From an uncultured Nitrospiraceae bacterium (GTDB lineage Bacteria; Nitrospirota; Thermodesulfovibrionia; Thermodesulfovibrionales; Dissulfurispiraceae): a stretch of DNA of 64,000 nt. The stretch lies in the NCBI GenBank assembly GCA_963727805.1, contig CAVSHF010000003.1, positions 2,048,001 to 2,112,000 of the forward strand, given 5' to 3'. This document shows positions 1 to 64,000 of this stretch, piece after piece. Numbering within the stretch: position 1 is the stretch's first letter; each line of letters starts with the position of its first letter. The notes below the pieces were generated by a model. That model did no database searches and was not told the DNA's origin. It worked only from the letters and a program-made list of their open reading frames with translations. The translations under genes were made by a program, and so were the position numbers.

Positions 1-312
1 CATTCTACGCCTCACGATGGAATCCTTGACGACATTGTAAAACAAGGTGAAGTTCGGGGTGCAGACATCGTGAAAATAGCCGTTAAAGCGACCGGCAAAG
101 AGGATCTGATCAGGTTTATAGATTTTGCCCTGCGCAATAAGGACAAAGGGCTGATCACGATCTCGATGGGTGATCACGGTCTTCCGTCCAGAATATTCAC
201 CCCGCTTCTGGGGTCGCCGATTACCTATGGATATATAAAGACCGCGTCGGCGCCGGGCCAGCTTTCGGTTCAGGAGATGATGTCGATGTTCAGGAAGTTG
301 AAGATGAGGTAA
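1..312 (+). CDS. aroD: Type I 3-dehydroquinate dehydratase, 5'-truncated by window edge
   Basis: Frame open from base 1; ADIVKIAV (Schiff-base Lys), ISMGxxGxxSR and SAPGQL motifs. Confidence 0.9.
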   Translation, partial: HSTPHDGILDDIVKQGEVRGADIVKIAVKATGKEDLIRFIDFALRNKDKGLITISMGDHGLPSRIFTPLLGSPITYGYIKTASAPGQLSVQEMMSMFRKLKMR

Positions 313-347
313 TTGCAGGGGGCAAATCATGACTTACCCCTGCAATT
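311..347. terminator. Inverted repeat between convergent genes, probable bidirectional terminator
   Basis: AATTGCAGGGG (311-321) and CCCCTGCAATT (337-347) between the aroD and M16 stop codons. Confidence 0.6.
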
Positions 348-1690
348 TACAATTTCAGCTTCTTCTTGTTCCCGACTACAACGAGCACATAATTATCGTC
401 ATGAAGGTATTTGCGCGCAACGCGGAGGATATCTTCCTTTGTGACCTTCTCAATGTAATCCCTGTATCGGTCGATGTAATCGTCGCCCAGGTTGTAATAC
501 TGCACCGCGACAAGAAAATCGGCTATTTTCCTGCTTGTCTCCAGCCTTCTGGGGAAACTGCCTATGAGATAATCCTTTGCGTCCTGAAGCTCCTGGTCTG
601 TTATAGGCTCTTCTTTTATCAGACGTATCTGCTTGAGCATTTCATCGATAACGCGGCCAGCTGATTCATTCTTTGTCTGCACCTCGACCTCGAATCTGCC
701 CGGATACTTGTTGGCAGCGAAAAAGCTATTGATGGAATAAGTGAGTCCCATTTCATCGCGGATTACCTTCATTAGCCTCGAAGCAAAGCCCCCTCCTCCA
801 AAAACATAATTCATGACCGCAACGGAATAATAATCGGGATCATCCCTTGAAATGCCTAGTCCACCGAAAAAGATATTCGCCTGGGCAACATCCTTGTCGA
901 TAGACTCGACTTGGGTCTTTTTGAGTACCGGCGGCTTCTGCAGACGGATCGTTTTGGCATCCTTCTGCTCCTTCTTTGCTTTCCAGAAAGAGAAATAGCG
1001 GTCGATCAATCCTGCGAGTTCATTCTGACTTATATCGCCGACCACGGCGAGTATGGCGTTTTCCGGCCGGTAGAAGGCATCGTAGAAATTAACGACATCG
1101 GCTTTTTCGATGACATTTATGCTCTCGATACTTCCTTCGACGAGCCTCCCGTAAGGATGTTCACCGAAGACTTCCCTGATGAATCTTTTGCCAGCAACAA
1201 AAGATGGCTCTTCCTCTCTCTGCTGCAATGCGCCCTTCACCAGTTCCTTCTTTCGTGTAAGCTCATCGGCAGGAAATGACGGATGCAAAACAACATCCGA
1301 AAAAAGGTCGAAGCCCTTTTCGACATCCTTTTTCAAAACAGAAAGTGAGATTGTTGTGAAATCACTGTTGGTCAAGATTTCGAGTGAGCCCCCGATGAAT
1401 TCGATCTCCTGACTGATGTCAGCTGCCTTTCTCCGCGCCGTGCCTTCATTCAGCATCTTGGCGGTAATATAGGCGGTTCCCGCTTTCAAAGGGTCCTCTT
1501 CAAGCGGAGAAGCCTTCACCAGTATCGTCGCCATAACAATAGGTAGTTCGTGCCTTTCAACATAGAGCACAGTAAGACCGCTGGGAAGCTTCTCCCTTTT
1601 TATCTCGAAGGCGTTGGTGGTGGAAATTGGAAAGAATGTCACACAGAACAGAAGCGCGGCAATGACTACTGCTGACATCCGCTTATTCAT
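347..1690 (-). CDS. M16B (pitrilysin-family) peptidase, non-catalytic subunit, exported
   Basis: Signal peptide; HXXEH replaced by YITAK; Gly-rich GGGGFASRL and R..GLTY motif. Confidence 0.85.
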   Translation of the reverse strand: MNKRMSAVVIAALLFCVTFFPISTTNAFEIKREKLPSGLTVLYVERHELPIVMATILVKASPLEEDPLKAGTAYITAKMLNEGTARRKAADISQEIEFIGGSLEILTNSDFTTISLSVLKKDVEKGFDLFSDVVLHPSFPADELTRKKELVKGALQQREEEPSFVAGKRFIREVFGEHPYGRLVEGSIESINVIEKADVVNFYDAFYRPENAILAVVGDISQNELAGLIDRYFSFWKAKKEQKDAKTIRLQKPPVLKKTQVESIDKDVAQANIFFGGLGISRDDPDYYSVAVMNYVFGGGGFASRLMKVIRDEMGLTYSINSFFAANKYPGRFEVEVQTKNESAGRVIDEMLKQIRLIKEEPITDQELQDAKDYLIGSFPRRLETSRKIADFLVAVQYYNLGDDYIDRYRDYIEKVTKEDILRVARKYLHDDNYVLVVVGNKKKLKL

Positions 1691-3014
1691 GAGCAGCCCC
1701 GGTTTTTTGGGGAATGAGAAACCCAGTAGTCCTGTTCTCTTTCGTCAAGTACCGCCGGGCAACATCCCTCACATCTTCGGGGTTTACACTTCTGATCCCC
1801 GTGATATATATATCCTTGAGTCTCCAGTTTCCAACGACCTCGAACATACCCGTATACAAGGCCTCCGAATAACTCGAATCTCGTGCGAATATAAACGACG
1901 CTTCGATCTGGTTTTTAGCCTTCTGGACCTCCACAGCTGACGGTGGCTCTTGCGCTATCTTTTCGATCTCTGCAAGAAGTGCCTGTTCGACATCCTTCAT
2001 CTCTTTGCCAGGGGCAACCGTTGCGCCAAAAATAAAAAGGAATGGGTCCCTGTTGAGACCGTTATAGTCGGCGGACGCCTCAAGGGCTATACGTTTTTCG
2101 TATACAAGACTGCGGTAGAGCCGTGAACTCTTACCTTGAGAGAGAACAGTTGACAAGACCTCTAGGGCGAAGCTGTCCTTGTCGGGAAAGCTTGGCACAT
2201 GATGGGCCATGAGGATATAGGGCAATTCAGCGGATTCATTTTCGAGATAGACTATCTTTTCACCCTTCTGAGCAGGCTCGACCGTCTTGATGCGCTTCAG
2301 CTTATTGCCAGCAGGAGGGATTTTGCCAAACTCTTTCTTGATGAGCGGCATCAGTTCACCCGGCTCTACGTCGCCAGAAATAATGATAAAGGAGTTGTCA
2401 GGGGAGTAATAAGTACCGTAATAATCAGCAAGGTCTTCCCGGCTAATCGCGGCAATCTCGGACATCCATCCGATTACAGGTTTGCGGTAGGCCTGTACTT
2501 CAAGGGATGTCGCCATAAGCTCTGCGTGGAGGAGGTTCTGCGGGTCGTCTTCATACCGCATCCTGCGTTCTTCCATTACAACGCTGCGTTCCGACTCAAG
2601 CTCCTTTGAATCCAGGGAGAGGCCCTTCATCCGATCGGCCTCGAGTTCGATGGACAACCGGATCGCGTCGGAAGGGAGTGTCTGATGGTACATCGTATAA
2701 TCCTTGGAGGTATGAGCATTGTCCATTCCTCCCTTGCGTTGTATTAAGTTCGAAAAAACCTTTGATCCATAATGAGGCGTGCCCTTGAACATCATGTGTT
2801 CGAGAAGATGGCTTATCCCCGATTTCCCCGCCGGTTCATCGATCGATCCGACGCGGTACCAAATCTGAAATGTGGCGAGATGTATCTTGTGGTCTTCGAT
2901 AAAAAGTATCTTGAGTCCGTTGTCGAGAGTGAACTCCTCGACCGCGGCGGACGCGACAAGAGGCAAACCGAAGACAAAAATTATAAGAATGGCGAAAATC
3001 CTCACTGCAGCCAT
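1683..3014 (-). CDS. M16B zinc peptidase, catalytic subunit, exported
   Basis: GISHLLEHMMFKGT (HXXEH); signal peptide; ATG 3014 after GGAGG; overlaps the downstream partner. Confidence 0.9.
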   Translation of the reverse strand: MAAVRIFAILIIFVFGLPLVASAAVEEFTLDNGLKILFIEDHKIHLATFQIWYRVGSIDEPAGKSGISHLLEHMMFKGTPHYGSKVFSNLIQRKGGMDNAHTSKDYTMYHQTLPSDAIRLSIELEADRMKGLSLDSKELESERSVVMEERRMRYEDDPQNLLHAELMATSLEVQAYRKPVIGWMSEIAAISREDLADYYGTYYSPDNSFIIISGDVEPGELMPLIKKEFGKIPPAGNKLKRIKTVEPAQKGEKIVYLENESAELPYILMAHHVPSFPDKDSFALEVLSTVLSQGKSSRLYRSLVYEKRIALEASADYNGLNRDPFLFIFGATVAPGKEMKDVEQALLAEIEKIAQEPPSAVEVQKAKNQIEASFIFARDSSYSEALYTGMFEVVGNWRLKDIYITGIRSVNPEDVRDVARRYLTKENRTTGFLIPQKTGAAHE

Positions 3015-3019
3015 AGTCC

Positions 3020-3259
3020 CTATTCCTCCCGCCACACCTCAATGGCGATGTCAGGGCATACATGTGCGCATATGGCGCAACCTGTGCACTCTTCGGAGTG
3101 GGCAAAAATAGCGACAAAATATCCGCTGCTATTGAACTGCTCATCCAGGACAATAGAGCCTGTGGGACACGCGGCAATGCAATAACCGCAACCCTTGCAT
3201 CTCTCCGAGTCGATCTCTATTGCGCCAGAAACTTTCTTTTTTATCATTGACTCTTTCAC
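3020..3259 (-). CDS. 2x[4Fe-4S] ferredoxin, 2-oxoacid:ferredoxin oxidoreductase delta-subunit-like
   Basis: CKGCGYCIAACP and CTGCAICAHVCPD; FNSSGYF linker typical of KorD/VorD. Confidence 0.85.
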   Translation of the reverse strand: MKESMIKKKVSGAIEIDSERCKGCGYCIAACPTGSIVLDEQFNSSGYFVAIFAHSEECTGCAICAHVCPDIAIEVWREE

Positions 3260-3272
3260 GAATACCTCTTAA

Positions 3273-5012
3273 TTATTTATTGTCACGCGGTTCAAAATAA
3301 AATTTTGACCCTCCTCCTGCCTTTTTGTCAATCCCAAGCATCTCCTCCGCGTGCCTGAGCGAGCGGTCTGTGACCCTGCCCCCCAGCATACGCGCAAGCT
3401 CTTCACGCCTCTTTTTACCATCCAGTGTTTCCACTCTCACCTTAACATTCTTCTGGGTAAGCTCTTTTTCAACCTTGATGTGATGATCGGCTAATGCGGC
3501 TATCTGAGGCAGATGGGTAATACAGAATATCTGATAATTGTCCGAAAGGCCGTGCAGCCTAGCAGCCACATGTTGAGCCGTCACTCCTCCGATACCCGCA
3601 TCCACCTCGTCGAAGATAAGAGTGCAGACCGTTGCGGAATTCTCTCCGCGAGCACCTGCCTTGTGTCTATCGGCACCAGCGTGTTTGCCTATTTCGAGGC
3701 ATTTTAGGCCGAGCATGATTCTCGAAAGCTCTCCTCCCGATGCAACCTTGACGAGCGGCTTCGGCGGCTCTCCGGGATTGGCAGAAAAGAGGAATTCGAC
3801 TTCATCGATTCCCGCGGGTCCGACTTCACGCCGCTTCCTGATTTCGGTCCTAAAATCGGCCTTCTGAAATCCAAGTTCCATTAGTTCATGGTCAGCCAGC
3901 TTCACCATCTGATCCGCGGCAACCCTTCTCTTCTTTGACAATTCCCCGGCCAGCGTCAACAGCTGAGCTTCCCTTGCTGAGAGTTCCCGCTCGCATTCAT
4001 CTTTTTGCTCTTCCGCATGTTCAAGTCCATGCAATTCTTCCTGCGCTATCTCAAAATACTGAAGGATCCCTTCGATACCTTCACCGTATTTATTTTCGAG
4101 CTTCTTTATCAGTTCAAGACGGCATTCAACATTAGTAAGCCTGCCGGGATCGATATCGTAGGTGTCTCGAAGTTTCCTGACTGTGAGAGAGGCATCCTCA
4201 ACAAGAGGTATCGCGGAATCGAGGAGCGAAAGGCCTTCTTCGACGTTGCGGTCTATTTTTGCCATGTCTCTTACATGTGCTGCTGCCTGCAAAATTTTTT
4301 CGAGTGCCGACCCTTCCGAATCGTAAAGTATGGCGTAGGCCATCTCGGCGGATTCCCTGAGTTTATTTGCGTTGAGGAGGATGGCCCTTTCCTCTCCGAG
4401 GGTTTGTTTCTCTCCCTCCTTGAGTGAGGCCGCGTTGATCTCGTTTATCTGGAACCTGAGGAATTCGGACCTCTGAGTCCTCTCGCGGGCTTTTTCCCGG
4501 ACCTGAAAAACCCTCTCGCGGAGGGCGGCCACATCGTTATATAGCGAATGCAGCGAAGCAGCCTCTTCGGAGAGATCGCCAAAAGCATCGACAAAGGCGA
4601 GATGGCTCTCCTTCCTGAGAAGTCCCTGATGCTCATGCTGGCCGTGGATATCAACAAGTACCTTGCCGACAGCCGAGACGGTTTGAAGGCTTACGGGGGT
4701 GTCGTTAATATAGGCGCGACCTTTGCCCTTGCCGATAAGCCGCCGCAGGATGATGCCGTCACTGCCATCGACACCGATTTCCCGGAGGGCGGCGATATCC
4801 GATGGATCGAAACACGCCTCGATGCGAGCTTCGCTGCTCCCCGTTCTAATGAAATCCTGCGATGCCTTTTCGCCGAGGAGGACGCCAATGGCGTCAACGA
4901 TGATCGATTTTCCGGCGCCGGTCTCTCCTGTGAGGACGTTCAGTCCCGGCCCAAAAACGATCGAAAGATCGTCGATGATGGTAAAGTCCTTGATCCTCAG
5001 TTCGCACAGCAT
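3273..5012 (-). CDS. recN: DNA repair protein RecN
   Basis: TGETGAGKS Walker A, DIHGQHEHQ, ASGGELSR, FDEVDAGIGG, ITHLPQIAA. Confidence 0.97.
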   Translation of the reverse strand: MLCELRIKDFTIIDDLSIVFGPGLNVLTGETGAGKSIIVDAIGVLLGEKASQDFIRTGSSEARIEACFDPSDIAALREIGVDGSDGIILRRLIGKGKGRAYINDTPVSLQTVSAVGKVLVDIHGQHEHQGLLRKESHLAFVDAFGDLSEEAASLHSLYNDVAALRERVFQVREKARERTQRSEFLRFQINEINAASLKEGEKQTLGEERAILLNANKLRESAEMAYAILYDSEGSALEKILQAAAHVRDMAKIDRNVEEGLSLLDSAIPLVEDASLTVRKLRDTYDIDPGRLTNVECRLELIKKLENKYGEGIEGILQYFEIAQEELHGLEHAEEQKDECERELSAREAQLLTLAGELSKKRRVAADQMVKLADHELMELGFQKADFRTEIRKRREVGPAGIDEVEFLFSANPGEPPKPLVKVASGGELSRIMLGLKCLEIGKHAGADRHKAGARGENSATVCTLIFDEVDAGIGGVTAQHVAARLHGLSDNYQIFCITHLPQIAALADHHIKVEKELTQKNVKVRVETLDGKKRREELARMLGGRVTDRSLRHAEEMLGIDKKAGGGSKFYFEPRDNK

Positions 5013-5022
5013 ACCGCTGACA

Positions 5023-6267
5023 TTACAACAAACCCGTGAAATCCTCTTCCTTTACCGGTCCGAGCACGGAGAGGCTCATGGGGCCACCGTTGATAAGCCT
5101 ACCGGCAAGCTCCCTAGCGTGGTCAAGGGTCACGGCCTCTATCTCCTTCATGATTTCGAGCTGGGTGAAATGCCTGTGGTAATATATCTCCTGCCGAGCA
5201 TTGCTCTGCATCTTACTGCTCGTAGACTCAAGGGCGAGCACGAGATTTCCCTTCAACTGGTCCTTTGCCCTTCTCAGTTCGACTTCAGTAAGTGTCTGAT
5301 CAAGGTTTTTCATCTCCCTGATAATCAGTTCGGCGACAGTAGGGGCCTTCTTTTTCCCAGTGCCCGCATAGACCGCCCAGAATCCTGCATCCATGTACGA
5401 TGAAAGGAAGGAGTAAATGCTGTATGCATATCCCTTCTTTTCCCTGATTTCCTGAAAGAGCCTCGAACTAACGCTCGCCCCCAGGACGGTGTTTAGCAAG
5501 GAGATCGTGAATCGTTCTTCACTTGCGTAGGGAATTCCTTCGACTCCAATGCAGAGATGGGCCTCGGAAAGGTCTTTCGTATAAATATCGATTTTTCTTC
5601 CAAAGGAGGGAGCTGAAAATGCCTCGGGTTCGGATCCGCGCCTTAGGCTACCCAGGTGATGATTAAGCTTTTCCAGAACAGCTTCGGCTTCGAAATTCCC
5701 TGCGCATGATATCACAGTGTCTGCAGTGCCGTAATATTTCCTCACGTGTGCTGTCAGATCATCCCGCCTGAAGTTTTTTATGGTGTCCCTGCGGCCGAGC
5801 ACCGGTTGTCCAAGCCCGGTCTCACCATAGATGGTCTTGCTGAATAGATCGTGGATATAATCGTCGGGCGTGTCTTCGACGAGTTTGATCTCTTCCTTGA
5901 TAACGCCTTTTTCCTTTTCAAGTTCTTCTTCGGCAAAGGTGGAGTGAAGGAATATGTCGGTGAGTAACTCGACTCCCCGGTCGATATATTCATCGAGGAT
6001 CTTCACATAGAACGCCGTATTCTCACGCGAGGTAAAGGCATTCAGGTCGCCTCCCAGGCTGTCGATGTCTATAGCAATGTCCTGAGCGGTCCGCTTTTTA
6101 GTTCCCTTGAAGAACATGTGTTCGAGGAAATGAGAGATGCCGTTTTTATCGGGTGGCTCGTTCCGAGCACCTACTTTGATCCATATGCCAACGATGAAGG
6201 AGCGGGAATTTTTCACCTGCTCCATTACCACTGGAATGCCGTTATCAAGATAGCGTTTAGTAAACAT
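5023..6267 (-). CDS. Cytoplasmic M16 zinc peptidase (pnp-linked type)
   Basis: GISHFLEHMFFKGT; SSRLFQEIRE..G.AY; start moved to ATG 6267. Confidence 0.9.
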   Translation of the reverse strand: MFTKRYLDNGIPVVMEQVKNSRSFIVGIWIKVGARNEPPDKNGISHFLEHMFFKGTKKRTAQDIAIDIDSLGGDLNAFTSRENTAFYVKILDEYIDRGVELLTDIFLHSTFAEEELEKEKGVIKEEIKLVEDTPDDYIHDLFSKTIYGETGLGQPVLGRRDTIKNFRRDDLTAHVRKYYGTADTVISCAGNFEAEAVLEKLNHHLGSLRRGSEPEAFSAPSFGRKIDIYTKDLSEAHLCIGVEGIPYASEERFTISLLNTVLGASVSSRLFQEIREKKGYAYSIYSFLSSYMDAGFWAVYAGTGKKKAPTVAELIIREMKNLDQTLTEVELRRAKDQLKGNLVLALESTSSKMQSNARQEIYYHRHFTQLEIMKEIEAVTLDHARELAGRLINGGPMSLSVLGPVKEEDFTGLL

Positions 6268-6366
6268 ACGTTTTAGAAGAGGTCTGGTGTGTTGGATTAT
6301 GGAGCTTAGAAACAGGCACCCGCCGAAAATACTGACAAGCAAGATGCCCGTTTGCCGTTATTTCGT

Positions 6367-8487
6367 TTAACCCTGGCGCTGCTGATCCTTCAGGACTTCC
6401 TTCCGGCTCAGCCTGATCCTTCCCTGGTTATCGATTTCGATGACCTTCACTAGGATCTCATCGCCCATATTAATTTCGTCGGTGACCTTTGCTATCCTCT
6501 TATCCGAAATCTGCGAGATATGCAGAAGCCCGTCCGTTCCTGGAAGTATCTCAACAAAGGCACCGAAATCAGCAATCCTGACGACTTTGCCCATGTATGT
6601 CTTCCCTACTTCTGCCTCAGCGATGATGCCGTTGATGATCTCGATCGCCTTTTTAGCTGACTCTTCGTCGCTTGAGGCGATATTGATGGTGCCGCTGTCA
6701 TCAATGTCAATCTTGCAGCCGGTCTGCTCGACAATGCTGCGAATCACTTTCCCACCGCTGCCGATGACTTCCCTGATCTTTTCAGGCCTTATATGCATAG
6801 TGTAAATTCGGGGGGCATGAGGTGAAAGATTGTCCCTTACCGCGGGCATGGCATCAGCCATTTTCCCGAGGATGAAGAGCCTGCCTTTTTTAGCCTGATT
6901 AAGCGCATTTTCGAGGATCTCGCGGCTGACGCCTCCGATCTTCAGGTCCATCTGGAAGGCGGTGATGCCCTTGGTCGTGCCGGCAACCTTGAAGTCCATG
7001 TCGCCGAGATGATCTTCGAGCCCCAGAATGTCGGTCAGTACAACCACCTTATCGCCCTCCTTGATGAGACCCATGGCGATTCCTGCCACAGGCGCGCTGA
7101 TAGGAACGCCCGCATCCATCAGGGAAAGTGTTGCTCCACAAACCGTCGCCATAGAGGACGAACCGTTCGATTCGAGGATGTCCGAGACAATACGTATCGT
7201 ATAAGGGAATATTTCTTTCGTCGGAAGCACATATTTTATTGCACGCTCAGCAAGGGCACCATGCCCGATTTCACGCCTGCCAGGTCCGCGCATCGGCTTG
7301 ACCTCTCCGACACTGAAGGGGGGGAAGTTGTAGTGCAGCATGAACGTTTTGAACGTTTCTCCGTCAAGGGAGTCTATTCTCTGCTCATCGTCTGAAGTCC
7401 CCAGGGTCGTGGCCACCAAGGCCTGCGTCTCACCCCTGATGAAGAGCGCAGAACCATGGACTCTCGGGAGCAGCCCCAGATGGCACGTAATCTGCCTGAT
7501 CTCGTCGGGTTTTCTGCTGTCCGCTCTTTTAGCCTGATTCAGGATAGTGTTTCTTACTATCTCATTTTCGTAATCATCGAATGCGTTGGCGATGTCCCTC
7601 GTAAGGTCCTTGTCGGCATTGCCGACGAAGCGGGCTGCATTCTCGGGGGTATTCAACAGCTTCACCGTTTCTGCCAGAATGGCATCTAGAGCTCCCTGTC
7701 TCTCATGTTTTCCGGGGATGTGTATCGCTTCATGAATCGTGCTGGACACCTGTTCCCTGACAGCAGCTGCAAGCTCAGGCTTCTCCTCCACTGGAGCGAC
7801 CGCCCTCTTCTCCTTGCCAACCTTGCCCCTCAGCTCATTCTGGATTCCCACGATCTTTTTGATTTCCTGGTGGGCAAAGTCGATCGCCTCAAGTAGAGAT
7901 GATTCGGAAACTTCGGCGCCTCCTCCTTCGACCATGATCACGGCATCTTCGGTGCCTGCCACAACTAAATTGAGCTCAAGATTCTCAAGCTCGGTTATAT
8001 CTGGATTGATTACGAGCTCTCCCTGGATCTTCCCCACTCTAACAGCGCCGACAGGTCCGCCAAAGGGGATGTTTGAAATATGGATTGCCGCGGATATGCC
8101 GATGATGCCGAGGATATCTGCGATATTTTCCGTGCCATAGGACAGGACCGATGCGATCCCCTGGGTTTCACAGTAAAAACCCTTGGGAAACAGAGGCCTC
8201 ATAGGACGATCGATAAGTCGCGAGGTTAGCACCTCTTTTTCGGTAGATTTACCCTCCCGCTTGAAAAAGCCGCCGGGGATCTTCCCCGCAGCATAGGTCT
8301 TCTCCTGGTAATCAATGGTGAGAGGGAAAAAATCGAGTCCCTCTTTTGGCTTTTTGCTTGCCACCGCCGTCGCGAGGACTATCGTGTCACCGAACTTCAC
8401 AACAACCGATCCGTCCGCTTGTCTCGCCATCTGTCCTGTTTCGATAATCAGTCGCTTGTCCTTAATCTCTAGTTCTACACTTGTCAT
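6367..8487 (-). CDS. pnp: Polyribonucleotide nucleotidyltransferase
   Basis: RLIDRPMRPLF, ESNGSSSMA, DHLGDMDFKVAGT, C-terminal KH and S1 domains; follows rpsO. Confidence 0.98.
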   Translation of the reverse strand: MTSVELEIKDKRLIIETGQMARQADGSVVVKFGDTIVLATAVASKKPKEGLDFFPLTIDYQEKTYAAGKIPGGFFKREGKSTEKEVLTSRLIDRPMRPLFPKGFYCETQGIASVLSYGTENIADILGIIGISAAIHISNIPFGGPVGAVRVGKIQGELVINPDITELENLELNLVVAGTEDAVIMVEGGGAEVSESSLLEAIDFAHQEIKKIVGIQNELRGKVGKEKRAVAPVEEKPELAAAVREQVSSTIHEAIHIPGKHERQGALDAILAETVKLLNTPENAARFVGNADKDLTRDIANAFDDYENEIVRNTILNQAKRADSRKPDEIRQITCHLGLLPRVHGSALFIRGETQALVATTLGTSDDEQRIDSLDGETFKTFMLHYNFPPFSVGEVKPMRGPGRREIGHGALAERAIKYVLPTKEIFPYTIRIVSDILESNGSSSMATVCGATLSLMDAGVPISAPVAGIAMGLIKEGDKVVVLTDILGLEDHLGDMDFKVAGTTKGITAFQMDLKIGGVSREILENALNQAKKGRLFILGKMADAMPAVRDNLSPHAPRIYTMHIRPEKIREVIGSGGKVIRSIVEQTGCKIDIDDSGTINIASSDEESAKKAIEIINGIIAEAEVGKTYMGKVVRIADFGAFVEILPGTDGLLHISQISDKRIAKVTDEINMGDEILVKVIEIDNQGRIRLSRKEVLKDQQRQG

Positions 8488-8544
8488 GAATTCGCTTTCT
8501 ATCTCCTTGGTCTTAAGTACGTGTCCGTGCAATGAATGAGAATG

Positions 8545-8811
8545 CTACTTTCTCAGGCCGAGACGCCCTATAACGCTGTCATAGCGGGTTTTGTCGCATA
8601 GTTTCAGGTAATTCAGAAGTTTCTTCCTCTGCGCAACAAGCTTCAAAAGTCCTCTCCTCGAATGGTGGTCCTTTGCATGGATCTTGAAGTGGTCCGTCAA
8701 ATAACTGATCCTCTCACTCAGTAACGCAATCTGTACTTCAGGAGAACCGGTATCCTTCTCGTGAGTTTTGAAGGACTCGATGATCTCTTTTTTCTTCAGC
8801 GTGTCAAACAT
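8545..8811 (-). CDS. rpsO: 30S ribosomal protein S15
   Basis: [28 protein letters not shown] 8811. Confidence 0.98.
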
Positions 8812-8938
8812 TCGCTCACCACCTTTCCTTTGAGATATCCTCATTTACTACAGACATTAAAAATTATCCGAAAGGACACATTTTTAGTGTAAGTAGGTTA
8901 CCATATGCATTCCTGCTCTGTAAAGGCACCTCAGCCAT

Positions 8939-9256
8939 CTATTCGACAGGGGTGACCACCGCCATCACAACAAGCCTCTCGCCTTTCGTTGCTTTAAAGC
9001 CATGAGGGACTTGGGGGTCAACAAGGATGGCCGTCTTTTCGTCAGCCTCTATCTCTTCCTCTCCTACTGTAAATACCCCTTTCCCCTCAACACAGTACAT
9101 CAGGAGCCTGAGTGGGGCCTTGTGGGGTTGCAACTCCTGACCAGCCTCCAGACACATAAGGGCAACGCGCATCTCCGGGGTCTCCGCGAGCATTTCCCTC
9201 GATATCTTGTCGGGACGAAAGGTAATGAGTTTTTTAAGGTCTAAAATAGTAGCCAT
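8939..9256 (-). CDS. Cupin-domain protein
   Basis: AGQELQPH...VEGKG...PHGF cupin motifs; SD GAGGAGG. Confidence 0.85.
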   Translation of the reverse strand: MATILDLKKLITFRPDKISREMLAETPEMRVALMCLEAGQELQPHKAPLRLLMYCVEGKGVFTVGEEEIEADEKTAILVDPQVPHGFKATKGERLVVMAVVTPVE

Positions 9257-9288
9257 ATGATCCTCCTCTATAATTATGTATTATTTCC

Positions 9289-9330
9289 AGTATAGCAAGA
9301 TACTTTCGTCGCCAACATGACATATGTCAA
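9289..9330 (-). promoter_or_regulatory. Extended -10 promoter with CRP/FNR-like palindrome at -41.5, upstream of cupin
   Basis: TGcTATACT (-10 hexamer 9289-9294, minus strand); perfect palindrome TGACATATGTCA at 9318-9329. Confidence 0.6.
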
Positions 9331-9398
9331 GAATACCTTGAATCGCACTCTCAGCATGAGGTATTATGGAAATGACTTTGCATATCAGGGAGGCTTGA

Positions 9399-10808
9399 GT
9401 GAGCGATTCCGTAAGGGTTAGATTCGCGCCCAGCCCGACAGGGCATCTGCACATCGGCGGCGCAAGAACCGCCCTTTTTAACTGGCTTTATGCTCGGCAC
9501 CATAACGGTGCTTTTATTCTTAGAATCGAGGATACTGATACTACCCGTTCTACCGAGGAATACATCGAAGCGATTAGCGAAGGGATGAGATGGCTCAATC
9601 TCGATTGGGATGAGGGGCCTTTCAGGCAGACCGACCGGTTTGATATCTACCACAACTATGTGGAGCGGCTGTTGCAGGAAGGCAAGGCTTATCACTGCTA
9701 TTGTACACCCGAGGAACTCGAACAGAGAAGACAAAAGGCCTTAGCCGAGGGAAATACCCCGAAATACGATGGCAGGTGCAGGAATTTATCGAGAGCTCTT
9801 CCGGGAAAAACGGCCACAGTGCGCTTCAAAATGCCTGAGAAAGGCACGATAGTGCTCAATGACATGATCAAGGGGCCCATCGAATTTGAAAATACGCTTC
9901 TCGATGATATGATAATCCTCCGCACCGATGGAACTCCTACGTATAATTTCGTTGTCGTGGTTGACGATATCGATATGAAGATAACTCATATCATCAGGGG
10001 GGACGACCACGTCAATAATACGCCTAAACAGCTCCATATCTACAAGGCCTTCGGATGGGAGCCGCCACAGTTCGGGCACCTGCCGATGATCCTCGGCTCC
10101 GACAAGGCTCGTCTAAGCAAGAGGCACGGGGCCACCTCTGTCATGGCTTACAGGGATATGGGCTATCTGCCCGACGCTCTGATCAACTACCTAGTACGGC
10201 TCGGCTGGTCCTATGGCGACCAGGAAGTCTTCACTCGGGATGAATTGATCAAATATTTCTCGCTTGACAATGTGGGCGCGTCAGCTGCTGTATTCAACCC
10301 TGAAAAGCTCCTCTGGCTTAACAGCCAGTATATAATGAACACGCCTCCTGAGAGGCTTGCGGAATTGGTCATCCCGTTCCTCGTAAAAGCAGGCCTGATT
10401 TCAAAGGGACAACGCCTCGATATGCAATGGCTTTCAAAAGCAGTGCTCACTCTGAGGGAAAGGGCTAGGACTCTCGTTGAGCTTGCCCTTTCAATGAAAT
10501 ATTATCTTCTTGAAGAGATCGATATTGATCAGAAAGCCAAAGAGAAATTTCTGAAACCCGAAGGAATAAAGCTTCTGACCGAGCTCAGGGATGCCCTTGA
10601 AGGCCTCGCAGAATTTACTGTACCGGAGATCGAGAAGGCCTTCTCATCCCTCGTTGAAAAACACGGCATTAAACTCGGCAGTCTTGCCCAGCCTGCGCGT
10701 GTCGCAATCACTGGAGGCACTGCTAGTCCCGGCATCTTCGAAGTCTTCGAGGTCATCGGCAAGGGAAAAGTACTAAAACGATTGGCTAAAGTAATCGGAG
10801 GTGAGTAA
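9399..10808 (+). CDS. gltX: Glutamate--tRNA ligase
   Basis: RFAPSPTGHLHIGG (HIGH), LRIEDTD, RLSKRHGA (KMSKS equivalent). Confidence 0.97.
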   Translation: MSDSVRVRFAPSPTGHLHIGGARTALFNWLYARHHNGAFILRIEDTDTTRSTEEYIEAISEGMRWLNLDWDEGPFRQTDRFDIYHNYVERLLQEGKAYHCYCTPEELEQRRQKALAEGNTPKYDGRCRNLSRALPGKTATVRFKMPEKGTIVLNDMIKGPIEFENTLLDDMIILRTDGTPTYNFVVVVDDIDMKITHIIRGDDHVNNTPKQLHIYKAFGWEPPQFGHLPMILGSDKARLSKRHGATSVMAYRDMGYLPDALINYLVRLGWSYGDQEVFTRDELIKYFSLDNVGASAAVFNPEKLLWLNSQYIMNTPPERLAELVIPFLVKAGLISKGQRLDMQWLSKAVLTLRERARTLVELALSMKYYLLEEIDIDQKAKEKFLKPEGIKLLTELRDALEGLAEFTVPEIEKAFSSLVEKHGIKLGSLAQPARVAITGGTASPGIFEVFEVIGKGKVLKRLAKVIGGE

Positions 10809-10979
10809 ATGGCGCTAAAAAAAGAACTGCTCGATATACTTGCGTGTCCCAAATGCAAAGGCGATCTAGCTTATAAAGAGCAGGAGAACTTCCTCGTCTG
10901 TGAACAGTGCATGCTCATGTATCCAGTGAAGGACGATATCCCGATCATGCTCATCGAAGAAGCACTGCCGTTGAAATAG
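10809..10979 (+). CDS. Trm112/YcaR-family small protein (56 aa, absent from ORF track)
   Basis: Manual translation MALKKELLDILACPKCKGDL...LVCEQC...YPVKDDIPIML; starts directly after the gltX stop. Confidence 0.9.
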   Translation: MALKKELLDILACPKCKGDLAYKEQENFLVCEQCMLMYPVKDDIPIMLIEEALPLK

Positions 10980-11026
10980 CATGAAATTATGCCATCCACC
11001 TGGTCAGGCCTTGATGCTTGTTTAAC

Positions 11027-11854
11027 TTAAACATTGAATTCGACATCGCTGTTCGAGAACGGACATCTAAACCTCAGCGCATAGGCGACCAGTTTCATCC
11101 CTTCCATGTTCTTGTTACCCTTGCCGTACTTCGGATCGCCCATCAAGGGATAGCCGATCATGTCAAAATGGCGTCGGATTTGGTGGAGGCGACCCGTCTT
11201 AATCGTCACATCAACTGTCGATGTATTAGTTGTAGGACTGAAGTATTCCAACTCATATTTGGTAAACGCCTTTTTCCCATCCAGCGGCAGGTCGATAGTC
11301 CCTTTGGATCCTCTCTCACTTAAATTGCCGAGGACCTCAACACGATATTTCTTGATAACAAGGTTTTTCTGGAAAAGTTCCGAAAGTCGCGCCGCAGCAT
11401 TTTTGGTGTGGGCTATAAGCATCAGTCCGGCAGCCTCCCTGTCGAGACGATGAACGAGAAAGAAATCCCGCGTATTGCCAAATGACTGCTCCACTTGGCG
11501 CAGCAATGAACAATGGTCCCCATACTTTGTTCCTTGGGCCATAAGCCCGGGGGGCTTGAGCCATACGCTATAATCCTTTCGGTCGTCAAGACATCGCGCC
11601 TGAGGCGGCTTAAGGGCGAGCAGCTTTTCATCATAGTAGAATTCGATCCTTATGCGGTCAGTTAGGATAGCTGTTGCCTTGCGGAGTCGTCTCAACTTAC
11701 TCACTCGGCCCGACTCTTTTCCGACCCACAAAGCCCCTTTGTTCATGGCATCCTTAATCCTGCTCTTAGAAAGCCCGGTTCCGGACGCAAGGAAATCGCA
11801 GATAGTACCGCCTATCCCTTTGCCCACACTAAAGAAGAATTTCCCCCTGATCAT
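11027..11854 (-). CDS. RluA-family pseudouridine synthase
   Basis: VHRLDRE catalytic Asp, TGRLHQIRRH, PLMGDPKYG. Confidence 0.93.
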   Translation of the reverse strand: MIRGKFFFSVGKGIGGTICDFLASGTGLSKSRIKDAMNKGALWVGKESGRVSKLRRLRKATAILTDRIRIEFYYDEKLLALKPPQARCLDDRKDYSVWLKPPGLMAQGTKYGDHCSLLRQVEQSFGNTRDFFLVHRLDREAAGLMLIAHTKNAAARLSELFQKNLVIKKYRVEVLGNLSERGSKGTIDLPLDGKKAFTKYELEYFSPTTNTSTVDVTIKTGRLHQIRRHFDMIGYPLMGDPKYGKGNKNMEGMKLVAYALRFRCPFSNSDVEFNV

Positions 11855-11948
11855 ATTCTTTATTGTAACATTCCGAGCACCAACCCCTTTGACAACTTCT
11901 TCCCGTTCAATTTAAATTATCATTCATTCTTTTTTTGAGGAGGCAGAT

Positions 11949-13175
11949 ATGGCTGACAAGATAAAAGTGAAGAACCCCATCGTTGAAATGGACGGGGACG
12001 AGATGACTCGGATTATCTGGCATCTAATCAAGGAGAAGCTGATTTCTCCCTTTCTTGACATAGACCTGAAATATTATGATCTCGGCATTAAGCAACGCGA
12101 TGCGACCGATGACAAGATAACCGTAGAGGCGGCGTATGCGATAAAGGAATATGGCATCGGCGTCAAGTGCGCGACAATTACGCCGAATGCAGCCCGTGTA
12201 CAGGAATATGATCTTAAGCACCAATGGAAAAGCCCTAACGGGACAATCCGTTCTATCCTTGACGGGACGGTCTTTAGAAAGCCGATCATCATCAAGAATA
12301 TTCCGCCCGGTGTCAAGTCGTGGAAGAAGCCTATCATTATCGGCCGTCATGCCTATGGCGACATTTATAAAAATACGGAATGCGTCGTTGACAGGCCCGG
12401 CATTGCAGAGATCGTCTTTACTCCCTCTGACGGTGGCAAAAAGACAGTCCTGAAGATACACACCTTTGACGGTCCGGGAGTTGTCATGGGGATGCATAAC
12501 ACCGAGAAATCGATCAGAAGTTTTGCACGGTCCTGCATCAATTACGCCCTAGCTGAAAAAGTCGACCTTTGGTTTGGCGCAAAAGACACGATATCAAAGC
12601 AATATCACGGTTTTTTCAGAGATATCTTTGCCGAGGAAATCGAAAAGGTTAGGGACAAGTTGTCGGCAGCAGAGATCCAGTATCGCTATCTCCTCATCGA
12701 CGATGCTGTCGCACAGGTGCTCAAGTCAGCTGGCGGCATGCTCTGGGCCTGCATGAACTATGACGGCGATGTCATGTCCGACATGGTGGCCACCGGATTT
12801 GGCAGCCTCGGTCTTATGACATCTGTCCTCGTTTCTCCAGACAATAAATACGAATTCGAAGCTGCCCACGGCACCGTGATGCGACATTATTATGCCCACC
12901 TCAAGGGCCATCCCACGTCGACTAATTCCATCGCCTCAATCTTTGCCTGGACCGGAGCGATTGCGATGAGGGGAGAACTCGACAACACCCCCGACGTTGT
13001 GAATTTTGCGCACAAACTCGAAAAGGCCGTAATCGAAACAGTTGAAGCCGGCATCATGACTAAAGACCTGATGCTAATTGCCGAACCACGCGTCACGAAA
13101 TACGCTCTTACGGACGAATTCATCGATGCAGTGACAGAAAGGCTGAAACTCCCCCTTAGTCCGTTGTTGCAATGA
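11949..13175 (+). CDS. icd: NADP-dependent isocitrate dehydrogenase (subfamily II)
   Basis: [39 protein letters not shown]. Confidence 0.96.
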
Positions 13176-13261
13176 ACTCCTGTTTAACATTAAACATATC
13201 CCTACTGCTGCGTCATTTCCATGTTCGCTGACGTTCTGTATAGTTTTACTGTTGGCGAATC

Positions 13262-14971
13262 CTATTTTTTCCCGGTCTTCTGTATCTTCGCCCATTCGTC
13301 CTTAAGCGTCACGATCCTGTTGAAGACGGGATTGCCCGGACTCGAATCCACAGGATCAACATTGAAGTATCCTATTCTTTCGAATTGGTAACGATCTCCC
13401 CGGAAGGCCCCCGATAAAGAAGGTTCCAGTCTTGCAGTAAGAATTTGGAGTGATTTTGGGTTAAGACAACTAATGAAATCCTCTCCCTCTTCGGTATCAT
13501 TCGGATTCGCGTTGACGAAAAGAAGGTCATAAAGTCGCACTGTCGCCGGAATCGAGTGTTCAGAGGAAACCCAGTGGAGCGTAGCCTTGACCTTCCTTCC
13601 ATCCGGTGAATCGCCGCCGCGCGTGGCAGGATCATAGGTACAATGTAGCGCCGCAATCTCGCCGGTATCTGTTTTTTTCACAACTTTTTCGCATTTGATG
13701 AAATAGGCATATCTGAGTCTCACTTCTCGCCCTGGGGCAAGTCGGAAGAACTGTTTCGGGGGGACTTCCATGAAGTCCTCCTGCTCGATGTAAAGTTCAC
13801 GAGCGAAGGGGACCTTGCGCGTCCCAGCATCGGGATCTTCCGGATTATTGACCGCGTCGAGGTATTCAATCTGTCCTTCTGGATAATTGTCTATGATCAC
13901 CTTCAATGGCCTCAACACGCCCATCACCCTTGGGGTCTCTTTATTCAGGTCTTCCCGCACACAAAATTCAAGGAGTCCCATATCGACGAGACTCTCCTTT
14001 TTGCCGACACCAATACGCTCACAGAAATTTCTGATCGCCCCAGGGGAATACCCGCGTCTTCTCATACCGGCGAGGGTCGGCATGCGAGGATCGTTCCACC
14101 CGGTCACATGCCCGTCATTGACGAGCCGCAGAAGCTTCCTCTTACTCAAAACAGTATGGCTCAAATTAAGCCGAGCGAACTCGTATTGCCTGGGATGGTA
14201 GATGCCAAGTGCATCGAGATACCAGTCATACAATGGCCGGTGGTCTTCGTATTCCATCGTGCAGATCGAATGGGTGATACCTTCGATCGAGTCGCTCTCA
14301 CCATGTGCGTAGTCGTACATCGGATAAATACACCATTTGCCGCCCGCCCTGTGATGGTCTTCATGCTTGATCCGGTACATAACCGGATCGCGCAAGTTGA
14401 TGTTGCCGGAAGACATATCAATTTTGGCCCTGAGCGTCTTCGAACCGTCTGGGAATTCGCCTGCACGCATACGGCGGAAAAGATCCAGATTCTCCGCAAC
14501 CGACCTGTTGCGGTAGGGGCTCTCCTTGCCGGGTTGGGAGAGCGTGCCTCTATATTCTCGCATCTGCTCGAAAGTAAGGTCGCAAACAAATGCCTTGCCC
14601 TCCTTGATCAAGACCTCAGCGAATTCATAGAGCTGTTCAAAATAATCCGAAGCATAATAGAGACGACCGCCCCAGTTGAAACCGAGCCACCGAATGTCTT
14701 CCATGATGGAGTCGACATACTCCTGCTCCTCTTTACTCGGGTTTGTGTCGTCGAACCTTAGATTGCAGTGGCCGCCGAATTCTGCTGCAATTCCAAAATT
14801 GAGGCAGATAGATTTCGCATGGCCTATATGCAGATAGCCGTTAGGCTCGGGGGGGAAGCGGGTGATGACTTTGCCTCCATTCTTGCCCGCTTCGACATCT
14901 TCAGCAACAATAGTCCGGATAAAATTAGACGGCTGATTTAAAGCTTCATTACCGGCTGCAGGTGTTTTCAT
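13262..14971 (-). CDS. glnS: Glutamine--tRNA ligase
   Basis: [39 protein letters not shown] motif near the C-terminus. Confidence 0.97.
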
Positions 14972-15097
14972 GGCATTATTACCTCACGCTTCTATCGTAA
15001 TCAGGGTGTATTTTACCATATAGAGGTATTCAATACTGTTTGAAAGCCGGATTGGCGATGTCCTTTGAGAGAGCACTTGTGCTAAAATATACGGCAT

Positions 15098-15184
15098 GCC
15101 GAAGTGGCGGAACTGGCAGACGCGCTAGGTTCAGGGTCTAGTGGTCGCAAGGCCGTGCGGGTTCGAGTCCCGCCTTCGGCACCA
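15098..15184 (+). tRNA. tRNA-Leu(CAG)
   Basis: GCCGAAG/CTTCGGC acceptor stem, anticodon loop TTCAGGG, long variable arm, GTTCGAGTCC T-arm, encoded CCA. Confidence 0.96.
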
Positions 15185-15418
15185 TTTTTAGTCTTATTGT
15201 CAATTAGATTTCCTTCATATCTTTCTCTTGACGCTCAATAAACTTGAATGCCAATTTCTTTTAGTACGCCTCAATTTTCTCGAGAATGTTCTTTTGTGGA
15301 AATTTGAGCAATGCCGACATCACGTTATCCTTCTGCTCCATGAATTCTAGACTGCTGAGTTTTATCACCTCCTTTTCTTTTATACCGGCTGATATGTGCA
15401 GTCAAACTCTTCCCGGGC

Positions 15419-16378
15419 TCATTTCGCCGGTTTCCATGTTTCGTCAGGGTCATACTTTTTCACAGCTTTTGCAATCTCTTCTGTTTTTGGCCCCAGGTCT
15501 TTCTCATAGACAATACCCTGTTGGTTTACCATAAAGGTCATGACGCCGGACGCCCCATACTCCGCGGGGTATGCCAGCAGGCCAAACCCGGCTGTCATCT
15601 TGCCGTTTACTATATAATCAACTTCGCCGCCTGCAGCCTTGCTCCCCTGGCTTTTCAATATATTGAAATAATAACCATGGTATGGCTTATGCTTCTCACC
15701 AGGTTTTCTGGCCGTGTATCCTTCATCCGTGGCTTGCGCTACTAACGGCCCCAAAGGACTGCTTTCCTCTCCTGCTGAAGCCTTCCAGTATAGACCGTCT
15801 TTCTTGCCTTCATGGCTCCTAAATCTCTGTGCGTATTGCACCGCTCCGCTGCCATCACGGTCCTTACTGGCATATTCACGCTGCGCATCCACATAGGACA
15901 GCGCAACCTCGATAGTGCTTAATTCATTCTTGCCTATCCTCCGGTTTATGATTTCCTGCTTGCCATCGTCCGTCGAAAAGACCCATTCCTGACCTGATCT
16001 CACAATAGGAATAGGAAAACTACAAGCGTCCTTCCCGATTACAGCCAATACCGTATTGTCGTCTAACTTTGAAAATTTAACCGTCTCTCCGGCGGCTTCA
16101 ACGAACCGTTTACGGGCATTTCTGTCTGCAACAGCATCGCCAGATGATATGATATATTTTCCCTGCGGGCCGAAGATGGCCATTAATCCCACTGTATCAT
16201 TGGTCTTTGCGGCCTCTATGAGCGCCCCAAATGCATCTTCAGGTGATTTGAACTTCTCCTGCTTTGCGTCCTGGGCAGACACTGATAAGCTAAAGGCAAT
16301 CACTGCACTTATTGCGATTATGAACCCCACTATTCGCTGTCCGTACAGGTTTCCAAGCTTTTTTATATAGTTAGACAT
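15419..16378 (-). CDS. DUF2950-family exported protein
   Basis: RRIGKNEL, YVDAQREYA, GKKDGLYW, PYHGYYF, PAEYGASGVMTF, VYEKDLG; ATG 16378 after GGAGG. Confidence 0.88.
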   Translation of the reverse strand: MSNYIKKLGNLYGQRIVGFIIAISAVIAFSLSVSAQDAKQEKFKSPEDAFGALIEAAKTNDTVGLMAIFGPQGKYIISSGDAVADRNARKRFVEAAGETVKFSKLDDNTVLAVIGKDACSFPIPIVRSGQEWVFSTDDGKQEIINRRIGKNELSTIEVALSYVDAQREYASKDRDGSGAVQYAQRFRSHEGKKDGLYWKASAGEESSPLGPLVAQATDEGYTARKPGEKHKPYHGYYFNILKSQGSKAAGGEVDYIVNGKMTAGFGLLAYPAEYGASGVMTFMVNQQGIVYEKDLGPKTEEIAKAVKKYDPDETWKPAK

Positions 16379-16443
16379 TGTCCCTTCCTCCATATATCGT
16401 TGGCATCATGATGCTCCCTCAATAATGCACCGCAGAGCTGCTC

Positions 16444-17505
16444 TTATCGCCGCCCTCCGCCATGGAATCCTCCACTCGGCGCGCCGCCGCGGGGAACTCC
16501 AGCACCGCCCCCATGAGGTACTCCTCCGCCCCCGTGGCCTGCAGTAGGGAGCTGGCCGGCACTCGAGCGGCTTTGGAACCCCCGGTCGCTAGCAGCGTGC
16601 TCACTCTGCCTGTCCACAGAATGATGAAAGGCGCTTGAACGAGCTCCTTCAGTGCTCGTGGGTGATCCATAGCCCCGAAATTCTTTGACCGGTGCCGGCC
16701 CGCTCAGTCCCCGGCTTCTCTGGAACACTGCCTCTGCTCCGCCCCGTGCGCTAGGATTGGTCCCTCCCGTGCGCCCTCCAGCCGACAAATTAGCGCCGCC
16801 AAATCTGTTTGCCGGTGAGATGCGGGATATCCCACCCGTCCTGGCATCACGGAAATGATTGGTAACAAATCCTTCGTGGTCATGCCCATCATGATGCCAA
16901 TGCACCCTCACATGAAAGTCTGTCAATACAAAAAAGCCGGGAAACCAGAAGTCTGACCACCAAAATGGATACGGAACCCAGTCATAAAGGTATGCATAGT
17001 CCGGAGGTGGAGCATAGTAGGTGACTGCCGGTGGGCCCTCATTATCGTAATAATCGTTTCCCCCTGTGGAATCAGGATAAGTTGGTGCAGACATGTCATT
17101 GGCAAACCTGCCTGAGGTATCAGCAGTTACTGGTAAACTAAAGCTGCTTATCGCATCCTGAAATACTTGCAGGGCCGCATTTTTTGCGATGCTTACTTTG
17201 CCCGAGTCGGCAGACTCGCCTATAGCCGCCTCTAATTCTCCAACGATGTCGGGCGTAACAGGGTAATCGGCAATCCAGCCATTACGCGGCGCTATGCCGG
17301 CCGTGCTTAGTAAGTCTTCAGCTTCAGCCTCGTTTTCCGCTATCCCCAGCTTGAAATCTCCGGCAAGTTTGACTGCCAGGGTTCCTTCCCGGATCAGAGG
17401 CTGCGATATCGCAGAACTCGTTGTCCCCGCCGGCGGGCCTGTCTGCGCATGCACTATGAAAGGTATCATAACGAAAGCCATTAATATCATCAGCAGGCTT
17501 CTCAT
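16444..17505 (-). CDS. Exported hypothetical protein with aromatic/Pro-rich middle and Gly/Arg-rich tail
   Basis: SD GGAGG, signal peptide ending VHA, tail ending GGFHGGGRR. Confidence 0.75.
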   Translation of the reverse strand: MRSLLMILMAFVMIPFIVHAQTGPPAGTTSSAISQPLIREGTLAVKLAGDFKLGIAENEAEAEDLLSTAGIAPRNGWIADYPVTPDIVGELEAAIGESADSGKVSIAKNAALQVFQDAISSFSLPVTADTSGRFANDMSAPTYPDSTGGNDYYDNEGPPAVTYYAPPPDYAYLYDWVPYPFWWSDFWFPGFFVLTDFHVRVHWHHDGHDHEGFVTNHFRDARTGGISRISPANRFGGANLSAGGRTGGTNPSARGGAEAVFQRSRGLSGPAPVKEFRGYGSPTSTEGARSSAFHHSVDRQSEHAASDRGFQSRSSAGQLPTAGHGGGGVPHGGGAGVPRGGAPSGGFHGGGRR

Positions 17506-18272
17506 CTTTAAACCTCCTTGATCCGTCCATAATCCAGAACCAACCAACTATTTATAGTATGATTAAAAATTTACTAATGCACAACTTCTCAGTCCGTTCA
17601 CGGCCCGTAGTGTGTGCGCACTGGTACATTTATTAGAGTTACTTTCTTTTGAAAATTAATATTTTTCAGACTGTTGCCAGCATAGTGTTAACTATCTAAC
17701 AAACGCATGGGCTTTGCTCGAACAGCATCGTCTTTATCAAGCCCGTCTTAAGTCCGATTTTAGAGGATACACCATTAATTGCATCACAATGCATAGCGGC
17801 GGCGAAGTGCCTCATTCTAACTTATTTTGTTCAACTCTCTTTTTCTAATGTTTTCACTGTGTCGGTAGTAAAAAGGCAACTAAGCATCTCGTGTTGTCAC
17901 GAATTAGCTAATTGAAATCACTGCCGGCCTTGATCGTACGGCCCTCTGCATGGCTTATCGCGACTCACTGCCTGATGTAAACTAACGACGGGCCCTATGG
18001 CAGGAGGCACACTTCCACCAGCACTATCCTCCATAGGACGTCGTAATACGATGCACCCTGATTGTACCTGCCTGCAGCTTTTTTCGCAGTTTTGACCCAA
18101 CGTCATCGTGCCGACCTCGACAAGAGTAGTGTAATAGTTTAAGCATTGAATAGATACCGTGAGTGAGAGCCTATTCACCCAAGCATGATAAAATTATTAT
18201 TGAATGCAACGAAAAGATGATTGCTAAATTCAAGTAATATTGGTAGAGTAGTGCTCGGGCAATAGCCTAAGG

Positions 18273-18712
18273 GGCTTCTGGAGGGACGTGGGCACAATTG
18301 AAACTCATACCCGATAGGAATTTTGTGAACGTAACACCTCAATTGAACCTCTACACTTATATGTGGTCAATAGTGACAAAGCATGGGAATCTTCCCCCTG
18401 TAAAAACCATTTTTGATCACAAAGGTCGACGAAGACAAAATGTTGACTCTATGAGTGTAGGGGGAGGCTTAAACAACCGCACGGCAAGGGGATCTATCTG
18501 TAGTCCCTGCTACAAAATTAGAGGATATAGCCTTGGCGACAGCGCGATTCTCTTTGAGAACGTTGAAATAGGCAGAAACGCTTAGATCAAAGAAAACAAT
18601 AATAGACGAAAACGTAAAATTCCTCGACTGGGTGGAGATGGTTGATAACCATGGAATTGACAGAAATAGAGGATTCACAGTCACAGACTCCCTAATGATA
18701 GTGGTTACAAAA
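18273..18712 (+). pseudogene. glgC: 3' remnant of glucose-1-phosphate adenylyltransferase
   Basis: Spread over three frames: GFWRDVGTIE / VTPQLNLY..W.I...LPPVKTIFD...ILFENVEIGRNA* / KTIIDENV...DRNRGFTVTDS..VVTK. Confidence 0.85.
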
Positions 18713-18761
18713 ATAAAGTTAAAGCTGAAACAATCAGCCTCAGCGCACCATAGCAAAAAAA

Positions 18762-20630
18762 ATGAAAAATAAGCACAGGGATAAGCTTAGCATTCTTGTC
18801 ATGGGATCACTCGGAGTTGTTTTTGGTGACCTGGGTACTAGTCCTTTGTATACGTTAAGGGTTTGCTTCTCAAGCTTTTTTGCAATTCCTCCCACGTCAG
18901 AAAATGTGCTGGGACTTGCCTCTCTTATATTCTGGGCATTGACTCTTGTTGTCAGTACCAAGTATGCACTATTTATTCTGCGTGCCGATGACGAGGGCGA
19001 GGGTGGTATTTTCGCCATGTTGTCGCTGCTGCACAAGAACATGGGAGCTAAACTTAGCCGACATATCATTCTAGTAATGTGTTTCGGCTCAGCATTGCTT
19101 TATGGCGATGGACTCATCACCCCAGTTATTTCTGTACTTTCTGCCTTAGAGGGTTTGGAGGTGGCTACATCTCAGGCACAGCCGTTTGTCCTACCGATCA
19201 CATGTCTTGTACTTTTTTTACTTTTCTTTTTGCAAAGCCACGGTACGGGACGCATCGGCAAATGCTTCGGTCCAATCATTATCGTCTGGTTCGTCTCCAT
19301 TGCCGCACTGGGAATCAACGCAATCTTAGCCCGGCCTGAGATACTTTCGGCAGTTAATCCTATGCATGCGATTCGATTTTTCATCGGTAATGGTTGGCGC
19401 GGATACCTCATCCTGGGAGCGATAGTATTGTGCATCACCGGCTGTGAAGCTCTATATCTGGACATGGGCCATTTTGGGAGTAAAGCCATTCGCATTTCTT
19501 GGTATGGATTAGCGCTGCCTGCTCTGTTGTGCAATTATTTCGGACAGGCTTCACTGATTCTTGCGAATCCAAGGAATATCGAGGATCCCTTTTATGGGCT
19601 GGTACCCCAACCCTTGCTCTATCCTATGGTGGGTCTTGCCACAGCGGCTACGGTCATTGCTTCGCAGGCCATTATTTCGGGAGTCTTTTCGATGACTAAG
19701 CAGGCGATGCAACTAGGCTACATCCCTCGCATGAGAATCATTCATACCTCCGAGATGGCTGAAGGCCAAATCTACATCCCAGTGGTGAATTTCCTGATGC
19801 TTTTTGCTGCTATTGCCTTAGCGCTTGGCTTCAGGCAGTCCGAGAACTTAGCGGACGCTTATGGTATTGCGGTCACAGGGGACATGTTCATCACGTCTAC
19901 GATCTTTTTTATTATCACCCGGAAAATCTGGGGCTGGAGTCTATGGAAAGCCCTTCCTCTTGCAACGGCTTTTTGGGTGATCGATGGTTCCTTTCTAACC
20001 TCCTGCTTGCTCAAGTTCTTGACTGGCGGATGGTTTCCAGTGGTGACTGCCGTTTGTATACTTTTGCTCATGGTCACTTGGCGAGACGGATGGGATACAC
20101 TAGCCGATAAGATTTACAGCATGCAGATGCGCATAGATAGTTTCATCAGACTTATCTCGACTGACAAACCTGTGCGCCTTCCTGGTACGGCCGTTTTTCT
20201 TTCCACATTTCAGACCGAGGTGCCACCGATGCTCCAATATCACTTGAACCACATCGGAGCTTTGCATGAAAAGGTCATAATCCTGTCAATCCTCACCACT
20301 GATATACCGGAGGTTCCAGATAAGGATAAACTGGATATTCGAAGTCTCGGTCAGGGGGTATACCGTGTTACCGCTCAGACAGGATTCATGGAAACTCCCG
20401 ATGTGCCAGCTCTACTGGCCTTGGCCAAGTTCAAGATTCCAGCCCTGGACCCGGAGAGTACCGTCTATTATCTTGGAAAAATTTCTCTAGTTCCAGCCAA
20501 AGAACGAAGCATGGATCCTATACGCAGGTTTTTATTTTTCTTTATGCATCGTAATGCTGTGAGTCCAGTAATCTACTACAACATCCCTCCGGACAAGATT
20601 TTGGAACTGGGCGTACAGCTAGAATGGTAG
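18762..20630 (+). CDS. kup: KUP/HAK/KT potassium uptake transporter
   Basis: GVVFGDLGTSPLY, GEGGIFA, YGDGLITP, EALYLDMGHFG, GQIYIP. Confidence 0.96.
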   Translation: MKNKHRDKLSILVMGSLGVVFGDLGTSPLYTLRVCFSSFFAIPPTSENVLGLASLIFWALTLVVSTKYALFILRADDEGEGGIFAMLSLLHKNMGAKLSRHIILVMCFGSALLYGDGLITPVISVLSALEGLEVATSQAQPFVLPITCLVLFLLFFLQSHGTGRIGKCFGPIIIVWFVSIAALGINAILARPEILSAVNPMHAIRFFIGNGWRGYLILGAIVLCITGCEALYLDMGHFGSKAIRISWYGLALPALLCNYFGQASLILANPRNIEDPFYGLVPQPLLYPMVGLATAATVIASQAIISGVFSMTKQAMQLGYIPRMRIIHTSEMAEGQIYIPVVNFLMLFAAIALALGFRQSENLADAYGIAVTGDMFITSTIFFIITRKIWGWSLWKALPLATAFWVIDGSFLTSCLLKFLTGGWFPVVTAVCILLLMVTWRDGWDTLADKIYSMQMRIDSFIRLISTDKPVRLPGTAVFLSTFQTEVPPMLQYHLNHIGALHEKVIILSILTTDIPEVPDKDKLDIRSLGQGVYRVTAQTGFMETPDVPALLALAKFKIPALDPESTVYYLGKISLVPAKERSMDPIRRFLFFFMHRNAVSPVIYYNIPPDKILELGVQLEW

Positions 20631-21225
20631 AGGGGTATATGCCAGAGGAGATGTTGCCCTTGCATTTCCGAATATTGCCCTTCTCGACCGCTCCTCCTTT
20701 GGTGTTTCCAGGACGATGACTCCTTCAGTTCCAGGAGCAATCTGCACAATCAGATCATGGAATAACCATAACGCGTGCATTACTTATTTGATAATGTTAT
20801 GTTGGCATCTTCCTCTGGAATTTCTCATTTCATGGGTCTATTTTTGTGTGTAGGAAGAGGTGTAGTCGATTGTCTCGTCATGTTTCCATATTTCGGATTA
20901 TGAGGTCACGAATTTGGATAGCGCGAAGTATCTTGGTCTTAGCTGGATTGCCTTACCCAATCATCGCTGTTATTAGTGGCCCAGTCAACTCCAGCTGCTA
21001 TACGATACCGAATAATGTTGACTGTATTCCTCGAGCTTGAATTGTTACATCAATGTTGTCGAAGCGCGAGCATGCCAGCATAATTAGATTGCATTGCCAT
21101 GGCAAGACACCTACCATAAGGCTTATCTTTCGGCTCGTGCTTACTGAAATGATATTTTAGGTGGCAGGATCCTTTCACAACCACCACGGGGAAACAAGCT
21201 TTGAACGGATAGTGCTCGTTATGAT

Positions 21226-21585
21226 TTATATGTATTGTATTGCAACTTCGTAGACGATGGCCGAGTGATCTGCAGCAGGACCGCCTTCGCAGCCGAGTTC
21301 TCCTTTTGATGCTTCCTTGCGGTTGCTGACCATTGCGGTTATTATCCGTGAGAAATCGAACCCGCCTTCAACACACTCCTTGCTCAAACAGTTTACTTTG
21401 AAAAAAGCATAACTGCTGGGAAAGAAATTAACGGTGCGCGGCAACGATTGCATTATCCCTTTTTGACTGTACATCATGCTGATGATAATGCTTTGAACCT
21501 TTGGAAAGAGTGAAGCCATGAAACCTGCTTCAATTTTCTGCTGCTTTCTTTCTGCCCTTGCTGCCTGCTTCTCTCTGTTGTTCAT
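21226..21585 (-). CDS. Hypothetical protein downstream of the cold-shock gene
   Basis: SD AGGAG before ATG 21585; CxxxxCxxGGFD plus later Cys/His. Confidence 0.7.
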   Translation of the reverse strand: MNNREKQAARAERKQQKIEAGFMASLFPKVQSIIISMMYSQKGIMQSLPRTVNFFPSSYAFFKVNCLSKECVEGGFDFSRIITAMVSNRKEASKGELGCEGGPAADHSAIVYEVAIQYI

Positions 21586-21601
21586 GTTTCTCCTAAATGA
21601 C

Positions 21602-21628
21602 AAGGCCCCTCCGCTGCGAAGGAGCCTT
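21602..21628 (-). terminator. Hairpin after csp, weak U-tract
   Basis: AAGGCUCCUUCG-cag-CGGAGGGGCCUU, 12-bp stem with G-U pairs. Confidence 0.5.
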
Positions 21629-21638
21629 TCGTGTTTAA

Positions 21639-21839
21639 CTACATTTTGACAACGTTGATTGCCTTGGGCCCTTTTGGCCCTTTTTCAGTATCAAAGCTGA
21701 CCTTGTCGCCTTCGGCAAGGCTCTTAAAGCCATTGCCTTGGATTGACGTATGGTGGACAAAAGCATCAACTTCATCTTCACCAGTAATAAAGCCGAACCC
21801 TTTGCTGTCGTTGAACCACTTCACTGTTCCTTGTGCCAT
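21639..21839 (-). CDS. Cold-shock protein (CspA family)
   Basis: [15 protein letters not shown] (RNP1), AFVHHTSI (RNP2); SD AGGAG. Confidence 0.97.
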
Positions 21840-21895
21840 TTCTTGTTTCTCCTTGTATTTAAAGTCTGTAAACTCGAACCTTAAAAGATTTCGAT

Positions 21896-21994
21896 AAAAA
21901 GAGGCCACAAAGTTAAAAGTCTTTGTGGCCTCTTACGAACGCAAATTCCTTTAAAGTACTTTTTTATATTAGCACATTCTATGCAATACGTCAA
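21896..21994 (-). promoter_or_regulatory. sigma70 promoter and structured leader of csp
   Basis: TTGACG (21994-21989)-17-TAATAT (21971-21966); 12-bp perfect hairpin 21901-21932 followed by U5. Confidence 0.7.
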
Positions 21995-22361
21995 TGCAAT
22001 TCGTCTTATGTAATTCAGACATCATAATTATGCGCTTACATCTCTCGATAATCCCCTAACTACCCATCTCAGTTCTTCGAGTTTCTTGCCTGCTTCCAAA
22101 ATAATTCGGCCCTTGCAGTACCGGGTATTTGTCTAATGTCCACGCCATCTTGCTGATAAGCTCTGGATTGCCAGCTGCCACCTCTGTCTTTGTACCTGAT
22201 GCATTTTCTGAAAGAACCTGGCTACCTGTGATGTTGGAAATGGAATCTTCGAAGAGTGATTCGAATCTAAGCTTTTTTGTCCGGCGATATGCTCACTCTT
22301 TTTGATACAGGCATCTTCCCAGCGGGGCAAAATGGCTTATGATTACATTGCCAGGATGACC

Positions 22362-22479
22362 TAGAAAGAGAAAGCTGATCGCGTAAGGGAATGGCGCCTT
22401 TGTAAGAAGAGGGTATCTCAAGCCAGAAGAGGCCGAGTTGAAGCGTCTGCAGAAGGAATTACAAGAGATCAAGAAAGAT
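22362..22479 (+). pseudogene. IS3-family transposase OrfA fragment
   Basis: GNGAFVRRGYLKPEEAELKRLQKELQEIKK resembles the AFPGxGxLxPEExELxRLxxE leucine-zipper region; stop codons upstream. Confidence 0.65.
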
Positions 22480-22640
22480 TCATTCTACTGCAAATCTGCC
22501 GAGAGACTCATGAAGAACTTATCCGCTGCACTGACTTAGATGACAATGCGCTCGGCGGAGGGTCACTCCATGTTCCTCGAGTCAGGAATCGTCCCTTCGG
22601 CACCCTATCTTGCCCCAGCCTAACCATTTGCAATTCATAA

Positions 22641-23033
22641 TCAGTTGTCGCCAGTAATCTCATGGATTGCGTCGCCGATAATTTCCCGGGCGAATCTGTT
22701 TTTATCATTTTTCGCATTGAGAAGGAAAGGGAGTGCCTCGGCATGCCCAATAATGCCGAGTACATAAGCAGCATCGCCCCGTAACGTGGGACTGGGGTCT
22801 TCAAGGAGCCTGCCAATTGCGGGGACAAGCCTCACGAGAGATTCCCGGTTATTCTTAATAAGTTCTTCGACAAGGGCGACGGCACCCAGCCTCACCCTAA
22901 CCCGTTCGTCACGAATCATATCGATGACCAGAGGATAGAGGCTTTCGTCGTGCTTGAACATATCGATGATGTTTTCAAGATAGCCATTGTTCATATAGTC
23001 GAGGACCATCGTTTTCATTTCGTCATCAGTCAT
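22641..23033 (-). CDS. Small HEAT-repeat protein
   Basis: DERVRVRLGAV, DPSPTLRGDAAYVLGIIG. Confidence 0.8.
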   Translation of the reverse strand: MTDDEMKTMVLDYMNNGYLENIIDMFKHDESLYPLVIDMIRDERVRVRLGAVALVEELIKNNRESLVRLVPAIGRLLEDPSPTLRGDAAYVLGIIGHAEALPFLLNAKNDKNRFAREIIGDAIHEITGDN

Positions 23034-23081
23034 CGCACACCATATTTTTGTATTTTGTTTATTGTGTTGTGAATCTTTGTA

Positions 23082-24020
23082 TCAGTGCCAGTCGACCTTC
23101 GCCTTTTTCCGGCCAAAAATATGCTTCTCGGCCGAAAGGGCTGCAAGGCATCCATGGGCTGCAGCAACAATGACTTGTCGTGCCTCGGTACAGGTCACAT
23201 CGCCGGCGGAAAAGACACCTGGGATATTGGTCTCCATCGTTCGACTTGTAATAACACAGCCTTCTTCGGACACTTCAACAGCTCCTTGGAGAAAGTCGAT
23301 TATTGGCTTGCTGCCGCGCAAGTAGACAAAAACCCCATCGAGGAGTAGTTCACTTTCGCCTCCTGCACCTCTCATCCTGACACGCTCAACAGCGTCGCCG
23401 CCTTCTATGGCGATAACCGTTTTACCGAGAAGAAGCTTAACATTCTGGATTTGAAGTGAGGGGTGATCGTCTTCCACCTTCAGCTTTGAAGCTGGACAGA
23501 TGACATAGACCGTTTCAGCAAAACGGGAAAGGACTCCAGCCTCCTTGGCTGCCTCTTCAGAATCGCCGAGCACGCATACCGTCTTCCCCTTAAAAAATGC
23601 CGCATCGCAAATAGCACAGTAACTCACGCCTCGTCCGAGGAACTCTTCTTCTCCCTTGATCGTTGCCTTTCTTCCCATGGAACCGGTGGCGATAATTACC
23701 GTTTTGCCCTGATAGGTCGCTTCCATAGTGACGACCTCTTTGACCTCGCCCGAAAGAGATACGCCGATTACCTGCTCCTCCTTGTAATCTGCGCTGAAAC
23801 TTTCCGCCTGTTTACGAAAGATATCGAGCAATTCACCGCCTGTCAATGGCTTTTCGAGACCGGGATAATTCTCGATCAAACTCGCGTAGGCAAGGGATCC
23901 GGCAGTCTTTGACTTGTCGAGCACGACCGTTTTCAGCTTTGCGCGTGAAGCATAGAGCGCTGCAGTCAGGCCCCCAGGACCGCCGCCGATAATGATAACG
24001 TCGTAAAGGGAATCAGTCAT
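23082..24020 (-). CDS. Flavin thioredoxin reductase, atypical (DTR/FFTR-like)
   Basis: GGGPGG FAD motif, GVSYCAICD, FSAGD; NADPH motifs degenerate; C-terminal DW tail. Confidence 0.85.
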   Translation of the reverse strand: MTDSLYDVIIIGGGPGGLTAALYASRAKLKTVVLDKSKTAGSLAYASLIENYPGLEKPLTGGELLDIFRKQAESFSADYKEEQVIGVSLSGEVKEVVTMEATYQGKTVIIATGSMGRKATIKGEEEFLGRGVSYCAICDAAFFKGKTVCVLGDSEEAAKEAGVLSRFAETVYVICPASKLKVEDDHPSLQIQNVKLLLGKTVIAIEGGDAVERVRMRGAGGESELLLDGVFVYLRGSKPIIDFLQGAVEVSEEGCVITSRTMETNIPGVFSAGDVTCTEARQVIVAAAHGCLAALSAEKHIFGRKKAKVDWH

Positions 24021-24029
24021 AGTGCCTCC

Positions 24030-25091
24030 CTAGAATTTTCTGATTATATTATAGTACGTGTCTCTCTGCGCAACGTCGAACCTTGCCGCTTTGATAGCTT
24101 TGACAATGTCCTCTTTCGTAACAAAATAACTCACGCCCGCCGCGCGGACAACATTCTCTTCGATCATAGTGGAGCCGAAATCGTTTGCACCGAATCTGAG
24201 GGCAACCTGCGCGAGTTTTAATCCCTGCGTGACCCAAGAAGCCTGAATGTTTCTTACATTATCGAGATAAATCCTTGAAAGCGCAAGAACGCGCAGGTAA
24301 TCTATCGCCGTTGCTGACTTGACTGCTGACCGCTGATCTCCGGCTGCCGACTCTTTACTTAACTTTGTATTTCCAGGCTGAAACGACCACGGGATAAAGG
24401 CCGTGAAGCCGCCAGTCCTGTCCTGAAGCGATCGGATTACATCGAGATGCTCAACTATATCCTCAGACTCTTCGACGCTGCCAAACATCATCGTCGCTGT
24501 CGTCCGCATACTGAGCTCATGGGCTTCTTCCATGACCCTGAGCCATTCGCCGGACTTTATCTTTTTCGGGCTCAGCACTTCACGAATGCGGTCCGAGAGT
24601 ATCTCTGCTCCGCCACCTGGGATGGAATCGAGTCCCGCCTGCCTGAGAATTTGAATAGTTTCCCTGATCGTCAGATTATGCTTTTTGGCAAGATAACAGA
24701 CCTCAGGCGGCGAAAAACCATGAACATTGATTTCGAAGCGTTCCTTGATCGACCTCAAAAGATCGGTATAATAATCGAGTCCGAGGCCGGGATGCAGCCC
24801 ACCTTGCAAAAGGATCTGAGTCCCGCCAAGCACTATAGTTTCTTCAATTTTTTTGAAAAGCTCGTCTTCTGATAAAACATATGCCTCTGGACTTTCAGGA
24901 TCACGATAAAAAGCACAGAACTTGCATTGATTAATGCAGACATTAGTGTAATTGATATTCCGGTCGACAACGAATGTAACAATGCCTTCGGGGTGAAGGA
25001 ATTTTCTCACCCTGTCCGCCGCCTCACCGAGATCGAGAAGATCGGCGGATGTGAGAAGATCGAGCGCTCTTTCCTTCGTTATCCTTTCCAT
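24030..25091 (-). CDS. mqnC: Cyclic dehypoxanthinyl futalosine synthase (radical SAM)
   Basis: DRNINYTNVCINQCKFCAF, LLQGGLHP, NIQASWVTQG, GANDFGSTMIEENV. Confidence 0.93.
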   Translation of the reverse strand: MERITKERALDLLTSADLLDLGEAADRVRKFLHPEGIVTFVVDRNINYTNVCINQCKFCAFYRDPESPEAYVLSEDELFKKIEETIVLGGTQILLQGGLHPGLGLDYYTDLLRSIKERFEINVHGFSPPEVCYLAKKHNLTIRETIQILRQAGLDSIPGGGAEILSDRIREVLSPKKIKSGEWLRVMEEAHELSMRTTATMMFGSVEESEDIVEHLDVIRSLQDRTGGFTAFIPWSFQPGNTKLSKESAAGDQRSAVKSATAIDYLRVLALSRIYLDNVRNIQASWVTQGLKLAQVALRFGANDFGSTMIEENVVRAAGVSYFVTKEDIVKAIKAARFDVAQRDTYYNIIRKF

Positions 25092-26182
25092 ATCTCGTTA
25101 TATAGCCCATCACGTTCGACAGGTGTCTTGCCGGCCTTTCTTATCAGATAGATCAGATCGTCTCTCGTCATCCCCTCTCCGGTCATTGCTCCGGCAGAGT
25201 GGGTGATCTTTTCTTCGATGATAGTACCATCGAGGTCGTCCGCGCCGAAAAGAAGCGCGGTCTGCGATATCTTTTCACCGAGCATGATCCAGTAGGCCTT
25301 GATGTGGTCAAAGTTGTCGAGGATGAGTCTGCTTATCGCAATAGTCTTCAGATCATCAATCCCCGATGAATAGAAGCCTCCTATTTCGGTGTTCTTCGGG
25401 TGATACGCGAGAGAGATGAAGGCCTGAAAACCTTCGGTCTTGTCCTGAAGGTCACGTAATTTCAAGAGGTGGTCAACCCTGTCTTCAGAGGTTTCGACAT
25501 GGCCGTAAAGCATCGTAGCATTAGTCTTGATGCCAACACGGTGAGCGATTTCCATCACCTCAAGCCAGCGAGTTCCCGAAATTTTTTCCGGGCATACCAG
25601 GTTCCTTACGCCCTCAGCGAATATTTCAGCCCCTCCGCCCGGCATGATCTGGAGGCCGCTCTCCTTGAGCTTGATGAGTACTTCTTCGAGCCCCAATCCG
25701 CTGATCCTCGAAAAATAATCGATCTCGACGGCTGTGAATGCCTTTATATTGAGACGCGGGAAACTCTGATGTATGGCAGCTATCATTTCAACGTAATGCT
25801 CGAAGGGCCAGTCTGGATGGAGCCCGCCGACAATGTGGACCTCGGAAAAACCGCAGCCCTGTTTCAATGATCCATAAGTGGTTTGTGAGTTTTCACAGCC
25901 CGCGGACAGTCGCTGAAGTATCTGATCGATAGTGAGTTCAAATGCGCCTTCTTCATTCTTTGAACGGCTGAAAGCGCAGAACTTGCACCGATTCACGCAG
26001 ATATTGGTGGGGTTGATGTGCCGATTGACAATAAAATACGCGTTTTTGCTGTTCCTGCGTTCAGCAACCTCTGCTGCGAGCTTGCCGATGATAAATAGAT
26101 CGTCACTCTTGAATAGCTCGACAGCCTCGTCGCGCGTTACCCTCCCGCCGTTTTTAATTCTATCTATTATTCCATGACGCAT
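25079..26182 (-). CDS. mqnE: Aminofutalosine synthase (radical SAM)
   Basis: NRHINPTNICVNRCKFCAF, EVHIVGGLHP, HIKAYWIMLG, EEKITHSAGA. Confidence 0.93.
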   Translation of the reverse strand: MRHGIIDRIKNGGRVTRDEAVELFKSDDLFIIGKLAAEVAERRNSKNAYFIVNRHINPTNICVNRCKFCAFSRSKNEEGAFELTIDQILQRLSAGCENSQTTYGSLKQGCGFSEVHIVGGLHPDWPFEHYVEMIAAIHQSFPRLNIKAFTAVEIDYFSRISGLGLEEVLIKLKESGLQIMPGGGAEIFAEGVRNLVCPEKISGTRWLEVMEIAHRVGIKTNATMLYGHVETSEDRVDHLLKLRDLQDKTEGFQAFISLAYHPKNTEIGGFYSSGIDDLKTIAISRLILDNFDHIKAYWIMLGEKISQTALLFGADDLDGTIIEEKITHSAGAMTGEGMTRDDLIYLIRKAGKTPVERDGLYNEIWKG

Positions 26183-26225
26183 TCTGAATTATAAAACAAA
26201 GGAATCAAAATGTTAAAATATTAAA
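26183..26225. promoter_or_regulatory. Overlapping divergent promoters for mqnE and uvrA
   Basis: Minus strand TTAACA-17-TATAAT-5-ATG; plus strand TGtTAAAAT-6-ATG. Confidence 0.65.
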
Positions 26226-28988
26226 ATGTCGACCAGAGAATTAATCATCGAAGGTGCCCGGCAAAATAACCTCAAGAATCTGAACCTGCGGCTGCCTCAC
26301 AACACGGTTATCGCCATAACGGGCGTTTCGGGTTCGGGGAAGTCTTCTCTCGCTTTCGATACGATCTTTGCGGAAGGCCAGTGGAGGTTCATAGAATCGC
26401 TCTCAACCTATGCGCGCCTTTTTCTCGAAAAGCTCGACCGCCCAGATGTCGACAGCATACGCAATATACGGCCTGCGATCGCCCTCGAACAGAAAAACCC
26501 GGTTAGAGGATCGCGCTCAACCGTCGGGACTCTTACCGAACTCTACGATCTTTTCCGAGTCCTCTATGCCAGGGTCGCGATCCCCTACTGCCCAAAATGT
26601 GAAAAAGAAATACGCAAATGGGATGCCTCTCAAGTGGTTGCCGAATTGCTCGAACATTACAGGGACGATCGGGCACTCATCACCTTTGAGACCGAAGAAT
26701 CTCCTGAATCTCTCGCCAGCCGTGGCTTTCACCGTCTGCTCATAAACGGCGAAGTCAAAGAAATCGATGATTTAAAATCCGAGCCTTTACCTTTGAACTC
26801 TTTATGTGTTGTCCTCGACAGACTTGTGATTCGTGACGAGGCGCGGCTTTCCGACTCTGTCGAAACAGCGTGGTGGGAAGGCAAAGAGAGCATCTCAATT
26901 GTGATCGTCCGGACTGATGCACGTGGAGCACCTACCATGAAGCCACTCGTGTTTTCTTCAAAAAATGTCTGCGACGATTGCGGCATCGTTGTTCCCGAGC
27001 CATCGCCCATTCTATTTTCCTTCAACCACCCCCTCTGCGCGTGTCCGGAGTGCAAGGGGTTCGGGAACATTCTCAAGTATGATGAAGATTTAATCGTGCC
27101 AGACAAGCACCGCTCTCTTGCAGAAGGTGCTATTGAATTATGGGAGAGACCTGGCTACCACTGGTGGAAATTACAGCTAATAAAAGGTGCAAAGAAGGCC
27201 GGGATAGATGTTGCAAAGCCTTATTATCAGCTCAGCGACTCCGAGCGTGAGTTCGTCTTTAAAGGTAACGGGAAATTTAATGGCGTTAACAACTTTTTCG
27301 AAGAGCTCGAATCTAGGCGTTACAAACTTCACGTGCGGGTGCTTCTGAGCAGGTTCAGAACTCCCGTTGCCTGCCCAAAATGCCACGGCAAAAGGCTTTG
27401 TGAGGACGCCCTTGCTTACAAGATAGAGGGACTTGATATCGCCGATGTTTCCCTGAAACCAATTGCACATCTCTCGAAATGGGTTGCCGGCATCGAGCTC
27501 TCCCCGATGCAGCGCGACATTGCAAAAGAAGTCTTACGGCAGATTACGCTAAAGCTTGATTTTCTCATGAAGGTAGGGGTCGACTATCTTGCACCGGCTC
27601 GACAGGCCAAGACTCTTTCAGGCGGTGAATACCAACGGGTGAATCTCTCAAATCAGCTCGCCTCAGCCCTCACTGGAACTCTCTACGTTCTTGATGAACC
27701 CACCATAGGGCTCCATCCACGTGATACAAGGAGGATTGCAGAGATAATGTGCCGGCTCTCTTCTCAGGGGAATACCATCATCGTAGTCGAGCATGATAGG
27801 GATATTATTTCTTCGAGCGATTGGGTCGTCGAACTCGGCCCTGGCGGGGGCCACCTCGGCGGTGATATTGTTTTTTCAGGACCAATGGAGGAATTCCTAC
27901 AGGCAGACACGCTCACCGCAAAGTATCTGAGGGGCGAAAGTCCGAAAGAGAGGTCCGGGTTTTATGGGCTTAAGAAACAAGCGACCCTCTCGCCAAACAG
28001 ATTCATCACTCTGTATGGTGCTTCGGGAAACAATCTTAAAGACATTACAGTCATGTTCCCGATTGAATCCCTAACTGTAGTGTCCGGGGTGTCCGGTTCG
28101 GGAAAGAGCAGTTTGATTGTTGAGACGTTATTCAATGCCGTTGCCCGTCATTTAAGGGTAGATTCCGACCCGTCCCTCACATTTCAGCGCATCGAGGGCC
28201 TCGAACAAATAAAAGGCGTGAGGCTCATCGACCAGAGTCCAATCGGCAGGACACCGAGATCAAATCCTCTCACCTACCTCAAGATATTCGAGCCGATCAG
28301 GAAGCTTTTTGCCCAGCAGCCTGAAGCCAGGGCGCACGGTTACACTCCGGGTTTTTTTTCCTTTAATGTACCGGGTGGCAGATGCGAGACCTGCAAAGGC
28401 GAAGGATACCAGAAGATGGAGATGTATTTCTTCGAAGATATCTTCGTAAAGTGTGAGGACTGTAAGGGCAGGAGATACAAGGAAGATACTCTGCGTGTAA
28501 CATACAACGGGAAAAACATCCACGATGTGCTCGGCTTGACTGTTGACGAGGCATACGAGTTCTTCTCCGCAATTCCCGAAATATATTCCCGGATGGAACT
28601 CCTGCAGAGCATCGGTCTCGGTTACCTCGTACTCGGACAGCCCGCTACTACCCTCTCTGGAGGTGAAGCCCAGAGGCTCAAGATCTGCGCCGAATTGTCG
28701 CACACCTCTTTGCGCGGAGTGCTCTATATCCTGGACGAGCCCACAGTAGGGCTACACCATAACGATGTACTTATGCTCGCTGGGATTATACGCAGGCTGG
28801 TCGTTTCTGGAAACACCGTGGTTATTATCGAGCATAATCTTGATATTATAGAAAGAGCGGACTGGGTCATTGACCTTGGTCCGGAGGGAGGAGACGAAGG
28901 CGGTTTCGTTGTCTTCGAAGGAACGCCCGAAGCCATGAAGGATGCTCCTCTCTCACATACAGGACGGTATCTTAAGGAGTACTCATAA
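26226..28988 (+). CDS. uvrA: Excinuclease ABC subunit A (divergent paralogue)
   Basis: Two GVSGSGKSS, two LSGGE, two LDEPT motifs; CxxC zinc fingers. Confidence 0.93.
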   Translation: MSTRELIIEGARQNNLKNLNLRLPHNTVIAITGVSGSGKSSLAFDTIFAEGQWRFIESLSTYARLFLEKLDRPDVDSIRNIRPAIALEQKNPVRGSRSTVGTLTELYDLFRVLYARVAIPYCPKCEKEIRKWDASQVVAELLEHYRDDRALITFETEESPESLASRGFHRLLINGEVKEIDDLKSEPLPLNSLCVVLDRLVIRDEARLSDSVETAWWEGKESISIVIVRTDARGAPTMKPLVFSSKNVCDDCGIVVPEPSPILFSFNHPLCACPECKGFGNILKYDEDLIVPDKHRSLAEGAIELWERPGYHWWKLQLIKGAKKAGIDVAKPYYQLSDSEREFVFKGNGKFNGVNNFFEELESRRYKLHVRVLLSRFRTPVACPKCHGKRLCEDALAYKIEGLDIADVSLKPIAHLSKWVAGIELSPMQRDIAKEVLRQITLKLDFLMKVGVDYLAPARQAKTLSGGEYQRVNLSNQLASALTGTLYVLDEPTIGLHPRDTRRIAEIMCRLSSQGNTIIVVEHDRDIISSSDWVVELGPGGGHLGGDIVFSGPMEEFLQADTLTAKYLRGESPKERSGFYGLKKQATLSPNRFITLYGASGNNLKDITVMFPIESLTVVSGVSGSGKSSLIVETLFNAVARHLRVDSDPSLTFQRIEGLEQIKGVRLIDQSPIGRTPRSNPLTYLKIFEPIRKLFAQQPEARAHGYTPGFFSFNVPGGRCETCKGEGYQKMEMYFFEDIFVKCEDCKGRRYKEDTLRVTYNGKNIHDVLGLTVDEAYEFFSAIPEIYSRMELLQSIGLGYLVLGQPATTLSGGEAQRLKICAELSHTSLRGVLYILDEPTVGLHHNDVLMLAGIIRRLVVSGNTVVIIEHNLDIIERADWVIDLGPEGGDEGGFVVFEGTPEAMKDAPLSHTGRYLKEYS

Positions 28989-28991
28989 GAT

Positions 28992-29384
28992 ATGCTATTG
29001 AGAAAACTTACCCCTGCACTGACCGTAGATGATATAAAAAGCACGATTGCATTTTATCAGGACATGCTCGGCTTTGAAACCATCCTTACTGTTCCCACTA
29101 AAGACCAGATCGACTGGGCACTCATGAAATGCGGCGATATAGAGATCATGTTCCATGCGAAGGTCAACCACACCACCACGAAGCACCATATTGAAGGCAC
29201 TCTCACTTTTCATTTCGAAGGTGAAGGAGTGAAGGAGTTATATGAAGCTGTGAAGAACAAGGTCCGCATAGAGCGGCATCTCTATCCCACTTTTTATGGG
29301 ACGAATGAATTCTCGATGGAAGATTGCAATGGCTGCATACTCGTCTTTGCGGAGAAGCTCAAACAAAATGAGACCGTTGACTAG
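28992..29384 (+). CDS. VOC/glyoxalase/bleomycin-resistance family protein
   Basis: LTVDDIKSTIAFYQDMLGF, TFYGTNEFSMEDCNG. Confidence 0.88.
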   Translation: MLLRKLTPALTVDDIKSTIAFYQDMLGFETILTVPTKDQIDWALMKCGDIEIMFHAKVNHTTTKHHIEGTLTFHFEGEGVKELYEAVKNKVRIERHLYPTFYGTNEFSMEDCNGCILVFAEKLKQNETVD

Positions 29385-30376
29385 CTTTCTGTCTTTTTGA
29401 AGACCTCGTCATAAAATCCCTTGTCCACGCTGAACCCGATTTCGAGTGAGAGAAGATTCGAAGGAACTCGCGGTAATTCCCTTATTTTCACCATGTCCTT
29501 CTCGGTAGTAATTAGAAAGTCGACCCCCAGCTTCATCCCGCAGTCCTCAAGGTCTGTCATGTCTGCTTGAACATAGCGGTAATGGTCGCTATAACTCTTA
29601 AATTTAACAATTGTGCAAGCGAGTGCCGACAGCGTTTTTCTGAAAGAGACTGGATTGGCAATGCCACAGAAAGCAAAGATATTCTTGTCTTTCATCAGAT
29701 CCATGTCCACATTGCCGTCGGGACCCCGCAACCCTGTGACTTCATGCGAAGCGAAATAGATAGGCGCTTTCTTATTAATCAATTTAATCTCACTTGCCAA
29801 GGCCTCATTTCTCACTTTTGTGATAACTATTATATCCGCATCCTTTAACTCACTGACGGGCCCGCGCAATCGCCCGACAGGCAACAGCTTTCGGTTGCCG
29901 AAAGGATCAAGACCATCGACCAAGACGACATCGACATCCCTGCTCAACTGCCAGTGCTGAAAGCCGTCATCGAGGATAAAAAGAAGTGGCAGCCCATCAT
30001 TGCCAAGATGCCGGGCAGCAAAGATGCCCCCCTGATAACGGTCCGCCGTTTTTACAACAGGCACATCTTTCAATCTTCCGGCCATTACCGCCGGTTCATC
30101 TCCGACATCTTCAACGGAGAGGCCTGCGCCGCTCCCCGCATACACAAAGCAGGGTCCTTTTGCCTTGCCCCTGTAACCCCTCGTCAGAATCACTGGTCTG
30201 TAGCCTCTTTTCTTCGCCTCTTCAGCCAAGGCGATGGCAGCAGGTGTTTTGCCGGTACCTCCGACCGTAATGTTGCCGACACTGATCACCTTATGAGGAA
30301 GCCTTTTCTGCTTACGGCGGGAACGCCATTTTTTGAATGAATAGCCTAAATAGTAGAACAATGGAATTGGCGTCAT
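29381..30376 (-). CDS. lpxK: Tetraacyldisaccharide 4'-kinase
   Basis: SVGNITVGGTGKTP, GDEP, LDDGFQH, TTEKD. Confidence 0.95.
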   Translation of the reverse strand: MTPIPLFYYLGYSFKKWRSRRKQKRLPHKVISVGNITVGGTGKTPAAIALAEEAKKRGYRPVILTRGYRGKAKGPCFVYAGSGAGLSVEDVGDEPAVMAGRLKDVPVVKTADRYQGGIFAARHLGNDGLPLLFILDDGFQHWQLSRDVDVVLVDGLDPFGNRKLLPVGRLRGPVSELKDADIIVITKVRNEALASEIKLINKKAPIYFASHEVTGLRGPDGNVDMDLMKDKNIFAFCGIANPVSFRKTLSALACTIVKFKSYSDHYRYVQADMTDLEDCGMKLGVDFLITTEKDMVKIRELPRVPSNLLSLEIGFSVDKGFYDEVFKKTES

Positions 30377-31785
30377 GGGTATGCATCAAGGAGGTAGTCA
30401 GCTAGATTGATCTTGTATTTATTGTAATCGAGTGTTTTCTTGACAGTCCTACGATAGTTTCCGTCAGGCCCTTTTTCTGAGAGGTCTATGAGGCTGTTTT
30501 TGACTTTTTTACCATTGTGATCAACGAGCAGCACGATCACCGGTCTTTCGGGATAATCCGAGTTGCCCCGGTATACAACTCCCAGTTCACGTGTATCGAG
30601 CACTACAAGCGTACCAATGGGATAGACCCCCATCATCTTGATGAATATTTTCAGCAGAACCGGGTCGACATGCTTGCCCGCATTGTCGATAAGGATCTGA
30701 AGTGCCACTTCAGGCGATTTCGGGACGCGAGAATATACCCTTGCCGAGGTCATTGCATCAAACCGGTCAGCAATCGTTACTATGTTTGAATAGAGATTGG
30801 TCTGCCCCGGTCGTTTTACTGCGGGATAACCCGACCCGTCGAAGTTAAGATGATGTTCGTATGAGACAACGGCACTCCTTATCGTTACCTGGTCAATTTT
30901 CATGGTATTCAAGATCGTTTTGACTCCCTCAACGGGATGGAGCTTCATTGTCTCCCATTCTTCATCGGTAAAAGGTGTTGCCTTATTCAGAATTTCATCC
31001 GGTATTAGGACCTTTCCGATGTCGTGAAGAAAGGCGGCGATCCCCAGTTCTGATAGTCTTTTTTTATTGAGTCCTAATTTCATGCCGAGGGCGAGAGAAA
31101 GAATACTTACGTTGACTGAATGGTGAAAAGTATATTCATCATAGTCCTTTATCGCCGTCATACTTATCATCATCTGCTCTTCCTGCAGCATGAGATCAAT
31201 CAGTGTATTGACGACCAGCTTAGCCTTCTTTATTTCAATACTCTCTTTTGCTTTTGCCTTACCGGTGACTGCCTTGAACTGGTATATAGCATTGAAATAG
31301 GTCTTTCTCATAACCTGTCGCTTATTGAGGATATTATCTTGCCGCGCATGCTTCAAAGTCCCGATAGCAATCGATTCGATAGTCTCAATTCCTCCCATCA
31401 GAGTGACATAAGGTGAATCGGATGAAAGGCATGAAAAGAAAGCCTTTATAAAGTCCTGCTGGTCACGACGAGAAATCCTGTCAGTATAAGTTATACTGCC
31501 CAGCCCCCGTTTCCGAAATTCGCTGATAAGAAAATCAAAGTTGAGATAGTACTGCACAGCATACCTCACCCTTGCCTGATTGAGATAGAAATATTCGCCC
31601 AGAAGTTCAAGCGTAAGCGTCTTTTCGGAGAGCAGCACCAGATTGACGGCCTCGATAAACGTATCGACAGCCTTGATGACAACCTCATTGTCGATACTGT
31701 ACGTTTGGCCTATCCTGAGCAAAATGGCCAGCCTGTTCACAATATCTTTTGCGTTCTTAATAGCAGAAACGTCTGGTTTATTCAT
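30373..31785 (-). CDS. HD-GYP phosphodiesterase with uncharacterised N-terminal domain
   Basis: DEYTFHHSVNV, LHDIGK, HPVEG, EHHLNFDGSGYP, ADRFDAMTSARVY. Confidence 0.92.
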   Translation of the reverse strand: MNKPDVSAIKNAKDIVNRLAILLRIGQTYSIDNEVVIKAVDTFIEAVNLVLLSEKTLTLELLGEYFYLNQARVRYAVQYYLNFDFLISEFRKRGLGSITYTDRISRRDQQDFIKAFFSCLSSDSPYVTLMGGIETIESIAIGTLKHARQDNILNKRQVMRKTYFNAIYQFKAVTGKAKAKESIEIKKAKLVVNTLIDLMLQEEQMMISMTAIKDYDEYTFHHSVNVSILSLALGMKLGLNKKRLSELGIAAFLHDIGKVLIPDEILNKATPFTDEEWETMKLHPVEGVKTILNTMKIDQVTIRSAVVSYEHHLNFDGSGYPAVKRPGQTNLYSNIVTIADRFDAMTSARVYSRVPKSPEVALQILIDNAGKHVDPVLLKIFIKMMGVYPIGTLVVLDTRELGVVYRGNSDYPERPVIVLLVDHNGKKVKNSLIDLSEKGPDGNYRRTVKKTLDYNKYKINLADYLLDAYP

Positions 31786-33583
31786 GTTTGATCATGTGCA
31801 GGGCTGCAGCAACGTGCTCCCGCAGGAGAGGCTCGGAAGCGTTGCCCAGCTTCTCAAGAAGTGGAAGCGCTTTACTGCTGCCGGCCAATCCGAGATAATG
31901 TGCGGCACATGCCCTAGATTCAATTCTCTTTCTGCTGCTGAAGATATTTTTTTTCTTCAATAAACTGATCATATATTCGTCCACTTCACCATCGTTTAAT
32001 AGTGCCAGGGCTTCGTAGAAAGCTTTCTTTTCCTTAAAGTCCCTTTCCTCAAACACTTTTTCTTTGATTTTAGCTAAGATCGCATCCACGGAGAAAAGCC
32101 TGGCACCCGAACTCTCTTTTGCAATAGTCCCCATGCCCGCTATTGCCGATAGCCTCACTGTTGAATCGCTGTCGTCAAAAGAATCTTTCAGCGCTTGGAG
32201 GGCCTTGACGCTCCTGAAATTGGTCAGAGCCTTCACTACCTCTAGCCTCACTCGAGGATGATCGTGTCTCAACGTCTTAAGAATATCGTCCAAAACAGCG
32301 TTATCGCCAATGTTCCTGAGCACATATACGATGTTCCTCACAACGTACCATGTGGGGTCTTTGAGCCGCTCGACGAGGGCATCCATATTCTCTTTCCCGA
32401 CATGGATAAGTACATTGTTGACCATACGCCGAGCAGATATACTCTGGAGCTGCTGAAGGAGAGACATCAAGAGCTGAACGGCTCCCTTGCCGAGATACTG
32501 TGCATATTCAGTCAATTCTTCCTCATTGATGTCTTTCGCTGAATCCATCATGCGGGCCAGTTGTTCCAGGACTGCGCGAGAGCCACAAAAGGCGAGAACA
32601 TTGTCGGCATGCTCATGTATATTGGACATACCACGAAGGCCCTCATAATTTTCAGATGATATTTCCCGTATCCCCCGGAGTGCCATCAGAACAGACCCGA
32701 AATTATTCCCTCTGAGTGCGTGCATGATCAGGTCTTCAAACGATTTGGCTAGCCCACCAGCCTCTGCGCTGTTACAGGACGCCGCGATTATCTCAATCAG
32801 AATCTCCACGAGCCTGCCATTATTCTCAGTGGAGTCTTTCGCTATTTCGGCCACAATGAATCCTCTCTCGTCAGGCGTTAGCTCTTTGACCGCGGGCGAT
32901 GAGATCTCCTCCCTGTTGATAGCCTCCTGATAGGCACTCAGGAGCTTGCTGTCTTCCCTCTCATCCATCAACCAGATCCCGTCCTCTCCGTCTTCGGCAG
33001 ACATATCCCCTTGCGCTTTGATCCCGGATAGAAACATAGCACCAGTTCCTACTCCCTCCTCTGTCAAGGACTCTGCTACCTTCATTGCTCCTTCGGCATC
33101 CCCTCTGCCCGGTTCACCTCCCAAACTGCTCTGCAGGTCATCACCCTCAAGGAAAGCGATTTCGTCGATGGTAAGCTTGATTTTTTCGAGACCCTTCTCC
33201 CAGACTGAAGAAATGAAGTCACCATTGCTGTCGTCCCGGTCAAAATCCATCCCGGTCAGTTTGAGAAATTCTTCGAGTTCGTTCCTCGGCAGTCCTTCTT
33301 TGAAAGTCAAATCCCTGATACCTTCTTTAAAGAAAAAAAGGGCGAAATTATCCATCTTCCCTGAACTCTGATATACCTGTTCAGAATCAACGAGCATCTC
33401 CGAAGGCGTTATGCGAATGACAAGATCCCCGTATGATAATAGATATTTTTGAACGATAGAAAATGTGTCCTCTATGGCATTTCGATAAAGAATATTATTG
33501 GCCGGGTATATCTGCAGCAGTTTCTTAGCTTTCAAAGCTGCCTTGATAAAGTTTCTAGCAAGATCTATCCGATTATTGTCCAT
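31778..33583 (-). CDS. HEAT-repeat protein with uncharacterised N-terminal domain
   Basis: DPTWYVVRNIVYVL, HPRVRLEVVKAL, DSTVRLSAI repeats; acidic linker; overlaps the HD-GYP start. Confidence 0.85.
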   Translation of the reverse strand: MDNNRIDLARNFIKAALKAKKLLQIYPANNILYRNAIEDTFSIVQKYLLSYGDLVIRITPSEMLVDSEQVYQSSGKMDNFALFFFKEGIRDLTFKEGLPRNELEEFLKLTGMDFDRDDSNGDFISSVWEKGLEKIKLTIDEIAFLEGDDLQSSLGGEPGRGDAEGAMKVAESLTEEGVGTGAMFLSGIKAQGDMSAEDGEDGIWLMDEREDSKLLSAYQEAINREEISSPAVKELTPDERGFIVAEIAKDSTENNGRLVEILIEIIAASCNSAEAGGLAKSFEDLIMHALRGNNFGSVLMALRGIREISSENYEGLRGMSNIHEHADNVLAFCGSRAVLEQLARMMDSAKDINEEELTEYAQYLGKGAVQLLMSLLQQLQSISARRMVNNVLIHVGKENMDALVERLKDPTWYVVRNIVYVLRNIGDNAVLDDILKTLRHDHPRVRLEVVKALTNFRSVKALQALKDSFDDSDSTVRLSAIAGMGTIAKESSGARLFSVDAILAKIKEKVFEERDFKEKKAFYEALALLNDGEVDEYMISLLKKKNIFSSRKRIESRACAAHYLGLAGSSKALPLLEKLGNASEPLLREHVAAALHMIKHE

Positions 33584-33718
33584 TGCTTTTTTCTCACAAG
33601 GATGTGGTTCGCCACTGTATATATACGGTGAACATAGTTATAAACCAATTGTACTCTGAATTCTACTATTGTTTCAATTCAGCTGAATGGGGCAGGAATG
33701 ATTTATGAATAGTATTGG

Positions 33719-35014
33719 CTAGAGATATTTTTCTATTATCCGCAAGGCTTTTTGGGTAGCACCAGCTTTCTTTTCATATAATTCTCTCGCTGCATCGCCC
33801 ATGCTATGCATCACCTTGGGGGAACTGAGCATGTCCTTCACTGTCTTGTAAAGATCAATATTATCGGTTTGGATAGCCGCGCCGTTTCGATAAAATTCAT
33901 CGATAAAGGGGAAATTCTCCATATGCGGCCCGCAGATGATCGCCTTTCCCCAAAAAGCGGGTTCAAGAGGGTTTTGTCCCCCGTGCCCGATAAAGCTCCC
34001 CCCCATAATGGCTATGTCCGCCGCACCATAGATCAATGCAAGTTCACCCATCACGTCAAGGATGATAACCAGTCCATAAGAGCCAGGATCGGAAATTAAA
34101 AAGTCTTGTGCCTCCGCTCTTTCATCTTTTCGCTCTTCAGCACCGTCCCCCTTAATTTCCGACCGCTTGAGATAGTTGATCCCACGCCTTTTGACAAGGT
34201 CCTCGACTTCTCTGAACCGTTCCGGATGCCGGGGTGCGACTATGAGGGTAAGGCCAGGATAATCCGCAAGCAGTCGGACAAATGCATCCATGACAATATC
34301 TTCTTCGGTGCGATGCGTACTGCCCGCTACGATAACCGGTCGACTCATTCGCCGCGTCCATTGCGGCGCAATAGTCGCAGGACTTGTGTCGAATTTAAAA
34401 TTACCGATCACCCGCACGCTCTTTTCATCGGCCCCGAGAGTTATAATCCTCCGTGCATATTCTTCATCCTGCATGCAGAAAAAAGAGATTTCACGCAACA
34501 CTTTCTCAAAAAAGAAACGCAGTTTCCGGTACCCTTTCCCCGACTTATCCGATAACCTCCCGTTCATCAACAGCACCGGGGTACCATGCCTGCTGAAAAA
34601 ACGGATTATAGTGGGCCAGAGTTCAGTCTCCATGATGATAAACAACGAGGGTTTGACAGCGCTATATGCATTAGCAACCGCAAAGGTGATGTCGAAAGGG
34701 ATGTAGATAATCCTTGCGAGTTCTCCGACCTTTTCCCGGGCGACCTTCTGGCCTGTATCGGTAACTGTTGAAAGTACTATCTCTCGGTCGGGATACGATG
34801 CTTTAAGCCCTTTCAATAAAGGGATGGATGCAACTACTTCACCAACTGAAACTGCGTGTATCCAGATTGGCCTATTAGTACTTGAACTGTAGGGTACAAA
34901 ACCGAATCTCTCCCTGAGCCAGCGACTCCTCAATTCCTTTGGGCGCTTAAAATACTGGTAAGGGAGGATACACAGCAGGACTAATCCATATAGTATGTTA
35001 TAAAAAAAATACAT
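33719..35014 (-). CDS. waaA: Kdo transferase
   Basis: WIHAVSVGE, ETELWP, AGSTH, APRHPERF, GGQNPLEPA. Confidence 0.96.
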   Translation of the reverse strand: MYFFYNILYGLVLLCILPYQYFKRPKELRSRWLRERFGFVPYSSSTNRPIWIHAVSVGEVVASIPLLKGLKASYPDREIVLSTVTDTGQKVAREKVGELARIIYIPFDITFAVANAYSAVKPSLFIIMETELWPTIIRFFSRHGTPVLLMNGRLSDKSGKGYRKLRFFFEKVLREISFFCMQDEEYARRIITLGADEKSVRVIGNFKFDTSPATIAPQWTRRMSRPVIVAGSTHRTEEDIVMDAFVRLLADYPGLTLIVAPRHPERFREVEDLVKRRGINYLKRSEIKGDGAEERKDERAEAQDFLISDPGSYGLVIILDVMGELALIYGAADIAIMGGSFIGHGGQNPLEPAFWGKAIICGPHMENFPFIDEFYRNGAAIQTDNIDLYKTVKDMLSSPKVMHSMGDAARELYEKKAGATQKALRIIEKYL

Positions 35015-35041
35015 GACTGTTTTCCCCGATATCTCGTCTGG

Positions 35042-36247
35042 CTATCCCTGGACTAGTTCTCCTATCATCTCCGCAACCCTAACAGAGGCGCTTCGCCCTC
35101 TGTACAATGCCCTGACCTTTAACAATTGTGAAAGCAATTCTTCCCGGTATGGCTGGTTGTCAATAATCTTACTCATTTCGGAGAGGATATTCCCGGTGGA
35201 TGCTTCCTGCTGCAGAAGTTCTTTGATACGAAGACCCGTTTCGTCGGATACCGACTTTTCGAGAAGCAAGTTCACCAAGGAAATGTGATTGACCTTGACG
35301 ATAAGCCTTCCGATTAAAAAGGTCATGGGAGAAAGTTTGTAAATGACTGTCATCGGGACTCCGAGAAAAGCGGCTTGGAGCGTCGAAGTCCCCGACGCAA
35401 TAATGGCAGCATCAGATGCCGCAAGGGTTTCGATGGACATCCCCTGAATTAAACGGCATTCCCTTGGAAGAGGTGATCCTTCAAAAAGCCTTTTGTCAAT
35501 ATTCGGGGCAACCGGGATGACATATTGATAAGCGGGATATTTCTTCTGCAACTCCAAGATAGACTGAGAGAGGACAGGGAGAAGTCTTGATATTTCATGG
35601 CGCCGGCTTCCTGGCATAATGGTGAGAACAGGTCTGGCAGCATTTACTCCTAATTTCCGTTTCATGCGCGCCTTGAGGTCGGGCGAGCCGATGTCCTGAA
35701 GCCCGAAACCTTCCTGTCCGATGCTCTCTCGGATCTCATCCATAACAGGATGGCCTACAAATTCACAGGAAAGTCCAGTCTCACGGTAGACTTCCTCTTC
35801 AAAAGGCAGGATCACCGCCATTTTATCGACGATCCGGCTGATGGTATGAATCCGGCTTTTCCTCCAGGCCCACACCTGTGGACTCACATAGTAGAGGACC
35901 TTTACCCCCTTCTTCTTTGCCTCGGCGGCAAGCCTGAGATTGAAATCAGGATAATCGATCAGTACAAGGACCTGCGGCTTAAACGTGGTGAGTGCTTCAA
36001 CTGCCGTACGGAAAGTATTTTTTAAAGCGCGGTATGTCCTGATCACCTCGACGATCCCGAAGGAACTTGAGATCCTCGACATTAACTCCACTCCTGCGGC
36101 TGCCATGCGATCACCGCCGACGCCAGTAATCCTGGCGCCGGCGAAAGAAGTTTTGACACTCCTGGCGAGAAAGGCGCCGTAAAGCTCTCCTGAGCTTTCC
36201 CCGGCAATGATCATCAGCCTTTGGAGATTTACGTGAGGCATTGACAA
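35042..36247 (-). CDS. lpxB: Lipid-A-disaccharide synthase
   Basis: AGESSGE, IDYPDFN, SPQVWAWR, FVGHP, PGSR, SGT. Confidence 0.96.
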   Translation of the reverse strand: MSMPHVNLQRLMIIAGESSGELYGAFLARSVKTSFAGARITGVGGDRMAAAGVELMSRISSSFGIVEVIRTYRALKNTFRTAVEALTTFKPQVLVLIDYPDFNLRLAAEAKKKGVKVLYYVSPQVWAWRKSRIHTISRIVDKMAVILPFEEEVYRETGLSCEFVGHPVMDEIRESIGQEGFGLQDIGSPDLKARMKRKLGVNAARPVLTIMPGSRRHEISRLLPVLSQSILELQKKYPAYQYVIPVAPNIDKRLFEGSPLPRECRLIQGMSIETLAASDAAIIASGTSTLQAAFLGVPMTVIYKLSPMTFLIGRLIVKVNHISLVNLLLEKSVSDETGLRIKELLQQEASTGNILSEMSKIIDNQPYREELLSQLLKVRALYRGRSASVRVAEMIGELVQG

Positions 36248-37323
36248 ATAGTTTCGGAAATAAGTTGAACGTCTTTTTCGTCCAGCTCAGGATACATCGG
36301 CAGTGAGAGAACCTCCCGAGATACCTGCTCAGTAACCGGAAAATCCCCTTCCTTATGGCGAAGATCTTTCAGCGCCTCCTGCAGATGGAGCGGCATGGGA
36401 TAATAGACTACTGAAGGCAGTTCACGCTCTTTCAGGTAGCGCTGGATGTAGTCCCGCCTATCGCTTCTGATAGTGTACTGGTGATAGACATGCACAGCCC
36501 CTTCCTTTTCTACGGGGCAGGACACCATATCCGAAAGTAGTTGTGTATAGAGGGCCGCCTTTTGACGCCTTTGCGCATTATATTCGTCGATCCTTTTAAG
36601 TTTGATGAGGAGGATGCCGGCCTGAAGCTCATCGAGTCTGCTATTGTACCCGAGGCACTCGTGGCGGTAGCCACCCTTCGAGCCGTGGTTCCTCAATTTC
36701 TTCACCACATCGGCGATCTCGTGATCGTTGAGAATGATCATTCCTCCGTCACCATAGGCCCCTAAATTCTTGCTGGGGTAAAAGCTGAAACAGGCGGCAT
36801 CTCCGAAGCTCCCCGTCTTTTTCCCGTGCAGAGACGCTCCAAAAGACTGAGCACAATCCTCAACAACCTTCAGTCCGCACGCTGTGGCGATCCCCATGAT
36901 CTTCTCCATGTCTGCAGGATGACCGAAGATATGAACCGGCAGGATAGCCTTCGTCTTCTTAGTGATCAATTTTTCGATCGACACCGGGTCGATGTTGAAA
37001 GTGTCGGGTTCGATGTCGGCGAAGACTGGGCGCGCCCCAACATACATTATCGATTCTACGGTCGCAAAAAAAGTAAATGGCGTCGTGATGACCTCGTCTC
37101 CGGGACCAATTCCAAGCGCCCTTAGCGAAAGATGCAGGGCGTCAGTACCTGAAGCGACACCTATGGCTTCATTCATACCATGGTATGCTTTGACTCTCTC
37201 TTCGAGTTCCGCACCTTTCCTGCCGAGAACATATTGGGAACTCTCGAGGACATCATTTATCATCAAGAGGATTTCGTCCTTTATTCCAAGATACTGCTTT
37301 TTAAGATCGAGCATCGGCTTCAT
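36229..37323 (-). CDS. DegT/DnrJ aminotransferase, probable GnnB
   Basis: EDCAQS, SFYPSKNLGAYGDGG, NSRLDELQA; lies between the oxidoreductase and lpxB. Confidence 0.88.
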   Translation of the reverse strand: MKPMLDLKKQYLGIKDEILLMINDVLESSQYVLGRKGAELEERVKAYHGMNEAIGVASGTDALHLSLRALGIGPGDEVITTPFTFFATVESIMYVGARPVFADIEPDTFNIDPVSIEKLITKKTKAILPVHIFGHPADMEKIMGIATACGLKVVEDCAQSFGASLHGKKTGSFGDAACFSFYPSKNLGAYGDGGMIILNDHEIADVVKKLRNHGSKGGYRHECLGYNSRLDELQAGILLIKLKRIDEYNAQRRQKAALYTQLLSDMVSCPVEKEGAVHVYHQYTIRSDRRDYIQRYLKERELPSVVYYPMPLHLQEALKDLRHKEGDFPVTEQVSREVLSLPMYPELDEKDVQLISETICQCLT

Positions 37324-37348
37324 CAAAATTCCACCTTTTGCCGCCATA

Positions 37349-38305
37349 TCAATTCGTTGGCGGCTTTCCTTTCTTTTTATTGACGATCGGTATCCGTTCG
37401 CTTATCTCCATGGCGATCTTCAGTGCGTTCCTTCCATCCGTAGCTGAAACGAGAGGTCTGCGTCTATTCACAATGCACTCAATAAAGTCCTTCAGTTCCT
37501 CCTTCAATGGTTCATGCTTTTCGACATGTACCGATTCGGAGGTTATGCTACCATTTTCTTTCCTAAAGCGCTTTATTTCCATATTCTGATAATCCACAAG
37601 AAGGAATGCATCATCCTGGAAGATCTTGAGCTTTCTCGATTTCTCAAAGGAGAGCCTACTTGCGGTCAGCAGGGCCTGAACGCCATTATCAAACTCAAAC
37701 CATGCCCGCGCCTCATCAATGTTTTCAGTAAGCACCCTTGTAGCAGAGGCCTTAATCTCCTTGACCGCCGGGGTTGCGCCACTGTGAGAAAGGATTGCGA
37801 GGATTATGTCTATATCATGGATCATAAGGTCGAGGGTGATATCAACATCGATGCCCCTGCCGAGAAAGGGCGACAGCCTCTCCGCTTCGAAAAAGACCGG
37901 ATGTGTGATAAGCGGATAGATCGCTAGAACTGCGGGATTGAACCTTTCGAGATGTCCTACCTGTACAATAACCCCTCTTTTCTGTGATTCGGAGATTATT
38001 TCGTCGGCCTCTTCAATAGTGGCGGCAATAGGCTTCTCGATCAGGATATCCTTGCTCGCCTTTATGCAATCCATTGCTATCCTGTGATGCATAGTCGTCG
38101 GTGCCGCTATGCTGAAAGCATCGGCATTGGATATAGCTTCGCGAAAATCGGCAAAAGCCTTTCCTCCGTATTTCATGGCCATCTCTTCGGCCCTCTTCAG
38201 ATCGACATCGACAATGGCGGTGAGCCTCACGCCCTCAAGCTCGGAAAGAATCCGCGCATGATGCTGCCCGAGATACCCAACTCCAATGACACCGATATTA
38301 ATCAT
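37349..38305 (-). CDS. Gfo/Idh/MocA oxidoreductase, probable GnnA
   Basis: GVGYLGQHHAR, EKP, GHLERFNPA, DLMIHDIDI. Confidence 0.88.
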   Translation of the reverse strand: MINIGVIGVGYLGQHHARILSELEGVRLTAIVDVDLKRAEEMAMKYGGKAFADFREAISNADAFSIAAPTTMHHRIAMDCIKASKDILIEKPIAATIEEADEIISESQKRGVIVQVGHLERFNPAVLAIYPLITHPVFFEAERLSPFLGRGIDVDITLDLMIHDIDIILAILSHSGATPAVKEIKASATRVLTENIDEARAWFEFDNGVQALLTASRLSFEKSRKLKIFQDDAFLLVDYQNMEIKRFRKENGSITSESVHVEKHEPLKEELKDFIECIVNRRRPLVSATDGRNALKIAMEISERIPIVNKKKGKPPTN

Positions 38306-38943
38306 ACTAGCCTCCTCGCTTTCAATAACCTTGCCATCACTCTTTCTTTCGCTTTTAGGAAACCTTCGTCACGAAGGATGCCGAGAATCTCCTTCGACGC
38401 AGCCTTCTTAAGAAAATTCTCTCTCGTCTTCTTGTCCACGATCGTTTTTAGTACATCTTTTCGCAGCTTACCGAGAAACAGGAGATAACGGCCGACTTCA
38501 TTACCATAGAGAAGTTCAAGTTCCCTTCTGATCGTTGCGGCCATCGCAGGGCTTGCCCCTCCAGTTGAGACCGCAATCGTCAAAGGCGTGCGATCTACTA
38601 CTGCCGGAACAATAAAGTTGCATAGTTCCGGAATATCGATAACATTCACTAAAAAAGGGGCATCGTGCGATACCGCCCTGTTTACTTTTTCGCTCGAAGT
38701 TGCCGCAATTGCAAGGAAAGCACACGTGAGATCGCCTTTCCTGTAACGTCGCCTTACGTGGCTTATCATCCCCTCAGACTTTAGCCTATCAAGGACAGGG
38801 GTCAGCTCAGGGCTTACCACCCGGACGCATGCACCAGACCGGACGAGCGCTACGACCTTTCTTTCTGCAACCTTACCCCCACCAATAACAATACAGTTCT
38901 TCCCTCTGAGATTCAAAAAGGCTGGATAATAGTAAGGACGCAA
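38302..38943 (-). CDS. Precorrin-2 dehydrogenase/sirohydrochlorin ferrochelatase (CysG N-terminal/SirC type)
   Basis: YYPAFLNL, GGGKVAERK, CNFIVPA, STGGASPA; TTG start 38943 inferred from the GAGGAG SD. Confidence 0.9.
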   Translation of the reverse strand: MRPYYYPAFLNLRGKNCIVIGGGKVAERKVVALVRSGACVRVVSPELTPVLDRLKSEGMISHVRRRYRKGDLTCAFLAIAATSSEKVNRAVSHDAPFLVNVIDIPELCNFIVPAVVDRTPLTIAVSTGGASPAMAATIRRELELLYGNEVGRYLLFLGKLRKDVLKTIVDKKTRENFLKKAASKEILGILRDEGFLKAKERVMARLLKARRLV

Positions 38944-38971
38944 ATCGCAAGACTCCTCGATAATGCTGGAG

Positions 38972-39727
38972 CTAACGGGAAGTGAGCTTCTTTGCCTCTT
39001 TAGCGGCACCGCTCATTGGATATTTTTCGATCACTTTATTAAAAAACTCATTGGCCTTCTCGTCCATTTTGAGCGACTTATATGATTTCCCGAGGATAAG
39101 GAGTGTGTTATCCTCCCTCTTGTAGTCCGGATATTTCTTGAGCAGGCTTTCGAGCCTGCCAATAGCAGCCTGATATGACTCCTTCTTGAAATAGAACTCT
39201 CCGATCATGAAATCGCCGTCGGCGATGATATTCCGTGACCTTTCGATCCTAAGCTCTACTACATCCCTGTACGGGTTTCTCGGATAAACCTGCTTGAGGC
39301 GATTGAACTCCACGAGTGCGTCCCTCGCCGCTCCCGATCCCTTGTCCGGCGACTCGATCTGGGAGTAGTAAGCCATAGCGATCTGGTATTGAGCGTATGA
39401 GGCATACTGGTTGTCGGGATAGAGCTCGATAAATTTCCGGTATTCTACAATCGCGAGATCGGGCTCGCCTTCCTTGATATAGGAGTCGGCAATCTTCAGC
39501 TCCGCGAGCGCGCCGTATTTTTTCTGGGAGTCGCGGTTTTTAACCTCAAGGAGGGTTTTCCGTGCCTGTTCGTATTCCTTTTTGCTTACCAAGGTATCTG
39601 CATTAGTTAGAAATTTTTCCGCGTCGTAAGCCTCGTCAGGCTTGACTGCTTTTTTACCGCAGCCGGCCAGCAACAGAAAAGCAAACATCACTATCATCAA
39701 TATGATAAGAATGAAGAATTTTCTCAT
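38972..39727 (-). CDS. bamD: Outer membrane assembly lipoprotein BamD
   Basis: Lipobox LAGC; TPR motifs AELKIADSY, YRKFIELYP, IGEFYFK. Confidence 0.88.
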   Translation of the reverse strand: MRKFFILIILMIVMFAFLLLAGCGKKAVKPDEAYDAEKFLTNADTLVSKKEYEQARKTLLEVKNRDSQKKYGALAELKIADSYIKEGEPDLAIVEYRKFIELYPDNQYASYAQYQIAMAYYSQIESPDKGSGAARDALVEFNRLKQVYPRNPYRDVVELRIERSRNIIADGDFMIGEFYFKKESYQAAIGRLESLLKKYPDYKREDNTLLILGKSYKSLKMDEKANEFFNKVIEKYPMSGAAKEAKKLTSR

Positions 39728-39734
39728 GGATTTT

Positions 39735-39799
39735 ATTAAAACCTTTAATGCCTTCTTTAGTCAAGGCTTTTGACTTATTTTTGACCTATATTTTAAACT
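39735..39799. promoter_or_regulatory. Back-to-back sigma70 promoters
   Basis: AGTCAA-N5-TTGACT (39759-39775) gives TTGACT on both strands, each 18 nt from a -10-like hexamer (TTTAAT, TAAACT). Confidence 0.5.
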
Positions 39800-39842
39800 G
39801 AAGTTTACATTTCTGAGATCAATCAGGGGGTACATCAAATCA

Positions 39843-41549
39843 ATGATAAAGAAGATTGCATCGATACTAGTGCTTATAGCATGTATCCCGACACTGTCGC
39901 TCTCCTATGCAGCAGAGAAAAGCGGACCTACGGTAAGCCCGCTTTCCTCCTCGCTGAACACCCTAAAAGAGGAAATCCTTTCGTACTTCATCCCCGTCTC
40001 CGGAAATATAAGCAGGGTAGAAGGCCAAACAGTATCCCTTGATAAAGGCTCATCCGCTTCGATAAGGAGCGGCATGCGGATTACTGCATTCAAAGAAGGC
40101 GATAGTTTCATCCATCCCGTCACCAAAGAGCCTCTGGGTAAGATGGAACTGCCCGTTGGCAATATCGAGATAGTCTCTACGGATGTCGCCTCTGCCAACG
40201 GAACTATTATTTCGGGCAAGTCTGAGAGTTTTCAGGGAGCGAAAATCAAGATACCAGAACGAAAGTTGCGGCTTCTATTCTATCAGGGCAATCTTGATTG
40301 GTATCTTGGGGATGCTTATTACCGCTCCCTGCTCGATTCGGGCAGATTCGAGCTCGTAGATACGGGACTCCAGACTGCCACCGTTACCGAGATAATTGCC
40401 GAAGCGAAAGCAAAGGGTGCCGAGGTGGCGGTTGTCCTCAACTCCGAGGAGATGAAGGATAGCGTTGAGGTGACGCAAAAGCTTTACTGGGTCAGCGATG
40501 GCAAACAATTTTCTGACACAAAGACCTCGGTCCATGTTGCATCAGTCAAACAGCTCAAATTCTCCGCTGGTCTCTTCGCTCCCCGTGAAGGCGAGGCACT
40601 CCTGACATATAAACTGCCCTTCGGCGCAAGGCGTATAGCCGTGGGCGATTTTGATGGTAACGGCAATCCAGATATCGTACTAGCCTCGGGAGACAATGTC
40701 TCAATCTACAAGCCTGACTTGGACCTGAAACTATTATGGGTAGTCGACGTCCCTAGCGCTGATGATGTCCTTTGGATCGATACCCTCGACGTTAAAAAAA
40801 ATGGAAAAGACATGCTGCTCGTTACCACTATCCAGAAGGGCAATGTAAACTCATACATTTATGAGTTACAGGGGAATGCCTTCAAGATGGTATGGAAGGC
40901 CGAGGATATGTTCATCAGAAAAGTCGAAAACAGCATTATCAGCCAAGGCTTTTCAAAGGGAGAAGGATTTGACGGCAAGATGTATACGATCAATTATTCA
41001 AATGGCCGCTTTGTGAAGGGAGACGAATTCAGGATGCCGAAAGGCATTTTTATTTTCGATTTTCAGTATGTTTACGCACCTGACGGCAGAAGGGCGTTCT
41101 TTGCGTGGGATGAAACAGGCTATCTTAACTTTTATAATGATAAGGGAATACGCACCTGGGCGAGTAGAGAGGACTTCGGCGGCTTTGCTGATTCCTACCA
41201 GAAGGAGTCTCAAATCATAATGATTGATAAGGGCAGTTGGTCGATAAAGGACAGGCTCGTTGCGAATAATGCGGAGGTCCTTGCTCCGAAACGTAAATCG
41301 ATGATCAGCTTTGCTAGGAGTGTCGGGTACTCAGGCTCGGAAATCAGAAGCTTCTGGTGGAATGGAATCACAGTGGAAGAGAAGGGCTTCCTCGAAGAGA
41401 TGAGCGGAAACATCCTCGATTATGCTGTGGTCGGCGACCGGATTCTGGTGTTAGTTAAACCTTACCTTCTGGGCCAAGCCAAATCCATTTTGAAAGGACA
41501 AAACCCCACGGGAATGAAGCTCTACGTCTTTTCGACCAAAGGAAGATAA
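39843..41549 (+). CDS. Exported FG-GAP/VCBS-repeat protein
   Basis: Signal peptide; IAVGDFDGNGNPDIVLA and DVKKNGKDMLLV repeats; N-terminal IHPVTKEPLG beta domain. Confidence 0.75.
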   Translation: MIKKIASILVLIACIPTLSLSYAAEKSGPTVSPLSSSLNTLKEEILSYFIPVSGNISRVEGQTVSLDKGSSASIRSGMRITAFKEGDSFIHPVTKEPLGKMELPVGNIEIVSTDVASANGTIISGKSESFQGAKIKIPERKLRLLFYQGNLDWYLGDAYYRSLLDSGRFELVDTGLQTATVTEIIAEAKAKGAEVAVVLNSEEMKDSVEVTQKLYWVSDGKQFSDTKTSVHVASVKQLKFSAGLFAPREGEALLTYKLPFGARRIAVGDFDGNGNPDIVLASGDNVSIYKPDLDLKLLWVVDVPSADDVLWIDTLDVKKNGKDMLLVTTIQKGNVNSYIYELQGNAFKMVWKAEDMFIRKVENSIISQGFSKGEGFDGKMYTINYSNGRFVKGDEFRMPKGIFIFDFQYVYAPDGRRAFFAWDETGYLNFYNDKGIRTWASREDFGGFADSYQKESQIIMIDKGSWSIKDRLVANNAEVLAPKRKSMISFARSVGYSGSEIRSFWWNGITVEEKGFLEEMSGNILDYAVVGDRILVLVKPYLLGQAKSILKGQNPTGMKLYVFSTKGR

Positions 41550-41597
41550 CATTGATACGGCCCTTTTCAGGTCGGGGTCCATCTCTGAGGTGATGTT

Positions 41598-42317
41598 GTG
41601 AAAGAACGAGCCATCCCCAATCATGTCGGCATCATTATGGACGGCAACGGCCGCTGGGCGGAGTTGAGAGGTCTGCCCCGCTCCGAAGGCCATAAGAGGG
41701 GCGTGGAAAGGGTTTCTGAAATCGCGAGGTCTGCTTGTGGGGTCGGAGTAAAAGCCCTCTCTCTCTATGCCTTTTCGCTCGAGAATTGGAAAAGGCCCGA
41801 ATCCGAGATATCCGTTCTCATGAAGCTTCTTGAGACCTTTCTGATAAACGACCTGGACAATTTCATGAAAGACAGCATAAGGTTCAGGGTAATCGGGAAC
41901 ATGGAAAAGCTGCCTGAACATATCAAAGCCCTGATTGTGCATGTCGAAAAAGTGACAGAGAACAATTCTCGACTTATTCTGCAATGCGCACTGAGCTATG
42001 GTGGCAGAGACGAGATCATCAGGGCCGTGAAAAAGATTGTCCGGTCGGGTATCCCCGCTGAAGAAATTACCGAAGAAAGTCTCGGTAGCCTCATGGATAC
42101 GGCGGGAATGGCTGACCCTGATCTCATTATCAGGACAAGTGGGGAGCAGCGCCTCAGCAATTTTCTTCTATGGCAGTCGGCTTATTCTGAATTCTTATTT
42201 ACCAGTACCCTATGGCCGGACTTTACTAAAGAGGAGTTCCTAGAGGCGCTCTATCAATATCAGATGAGAGACCGGAGGTTCGGCAAGGTCAAGGACGGTA
42301 CGATTCAATGCTCCTGA
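41598..42317 (+). CDS. uppS: Undecaprenyl diphosphate synthase
   Basis: HVGIIMDGNGRWA, YAFSLENWKRP, IRTSGEQRLSNFLLWQ. Confidence 0.96.
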   Translation: MKERAIPNHVGIIMDGNGRWAELRGLPRSEGHKRGVERVSEIARSACGVGVKALSLYAFSLENWKRPESEISVLMKLLETFLINDLDNFMKDSIRFRVIGNMEKLPEHIKALIVHVEKVTENNSRLILQCALSYGGRDEIIRAVKKIVRSGIPAEEITEESLGSLMDTAGMADPDLIIRTSGEQRLSNFLLWQSAYSEFLFTSTLWPDFTKEEFLEALYQYQMRDRRFGKVKDGTIQCS

Positions 42318-43102
42318 AGAGAATAGTCGTTGCCCTCGTCGCGATCCCTCTACTTTATTTTTACATAACCAAGTTGCCGCCGGTCTTTTTCCTCGTGTTA
42401 CTAGCCGCATTATCTGCGCTGGCGCAGCATGAATTTTATGCAATGTACCGGACAACAAAGATGATGTCGCTCCTCGGCACGATAGCGGGTATATCCTTGC
42501 TCGCCTCAGCCTATTTTGTCCCAGGGACCGCACCGGAGAGATTCCTGCCGATGCTCTTTATTCTTGTTTTCATATCTATTTCTTCGGCCAGACTATTCAC
42601 AACAAAAAACCCCTCATCCGCTTTAAAAGACATGGCGCCAGTAGTAATTGGCTTTTTTTATATCCCTTTGCTCCTACTTCCTCTTTGGTATCTGAGACTC
42701 GACGGCTATGAATGGATATTTCTCCTTTGCCTTTGTGTATGGAGCTCAGACACTTTTGCATATTACATCGGCAGCAAAATTGGGAAGAGAAAGCTTTATA
42801 AAGAGGTAAGCCCCAATAAAACCGTAGAAGGGGCCTTCGGTTCCGTCGCCGGCGGCATCATAGCTTCTTTACTTTTCGGGAGTTTCCTGATCAAAGAGGC
42901 TGGGGTACTCACTCTGTTGTTGATTGGCGCCGTCCTTGGTGCAGTAACAATCGTGGGAGACTTGGTGGAATCGATGTTCAAGAGGGATGCGAGGATCAAG
43001 GATTCGGGCACCCTGATCCCGGGTCATGGCGGAGTGCTCGACAGGATCGACAGCATTCTCTTTGCAGCACCAGCGCTTTATCTGCTGAGATTGATAATAT
43101 GA
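42308..43102 (+). CDS. cdsA: Phosphatidate cytidylyltransferase
   Basis: SPNKTVEG, GDLVESMFKR, KDSGTLIPGHGGVLDRIDS. Confidence 0.96.
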   Translation: MLLKRIVVALVAIPLLYFYITKLPPVFFLVLLAALSALAQHEFYAMYRTTKMMSLLGTIAGISLLASAYFVPGTAPERFLPMLFILVFISISSARLFTTKNPSSALKDMAPVVIGFFYIPLLLLPLWYLRLDGYEWIFLLCLCVWSSDTFAYYIGSKIGKRKLYKEVSPNKTVEGAFGSVAGGIIASLLFGSFLIKEAGVLTLLLIGAVLGAVTIVGDLVESMFKRDARIKDSGTLIPGHGGVLDRIDSILFAAPALYLLRLII

Positions 43103-44256
43103 AAAACATTGTCATACTCGGATCGACAGGCTCCATCGGCACGAGCGCTCTCAGCGTCATAGCGAAATTCCCGGACCTTTTTAGAGTTGTTGGCCTAGCC
43201 GCCGGGAAGAACACTGAACTATTGCGCAAACAGATCATTCAGTTCAAACCGAAACTCGTTGCGATGTCCGATAGCAACGCCTGCCGTGATCTTAAAGAAT
43301 CATTCGCGGGACATGGTGGGTCTCCGGAATTCCTCAGCGGCATTGAAGGAACCAGTGCCATCGCAGGCATGAAGGAGGCCGATACTGTGATCTCGGCTAT
43401 TGTCGGAGCTGCAGGCCTGCTTCCAACTCTGGCTGCAATCAAGGCAGGCAAGACTGTTGCGCTTGCGAATAAAGAAACACTGGTTATGGCAGGCGCTATC
43501 GTCACCTCGGAAGTGAGAAATTCCGGCGCGCAGCTATTTCCGGTCGACAGCGAGCACAGCGCCCTTTTCCAGTGCATGAATGGCTCTAAAAAACACTCGA
43601 TTAAAAGATTGATTCTCACTGCTTCGGGCGGTCCGTTTCTCGGCAAAAAAACTTGGGAACTCATGAAGATGTCCGCCTCCGACGCGCTGCGACATCCCAA
43701 CTGGCAGATGGGGAGAAAGATCTCCATCGATTCCGCCACGCTCATGAACAAAGGACTCGAGGTAATCGAGGCGAGTTATCTCTTCGATATTCCCATCGAC
43801 AGAATCGACGTCCTTATTCATCCGCAAAGTATCGTACATTCGATCGTCGAATTCGCCGACGGCAGTTGCCTTGCCCAGCTCTCAAAACCGGATATGAAAG
43901 GCCCCATAGCATATGCCCTCTCGTTTCCCGAAAGGCTGGATGAGGTCATGGAGCCTCTGGATTGGGTGAAGATCTCAGGTCTTACTTTCCAACAGCCTGA
44001 TACCGAGACGTTCCCCTGCCTCTCCCTCGCCTATGCCGCAGGGAACAGGGGGGGTACCATGCCTGCGGTCCTCAATGCAGCAAATGAAGTTGTTGTTCAC
44101 GCATTTCTCGACGGCCTTACCGGCTTCAATGACATACCTGTTATAATAAAAAAGACGATGGATGCCCATGAAGTGAAAGAGGTGCGCCAACTCGACGTTG
44201 TTCTTGAAGCCGACAGGTGGGCGCGAGGTAAAGCTTTGGAGGTTCTAAAAGGATGA
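43099..44256 (+). CDS. dxr: 1-deoxy-D-xylulose-5-phosphate reductoisomerase
   Basis: LGSTGSIG, LANKE, PVDSEH, HPNWQMG.KISIDSATLMNKGLE. Confidence 0.97.
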   Translation: MKNIVILGSTGSIGTSALSVIAKFPDLFRVVGLAAGKNTELLRKQIIQFKPKLVAMSDSNACRDLKESFAGHGGSPEFLSGIEGTSAIAGMKEADTVISAIVGAAGLLPTLAAIKAGKTVALANKETLVMAGAIVTSEVRNSGAQLFPVDSEHSALFQCMNGSKKHSIKRLILTASGGPFLGKKTWELMKMSASDALRHPNWQMGRKISIDSATLMNKGLEVIEASYLFDIPIDRIDVLIHPQSIVHSIVEFADGSCLAQLSKPDMKGPIAYALSFPERLDEVMEPLDWVKISGLTFQQPDTETFPCLSLAYAAGNRGGTMPAVLNAANEVVVHAFLDGLTGFNDIPVIIKKTMDAHEVKEVRQLDVVLEADRWARGKALEVLKG

Positions 44257-45353
44257 ACATAGTATTGGCCGCACTGCTGTTCGGCATCCTTATATTCGTA
44301 CACGAGCTGGGGCACTTCATTTTCGCCAAGCTCTGTAACGTCAAGGTGCTCAAGTTTTCGCTGGGATTCGGTCCGCGGATAGTCGGGAAAAGGATAGGGG
44401 AAACGGAATATGTAGTCTCCGCCGTTCCGCTCGGCGGATATGTGAAGATGTACGGAGAAGATGTCGGAGATGAGGTCTCAGAGCAGGATAACGATCGCTC
44501 ATTCAAGAGCCAGGCCCTCTGGAAAAAAGCGGTAATCGTCCTTGCCGGCCCTGTCTTTAATATCCTTTTGACTTTTGGCCTTTATACCTCTCTTCTGGCA
44601 ACCGGTATTGAAGTGCCGGTCCCTGATCTCAAGAATCTCATGCCGGTTGTTGACGAGGTAGACCCTAGCTATCCTGCCGCCGCGGCGGGTCTCATCAAAG
44701 GGGACAAGATCATGCGGATCGGCGGTAGCGAGATCAATACCTGGATCGATATCATCAACATGGTAGGGACGAATCCGGCAAAACCGCTGGAGTTTGTTGT
44801 ACAGAGAGGAGATCAGCTTTATACGTTGACAATCACACCTCGGGCAATTCAGGAAAAAGACCGCTCCGGCCAGCCCATTACAATAGGTCGCATCGGGATC
44901 AGGAAAAGCGGGCAAGGACTCTACACTTTTATCAAGAGTGTCTCGATTTTCGATGTGCCGATGAAAGGAGCATTTGCAACGTACAAAATGGGGACAGTTA
45001 TTTTCGATTCGATCCGGATGACAATTAACGGGGAAATATCAGTCAGGAATCTCGGTGGTCCCATAAGTATTTTCACCGAATCGAGCAAGGCGGCTTCCGC
45101 CGGCTTCATCACGTACTTCCTATTCATGGCACTCGTCAGCGTTAACCTCGGTGTACTGAACCTGTTGCCCATCCCAGTTCTTGACGGTGGACATCTGCTC
45201 TTTATGGGGATAGAAGCGATAAAAGGAGGACCGGTGAGCGATACGGTCGTTGCAATCTCTCAGCGCATCGGGATTGCCCTGCTTCTTGCGCTGATGATAC
45301 TGGTCATGTATAACGATATCTTCAGGCTCATCGCTCAGAAGGCAGCGCCCTAA
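44253..45353 (+). CDS. rseP: RIP metalloprotease RseP
   Basis: HELGH, PLGGYVKM, PDZ domain, NLLPIPVLDGG. Confidence 0.95.
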   Translation: MNIVLAALLFGILIFVHELGHFIFAKLCNVKVLKFSLGFGPRIVGKRIGETEYVVSAVPLGGYVKMYGEDVGDEVSEQDNDRSFKSQALWKKAVIVLAGPVFNILLTFGLYTSLLATGIEVPVPDLKNLMPVVDEVDPSYPAAAAGLIKGDKIMRIGGSEINTWIDIINMVGTNPAKPLEFVVQRGDQLYTLTITPRAIQEKDRSGQPITIGRIGIRKSGQGLYTFIKSVSIFDVPMKGAFATYKMGTVIFDSIRMTINGEISVRNLGGPISIFTESSKAASAGFITYFLFMALVSVNLGVLNLLPIPVLDGGHLLFMGIEAIKGGPVSDTVVAISQRIGIALLLALMILVMYNDIFRLIAQKAAP

Positions 45354-45793
45354 TGAAGCCGGCGGCCATCAGATATCTTCATTCAGCAGGTGGTATAATC
45401 TTCAGGAGGTCTGGTGATCTCGTTGATGTAGCCCTGATCGCCACAAAAAAAAAGACAGTCTGGACCCTACCGAAAGGAATTATCGACAAAAACGAAAGCC
45501 CCGAGATGGCAGCGGTGAGGGAAATACAGGAAGAAACAGGCCTTACAGGCGCTATCCTCGATCAGATAGGAGAAAAATCATACTGGTTTTATCTAAAGGA
45601 TGAAAACGCCAAGTGCAAAAAGACAGTGACCTATTTCCTTCTCGAGTATATTTCCGGAGATACATCTAACTTCAGTTGGGAGGTAGATGAAGCTCGGTGG
45701 TTCCCTATCGAAGAAGCTTCCGGATTGCTTGCATACAGGAGCGATAGAGAGGTTCTGTTTAAGGCCATCGAAAAAATCTCTCAGATCAAATAA
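45353..45793 (+). CDS. NUDIX hydrolase
   Basis: Nudix box [23 protein letters not shown]. Confidence 0.92.
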
Positions 45794-46275
45794 TGGGGAA
45801 AATACTTTTCCTGGATGCTTTAAAAAAAGAACTAGCCGCTCATAGAGCGCAGGGGAAGCGGACCGTCTTCACGAACGGCTGTTTCGATATCGTGCATGTC
45901 GGCCATGTCCGCTATCTCAGGGAAGCAAAGGCACTGGGCGATATCCTTGTTATCGGACTCAATTCCGATGCCTCTGTCGGAAGACTGAAACAGGGACGAC
46001 CTGTGAACCCCGAGGATCAGAGGGCCGAGGTCCTTGCGTCTCTTGCTATGGTCGATTACGTAACTATTTTCAGCGAAGACACGCCGTATGAATTAATTAA
46101 ATCACTGATGCCCGAGATCCTTGTAAAAGGCGGCGACTGGAGAAAGGAAGATATCGTAGGAGCCGATCTAGTTGCGGAAGTACACAGCCTGCCGTTCATT
46201 GCCGGTATTTCGACCACGAACATTATTAAGAGGATCCAGTCACTTCGCCCACAAAACTGTTCTAGCACTACCTAA
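45793..46275 (+). CDS. rfaE2: Heptose 1-phosphate adenylyltransferase (HldE domain II)
   Basis: [34 protein letters not shown]. Confidence 0.93.
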
Positions 46276-46455
46276 TGCGTTCATAGCATAAGCACTCGTT
46301 GCTCATTTTCGCTTTCATTGCATCTTCCGTGACAAAAAATATCGACAAACCGCAATTATGGATAAAAACCAAATACTTTTTCCGATTGAAAAAAAAACCA
46401 TTAAAGCGTAAGATTATATTAGAAAAAGTGATCGCTCTTATCGTGGAGGTGTCTT

Positions 46456-46980
46456 GTGGATGCACTGGTAACTAAGAAAATGGCGGGTGGGGGACCCTCC
46501 GCAGGAGGCATGTCCGAAATACTTCAATTGGTAACTTTCAGGCTCGGGAATGAGGAGTATGCGGTCGATATCCTCAAGGTCCAGGAGATAAATAGGATGA
46601 AGGAGATCACACGCGTCCCCAATACTCCCGCTTACGTGGAGGGCGTCATCAATCTACGAGGAAAAGTTATCCCCGTCATTAATCTCAGAAGTAAATTCAG
46701 TCTTACCGACAAAGACAATGACACACAGTCCAGGATAATGATCATGGATATACAGGGCATCACAATGGGACTCGTCGTCGATGCAGTATCGGAAGTCCTC
46801 AGGATTCCCGCCAATATCGTTGAGCCAACGCCTCCGATGGCGTCGAATATCAGCACCGAATTTATAAAGGGAATCGCTAAACTTGAAGACAGGCTTATCA
46901 TCCTCCTCGACATGGACATGCTCGTGGGGAAGGCCGAAGAGACAACATTGCTGGAATCTGCGACGAAAGGCATCGAGTAA
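46456..46980 (+). CDS. cheW: Chemotaxis coupling protein CheW
   Basis: QLVTFRLGNEEYAVDI, GVINLRGKVIPVI, GLVVDAVSEV; alternative ATG at 46510. Confidence 0.95.
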   Translation: MDALVTKKMAGGGPSAGGMSEILQLVTFRLGNEEYAVDILKVQEINRMKEITRVPNTPAYVEGVINLRGKVIPVINLRSKFSLTDKDNDTQSRIMIMDIQGITMGLVVDAVSEVLRIPANIVEPTPPMASNISTEFIKGIAKLEDRLIILLDMDMLVGKAEETTLLESATKGIE

Positions 46981-46990
46981 GCTAAGTTGG

Positions 46991-47467
46991 TTAAAGCTTT
47001 GCAGGAATAAGCAGGCAGACCGCCTGAGCTGCCAATCCTTCTTCCCTTCCGATAAAACCCATGGTTTCGTTGGTCTTTGCCTTGATATTAATGATGCCGG
47101 AAGGAATTCCAGCATGCAAAAGCGCTTGTTTCATCCTATCAATATACACGGTCAACTTTGGCCTTTCGGTAATAATCACGGAGTCGATCCAGGCTACCGC
47201 ATATCCTTCCGCCAACGCCAGATCGATGATCTGCTTCAACATCAGTATACTCGATGCGTCCTTCCAGCGTTTATCGGAATCAGGGAAGTGCTTCCCGATG
47301 TCACCCTTTCCAAGGGCACCGATAACCGCATCGGTAATCGCATGGCAGAGAGCATCGCCATCTGAATGTCCCAGCAGTCCTTTATCAAAAGGGATCTCAA
47401 TACCACCGAGGATAAGCTTTCTTCCCTCGACAAACCGGTGTGAGTCATATCCTATGCCGATGCGCAT
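46991..47467 (-). CDS. ispF: 2-C-methyl-D-erythritol 2,4-cyclodiphosphate synthase
   Basis: RIGIGYDSH, GHSDGD, GDIGKHFPD, KAKTNE. Confidence 0.97.
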   Translation of the reverse strand: MRIGIGYDSHRFVEGRKLILGGIEIPFDKGLLGHSDGDALCHAITDAVIGALGKGDIGKHFPDSDKRWKDASSILMLKQIIDLALAEGYAVAWIDSVIITERPKLTVYIDRMKQALLHAGIPSGIINIKAKTNETMGFIGREEGLAAQAVCLLIPAKL

Positions 47468-47472
47468 GTCCC

Positions 47473-48201
47473 CTAACCTAACCCGGATTCCTGGATCCTG
47501 CTGAGCAGGGCTTCCGCTACATATATATCTTCGGCAGTCGTGATTTTAATGTTCCGGTACGAGCCTGCTACAATCTTGACCCGTCCGCCGCAGCGCTCAA
47601 CAAGAGAGGCATCGTCGGTGCCAACAAACCGATCATCCCGTGCCTTTTCATGTGCCTTCATAATTACCTTGAATGGAAATATCTGCGGTGTCTGAATAGC
47701 ATAAAGAACAGAACGGTCAAGAGTCCTACTGACAAACGCTCCTTCTACTTCCATGGTCCCGGTATCGTCAGTAGCTTCCTTTATCGTGTCCTTGACGGGA
47801 ACACCCGCCACAACGCCGTCACACCCCTCGATTTCCCGGACCGCATTGGCAATCATCTCACCGTCGGCAAAAGGACGGCCACCATCGTGGATAAGGACAA
47901 TCGCTTTATCGTCGGATATCGCACGGAGCCCGCAATAAACCGAGTCCTGCCGCTCCTTCCCTCCGGGCACTATCTGTTTTACTTTTCTTATGCCGTATTT
48001 TTCAGTCAGCTCGGCGGACATCATCAGGTCCTCCTCCTTTACTACCGGGATGATTTCGGTAATCTCCGGCACGGACTGTAGAAGTTCGAGAGACCAGATG
48101 AGAATGGGTTTCCCTGCAAGGAGATAGAAGAGCTTGTTCTTATCACGGCTAAATCGTTTGCCAATTCCTGCGGCAGCCAAAATGGCGATGACCTTCTTCA
48201 C
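47473..48201 (-). CDS. ispD: MEP cytidylyltransferase
   Basis: AAAGIGKR, GGKERQDSV, IHDGGRP, QTPQ, NIKITT. Confidence 0.96.
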   Translation of the reverse strand: MKKVIAILAAAGIGKRFSRDKNKLFYLLAGKPILIWSLELLQSVPEITEIIPVVKEEDLMMSAELTEKYGIRKVKQIVPGGKERQDSVYCGLRAISDDKAIVLIHDGGRPFADGEMIANAVREIEGCDGVVAGVPVKDTIKEATDDTGTMEVEGAFVSRTLDRSVLYAIQTPQIFPFKVIMKAHEKARDDRFVGTDDASLVERCGGRVKIVAGSYRNIKITTAEDIYVAEALLSRIQESGLG

Positions 48202-48202
48202 C

Positions 48203-49192
48203 TTACTCCTCTTCTTTGATTCGCGCGAAGATCATTCTTCCCGCCGTCGTCTGGAGAACGCTCGTCACAGTCAAATCAATATTCTTACCGATCAGCTTGC
48301 GGGCGTTTTCGACCACAACCATGGTGCCGTCATCGAGATAGGCTACTCCCTGATTGTGTTCCTTGCCTTCTTTAGCAATAAAGAGATTGAGCGATTCACC
48401 GGGCAGCACCACGGGCTTGAGGATATTGGCGAGTTCGTTGATATTCAGAACTGATACTCCCTGCAGTTGCGCTACCTTGCTCAAATTGAAATCATTAGTA
48501 ATGATTTTCGCACTAAAAAGTCTTGCGAGAGCTATGAGCTTCGCGTCGACCTCTTTTATCTTTGAAAAGTCTTCTTCGACGATCCTCACCTTGATATTAG
48601 CAAGCTTCTGGATGCGATGAAGGATGTCGAGACCCCTTCTTCCTTTTGTCCTCCGAATGGGGTCGGGGGAATCGGCAATATACTGGAGTTCCTGAAGGAT
48701 AAACTGGGGTATGATAAAGGTGCCCTCGACAAACCCAATCTCGATGACATCTGCTATCCTGCCATCGATAATCACGCTCGTGTCGAGAATCTTCAGGTCT
48801 TCCTCAATTTCCTGGCCCTTGAAGAGACGCATAATGGCCGGAATCGTCATGTTCTTCCCCCTGCCGAGCCCGATGAGCAATCCACTGTACCCCAACACTG
48901 CGCTTAGGATGAAGGACGACAATACCCTGCTATCGTCGGTAAAGAGGAAGGTGAGAGGAAGGAGGAGCAGCTGGGCTGTCAGGATGCCGATTCCGAGGCC
49001 GACGAGACCGCCGAGTACTGAGCCGAAGGAGACATTGTTGAGCCTCGATTCAATGACGAGAAATACAGCCCCCAGAAAGAGCCCTGCCGCAGCCCCCTGA
49101 ACAGGGACATTTGTCTTCATCCCGTATAAGCAACCGGTGAGAACAAAGATGACAATAAATAGTGCCCGAACAAAGAATACCAATGATTTCAC
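48203..49192 (-). CDS. Membrane PIN/TRAM-domain protein (YacL family)
   Basis: TM helices, LDTSVIIDGRI, GRRGLDIL, YLDDGTMVVVE, LQTTAGRMIFA. Confidence 0.93.
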   Translation of the reverse strand: MKSLVFFVRALFIVIFVLTGCLYGMKTNVPVQGAAAGLFLGAVFLVIESRLNNVSFGSVLGGLVGLGIGILTAQLLLLPLTFLFTDDSRVLSSFILSAVLGYSGLLIGLGRGKNMTIPAIMRLFKGQEIEEDLKILDTSVIIDGRIADVIEIGFVEGTFIIPQFILQELQYIADSPDPIRRTKGRRGLDILHRIQKLANIKVRIVEEDFSKIKEVDAKLIALARLFSAKIITNDFNLSKVAQLQGVSVLNINELANILKPVVLPGESLNLFIAKEGKEHNQGVAYLDDGTMVVVENARKLIGKNIDLTVTSVLQTTAGRMIFARIKEEE

Positions 49193-49269
49193 CTCTTAAA
49201 AATATGATGGGAAGAATGCTAAAAAAATAGATTTGTATTATTAATGAATTCATAATAACTATCCCTTTT

Positions 49270-49330
49270 TGTCAGTCCCGCTTGTCGCGAACCCTTAGTA
49301 AAGGAAAGATATTGGACAAACCGCAATGAC
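49270..49330. repeat. Degenerate REP-like palindromic element
   Basis: TGTCAGTCCCGCTTGTC...GGACAAACCGCAATGAC imperfect inverted arms in an intergenic region. Confidence 0.5.
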
Positions 49331-49435
49331 TGTCATCAAAACCACACCCTACCGTTTCTATTATATCAATATTACTGCAGTATTTTATGGGGAATATCAC
49401 TGCGATAAACAAGTTTTGTATATCATTGTGGCAAA

Positions 49436-50890
49436 TTATTGAAGCTCCAGGGCGGTATAGAACTTCCTTCCCCCTCGGTTCATGAAGAGTAGGACGTTTT
49501 CTCCCTGTTTTATCTTGGCAACGATTTTATTGAAATCATTGAGGTTCGAGATGCGCTGCCTGTTGATTTCATTGATTACATCGCCCCTTCTAAGGCCTGC
49601 CTCTTCGGCCGGTGCCCCCGACTCGATATTGACGATAACCACGCCTTTTTCCTCAGCCTCGACACCAAGCTGCTTTGCGACTGCCGAACTCAGGTCCATA
49701 ACGCGCACTCCAGCGAGGGCGTTTTCATATAAATCCCTCCCCTGCGAAGATCCTGCCTTCGCATCAACCCCCTCGGCAGGCAGCTCCACGACGGTCGCTG
49801 TTACCGTCATCTCCTTATCCCGCCGCAATATCTTGACCGGCACCTGAGAGCCCACTGTGCTCTGTGCGACCACATTCCTCAACAAGCCCACGTCCTGGAC
49901 TTTTTTCCCACTGTATTCAAGAATAATGTCTCCCCTCACAATACCCGCCCGCTGAGCAGGACCTCCTCGGGCAACGTCGCTTACAAGCACGCCTTCAGAA
50001 TATTTCAGACCAAATTGCTGAGCCAATTCAGGGGTGAGCTCCTGTATGGTTACGCCGAGCCATCCCCTCGTCACCTTTCCGGTCTTGATGAGCTGTTCCA
50101 TCACAATCTTTACCATATTACTCGGCACAGCAAAACCGATGCCCTGATAGCCTCCAGTCTTGGAGAAGATGGCAGTATTGATGCCGACCAGTTCTCCCTT
50201 GATATTCACTAAGGGGCCACCCGAATTACCTGGGTTGATGGCGGCATCGGTCTGAATGAAATCCTCGTAATCGGCGATGCCCACATCCGCCCTGCCCACG
50301 GCACTAACGATCCCCATAGTAACCGTATGGCTCAGCAGGAACGGATTCCCGATAGCAAGCACGAATTCGCCAACCTGTAATTTCTCGGCGTCCCCCCACG
50401 GAATGGTCGGGAGGTCACGCGCATCGATCTGTATAATCGCAATATCAGTCTTTGAGTCGGTCCCTATGATCCGTGCCTTAAAGCTCCGCTTGTCATACAG
50501 GGTGACCTTGATCTCGCTTGACTGTTCGATAACATGGTTATTTGTTACGATATATCCGTCGGACGAAACAATGACGCCCGAGCCGAGGCTCTGCTCTTTA
50601 AATTTCCGCGATTTCCCATCAGGGAAGGGGTAGAAATTGTCAAAAAATTCATCATAAGGAGCCTGCTGACGCTTCACAATTTTCGTGCTCGAGATGTTTA
50701 CAACAGCCGGCGATACGGCCTTGACGATCTCTGAAAAAGCCCTACTCGTTTCCTCGATATGGGCTGGTATGCGGGGCGCGAACGGCCGGTATATGGGACG
50801 TCCAACGGTGCTCAGGAGATAGTAAGTAATCCCTCCAAGCAGAAAACCAACGAGGAGAATAGCAGGAATCCAAAATAATTTTTTCTTCAT
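49436..50890 (-). CDS. DegP/DegQ (HtrA) serine endoprotease
   Basis: TNNHVI, TDIAI, INPGNSGGPL triad motifs; two PDZ domains. Confidence 0.95.
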   Translation of the reverse strand: MKKKLFWIPAILLVGFLLGGITYYLLSTVGRPIYRPFAPRIPAHIEETSRAFSEIVKAVSPAVVNISSTKIVKRQQAPYDEFFDNFYPFPDGKSRKFKEQSLGSGVIVSSDGYIVTNNHVIEQSSEIKVTLYDKRSFKARIIGTDSKTDIAIIQIDARDLPTIPWGDAEKLQVGEFVLAIGNPFLLSHTVTMGIVSAVGRADVGIADYEDFIQTDAAINPGNSGGPLVNIKGELVGINTAIFSKTGGYQGIGFAVPSNMVKIVMEQLIKTGKVTRGWLGVTIQELTPELAQQFGLKYSEGVLVSDVARGGPAQRAGIVRGDIILEYSGKKVQDVGLLRNVVAQSTVGSQVPVKILRRDKEMTVTATVVELPAEGVDAKAGSSQGRDLYENALAGVRVMDLSSAVAKQLGVEAEEKGVVIVNIESGAPAEEAGLRRGDVINEINRQRISNLNDFNKIVAKIKQGENVLLFMNRGGRKFYTALELQ

Positions 50891-50894
50891 TGGT

Positions 50895-52841
50895 TTATTT
50901 TAGCACGAATTTTCTTATATCCCCAATCCTCAGGGTGATTTTGTTTGAATCAAGATATTCGAGGAGGGGAAGCGCGTATTTTCGCGTCGTCCCGAGCAGG
51001 TCCCTGAATTCTGCCACCGTCATCTCGGGCTTTTTCGCATAAAACCCCTTGAGCAGGGCGATCAGCCGGTCGTACTGCTCTTTTGCTATGTATGTGGCGT
51101 CATTGATTCTGACAAGAGCATCTTCCTGTGTCAGAAGCTTGAGCAAATCGCCAGCCTCTTTTTCGTTAATCGAGAAGGCCTGTGCCAGCTCGGTCTTAGA
51201 TGGGGACTGGAACCCGTCTTTGTTCAGTGCAGAAATGATCTTATCTTTCATTCCTTCGTCTGCCGTCGTAAGAGAGACCTTAAATTTCCTGAGCCTGACG
51301 ATATCCTTATCGAGCGCGATCTCCTCGATTCTGGGAAGGAGATCGAATATTTCGTCCCCACCGGTGCCTTCACTCTTTAATCGCGCCTTTAATTCCTCTT
51401 TCGGCATGCCGCTCTTCAGTGGGTTTTCGGAGTGGAATTGCTGCAAAAATGATTTCAGGATATCAACAAAAGTACCGAAACTCTCTTTATGGAAAAGCGT
51501 GTCATGGCTTCTTATGAGAATGCCTTTCCCAGCGAGCCTATCGATCGTCGATGCTACCTCGGGAAGATTTACATGGAACCAGCCCTCTATCTGCGAAATC
51601 TTGCAGCCCTGATACCTAAACCTCTTTACAAGGGCCCCAATCCTTTCCGAAATTGTCCCCTTTTCAAAAAGCTCAAGGTCATCGGTGCCTATCTTTTTCT
51701 TACGTCTGACCGGATGGGGGTCAAGTATCTCGCCGCCGCCGATGGTCTCGAGAGGAGAAAATCTTCTGATAATATAACGGTCGCCCGACAACACAACCAC
51801 GGGATTTTCGAGCCTGAACTGGCAATAACAAGATTCTCGGGCCTTCACCTCGTCGGTTCCATAAATGATTATGCGGGCAATTGTCTCCGCGGTCCCGGCA
51901 TAGAAATGTACCCTGCTCCTGCTCTTGACGGTGGGAGCATCCCTGAGCATTTCAAGCTTGGCATCGATCATATGTGTTGGAACGAACCTATCGGGAGCGA
52001 CCACTACATCACCCCTATTGAGGAGTTCGCGGTCGACGCCCTGGAGGTTAAGCCCTATTCTTTGGCCGGCATAAGCTTTGTCAACACCCCTGCCATGTGT
52101 CTGAAGTCCCCTTACCTTGCTTTTGATTCCTGAAGGGAGTATCTCAACTGGGCTGTCGAGGGTGATCGTTCCTGAAAGCGCAGTGCCGGTGACAACTGTG
52201 CCGAACCCCTTTAGAGTGAATACCCTGTCGATGGGGAGCCTGAAGATACCGTCGATAAGCTTCGGTTTTACGGTGACGGCGAGATCGCGTATTTTCTTTT
52301 TCAGGAGATCAAGATTAAGCCCACTTTTGCATGATGCGGGGATGATCTCAGCGCCTTCGAGAAAAGTGCCTTTCACAAAGTTTCGTGCATCTTCGGTCAC
52401 AAGCGCAAGCCAGTCATCGTCGACGAGATCGGCCTTTGTGATTACCACAATGCCAGCCTTAATCCTGAGAAGCTCGCATATGGCGAGATGCTCCCGGCTT
52501 TGCGGCATCACTCCTTCATCGGCAGCGATAACGAGAAGAACAATATCGATTCCGCCGGCGCCTGCAAGCATGTTTTTGATAAGGCGCTCATGGCCCGGCA
52601 CATCGACAATACCAACAATGAGATTGGCATCAGGGTATGAGAGATTGGCAAAGCCAAGATCGATAGTGATTCCACGCTCCTTTTCCTCTTTCAGACGGTC
52701 GGGGTCTACGCCGGTCAAGGCTTTGACAAGTGAGCTTTTCCCATGATCGATATGGCCTGCTGTCCCAAGAATGACGCTCTTCATTGAAGTACTGACGGCT
52801 GAAGCATTCTGGGGAGAGGAGCTAGTCTTCCCTGCACCCAT
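50895..52841 (-). CDS. selB: Selenocysteine-specific elongation factor
   Basis: [18 protein letters not shown]-terminal [13 protein letters not shown] winged helix; start is 52841 (coupled to the hisH stop) or 52784. Confidence 0.95.
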
Positions 52842-53482
52842 TATCCGCGTCCCGTTACAAAGGCATTGAACCCCTTAAGAATTTTTAGTCCAGTCTCCTG
52901 GCTTTTCTCCGGATGGAACTGGGTCGCAAAAACATTGTCCTTCCAGATCATCGAACAGAAATCGATACCGTACTCCGTCTTGGCTGCTACGATGCTTCCA
53001 TCAGTTGGCACTACATAAAACGAATGGACAAAATAGAAATACGAATTGTCCGGGATCTCTCCGAAGATGGGCGGTCTTCTCTCCAGCTTCGCGGTATTCC
53101 ATCCCATGTGAGGAATCTTCAATTTTCCCTCCTGAGATTCGGGGATTGAGTCGAAATTAAAACGCGTAACTTTCCCCGAGAAAAGGTCGAGGCCCCTGCA
53201 GGCGCCGAACTCTTCCGACTCCGTGAAGAGGAGTTGAAGCCCGAGACAGATGCCGAGAAAAGGCTTCCCCTTTCTTATCTCGGTTAAAATGACATCGATA
53301 AGGCTCAGCTTGTCGAGATTCGCCATACAGTCCCTGAAGGCGCCGACACCGGGGAGCACGATGCCTTGTGCATCGGCAATAATCTTCGGGTCAGCCGTTA
53401 TCCTCACATCAGCGCCAACTTTCAGGAATCCTTTCTCGACACTCCTGATATTTCCCATGCCGTAGTCTATGATAGCTATCAT
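52841..53482 (-). CDS. hisH: Imidazole glycerol phosphate synthase glutaminase subunit
   Basis: MIAIIDYGMGN, LPGVGAF, GICLGLQ, PHMGWN, QFHPEKS. Confidence 0.95.
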   Translation of the reverse strand: MIAIIDYGMGNIRSVEKGFLKVGADVRITADPKIIADAQGIVLPGVGAFRDCMANLDKLSLIDVILTEIRKGKPFLGICLGLQLLFTESEEFGACRGLDLFSGKVTRFNFDSIPESQEGKLKIPHMGWNTAKLERRPPIFGEIPDNSYFYFVHSFYVVPTDGSIVAAKTEYGIDFCSMIWKDNVFATQFHPEKSQETGLKILKGFNAFVTGRG

Positions 53483-53596
53483 GGATTCCATTTTAACACA
53501 GCAAAAAGAGTTTTACGAAATTAGCACTCTGCGCTACATGAGGAAGGGCAAAAATCCGCGTCACTGAGTACAATATGGGCTTCTAACCAAGCATCG

Positions 53597-54205
53597 TCAA
53601 TGACCAGCAGTGTCGCCCCATAACTCCTTGAGCCGTTGGTCACGACCACACACGGTCCGGTAATATTTGTAACGGATTGGGTTTTTCTTGTAATAGTGCT
53701 GATGATAATCCTCAGCCGGGTAGAACTCTGTCGCTGCAACAATCTCGGTTACAATCGGGTCTTTCAAGGTCTTGTTCTTCTCCAATAGTTCCCTTGATTG
53801 CAGTGCCAAACGCCTCTGGTCATCATTGTGATAAAAGATGGCACTGCGATATTGGCGCCCCGAATCACAGAACTGCCGGTCCTTGGCGGTTGGGTCGATG
53901 TTGTGCCAGAAGACTTCCAGGAGCTTCTCATAACTCACGCGCGTCGGATCATAGATGACCTGAATCGACTCGGCGTGCCCTGTCCCTCCGGCGGAAACCT
54001 CTTTGTAAGTGGGGTTCTTTTTCTCTCCCCCAGTGTAGCCGGAAGTAACTGAAACCACACCCGGAATCTGGTCGAAGGGGTGCTCCATGCACCAAAAGCA
54101 ACCACCCGCAAAGGTCGCCTTATCAAGATTGGTTGCAGCTACAACCACCGTAGCAGCGAAAATCAACGTTGAAAATCCTATCATGGTAATAAAGAGCGTT
54201 TTCAT
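53597..54205 (-). CDS. msrA: Peptide-methionine (S)-S-oxide reductase, exported
   Basis: FAGGCFWC, GHAE, FYPAEDYHQ; N-terminal signal peptide. Confidence 0.95.
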   Translation of the reverse strand: MKTLFITMIGFSTLIFAATVVVAATNLDKATFAGGCFWCMEHPFDQIPGVVSVTSGYTGGEKKNPTYKEVSAGGTGHAESIQVIYDPTRVSYEKLLEVFWHNIDPTAKDRQFCDSGRQYRSAIFYHNDDQRRLALQSRELLEKNKTLKDPIVTEIVAATEFYPAEDYHQHYYKKNPIRYKYYRTVCGRDQRLKELWGDTAGH

Positions 54206-54653
54206 AGGGGTTCCTCCCTCATCATTAGATCATTTGCCGGTTGTCACGAACTAATGGGCCGTATTGATCCTTTCGTTTGATAAATCCTCAAAGACCCGGT
54301 AATAAGTGCATTAGAATACGGTTGTGAATTTCCTTTTTTTGACGTGCGCATCGTATAGAGATTATCACGATGGAAATGGAGTTACAACTCTAGCCGGTAA
54401 ACTGTCTCAGATACATCCTGACATAGCAAAAAGCGACAACATAGGTTCAATGGTAAACAAGTAACTGCTGCAGTTTGCACTCAGAGGCTCAAACAGTCAT
54501 TTATAATCACCGAATCTCGATAGGACGAATAACGAAAAGAGAATGAGAAAAAGGCAGATTGGAATAATAGAGCAGACTCATCGAAGTAGAAGAGGGCAGC
54601 ACCGGTCACGATAGAGAGAGAGTTGCTCACTGGGTTGCCTTGAGCGGAGCTGC

Positions 54654-56009
54654 CTATACTTTCAAGCCTATCTGTTTCTGAATAACAGCGGCGATCTCTT
54701 CTGCTATCGTCTTTGTCAACCCATGCTCCTCGCCCTCGACCATGACCCTGATCTTGGGTTCTGTCCCCGACGGCCGCACCAGTATTCTTCCTTTGTCGCC
54801 GAGCTTCCGGCTGCAGGAGTCGATGACCTTCACGATATCGGGATAGTCCCCATACTTTTTCCCCTTCGAAACAACGACATTCAAAAGAGCCTGGGGGTAG
54901 AGCTCAATGCCCTCAGCCAGTTCGGAAAGCATCCGGTTTTTCTTGCGCATTAAATAGAGTATCTGAAGAGCCGTGATCGGCCCGTCTCCGGTGGTATTGT
55001 AATCCGAAAAAATCATATGCCCTGACTGTTCCCCTCCCAAGTTGTACCCACCTCTGATCATCTCCTCCACAACATAGCGGTCGCCAACCTTCGTTCTTGT
55101 AAGCGTAATGCCGAGGCCAGCCAGGTATTTTTCAAGTCCGAGGTTGCTCATGACCGTAGCCACAACACAGTCTCCTTTCAGCCTGCCTTCCCGCTTCATC
55201 TCAGCGGCGCATATCCCCATCACAACGTCACCGTCGATTATATTAGCTTTCTCATCGACAAAGAGGGTCCTGTCAGCATCTCCGTCATGGGCGATTCCAA
55301 TATGCGCTCCAGCGTACTTGACTTTCTGTGCAAGCTGATCCAAATGCAGTGACCCGCAATTCAGATTGATGTTCAGACCATTAGGCTCATCGTTGATAGA
55401 GATGACCTCCGCCCCAAGCTCTTGCAGCAGCTTCGGTGTAATCTTGTATGCTGCCCCGTTGGCGGTATCAACAACAACTTTAAGACCCTCTAAATCGATC
55501 CCCCTTGGGATGGAGGATTTTATATACTCGATATACCGGCCTGAAGCGTCGTCTAGACGGAAAGCCTTGCCGATTCTTTCTCCCGTCGGTTTCCGGGAGG
55601 GGAAATTTTCATCCAGTACAAGCTGTTCGATTTCTTTTTCGAGATCGTCCGAAAGTTTGAAGCCCCCCGCCGAGAATATCTTGATTCCATTGTCCTCAAA
55701 GGGATTATGGGAAGCAGAAATTGCGACTCCCGCGTCGAGCCTAAGTGCCCTTGTGAGAAAAGCGATCCCCGGCGTCGGCATGGGACCGATCAGTGTCACG
55801 TTCATACCCATCGAGCAGATGCCCGCAGTCAGTGCGCTCTCGATCAGGTACCCTGACAACCTTGTGTCCTTGCCAATCAGCACCTCGTTCCTTCCATGGT
55901 CGTCCCTGACCACCAAAGCAATAGCCATGCCCACGCGTAAAACATTCTCCGGCGTCATAGGTGAGCGGTTGACCTTCCCCCTTATCCCATCGGTACCAAA
56001 AAGTTTCAT
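54654..56009 (-). CDS. glmM: Phosphoglucosamine mutase
   Basis: FGTDGIRG, ISASHNP, DGDADR, GGEQSGH, RPSGTEP. Confidence 0.97.
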   Translation of the reverse strand: MKLFGTDGIRGKVNRSPMTPENVLRVGMAIALVVRDDHGRNEVLIGKDTRLSGYLIESALTAGICSMGMNVTLIGPMPTPGIAFLTRALRLDAGVAISASHNPFEDNGIKIFSAGGFKLSDDLEKEIEQLVLDENFPSRKPTGERIGKAFRLDDASGRYIEYIKSSIPRGIDLEGLKVVVDTANGAAYKITPKLLQELGAEVISINDEPNGLNINLNCGSLHLDQLAQKVKYAGAHIGIAHDGDADRTLFVDEKANIIDGDVVMGICAAEMKREGRLKGDCVVATVMSNLGLEKYLAGLGITLTRTKVGDRYVVEEMIRGGYNLGGEQSGHMIFSDYNTTGDGPITALQILYLMRKKNRMLSELAEGIELYPQALLNVVVSKGKKYGDYPDIVKVIDSCSRKLGDKGRILVRPSGTEPKIRVMVEGEEHGLTKTIAEEIAAVIQKQIGLKV

Positions 56010-56660
56010 TTATTCTATTCTCCCTATTACTACTTTAACCGTCACATCAGTTGTTTTTAGCCTCACGTTCTTTCCGTTGGCATCGACACGCACATTCTGA
56101 GAGATATCGGCATCGAGACCGGTCACATCGAGCGGCTCGGTCCGCAGTGCCGCAAGTCGCGTCATTTCAGTAGTAGCCCCTTCGACAGATACCATGGCAG
56201 GATTGACAGTAATCTTTTTTATTTCATAACCCCTTGCAGGCATCCCTACGATATAGGGCTTAACCTGCACCGCTCTCAACAGCGATTCATCAAGAGTGAC
56301 CTTTACGAACGTGGGCTCGGTTCTCAATATTTTAATATTCTTGGTGACTTTTACATCGTTGATGTCGAAGTAGTAACTTGCTTCACCCGCTTTACCGTTC
56401 GACAGGTCGACAACCACCCGAATGTCAGAAGGTTTGAGCCCGTTCAGAATACTTTCATGCCCACGGATATTGATGGTCACCTTTTTGATATTCTGCCTGA
56501 GTATTTCGAGTCCCTGGGGCACATTCTTGAATTCGAGCTGTGCTTCGACCGTCGTCTCTGACTGGCCGCGGTAAGTGACAAAAAACCAGAGCGACACAGC
56601 AATGGCGACCGAAAGGAGCTTGAAGCCAATGTTCCCGTAAGGCGTTTCTTTCAATTTCAC
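56010..56660 (-). CDS. cdaR: CdaR (YbbR-domain) regulator
   Basis: TM KLLSVAIAVSLWFFV, YbbR-like repeats; lies between cdaA and glmM; GTG start 56660. Confidence 0.85.
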   Translation of the reverse strand: MKLKETPYGNIGFKLLSVAIAVSLWFFVTYRGQSETTVEAQLEFKNVPQGLEILRQNIKKVTINIRGHESILNGLKPSDIRVVVDLSNGKAGEASYYFDINDVKVTKNIKILRTEPTFVKVTLDESLLRAVQVKPYIVGMPARGYEIKKITVNPAMVSVEGATTEMTRLAALRTEPLDVTGLDADISQNVRVDANGKNVRLKTTDVTVKVVIGRIE

Positions 56661-56673
56661 TTCTGATTCTCCA

Positions 56674-57477
56674 TCATTTCTTTTTAAAAAACCTAACCTT
56701 TTGTGCAACGGTTTTCGATTTCTTTTGTACCGTAAAAAGCTCGGTAAGAACGTCTCGCAGCGTCCCCAGATCAAGGGGAGAATTCAGCTTGCCGTCCATC
56801 GCCATCGAGACTGTCCCGGTTTCCTCCGAAACAACAATAGCGACGGAATCAGTCTCTTCGGTGATGGCGATACCAGCTCTGTGCCTTGTTCCAAACGCCT
56901 TGCTCACACCTGTGCCAAGCCTTATGGGAAGAAAGCAGCCGGCGGCAACGACCCTGTTGCCCTTGATCACCACGGCGCCGTCATGAATCGGAGAAGAGGG
57001 ATGAAAGATACTCAGGAGCAGTTCTTTCGTGACCCTCGCATCTAAAGAGGTCCCTATCTCTACGTACTCCTTCAAGCTTACCTCACGCTCGATAACGATA
57101 AGTGCTCCGATCTTCCTGTTCGCCAGCGCAATCGAAGCCTTGACTATTTCATCGAGCGATTTGAGTTCTTCTGCCGAGGTGAAGCTCTGAAGTAAAGGAG
57201 ACTGCCCCATCTGGGCGAGTGCCCTCCTAATCTCGGGTTGGAAGAGGACAATGACCGCTATAACTAGCTGGGACCAGAAACTCTGGATAAGCCAGTCGAT
57301 AGTATAGAGCTGAAGATATTTCGCGAGAAAAAGGGCGATAAGCAGAAAACTGAAGCCGACAAGCATCCTCGCGGCTATGGTCCCCTTGATAAGCACGAGC
57401 ATCCGATACAGGATTATTGAGACCAGAACGATATCGACAATATCCTGCCATCTGAGCTGTCTCAATAAATCTATCAA
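56674..57477 (-). CDS. cdaA: Diadenylate cyclase CdaA
   Basis: Three TM helices, FQPEIRRAL, PIHDGAV (DGA), GTRHRA (RHR), VSEETG. Confidence 0.96.
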   Translation of the reverse strand: MIDLLRQLRWQDIVDIVLVSIILYRMLVLIKGTIAARMLVGFSFLLIALFLAKYLQLYTIDWLIQSFWSQLVIAVIVLFQPEIRRALAQMGQSPLLQSFTSAEELKSLDEIVKASIALANRKIGALIVIEREVSLKEYVEIGTSLDARVTKELLLSIFHPSSPIHDGAVVIKGNRVVAAGCFLPIRLGTGVSKAFGTRHRAGIAITEETDSVAIVVSEETGTVSMAMDGKLNSPLDLGTLRDVLTELFTVQKKSKTVAQKVRFFKKK

Positions 57478-57490
57478 TGCCCCTCCTTTA

Positions 57491-58159
57491 TTAAGAAGAG
57501 ATGATGTCCTTGTTGATCTTGAAGTTCATCCTCGCCTTAGCCCCCTCGACAAAAGACCGGAGTGCCGCATTACGCTTGTTGTATAGAGCCATCTGTTTTA
57601 TCATCGCTGCTTTTGTTGGGTCCGCCTGAGTCCCCGCGAGATCAATCTCGTTGATATCCACGCTTGAAATGATAAGCTTTCTCATTTTATCCACGGCAAG
57701 TTGGTCGCGAAGCATGCCTTCGTACATATCGGGAGTAAGCCTGTTCATTGTAAGAGTCCTCAGATAGATGTCCTTCTTGAAGACCCCATCACGCCTGAAC
57801 CGTGGATCATTGATAATAGTTTGCTGAAGGTCTTCGTCCGAAGCGGTCAACCCAAGTTCCCTCGCTGAAATGAGCAGTACGCGCTCTTCGAGAAGCCCAT
57901 TGAGGACCATTTGCTTGAGGTTCAGCTTCTTCTCAATCTCATCGAAGGGCTGATCCTTATAAAGCTCCCGGTAGGTGTCCCTGGTTCTCTCGTAAGCCCT
58001 CCAGAACTCTTCGATGGTAATCTTTTCCTTTCCGATCTCCACGACAGTCTCCGTGGTCGACTTGTCCTTTGTGCCAACACCCCAAAAGATAAAAGTGATG
58101 ATCACGATAAAAAAGAGCACATAAAAATACCGCGCATGCTTGCGCATGGATTGTAGCAT
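57491..58159 (-). CDS. SurA N-terminal-domain membrane chaperone (PpiD-like, no PPIase domain)
   Basis: MLQSMRK...FIFWGVG anchor; F..DGVF...Y motif. Confidence 0.8.
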   Translation of the reverse strand: MLQSMRKHARYFYVLFFIVIITFIFWGVGTKDKSTTETVVEIGKEKITIEEFWRAYERTRDTYRELYKDQPFDEIEKKLNLKQMVLNGLLEERVLLISARELGLTASDEDLQQTIINDPRFRRDGVFKKDIYLRTLTMNRLTPDMYEGMLRDQLAVDKMRKLIISSVDINEIDLAGTQADPTKAAMIKQMALYNKRNAALRSFVEGAKARMNFKINKDIISS

Positions 58160-58181
58160 TTTCTATCCTCCCTCTAAAAAG

Positions 58182-58424
58182 TCACTGCTTTTCGCTGTTC
58201 TCTACCCTTATCTCAACGTTCTTTTCGGGCACGATCGTTGAAATGGCATGCTTATATATGAGTTGATCAGTTACATCTTTAAGAAGGACAACGAAATTGT
58301 CAAAGCCTTTGATGACACCCTTCAGCCTCACTCCGTTGGTGAGAAACATGACGACCGGTATCCTGTCCTTGCGCAGTTGATTGAGAAAAAGGTCCTGAAG
58401 ATTTTGATTCCTAATCTCTGGCAT
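58182..58424 (-). CDS. hfq: RNA chaperone Hfq
   Basis: [37 protein letters not shown] 58424. Confidence 0.96.
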
Positions 58425-58666
58425 AGATTCTTCGCTCCTCCTTTCCCCGAAAAACGTTTTCCTGCATTGCCTGATATACAGGAAAAAACATGCATGTCTC
58501 ACAGGTGTTCGTTTTATAACATAAATGATTTTACTCAATAATTCAAGCTCTCGGTTCCTCTGTGGTATAATGAAAATGCAGGCCTGCGAACAGGCCCCGG
58601 AATAGGGTTATCGGTCTTCCAATGGCCTTTCCCTATCGTTAATCTCAACCGAAACGGAGAAGAAAT

Positions 58667-58870
58667 ATGCCGATTTTTGAATATACATGCACCTCGTGTG
58701 GTCTCGAGTTCGAGAAGCTCGTTTTTGGAAATACGACCGTCTCATGCCCCAATTGCACCTCCGGAGAAGTGGCAAAAAAATTCTCACTTTTCGGCATGAG
58801 CGGCGGTGAAAAGCAGACCGCATCGGGATGCTCTACTTGCAGTTCCGGCTCCTGCAGTTCCTGTAAATAA
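58667..58870 (+). CDS. FmdB-family zinc-ribbon protein
   Basis: MPIFEYTCTSCG..FE, CPNC, Cys-rich tail CSTCSSGSCSSC. Confidence 0.9.
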   Translation: MPIFEYTCTSCGLEFEKLVFGNTTVSCPNCTSGEVAKKFSLFGMSGGEKQTASGCSTCSSGSCSSCK

Positions 58871-58956
58871 AAACTGTCTTCACGGCTGTTGACCTGCACG
58901 TTTCGATACAGGCAAACTATAATCAGATCATCAATGTTCGTTTAAATCGAAAAACC

Positions 58957-59271
58957 GTGGACGACAATGGAATTAAATTAAGCGAAGGCCTTGAAGAGAA
59001 GGTCCGACAGGAGACGAAGGAGCCCTCGCTCTATAGAGTCATTCTGCTGAATGATAATTATACGACCATGGACTTCGTCATTCGTGTTCTCGAAACCGTA
59101 TTCAACAAACCGCCGGCTGAGGCAACCCAGATTATGCTAAGCGTTCACAAGAAGGGGACCGGCCTATGCGGAGTATACACGCGGGAAATCGCCGAGATGA
59201 AGGTAATCACCGTCCATGACCTGGCCAGTCAAAGCGGATTCCCCCTTAAATGTATTATGGAGAAGGAATGA
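58957..59271 (+). CDS. clpS: Clp protease adaptor ClpS
   Basis: YRVILLNDNYTTMDFV, MLSVHKKG, FPLKC. Confidence 0.95.
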   Translation: MDDNGIKLSEGLEEKVRQETKEPSLYRVILLNDNYTTMDFVIRVLETVFNKPPAEATQIMLSVHKKGTGLCGVYTREIAEMKVITVHDLASQSGFPLKCIMEKE

Positions 59272-61547
59272 TTAACAAGGAACTCGGGCTGACGCTCGAT
59301 GCGATCATCAAGGATGCAAAAAACAGGAAGCATGAATACCTGACAGCCGAACATCTCCTTTTTGCAATAATCCATGACGAGATGGGCATTGATATCATAA
59401 CGGGCTGCGGCGGCAATGTACTGAAGATCAAGGCGTCCCTCGAAGAATTCTACGAAAAGGACATCCCTCTTCAATCCCAAAAGAGTAATGCCAATCCGAT
59501 GCCCACCCTCGGCTTTCAGCGGGTCATACAAAGAGCGTTGAACCATGTTCATTCCGCGGAGAAGAACGAGGTGGATGCCGGTGACCTCCTTGCGGCTCTT
59601 TTTCTAGAAGAGGATTCTCATGCTGTCTATTTCCTCGAACAGGAAGGGATTTCGCGCCTCGATGTGCTGAACTTTATCTCGCACGGAATACCCGGAACGC
59701 ATGATGAAAATCCCTCTGAAGCTGCGCATGAAGCGCCCGAGCATGGATGCGAATGCTCGCGCCCTGATCAGAAGCGCTCTGAGTCAAAGGATCCTCTCAA
59801 GCTTTTCACGATAAACCTCGTTGAGAAAGCGGCCGAGGGCGCTATTGATCCGCTTGTGGGAAGAGAGGCTGAAGTAAAGAGGACTATCCAGGTACTTTGT
59901 CGGAGAAGAAAAAATAATATCGTTTTCGTTGGAGAGCCGGGGGTCGGAAAGACCGCTATCGTTGAAGGACTTGCACTGAACATACATAAGAAAGAAGTGC
60001 CAGAGGCACTCAAGGATGTCAGAATATTTTCTCTCGACATGGGCGCCCTTCTTGCAGGGACCAAATATCGTGGCGATTTCGAGGCACGCCTCAAGGCGAC
60101 GATTAAGGAACTCGAAAAGATACGCGGCGCGATACTCTTCATCGATGAGATCCATACCGTTGTCGGGGCCGGAGCAACCAGCGGAGGCTCGATGGATGCC
60201 TCGAATATTTTGAAGCCGGCACTTAATTCGGGGAGGCTCCGCTGTATCGGCGCGAGCACTTACGAGGAGTACAGGAATTATTTCGAAAAAGATCGCGCCT
60301 TTTCGCGGAGGTTCCAGAAGATCGAAATCCAAGAGCCGACCGTCGCTGAAGCCATCTCGATCCTCAAGGGGCTTCGCCCGTATTACGAGGACTTTCACAA
60401 CGTCACGTACACCGATGGCGCACTTAAGGCCGCCGCGGAGCTTTCCGCAAAACATATCAACGATAAATGCCTGCCGGACAAAGCAATCGATGTAATCGAT
60501 GAAGCCGGCGCCACACGCAAACTTCTCGCTCCCGACCAGACTCAAGGAAAATCTGCTACGGTTGTTGGCGTACGGGAGATCGAAAGTATCGTTGCGACGA
60601 TCGCCCGGATACCTTCAACAAACATCTCTTCGTCCGACACGGAAAAACTGAGGAATCTCGAAGATGAACTTAAGCTTACCGTCTTTGGCCAAGACGGTGC
60701 GATCCACTCGCTCGTGTCCGCCATCAAGAGGGCGCGGGCAGGCCTCGGAGCACCCGAAAGACCAATCGGCTCTTTCCTTTTCACTGGCCCCACAGGCGTC
60801 GGGAAAACCGAAGTCTCAAAGCAGATGGCGTCTGTTCTTGGAGTGCAGTTCACACGATTTGATATGAGCGAGTATATGGAAAAACATGCGGTTGCTCGAC
60901 TGATAGGAGCGCCTCCGGGTTATGTTGGATTCGATCAGGGGGGGCTCCTCACCGATGCGATCAGGAAACACCCTTACTCGGTACTTCTTCTCGATGAGAT
61001 CGAAAAAGCCCACCCAGATATTTTCAGCATATTACTCCAGGTGATGGACTACGCGACATTGACCGATAACAACGGCAAGAAGGCTGATTTCCGCAACGTC
61101 ATCCTCATCATGACTTCAAATGCTGGCGCAAGGGAAATGGACAAGGGCTCCATAGGTTTCGGCAACAGGAGCAATGACACGCAGGCTGAAAGTGGCCATG
61201 CCATCACAAAGCTCTTCAACCCGGAATTCAGGAACCGACTCGACGCCATCATCACCTTCAACCCTCTCACTCCCGAGATCATGAAGAAGGTGGTCGACAA
61301 GTTCGTTGAAGAGTTGCGCCGTCAGCTAATACGGAAAAAAGTGAAGATCGTCCTTTCTGAGGAAGCGCATGGTTGGCTCGCCGACAGGGGACACGATGTT
61401 CTCTACGGCGCGCGACCATTAGGACGGCTCATGCAGACCAAGATCAAGGATGCGCTGTCAGAGGAGGTTCTATTCGGCAAGCTCAAAAAGGGGGGCACCG
61501 TACGCATTGACCTCAAAGACGGCCAATTTGATTTTACATACGCTTGA
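59268..61547 (+). CDS. clpA: ATP-dependent Clp protease subunit ClpA
   Basis: GEPGVGKT and GPTGVGKT, IGF loop, no M domain; ATGA overlap with clpS. Confidence 0.96.
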   Translation: MINKELGLTLDAIIKDAKNRKHEYLTAEHLLFAIIHDEMGIDIITGCGGNVLKIKASLEEFYEKDIPLQSQKSNANPMPTLGFQRVIQRALNHVHSAEKNEVDAGDLLAALFLEEDSHAVYFLEQEGISRLDVLNFISHGIPGTHDENPSEAAHEAPEHGCECSRPDQKRSESKDPLKLFTINLVEKAAEGAIDPLVGREAEVKRTIQVLCRRRKNNIVFVGEPGVGKTAIVEGLALNIHKKEVPEALKDVRIFSLDMGALLAGTKYRGDFEARLKATIKELEKIRGAILFIDEIHTVVGAGATSGGSMDASNILKPALNSGRLRCIGASTYEEYRNYFEKDRAFSRRFQKIEIQEPTVAEAISILKGLRPYYEDFHNVTYTDGALKAAAELSAKHINDKCLPDKAIDVIDEAGATRKLLAPDQTQGKSATVVGVREIESIVATIARIPSTNISSSDTEKLRNLEDELKLTVFGQDGAIHSLVSAIKRARAGLGAPERPIGSFLFTGPTGVGKTEVSKQMASVLGVQFTRFDMSEYMEKHAVARLIGAPPGYVGFDQGGLLTDAIRKHPYSVLLLDEIEKAHPDIFSILLQVMDYATLTDNNGKKADFRNVILIMTSNAGAREMDKGSIGFGNRSNDTQAESGHAITKLFNPEFRNRLDAIITFNPLTPEIMKKVVDKFVEELRRQLIRKKVKIVLSEEAHGWLADRGHDVLYGARPLGRLMQTKIKDALSEEVLFGKLKKGGTVRIDLKDGQFDFTYA

Positions 61548-61560
61548 TGAATAGACGTTC

Positions 61561-62244
61561 ATGACCGTTTTCCGCCTGACCGAAGACATTATATTCCCCC
61601 CCCCGGAACTTGCGGATGAAAATGGTCTCCTGGCAGTCGGCGGAGACCTGAGCGTGGAGCGTCTCCTTGTCGCTTATTCGATGGGTATTTTCCCCTGGTA
61701 TTCTGACGGTTACCCTATCTTGTGGTGGTCCCCCGATCCGCGGCCTGTATTGCTCCCCGCAGAGCTGAAGGTTTCGAGGAGCCTCCGGCAGAGTATGAGA
61801 AAAGGAATTTATACAATCACGATGAACAGGGCATTCGAGGGAGTCATCAGAAATTGTTCCTCCATCCACAGAAGGCAGGACGAGGGGACTTGGATCACTG
61901 AGGAAATGATCGATGCCTACATTCGGCTTTATAAAGCGGGATACGCCCTCTCGGTCGAAGCGTGGGACGGCGATGAACTTGCAGGGGGCCTTTATGGCGT
62001 CTTTCTGGGGAAGGCTTTTTTTGGCGAATCGATGTTCGCAAAAAAAAAAGATGCATCAAAGATCGCCTTTGTAAAATTGGTAGAGCGACTGAAACAGCTC
62101 GGTTTTGAATTAATCGACTGTCAGGTCACCACGACACATCTGACAAGATTCGGGGTCCGGGAGATCCCGCGCCCTGAATTCATTAACCGCTTGAAACAAG
62201 CCCTGCAGGCTTCAGACAAAGACAACGCAAAGATCGAGCTGTAA
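61561..62244 (+). CDS. aat: Leucyl/phenylalanyl-tRNA--protein transferase
   Basis: GLLAVGGDL, GIFPW, WWSPDPR, FFGESMF, IDCQ. Confidence 0.96.
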   Translation: MTVFRLTEDIIFPPPELADENGLLAVGGDLSVERLLVAYSMGIFPWYSDGYPILWWSPDPRPVLLPAELKVSRSLRQSMRKGIYTITMNRAFEGVIRNCSSIHRRQDEGTWITEEMIDAYIRLYKAGYALSVEAWDGDELAGGLYGVFLGKAFFGESMFAKKKDASKIAFVKLVERLKQLGFELIDCQVTTTHLTRFGVREIPRPEFINRLKQALQASDKDNAKIEL

Positions 62245-62256
62245 TCCTCTCTAGGT

Positions 62257-62679
62257 CTAGTCGGGCTTACTGAAAGGATTCGCCCTCAATATTTCATCGA
62301 GCTTGAGCGGCTTCTCCTTTAGAACAAAAACTGCAAGCCCCCTATCCTCAGTGACATTGCCGCCCTTCTTCCAGTTGCCGTTCCAGGAAATATAGAGGTG
62401 TATTGTATCACCGTAGATCTCCACGAGCATCGGCGTAAAAGTAAGCTCCGCTGCATCGAAACTCTTCTTCGCGTTGATGACGCTTCTATACCCTTCCCTC
62501 GTGCTGAATTTTTCAATGGCTGCAAGGTCATTCTTAAGGTAGGCCTCCCTGATCTTTTCCGCAACGGTGAAAGCCTCGGTCGTGAGGGCCGAATCTGATG
62601 AAACCTTCTTCACCTCTTTCTTTCCACAGGCGGCGACAAAAACAAGCAGTATCAACCCGAGGGCAAGAAATCGTTTCAT
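62257..62679 (-). CDS. Hypothetical lipoprotein
   Basis: Lipobox VAAC after a hydrophobic stretch; SD GGAGG. Confidence 0.75.
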   Translation of the reverse strand: MKRFLALGLILLVFVAACGKKEVKKVSSDSALTTEAFTVAEKIREAYLKNDLAAIEKFSTREGYRSVINAKKSFDAAELTFTPMLVEIYGDTIHLYISWNGNWKKGGNVTEDRGLAVFVLKEKPLKLDEILRANPFSKPD

Positions 62680-62800
62680 ATATGTTTACCTCCGAAAGAG
62701 AAGATGGCGTTGCAGGCTTTAGGATTATACTCGATTTGCTCCTAATAAATGAAGGGTCATTCCCGGAAAGTGCCAGAAAATGGGTATGCTATAATTACTG

Positions 62801-63250
62801 ATGCAGTTTGTTTGTCAAAACAGAAAGGCATACCACGACTATGCTATAGAAGAGACCCTCGAATCTGGGATCTCTCTCCTTGGCACCGAGGTCAAGTCTA
62901 TCAGAGAAGGCAGGATTAACCTCAAGGACAGCTATATCCTTGTCAAAGATACCGAAGCCTATCTCCTAAACTGCCACATCAGTCCATACAGTCACGGCAA
63001 CATCATGAATCACGAACCCTTGCGCACTCGCAAGCTCCTCATGCACCGGAAGGAAATCGTGCGACTTCAGGGGAAGATGGCCCAGAAAGGTTACACCCTG
63101 ATACCACTCAAGATATATTTCAAAAACGGTCGTGTCAAGGTCGAAGTGGGCCTCGCCAAAGGGAAAAGAGAATACGAAAAACGCGATGCGATCAAGGAAC
63201 GAGAAGCCCATCGAGAGATCGAGAAGGCGATGAAGAGCAGGAACAGATAA
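62801..63250 (+). CDS. smpB: SsrA-binding protein
   Basis: NRKAYHDY, GTEVKSIR, RTRKLLMH, GKREYEKR. Confidence 0.97.
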   Translation: MQFVCQNRKAYHDYAIEETLESGISLLGTEVKSIREGRINLKDSYILVKDTEAYLLNCHISPYSHGNIMNHEPLRTRKLLMHRKEIVRLQGKMAQKGYTLIPLKIYFKNGRVKVEVGLAKGKREYEKRDAIKEREAHREIEKAMKSRNR

Positions 63251-63329
63251 GTCCGGTTCCACTCTGAATTATCAGCAGGAATCCCGGATAAATGGTATAA
63301 TAGAATAAGGTAAGACTTCTTATCCAAAC

Positions 63330-63679
63330 GGGGGCGAAAGGACTCGACGGGGGTTATGAGGCTTAGGTTGCATGTCGTGGCTCCATCACCACGTAAATAA
63401 GGTGGAAACAAACACAAAAGCCAACAACGAACTGGCACTTGCTGCTTAACTAAAAGCAGCACGCTCACGCAGGACTGCCTGTGGCTTGCAATGAGCGTCA
63501 TTGAGCAGGCTGCCGCCGAATGAGGGCCCTGGCCTTCGGCGGGAGACTTAGGGGATAGGATACCGGAGGGCCTGCCAATCGGCATGCCGGCATCCGAAAC
63601 GTTAAATAGGGTGGCTAAACATGTAGAAGCCTGAGAGTAGTGCTTTCGGACGCGGGTTCAATTCCCGCCGCCTCCACCA
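63330..63679 (+). ncRNA. ssrA: tmRNA, tag (A)ANNELALAA
   Basis: GGGGGCG/CGCCTCC acceptor stem with G3-U, GACTCGAC, GGTTCAATTCC T-arm, ACCA end; tag ORF 63420-63449; TGgTATAAT upstream. Confidence 0.96.
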
Positions 63680-63749
63680 AGAGTATTATTATAATTCAAT
63701 CAGTTATATGGTTTATTATGTAAAGAACAACTCTGAACAGCTTTAAGGG

Positions 63750-63778
63750 AAAGAGGGATTCCGCAATCCCTCTTTTTT
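63750..63778 (+). terminator. Intrinsic terminator downstream of ssrA
   Basis: AAAGAGGGATT-ccgc-AATCCCTCTTT followed by a T-run. Confidence 0.85.
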
Positions 63779-64000
63779 GTGTTTTTTGCGCACTAAGAGA
63801 AGTAGTAAGCCTAATAATAATTTCAACTTGTACTCTATCTATGATCATGATGCAGGTTGTGATGACTTCTGTTCGGATCTACCGCAGATGCTAACTGCAT
63901 GATAATATTTAGTGCTCGCAGTATGGTAAGACCGATGATTAAAAAGAAACTATCGTTGGCCCGTCGCAGATCTATTTTTCAAAACTCGCCCTGATCTGAC

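Follow-up and report, generated by a model that had tools for sequence, protein, structure and literature searches.

Two overlapping genes in the window, the analysed stretch of 64,000 nucleotides from an uncultured Nitrospiraceae bacterium, encode a HEAT-repeat protein and a probable HD-GYP phosphodiesterase (Table 1) and form a conserved cassette that is linked in both directions. On the basis of a predicted complex, we lean towards a reading in which the HEAT protein is a dedicated partner that docks on the HD-GYP catalytic domain and sets the activity or the cell location of the enzyme. In many anaerobes and deltaproteobacteria, c-di-GMP is hydrolysed mainly by HD-GYP enzymes, whose control has been assumed to come from sensor domains of the same chain, with few enzymes known to act via partners (10.1101/2021.11.05.467447, accessible part). 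An always-linked separate HEAT partner is not described for the class in the accessible part of this text by Galperin and Chou, and likewise no title or abstract on a HEAT/HD-GYP pair was found in a search that covered the subscription literature thinly.

Table 1. Features of the HEAT/HD-GYP locus (positions in the window)
Feature	Position	Strand	Basis or remark
waaA	33719..35014	(-)	Flank upstream of the pair, outside the module
HEAT-repeat partner protein (P0001)	31778..33583	(-)	601 aa; ORF; Pfam HEAT_2, E 1.3e-21
Shared N-terminal domain, HEAT-type copy, aa 1-140	33164..33583	(-)	Profile homology; model pLDDT 91.5
Acidic, length-variable linker, aa 141-230	32894..33163	(-)	24% D+E; 5-209 aa long among 140 homologues
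Helices aa 232-288, predicted docking site for the HD-GYP catalytic domain	32720..32890	(-)	Complex model; covariation
HEAT/PBS-lyase-type repeats, aa about 332-601	31781..32590	(-)	Pfam HEAT_2, HEAT_PBS
Basic-aromatic loop, aa 543-553	31925..31957	(-)	Homologue comparison
8-nt overlap, HEAT stop / HD-GYP start	31778..31785	(-)	ORF coordinates
Probable HD-GYP phosphodiesterase (P0002)	30373..31785	(-)	470 aa; ORF; Pfam HD_5, E 1.9e-24; PmGH match, E 1.3e-27
Shared N-terminal domain, enzyme-type copy, aa about 8-145	31351..31764	(-)	Profile homology; structure model
Two long helices, aa 155-211, with family-conserved basic patch 186-190	31153..31323	(-)	Structure model; family alignment
HD-GYP catalytic domain, aa about 210-386	30628..31158	(-)	Alignment to family and PmGH
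C-terminal beta-rich tail, aa 387-470	30376..30627	(-)	Some family members without tail
lpxK	29381..30376	(-)	Flank downstream of the pair, outside the module

Gene order and linkage across bacteria

Both open reading frames reported in the first-pass annotation were confirmed at their coordinates, and the overlap of the HEAT stop with the HD-GYP start suggests translational coupling. A sigma-70-like site in the gap between waaA and the HEAT gene (33677-33648) was rejected, with 10 sites found against 8.3 +/- 3.4 expected. In five wetland metatranscriptomes, 6-12% of the region's words were present. Metatranscriptome contigs of relatives extend over portions of the two genes, and a single contig of 151 nt spans the HEAT/HD-GYP junction; neither strand nor a single transcript can be read from such contigs. 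A search of 72,556 plasmid records gave no match.

The proposed conservation of the two genes as a module is borne out by an adjacency survey. Intact pairs in HEAT-then-HD-GYP order were found at 38 of the 41 loci of the phylum, and at the remaining three the partner is truncated or split in the same place. A degenerate motif scan, a sample restricted to motif-bearing copies of the HEAT type and no census, gave at least 119 matches, 80 of them with flanks, from about ten phylum labels. The partner is present at 77 of these 80 listed loci (N-domain and HD-GYP downstream in 75, the partner's N-domain alone at the contig end in two), while the contig end leaves no room for it at the other three; five of the 80 repeat loci of the 41-locus set. 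In the reverse search, in which the enzyme-type match alone was used, a HEAT gene was located upstream at 5/5 loci (L212-L216). Moreover, ten of the best 150 representatives are natural fusions that combine N-domain, HEAT region, N-domain and HD domain in a single chain and group into two distinct branches with support in a quick tree, and a kinase-led fusion occurs additionally at L196. Two further candidates, P0130 and P0200, are left out of this count as probable artefacts of read-through across the junction of the two genes. Of the Nitrospirota genomes searched, two thirds carry the pair, as do about half of the samples of two other phyla, and the genome of the window has a second copy elsewhere.

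The HEAT gene also occurs in other settings. N-domain/HEAT genes without an HD-GYP neighbour were found at 7 of 20 loci in one set and at L217, L218 and L202 (the last near a contig end), and elsewhere the N-domain/HEAT unit is fused to GGDEF-AAA or Ser/Thr kinase domains. Thus, binding of an HD-GYP enzyme is not the sole role of N-domain/HEAT proteins. The HEAT_2 and HEAT_PBS repeats are common to the window protein and NblB, CpcE/F and CpeY, but only the generic repeat is shared, and an assignment as phycobilin lyase or NblB was rejected because the scores against the corresponding NCBIfam equivalog models (19-29 bits) lie below the cut-offs of 220-600.

The shared N-terminal domain

The two N-termini are homologous and represent a domain of ~140 residues. 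Their pairwise similarity is weak (22% over 88 aa, E 0.002); hhalign gave 88% and E 3e-6 with close homologues, and, with 39+39 diverse rows, 98.2% and E 4.6e-14 over 135 columns. In a control search of all 13,094 ORFs of the genome, the profile of the HEAT N-domain retrieved the two HEAT and the two partner HD-GYP proteins and, at E up to 1, nothing beyond these four. Separate AlphaFold2 models of both domains feature the same element order, i.e., two long helices, three strands, a helix, a strand, two helices and a strand. The likeness of the first ~115 aa, formerly aligned by eye, is accordingly confirmed by profiles and models. The letter pattern drawn from that alignment holds in part: among 140 pairs, Y/H 26 (29 in enzyme numbering), N/H 30 (33), G88 (96) and F106 (112) are conserved, whereas the Q and 'LLS' letters differ from homologue to homologue.

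The domain had been called unnamed, and this description stands. Pfam searches with 78 members gave no name and only scattered chance matches (at most 3/78), Foldseek gave no PDB match at E up to 0.001, and VIA-align placed 0/48,161 chains at Z 5 or more. Its best match (Z 4.4, rmsd 5.5, 79 aligned) does not amount to a clear solved fold; absence of a match is no proof that the fold is new. An atlas search led to unnamed clusters (0.91); DUF3391 was rejected as identity, its atlas score of 0.76 being at chance level and a Pfam match being absent, and so was an engineered cytochrome, with a partial PDB sequence match of 37 positions (E 1.4e-4). In total, the domain comprises 9,409 clusters at 50% identity, and tandem copies occur within the single chains P0057, P0156, P0168, L202, L226 and L230. 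In the quick IQ-TREE phylogeny of the domain (run on the 176 of 351 domains that remained after 50% de-replication), the 68 enzyme-type rows form one clade (SH-aLRT 97) and the 56 HEAT-type rows another (SH-aLRT 96); 86 of its 173 inner branches are unresolved, and it supports no order of events.

Catalytic site and class of the HD-GYP enzyme

All seven metal ligands (H222, H254, D255, H283, H311, H312, D340) were located by alignment to the family and to PmGH, which upholds the earlier view of an intact metal site. The HD motif and the ligands are invariant or nearly so in 39 rows, and the full set is kept in 119 of 130 family rows, four of which are duplicate loci, while 11/130 partner domains lack metal ligands. 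The catalytic domain further contains G319-Y320-P321, Y218 and R349-x-Y351-S352-R353. The window enzyme was compared with PmGH (4MCW/4MDZ), PA4781 (4R8Z), V-cGAP3 (5Z7C) and DvhD (9RBZ). It is alike to PmGH in the catalytic domain (phmmer over aa 203-385; Foldseek E 7e-8) and has HD, HH, GYP and all seven ligands in common with known c-di-GMP HD-GYP enzymes, but differs from PmGH in Tyr for E185, Ser at the K317 position and Leu after HH. A search of the enzyme for REC, GAF and PAS domains found none, as the first-pass annotation had stated, and its N-domain is of a different kind from these three.

The HHExh(D/N)GxGYP motif is kept as HH...DGSGYP with an intact GYP, the Glu after HH being replaced by Leu313. 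In the Rxx(K/R) motif, R349 is kept and S352 aligns with PmGH K317, followed by R353 in a loop that is one residue longer; R or K stands at position 353 in 94/130 family rows, and the position of the guanine-reading lysine, S352 in the window enzyme, varies across the family. The trinuclear subfamily was rejected because the position of PmGH E185 holds neither Glu nor Asp and is occupied by Y218 (Tyr in 104/130 family rows). A residue other than E185 marks binuclear HD-GYP enzymes, which mostly stop at pGpG (10.1101/2021.11.05.467447, accessible part). As Y218 aligns with E185, the enzyme is probably a binuclear phosphodiesterase that converts c-di-GMP mainly to pGpG; its substrate and activity are less certain because of S352 at the guanine-reading lysine and L313 at the Glu after HH. 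Enzymes specific for cGAMP carry RxxQ (PmxA) or RxxN (Bd2325) (10.1101/600031), and membership of this GAP class was rejected since the window enzyme has RVYS; N or Q occurs at this position in 24/130 family rows. Unlike these two motifs, its RxxS resembles HdgA, for which retained c-di-GMP hydrolysis is mentioned as a personal communication (10.1101/2021.11.05.467447, accessible part). From the accessible part of the paper on Myxococcus xanthus HD-GYP proteins (PMC4686200), no MXAN gene could be tied to the family.

The Bd1817 family (Bd1817, PA4108, VC2497) likewise features a cytoplasmic N-domain, of undescribed function, and long helices before the HD-GYP domain, and Foldseek matched the window enzyme to 3TMC/3TM8 of this family at E 5e-7 to 7e-7 with an rmsd of 13 A over the whole chain. 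Nevertheless, membership was rejected, as that family has DUF3391 (PF11871), for which no match was obtained in the window enzyme at E up to 0.1 and none in 78 N-domains, while the positive control, another protein of the same genome, matched it at E 2.7e-18. Furthermore, DUF3391 is described as nearly restricted to HD-GYP proteins, whereas the shared N-domain also heads HEAT proteins.

The HEAT protein as partner of the enzyme

A 1:1 model of the complex, with enzyme residues 396-470 left out, reached ipSAE values of 0.75/0.73/0.75 against 0.00 for the best of three controls, with runs agreeing in at least 44% of contacts and a partner pLDDT of at least 76. The pass mark is reached by 116/157 solved complexes and 2/215 mismatched pairs, counts that are only rough with own alignments. 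Between 74 and 77 of 207-272 contacts are confident, and the model places HEAT helices 232-288 and 122-139 on the enzyme catalytic domain. Modest support for this docking interface comes from covariation: in 101 held-out pairs unseen by the model, the 25 best-predicted contacts had a mean coupling z of 0.49 (p 0.01 by partner permutation; p 0.0098 by sliding; 0/12 relative-swap runs as high). With all 140 rows, however, 1/12 swap runs equalled the observed value. Whole-protein covariation is underpowered, with uninterpretable top intra-chain pairs, and its mean z of 0.004 over the entire interface block speaks neither for nor against any interface. Seven contact positions hold on average 5.0/7 large hydrophobics in the 130 members with tail and 5.6/7 in the ten without, whereas the genome's 16 other HD-GYP domains have 2.1; five basic positions score 4.15 in the family versus 1.56 in those other domains. 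From adjacency, the ten fusions and a predicted complex above its controls, the physical partnership suspected earlier is judged probable.

In the docking reading, HEAT helices 232-288 would lie against a hydrophobic face that is specific to the family and belongs to the catalytic helices with H283 and H311/H312, beside the GYP loop. The predicted contacts further include the acidic helix 122-131 of the HEAT N-domain and basic residues 186-193 and 241-242 of the enzyme, which may pair with each other. The basic-aromatic loop near the HEAT C-terminus, with at least one aromatic and at least three basic residues in 122/140 homologues, is possibly a membrane-surface anchor and may hold the complex at the inner membrane. 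The shared N-domains would receive signals or mediate oligomerisation rather than form the main heterodimer interface.

That the paralogous N-domains themselves heterodimerise and recruit the HEAT scaffold to the enzyme, as proposed in the first-pass annotation, appears rather unlikely, perhaps applying only to a 2:2 complex. Such pairing would fit the fact that both partners nearly always keep the domain, with the two copies being separate old clades, as well as the tandem copies, which are expected of a self-pairing domain. Yet the 36 enzyme residues in confident contact all lie outside the N-domain, the best run of the 1:1 model has no confident domain-domain contact, the domain-by-domain covariation block has a mean z of -0.02 at low power, and at L034 the pair stays coupled although its HD-GYP enzyme lacks the domain. 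Less probable still is a HEAT protein without signal input, acting as chaperone for folding, stability or metal loading or as inhibitor and in either role covering a hydrophobic face otherwise exposed: the predicted interface is indeed a hydrophobic patch on the metal-ligand helices and the tight coupling suggests 1:1 synthesis, but the pair and its patch-bearing architecture persist where metal ligands or GYP are lost, and the fusions to GGDEF-AAA and Ser/Thr kinase domains point to signalling. Stand-alone N-domain/HEAT genes, and the fact that operon linkage by itself is no proof of binding, would also agree with one pathway without stable contact, in which the HEAT protein serves for output, as scaffold or effector, and the duplicated genes are linked only because they are co-regulated; repeated fusion, the complex pass with three zero controls and the family-specific surface features make this improbable.

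The location of the pair, flanked by waaA and lpxK and with the HD-GYP stop overlapping the lpxK start by 4 nt, holds for this locus and not as a feature of the module. The supposed tie to lpxK was observed only at this locus and in a single other genome, which belongs to the same genus (L033); the lpxK link is a genus-level insertion. A cassette that ties cyclic-dinucleotide signalling to lipid A synthesis, for which this overlap and the same gene order in L033 would speak, can hardly be maintained, given that waaA or lpxK lies near 1/41 and 0/80 of the other listed pair loci, that HD-GYP is upstream at 0/29 other lpxK loci of the order (waaA directly abutting lpxK in 12), that the second pair copy of the genome lies elsewhere and that the flanks vary between lineages.

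With the present survey, a domain family of 9,409 clusters without Pfam model or clear solved fold is delimited, and the docking reading provides residue-level predictions for the predicted interface (HEAT I261/L262/I265; enzyme V288/L292/V306/Y309). If true, HD-GYP enzymes would be regulated or localised in a new manner, by a HEAT subunit that is dedicated to them and bound to the catalytic domain. More tentatively, the domain may have a new fold and mark a signalling chassis that is ancient, has gone unrecognised and is spread over many environmental bacterial phyla; in it, a membrane-tethered N-domain/HEAT subunit would gate the phosphodiesterase in trans. Gating would then consist in the HEAT subunit clamping the catalytic helices of the enzyme, and the same N-domain/HEAT unit would serve on GGDEF-AAA cyclases and Ser/Thr kinases. 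In that case, the inactive versions in myxobacteria would be retained solely as interaction modules, and the HD-GYP enzymes of this family would be two-subunit switches that receive their input through a separate HEAT protein.

The shared domain

An N-terminal domain common to the HEAT-repeat protein and the HD-GYP enzyme is real. The two N-termini gave a weak single-sequence match (E 0.002), an hhalign E-value of 3e-6 profile versus profile and, with diverse profiles, 98.2% (E 4.6e-14) over 135 columns, and AlphaFold2 models from different alignments (pLDDT 91.5 and pTM 0.86 for one, pLDDT 87.6 for the other) feature an identical element order. The first-pass annotation was thus right in regarding these regions as homologous, and likewise in calling the domain unnamed, as a Pfam scan of 78 members returned no name for it. 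A search of 13,094 ORFs of the genome with the HEAT-type profile matched only four proteins, i.e., the window pair and a second pair (Table). The latter, 50% and 65% identical to the window pair, lies 4 kb from a DUF3391-HD-GYP gene. Identity of the domain with DUF3391 was ruled out by the lack of a match, with another protein serving as positive control. The domain found no credible match in a PDB sequence search, none by Foldseek at E up to 0.001 and none reaching Z 5 when 48,161 chains were compared by VIA-align, which does not prove a new fold. As Galperin and Chou point out (10.1101/2021.11.05.467447), the N-termini of many HD-GYP proteins are still undefined; the domain is absent from the HD-GYP-associated domains described in their main text. 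It may serve signal input or oligomerisation.

Named relatives carry the labels Dissulfurispiraceae, Thermodesulfovibrionales and Nitrospirae, making Nitrospirota the most likely phylum of the genome. At E up to 0.001, the domain has 9,409 representatives. It occurs in 201 of 301 Nitrospirota genomes, in just 7 of 23 other genomes of the same taxonomic family, and in 41/71 and 45/91 genomes around a Myxococcota-labelled and a Geobacter-labelled locus, respectively. On a quick tree, two separate groups emerge, one holding the main enzyme-type copies (68 rows, support 97) and the other the main HEAT-type copies (56 rows, support 96); as each spans several phyla, the duplication of the domain is old.

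Table. Location of genes and multidomain proteins
Feature	Location	Strand	Evidence
waaA	window 33719-35014	minus	ORF and family search
HEAT-repeat protein, 601 aa	window 31778-33583	minus	ORF and family search
HD-GYP protein, 470 aa	window 30373-31785	minus	ORF and family search
lpxK	window 29381-30376	minus	ORF and family search
Glyoxalase-family gene	window 28992-29384		
UvrA-like ABC ATPase, 920 aa	window 26226-28988		
Second HEAT/HD-GYP pair, same genome	L001:6878-10088 (G000:C3:1007880-1011093)		
GGDEF genes upstream of pair	L045:6724-7869; L061:6749-8956		
Kinase-led fusion	L196:4593-9551		
Kinase, then N-domain/HEAT unit	L197:2020-9044		
GGDEF-AAA-type proteins	L226:2030-6271; L227:2186-5953; L228:570-4109		
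N-domain proteins, 740-750 aa	L219:3728-5950; L220:1623-3875		

Linkage, flanks and fusions

The two genes, overlapping by 8 nt in the window, are conserved neighbours. In 40 loci spread over families with the domain plus the second copy, 38 of 41 held intact HEAT-then-HD-GYP pairs, the partner being split (L035), truncated (L042) or without N-domain (L034) in the others. When the genome collection was scanned for a motif of the HEAT-type domain, at least 119 matches were obtained, with labels from Nitrospirota, Myxococcota, Thermodesulfobacteriota, Gemmatimonadota, Eisenbacteria, Zixibacteria, Acidobacteriota, Methylomirabilota, Ignavibacteria and Dormiibacterota. Among the matches listed, 80 had flanks (five repeat loci of the 41-locus sample); 75 of these carried an N-domain and HD-GYP immediately downstream, some frameshifted or cut, two showed the partner N-domain at a contig end and three left no room. 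In the reverse direction, the HEAT gene stood upstream in all five loci picked by enzyme-type match alone, and also in 26 others, which were however picked as visible pairs. Besides, a HEAT-only gene of about 190 aa, possibly a third component, converges on the HD-GYP gene in one subclass (L204, L205, L241, L242, L245, L246, L248-L251), and in two lineages a GGDEF gene of the same strand directly precedes the pair.

Different lineages have different genes around the pair, judging by a scan of 87 of the 158 neighbours listed (with a few substitutions); in much of its own order the pair lies just downstream of tatC (L035-L040), another lineage-specific flank. Beyond the window, waaA and lpxK flanked the pair in one of the 41 sampled loci, L033 from the same genus, and in 0/80 flanked motif loci listed. 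Elsewhere in the order, 29 further lpxK loci showed no HD-GYP gene upstream, and waaA adjoined lpxK directly in 12 of them; therefore, the cassette was probably inserted between both genes. Of the suggested tie to lpxK, a likely co-transcription at the window locus stands (4-nt overlap with the HD-GYP gene), but the module does not extend to lipid A. On its other side, lpxK shares a stop overlap with the glyoxalase-family gene and is converged upon by the UvrA-like gene.

Single-chain fusions, featuring N-domain, HEAT region, second N-domain and HD domain, made up 10 of the best 150 representatives (P0058, P0060, P0065, P0066, P0090, P0091, P0092, P0109, P0110, P0122). Among ten proteins looked up, seven of them from this list, one cluster had a Deltaproteobacteria name and several had more than one member. 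P0122 groups apart from the other fusions on the quick tree, and L196 is led by a kinase and has a decayed HD region, which makes more than one fusion event probable. Metal ligands are kept in 9/10 fusions, while GYP and R349 are lost. In other proteins, the N-domain/HEAT unit comes after GGDEF and AAA domains (P0156, P0168, L226-L228) or after a Ser/Thr kinase (L197), and it occurs in stand-alone genes, too. The GGDEF-AAA-type proteins (STAND-like AAA, one or two N-domains, HEAT; 1,180-1,420 aa) thus attach the unit to predicted diguanylate cyclases as well. In the myxobacterial-type loci L196 and L197, the kinase precedes the unit and DUF4388 lies behind the decayed HD partner. L219 and L220 encode proteins starting with the N-domain that gave no Pfam match whatsoever.

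Active site and predicted complex

The catalytic domain in the window is an ordinary HD-GYP, with all seven metal ligands, already thought intact, and GYP present in an alignment including the solved c-di-GMP phosphodiesterase PmGH; this state recurs in 119/130 family rows, exceptions being mostly myxobacterial. Y218 takes the place of PmGH E185, a replacement marking binuclear enzymes, which usually stop at pGpG, with exceptions (10.1101/2021.11.05.467447). The guanine-reading motif R349-V-Y-S352-R353 is RxxS, unlike the RxxQ or RxxN which moves specificity to cGAMP (10.1101/600031), and an RxxS enzyme still cleaved c-di-GMP (personal communication in 10.1101/2021.11.05.467447). Position 352 varies among the 130 rows (S 28, G 22, R 20, N 15, K 10, Q 9), followed directly by R or K in 94. 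The likeliest substrate would be c-di-GMP; 19 GGDEF-like ORFs occur in the genome. Partners with decayed HD-GYP persist beside the HEAT gene (L193, L195, L207, L209, L210, L197, L112, L132), which suggests a non-catalytic role.

A complex of the two proteins, as anticipated, is predicted by 1:1 models pairing the complete HEAT protein with residues 4-395 of the enzyme, i.e., leaving out the enzyme tail (ipSAE 0.75, 0.73 and 0.75 vs 0.00 in 3/3 controls; contact agreement between runs at least 44%, partner pLDDT at least 76). The ipSAE mark, reached by 116/157 solved complexes and 2/215 mismatches, is only roughly applicable here. PDB searches with the enzyme yielded no HEAT/HD-GYP complex. The confident interface comprises HEAT residues 122-139 and 232-288 and enzyme residues 186-193, 237-245, 285-309, 321-332 and 376-383. 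The first-pass annotation had assumed that the N-domains heterodimerise, and in the main rival reading they would do so in a 2:2 complex. No enzyme N-domain residue enters the confident interface of the 1:1 model, and L034 keeps a coupled enzyme gene although its N-domain is gone.

The predicted interface is consistent with this locus, with covariation and with the enzyme surface. In 101 pairs withheld from the model, covariation of the 25 best contacts (z 0.49) exceeded that of controls made by permuting partners or by sliding (p about 0.01), a signal reached by 0/12 swap runs, or 1/12 with all 140 rows; a global covariation analysis had little power. Of seven contact positions, 5.0 on average are hydrophobic in family members with the C-terminal tail and 5.6 in those without, compared to 2.1 in 16 other HD-GYP domains of the genome, where one position is mostly a gap. 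A basic patch is enriched in the family (4.15 vs 1.56 of 5), and on the HEAT side helix 122-129 is acidic and conserved.

In the likeliest mechanism, the HEAT protein would be a dedicated subunit that clamps the enzyme helices carrying H283 and H311/H312, next to the GYP loop. A basic-aromatic loop (HEAT 543-553) is found in 122/140 homologues, and a sliding control showed these residues to be concentrated there; from what is generally known of such loops, it may tether the protein to the membrane surface. In the literature searches, no title or abstract reported the domain, a near-obligate HEAT partner gene, the fusions or docking on the catalytic domain. Clamping may tune the activity of the enzyme or fix its site of action, and the second copy in this genome is useful for questions of partner specificity.
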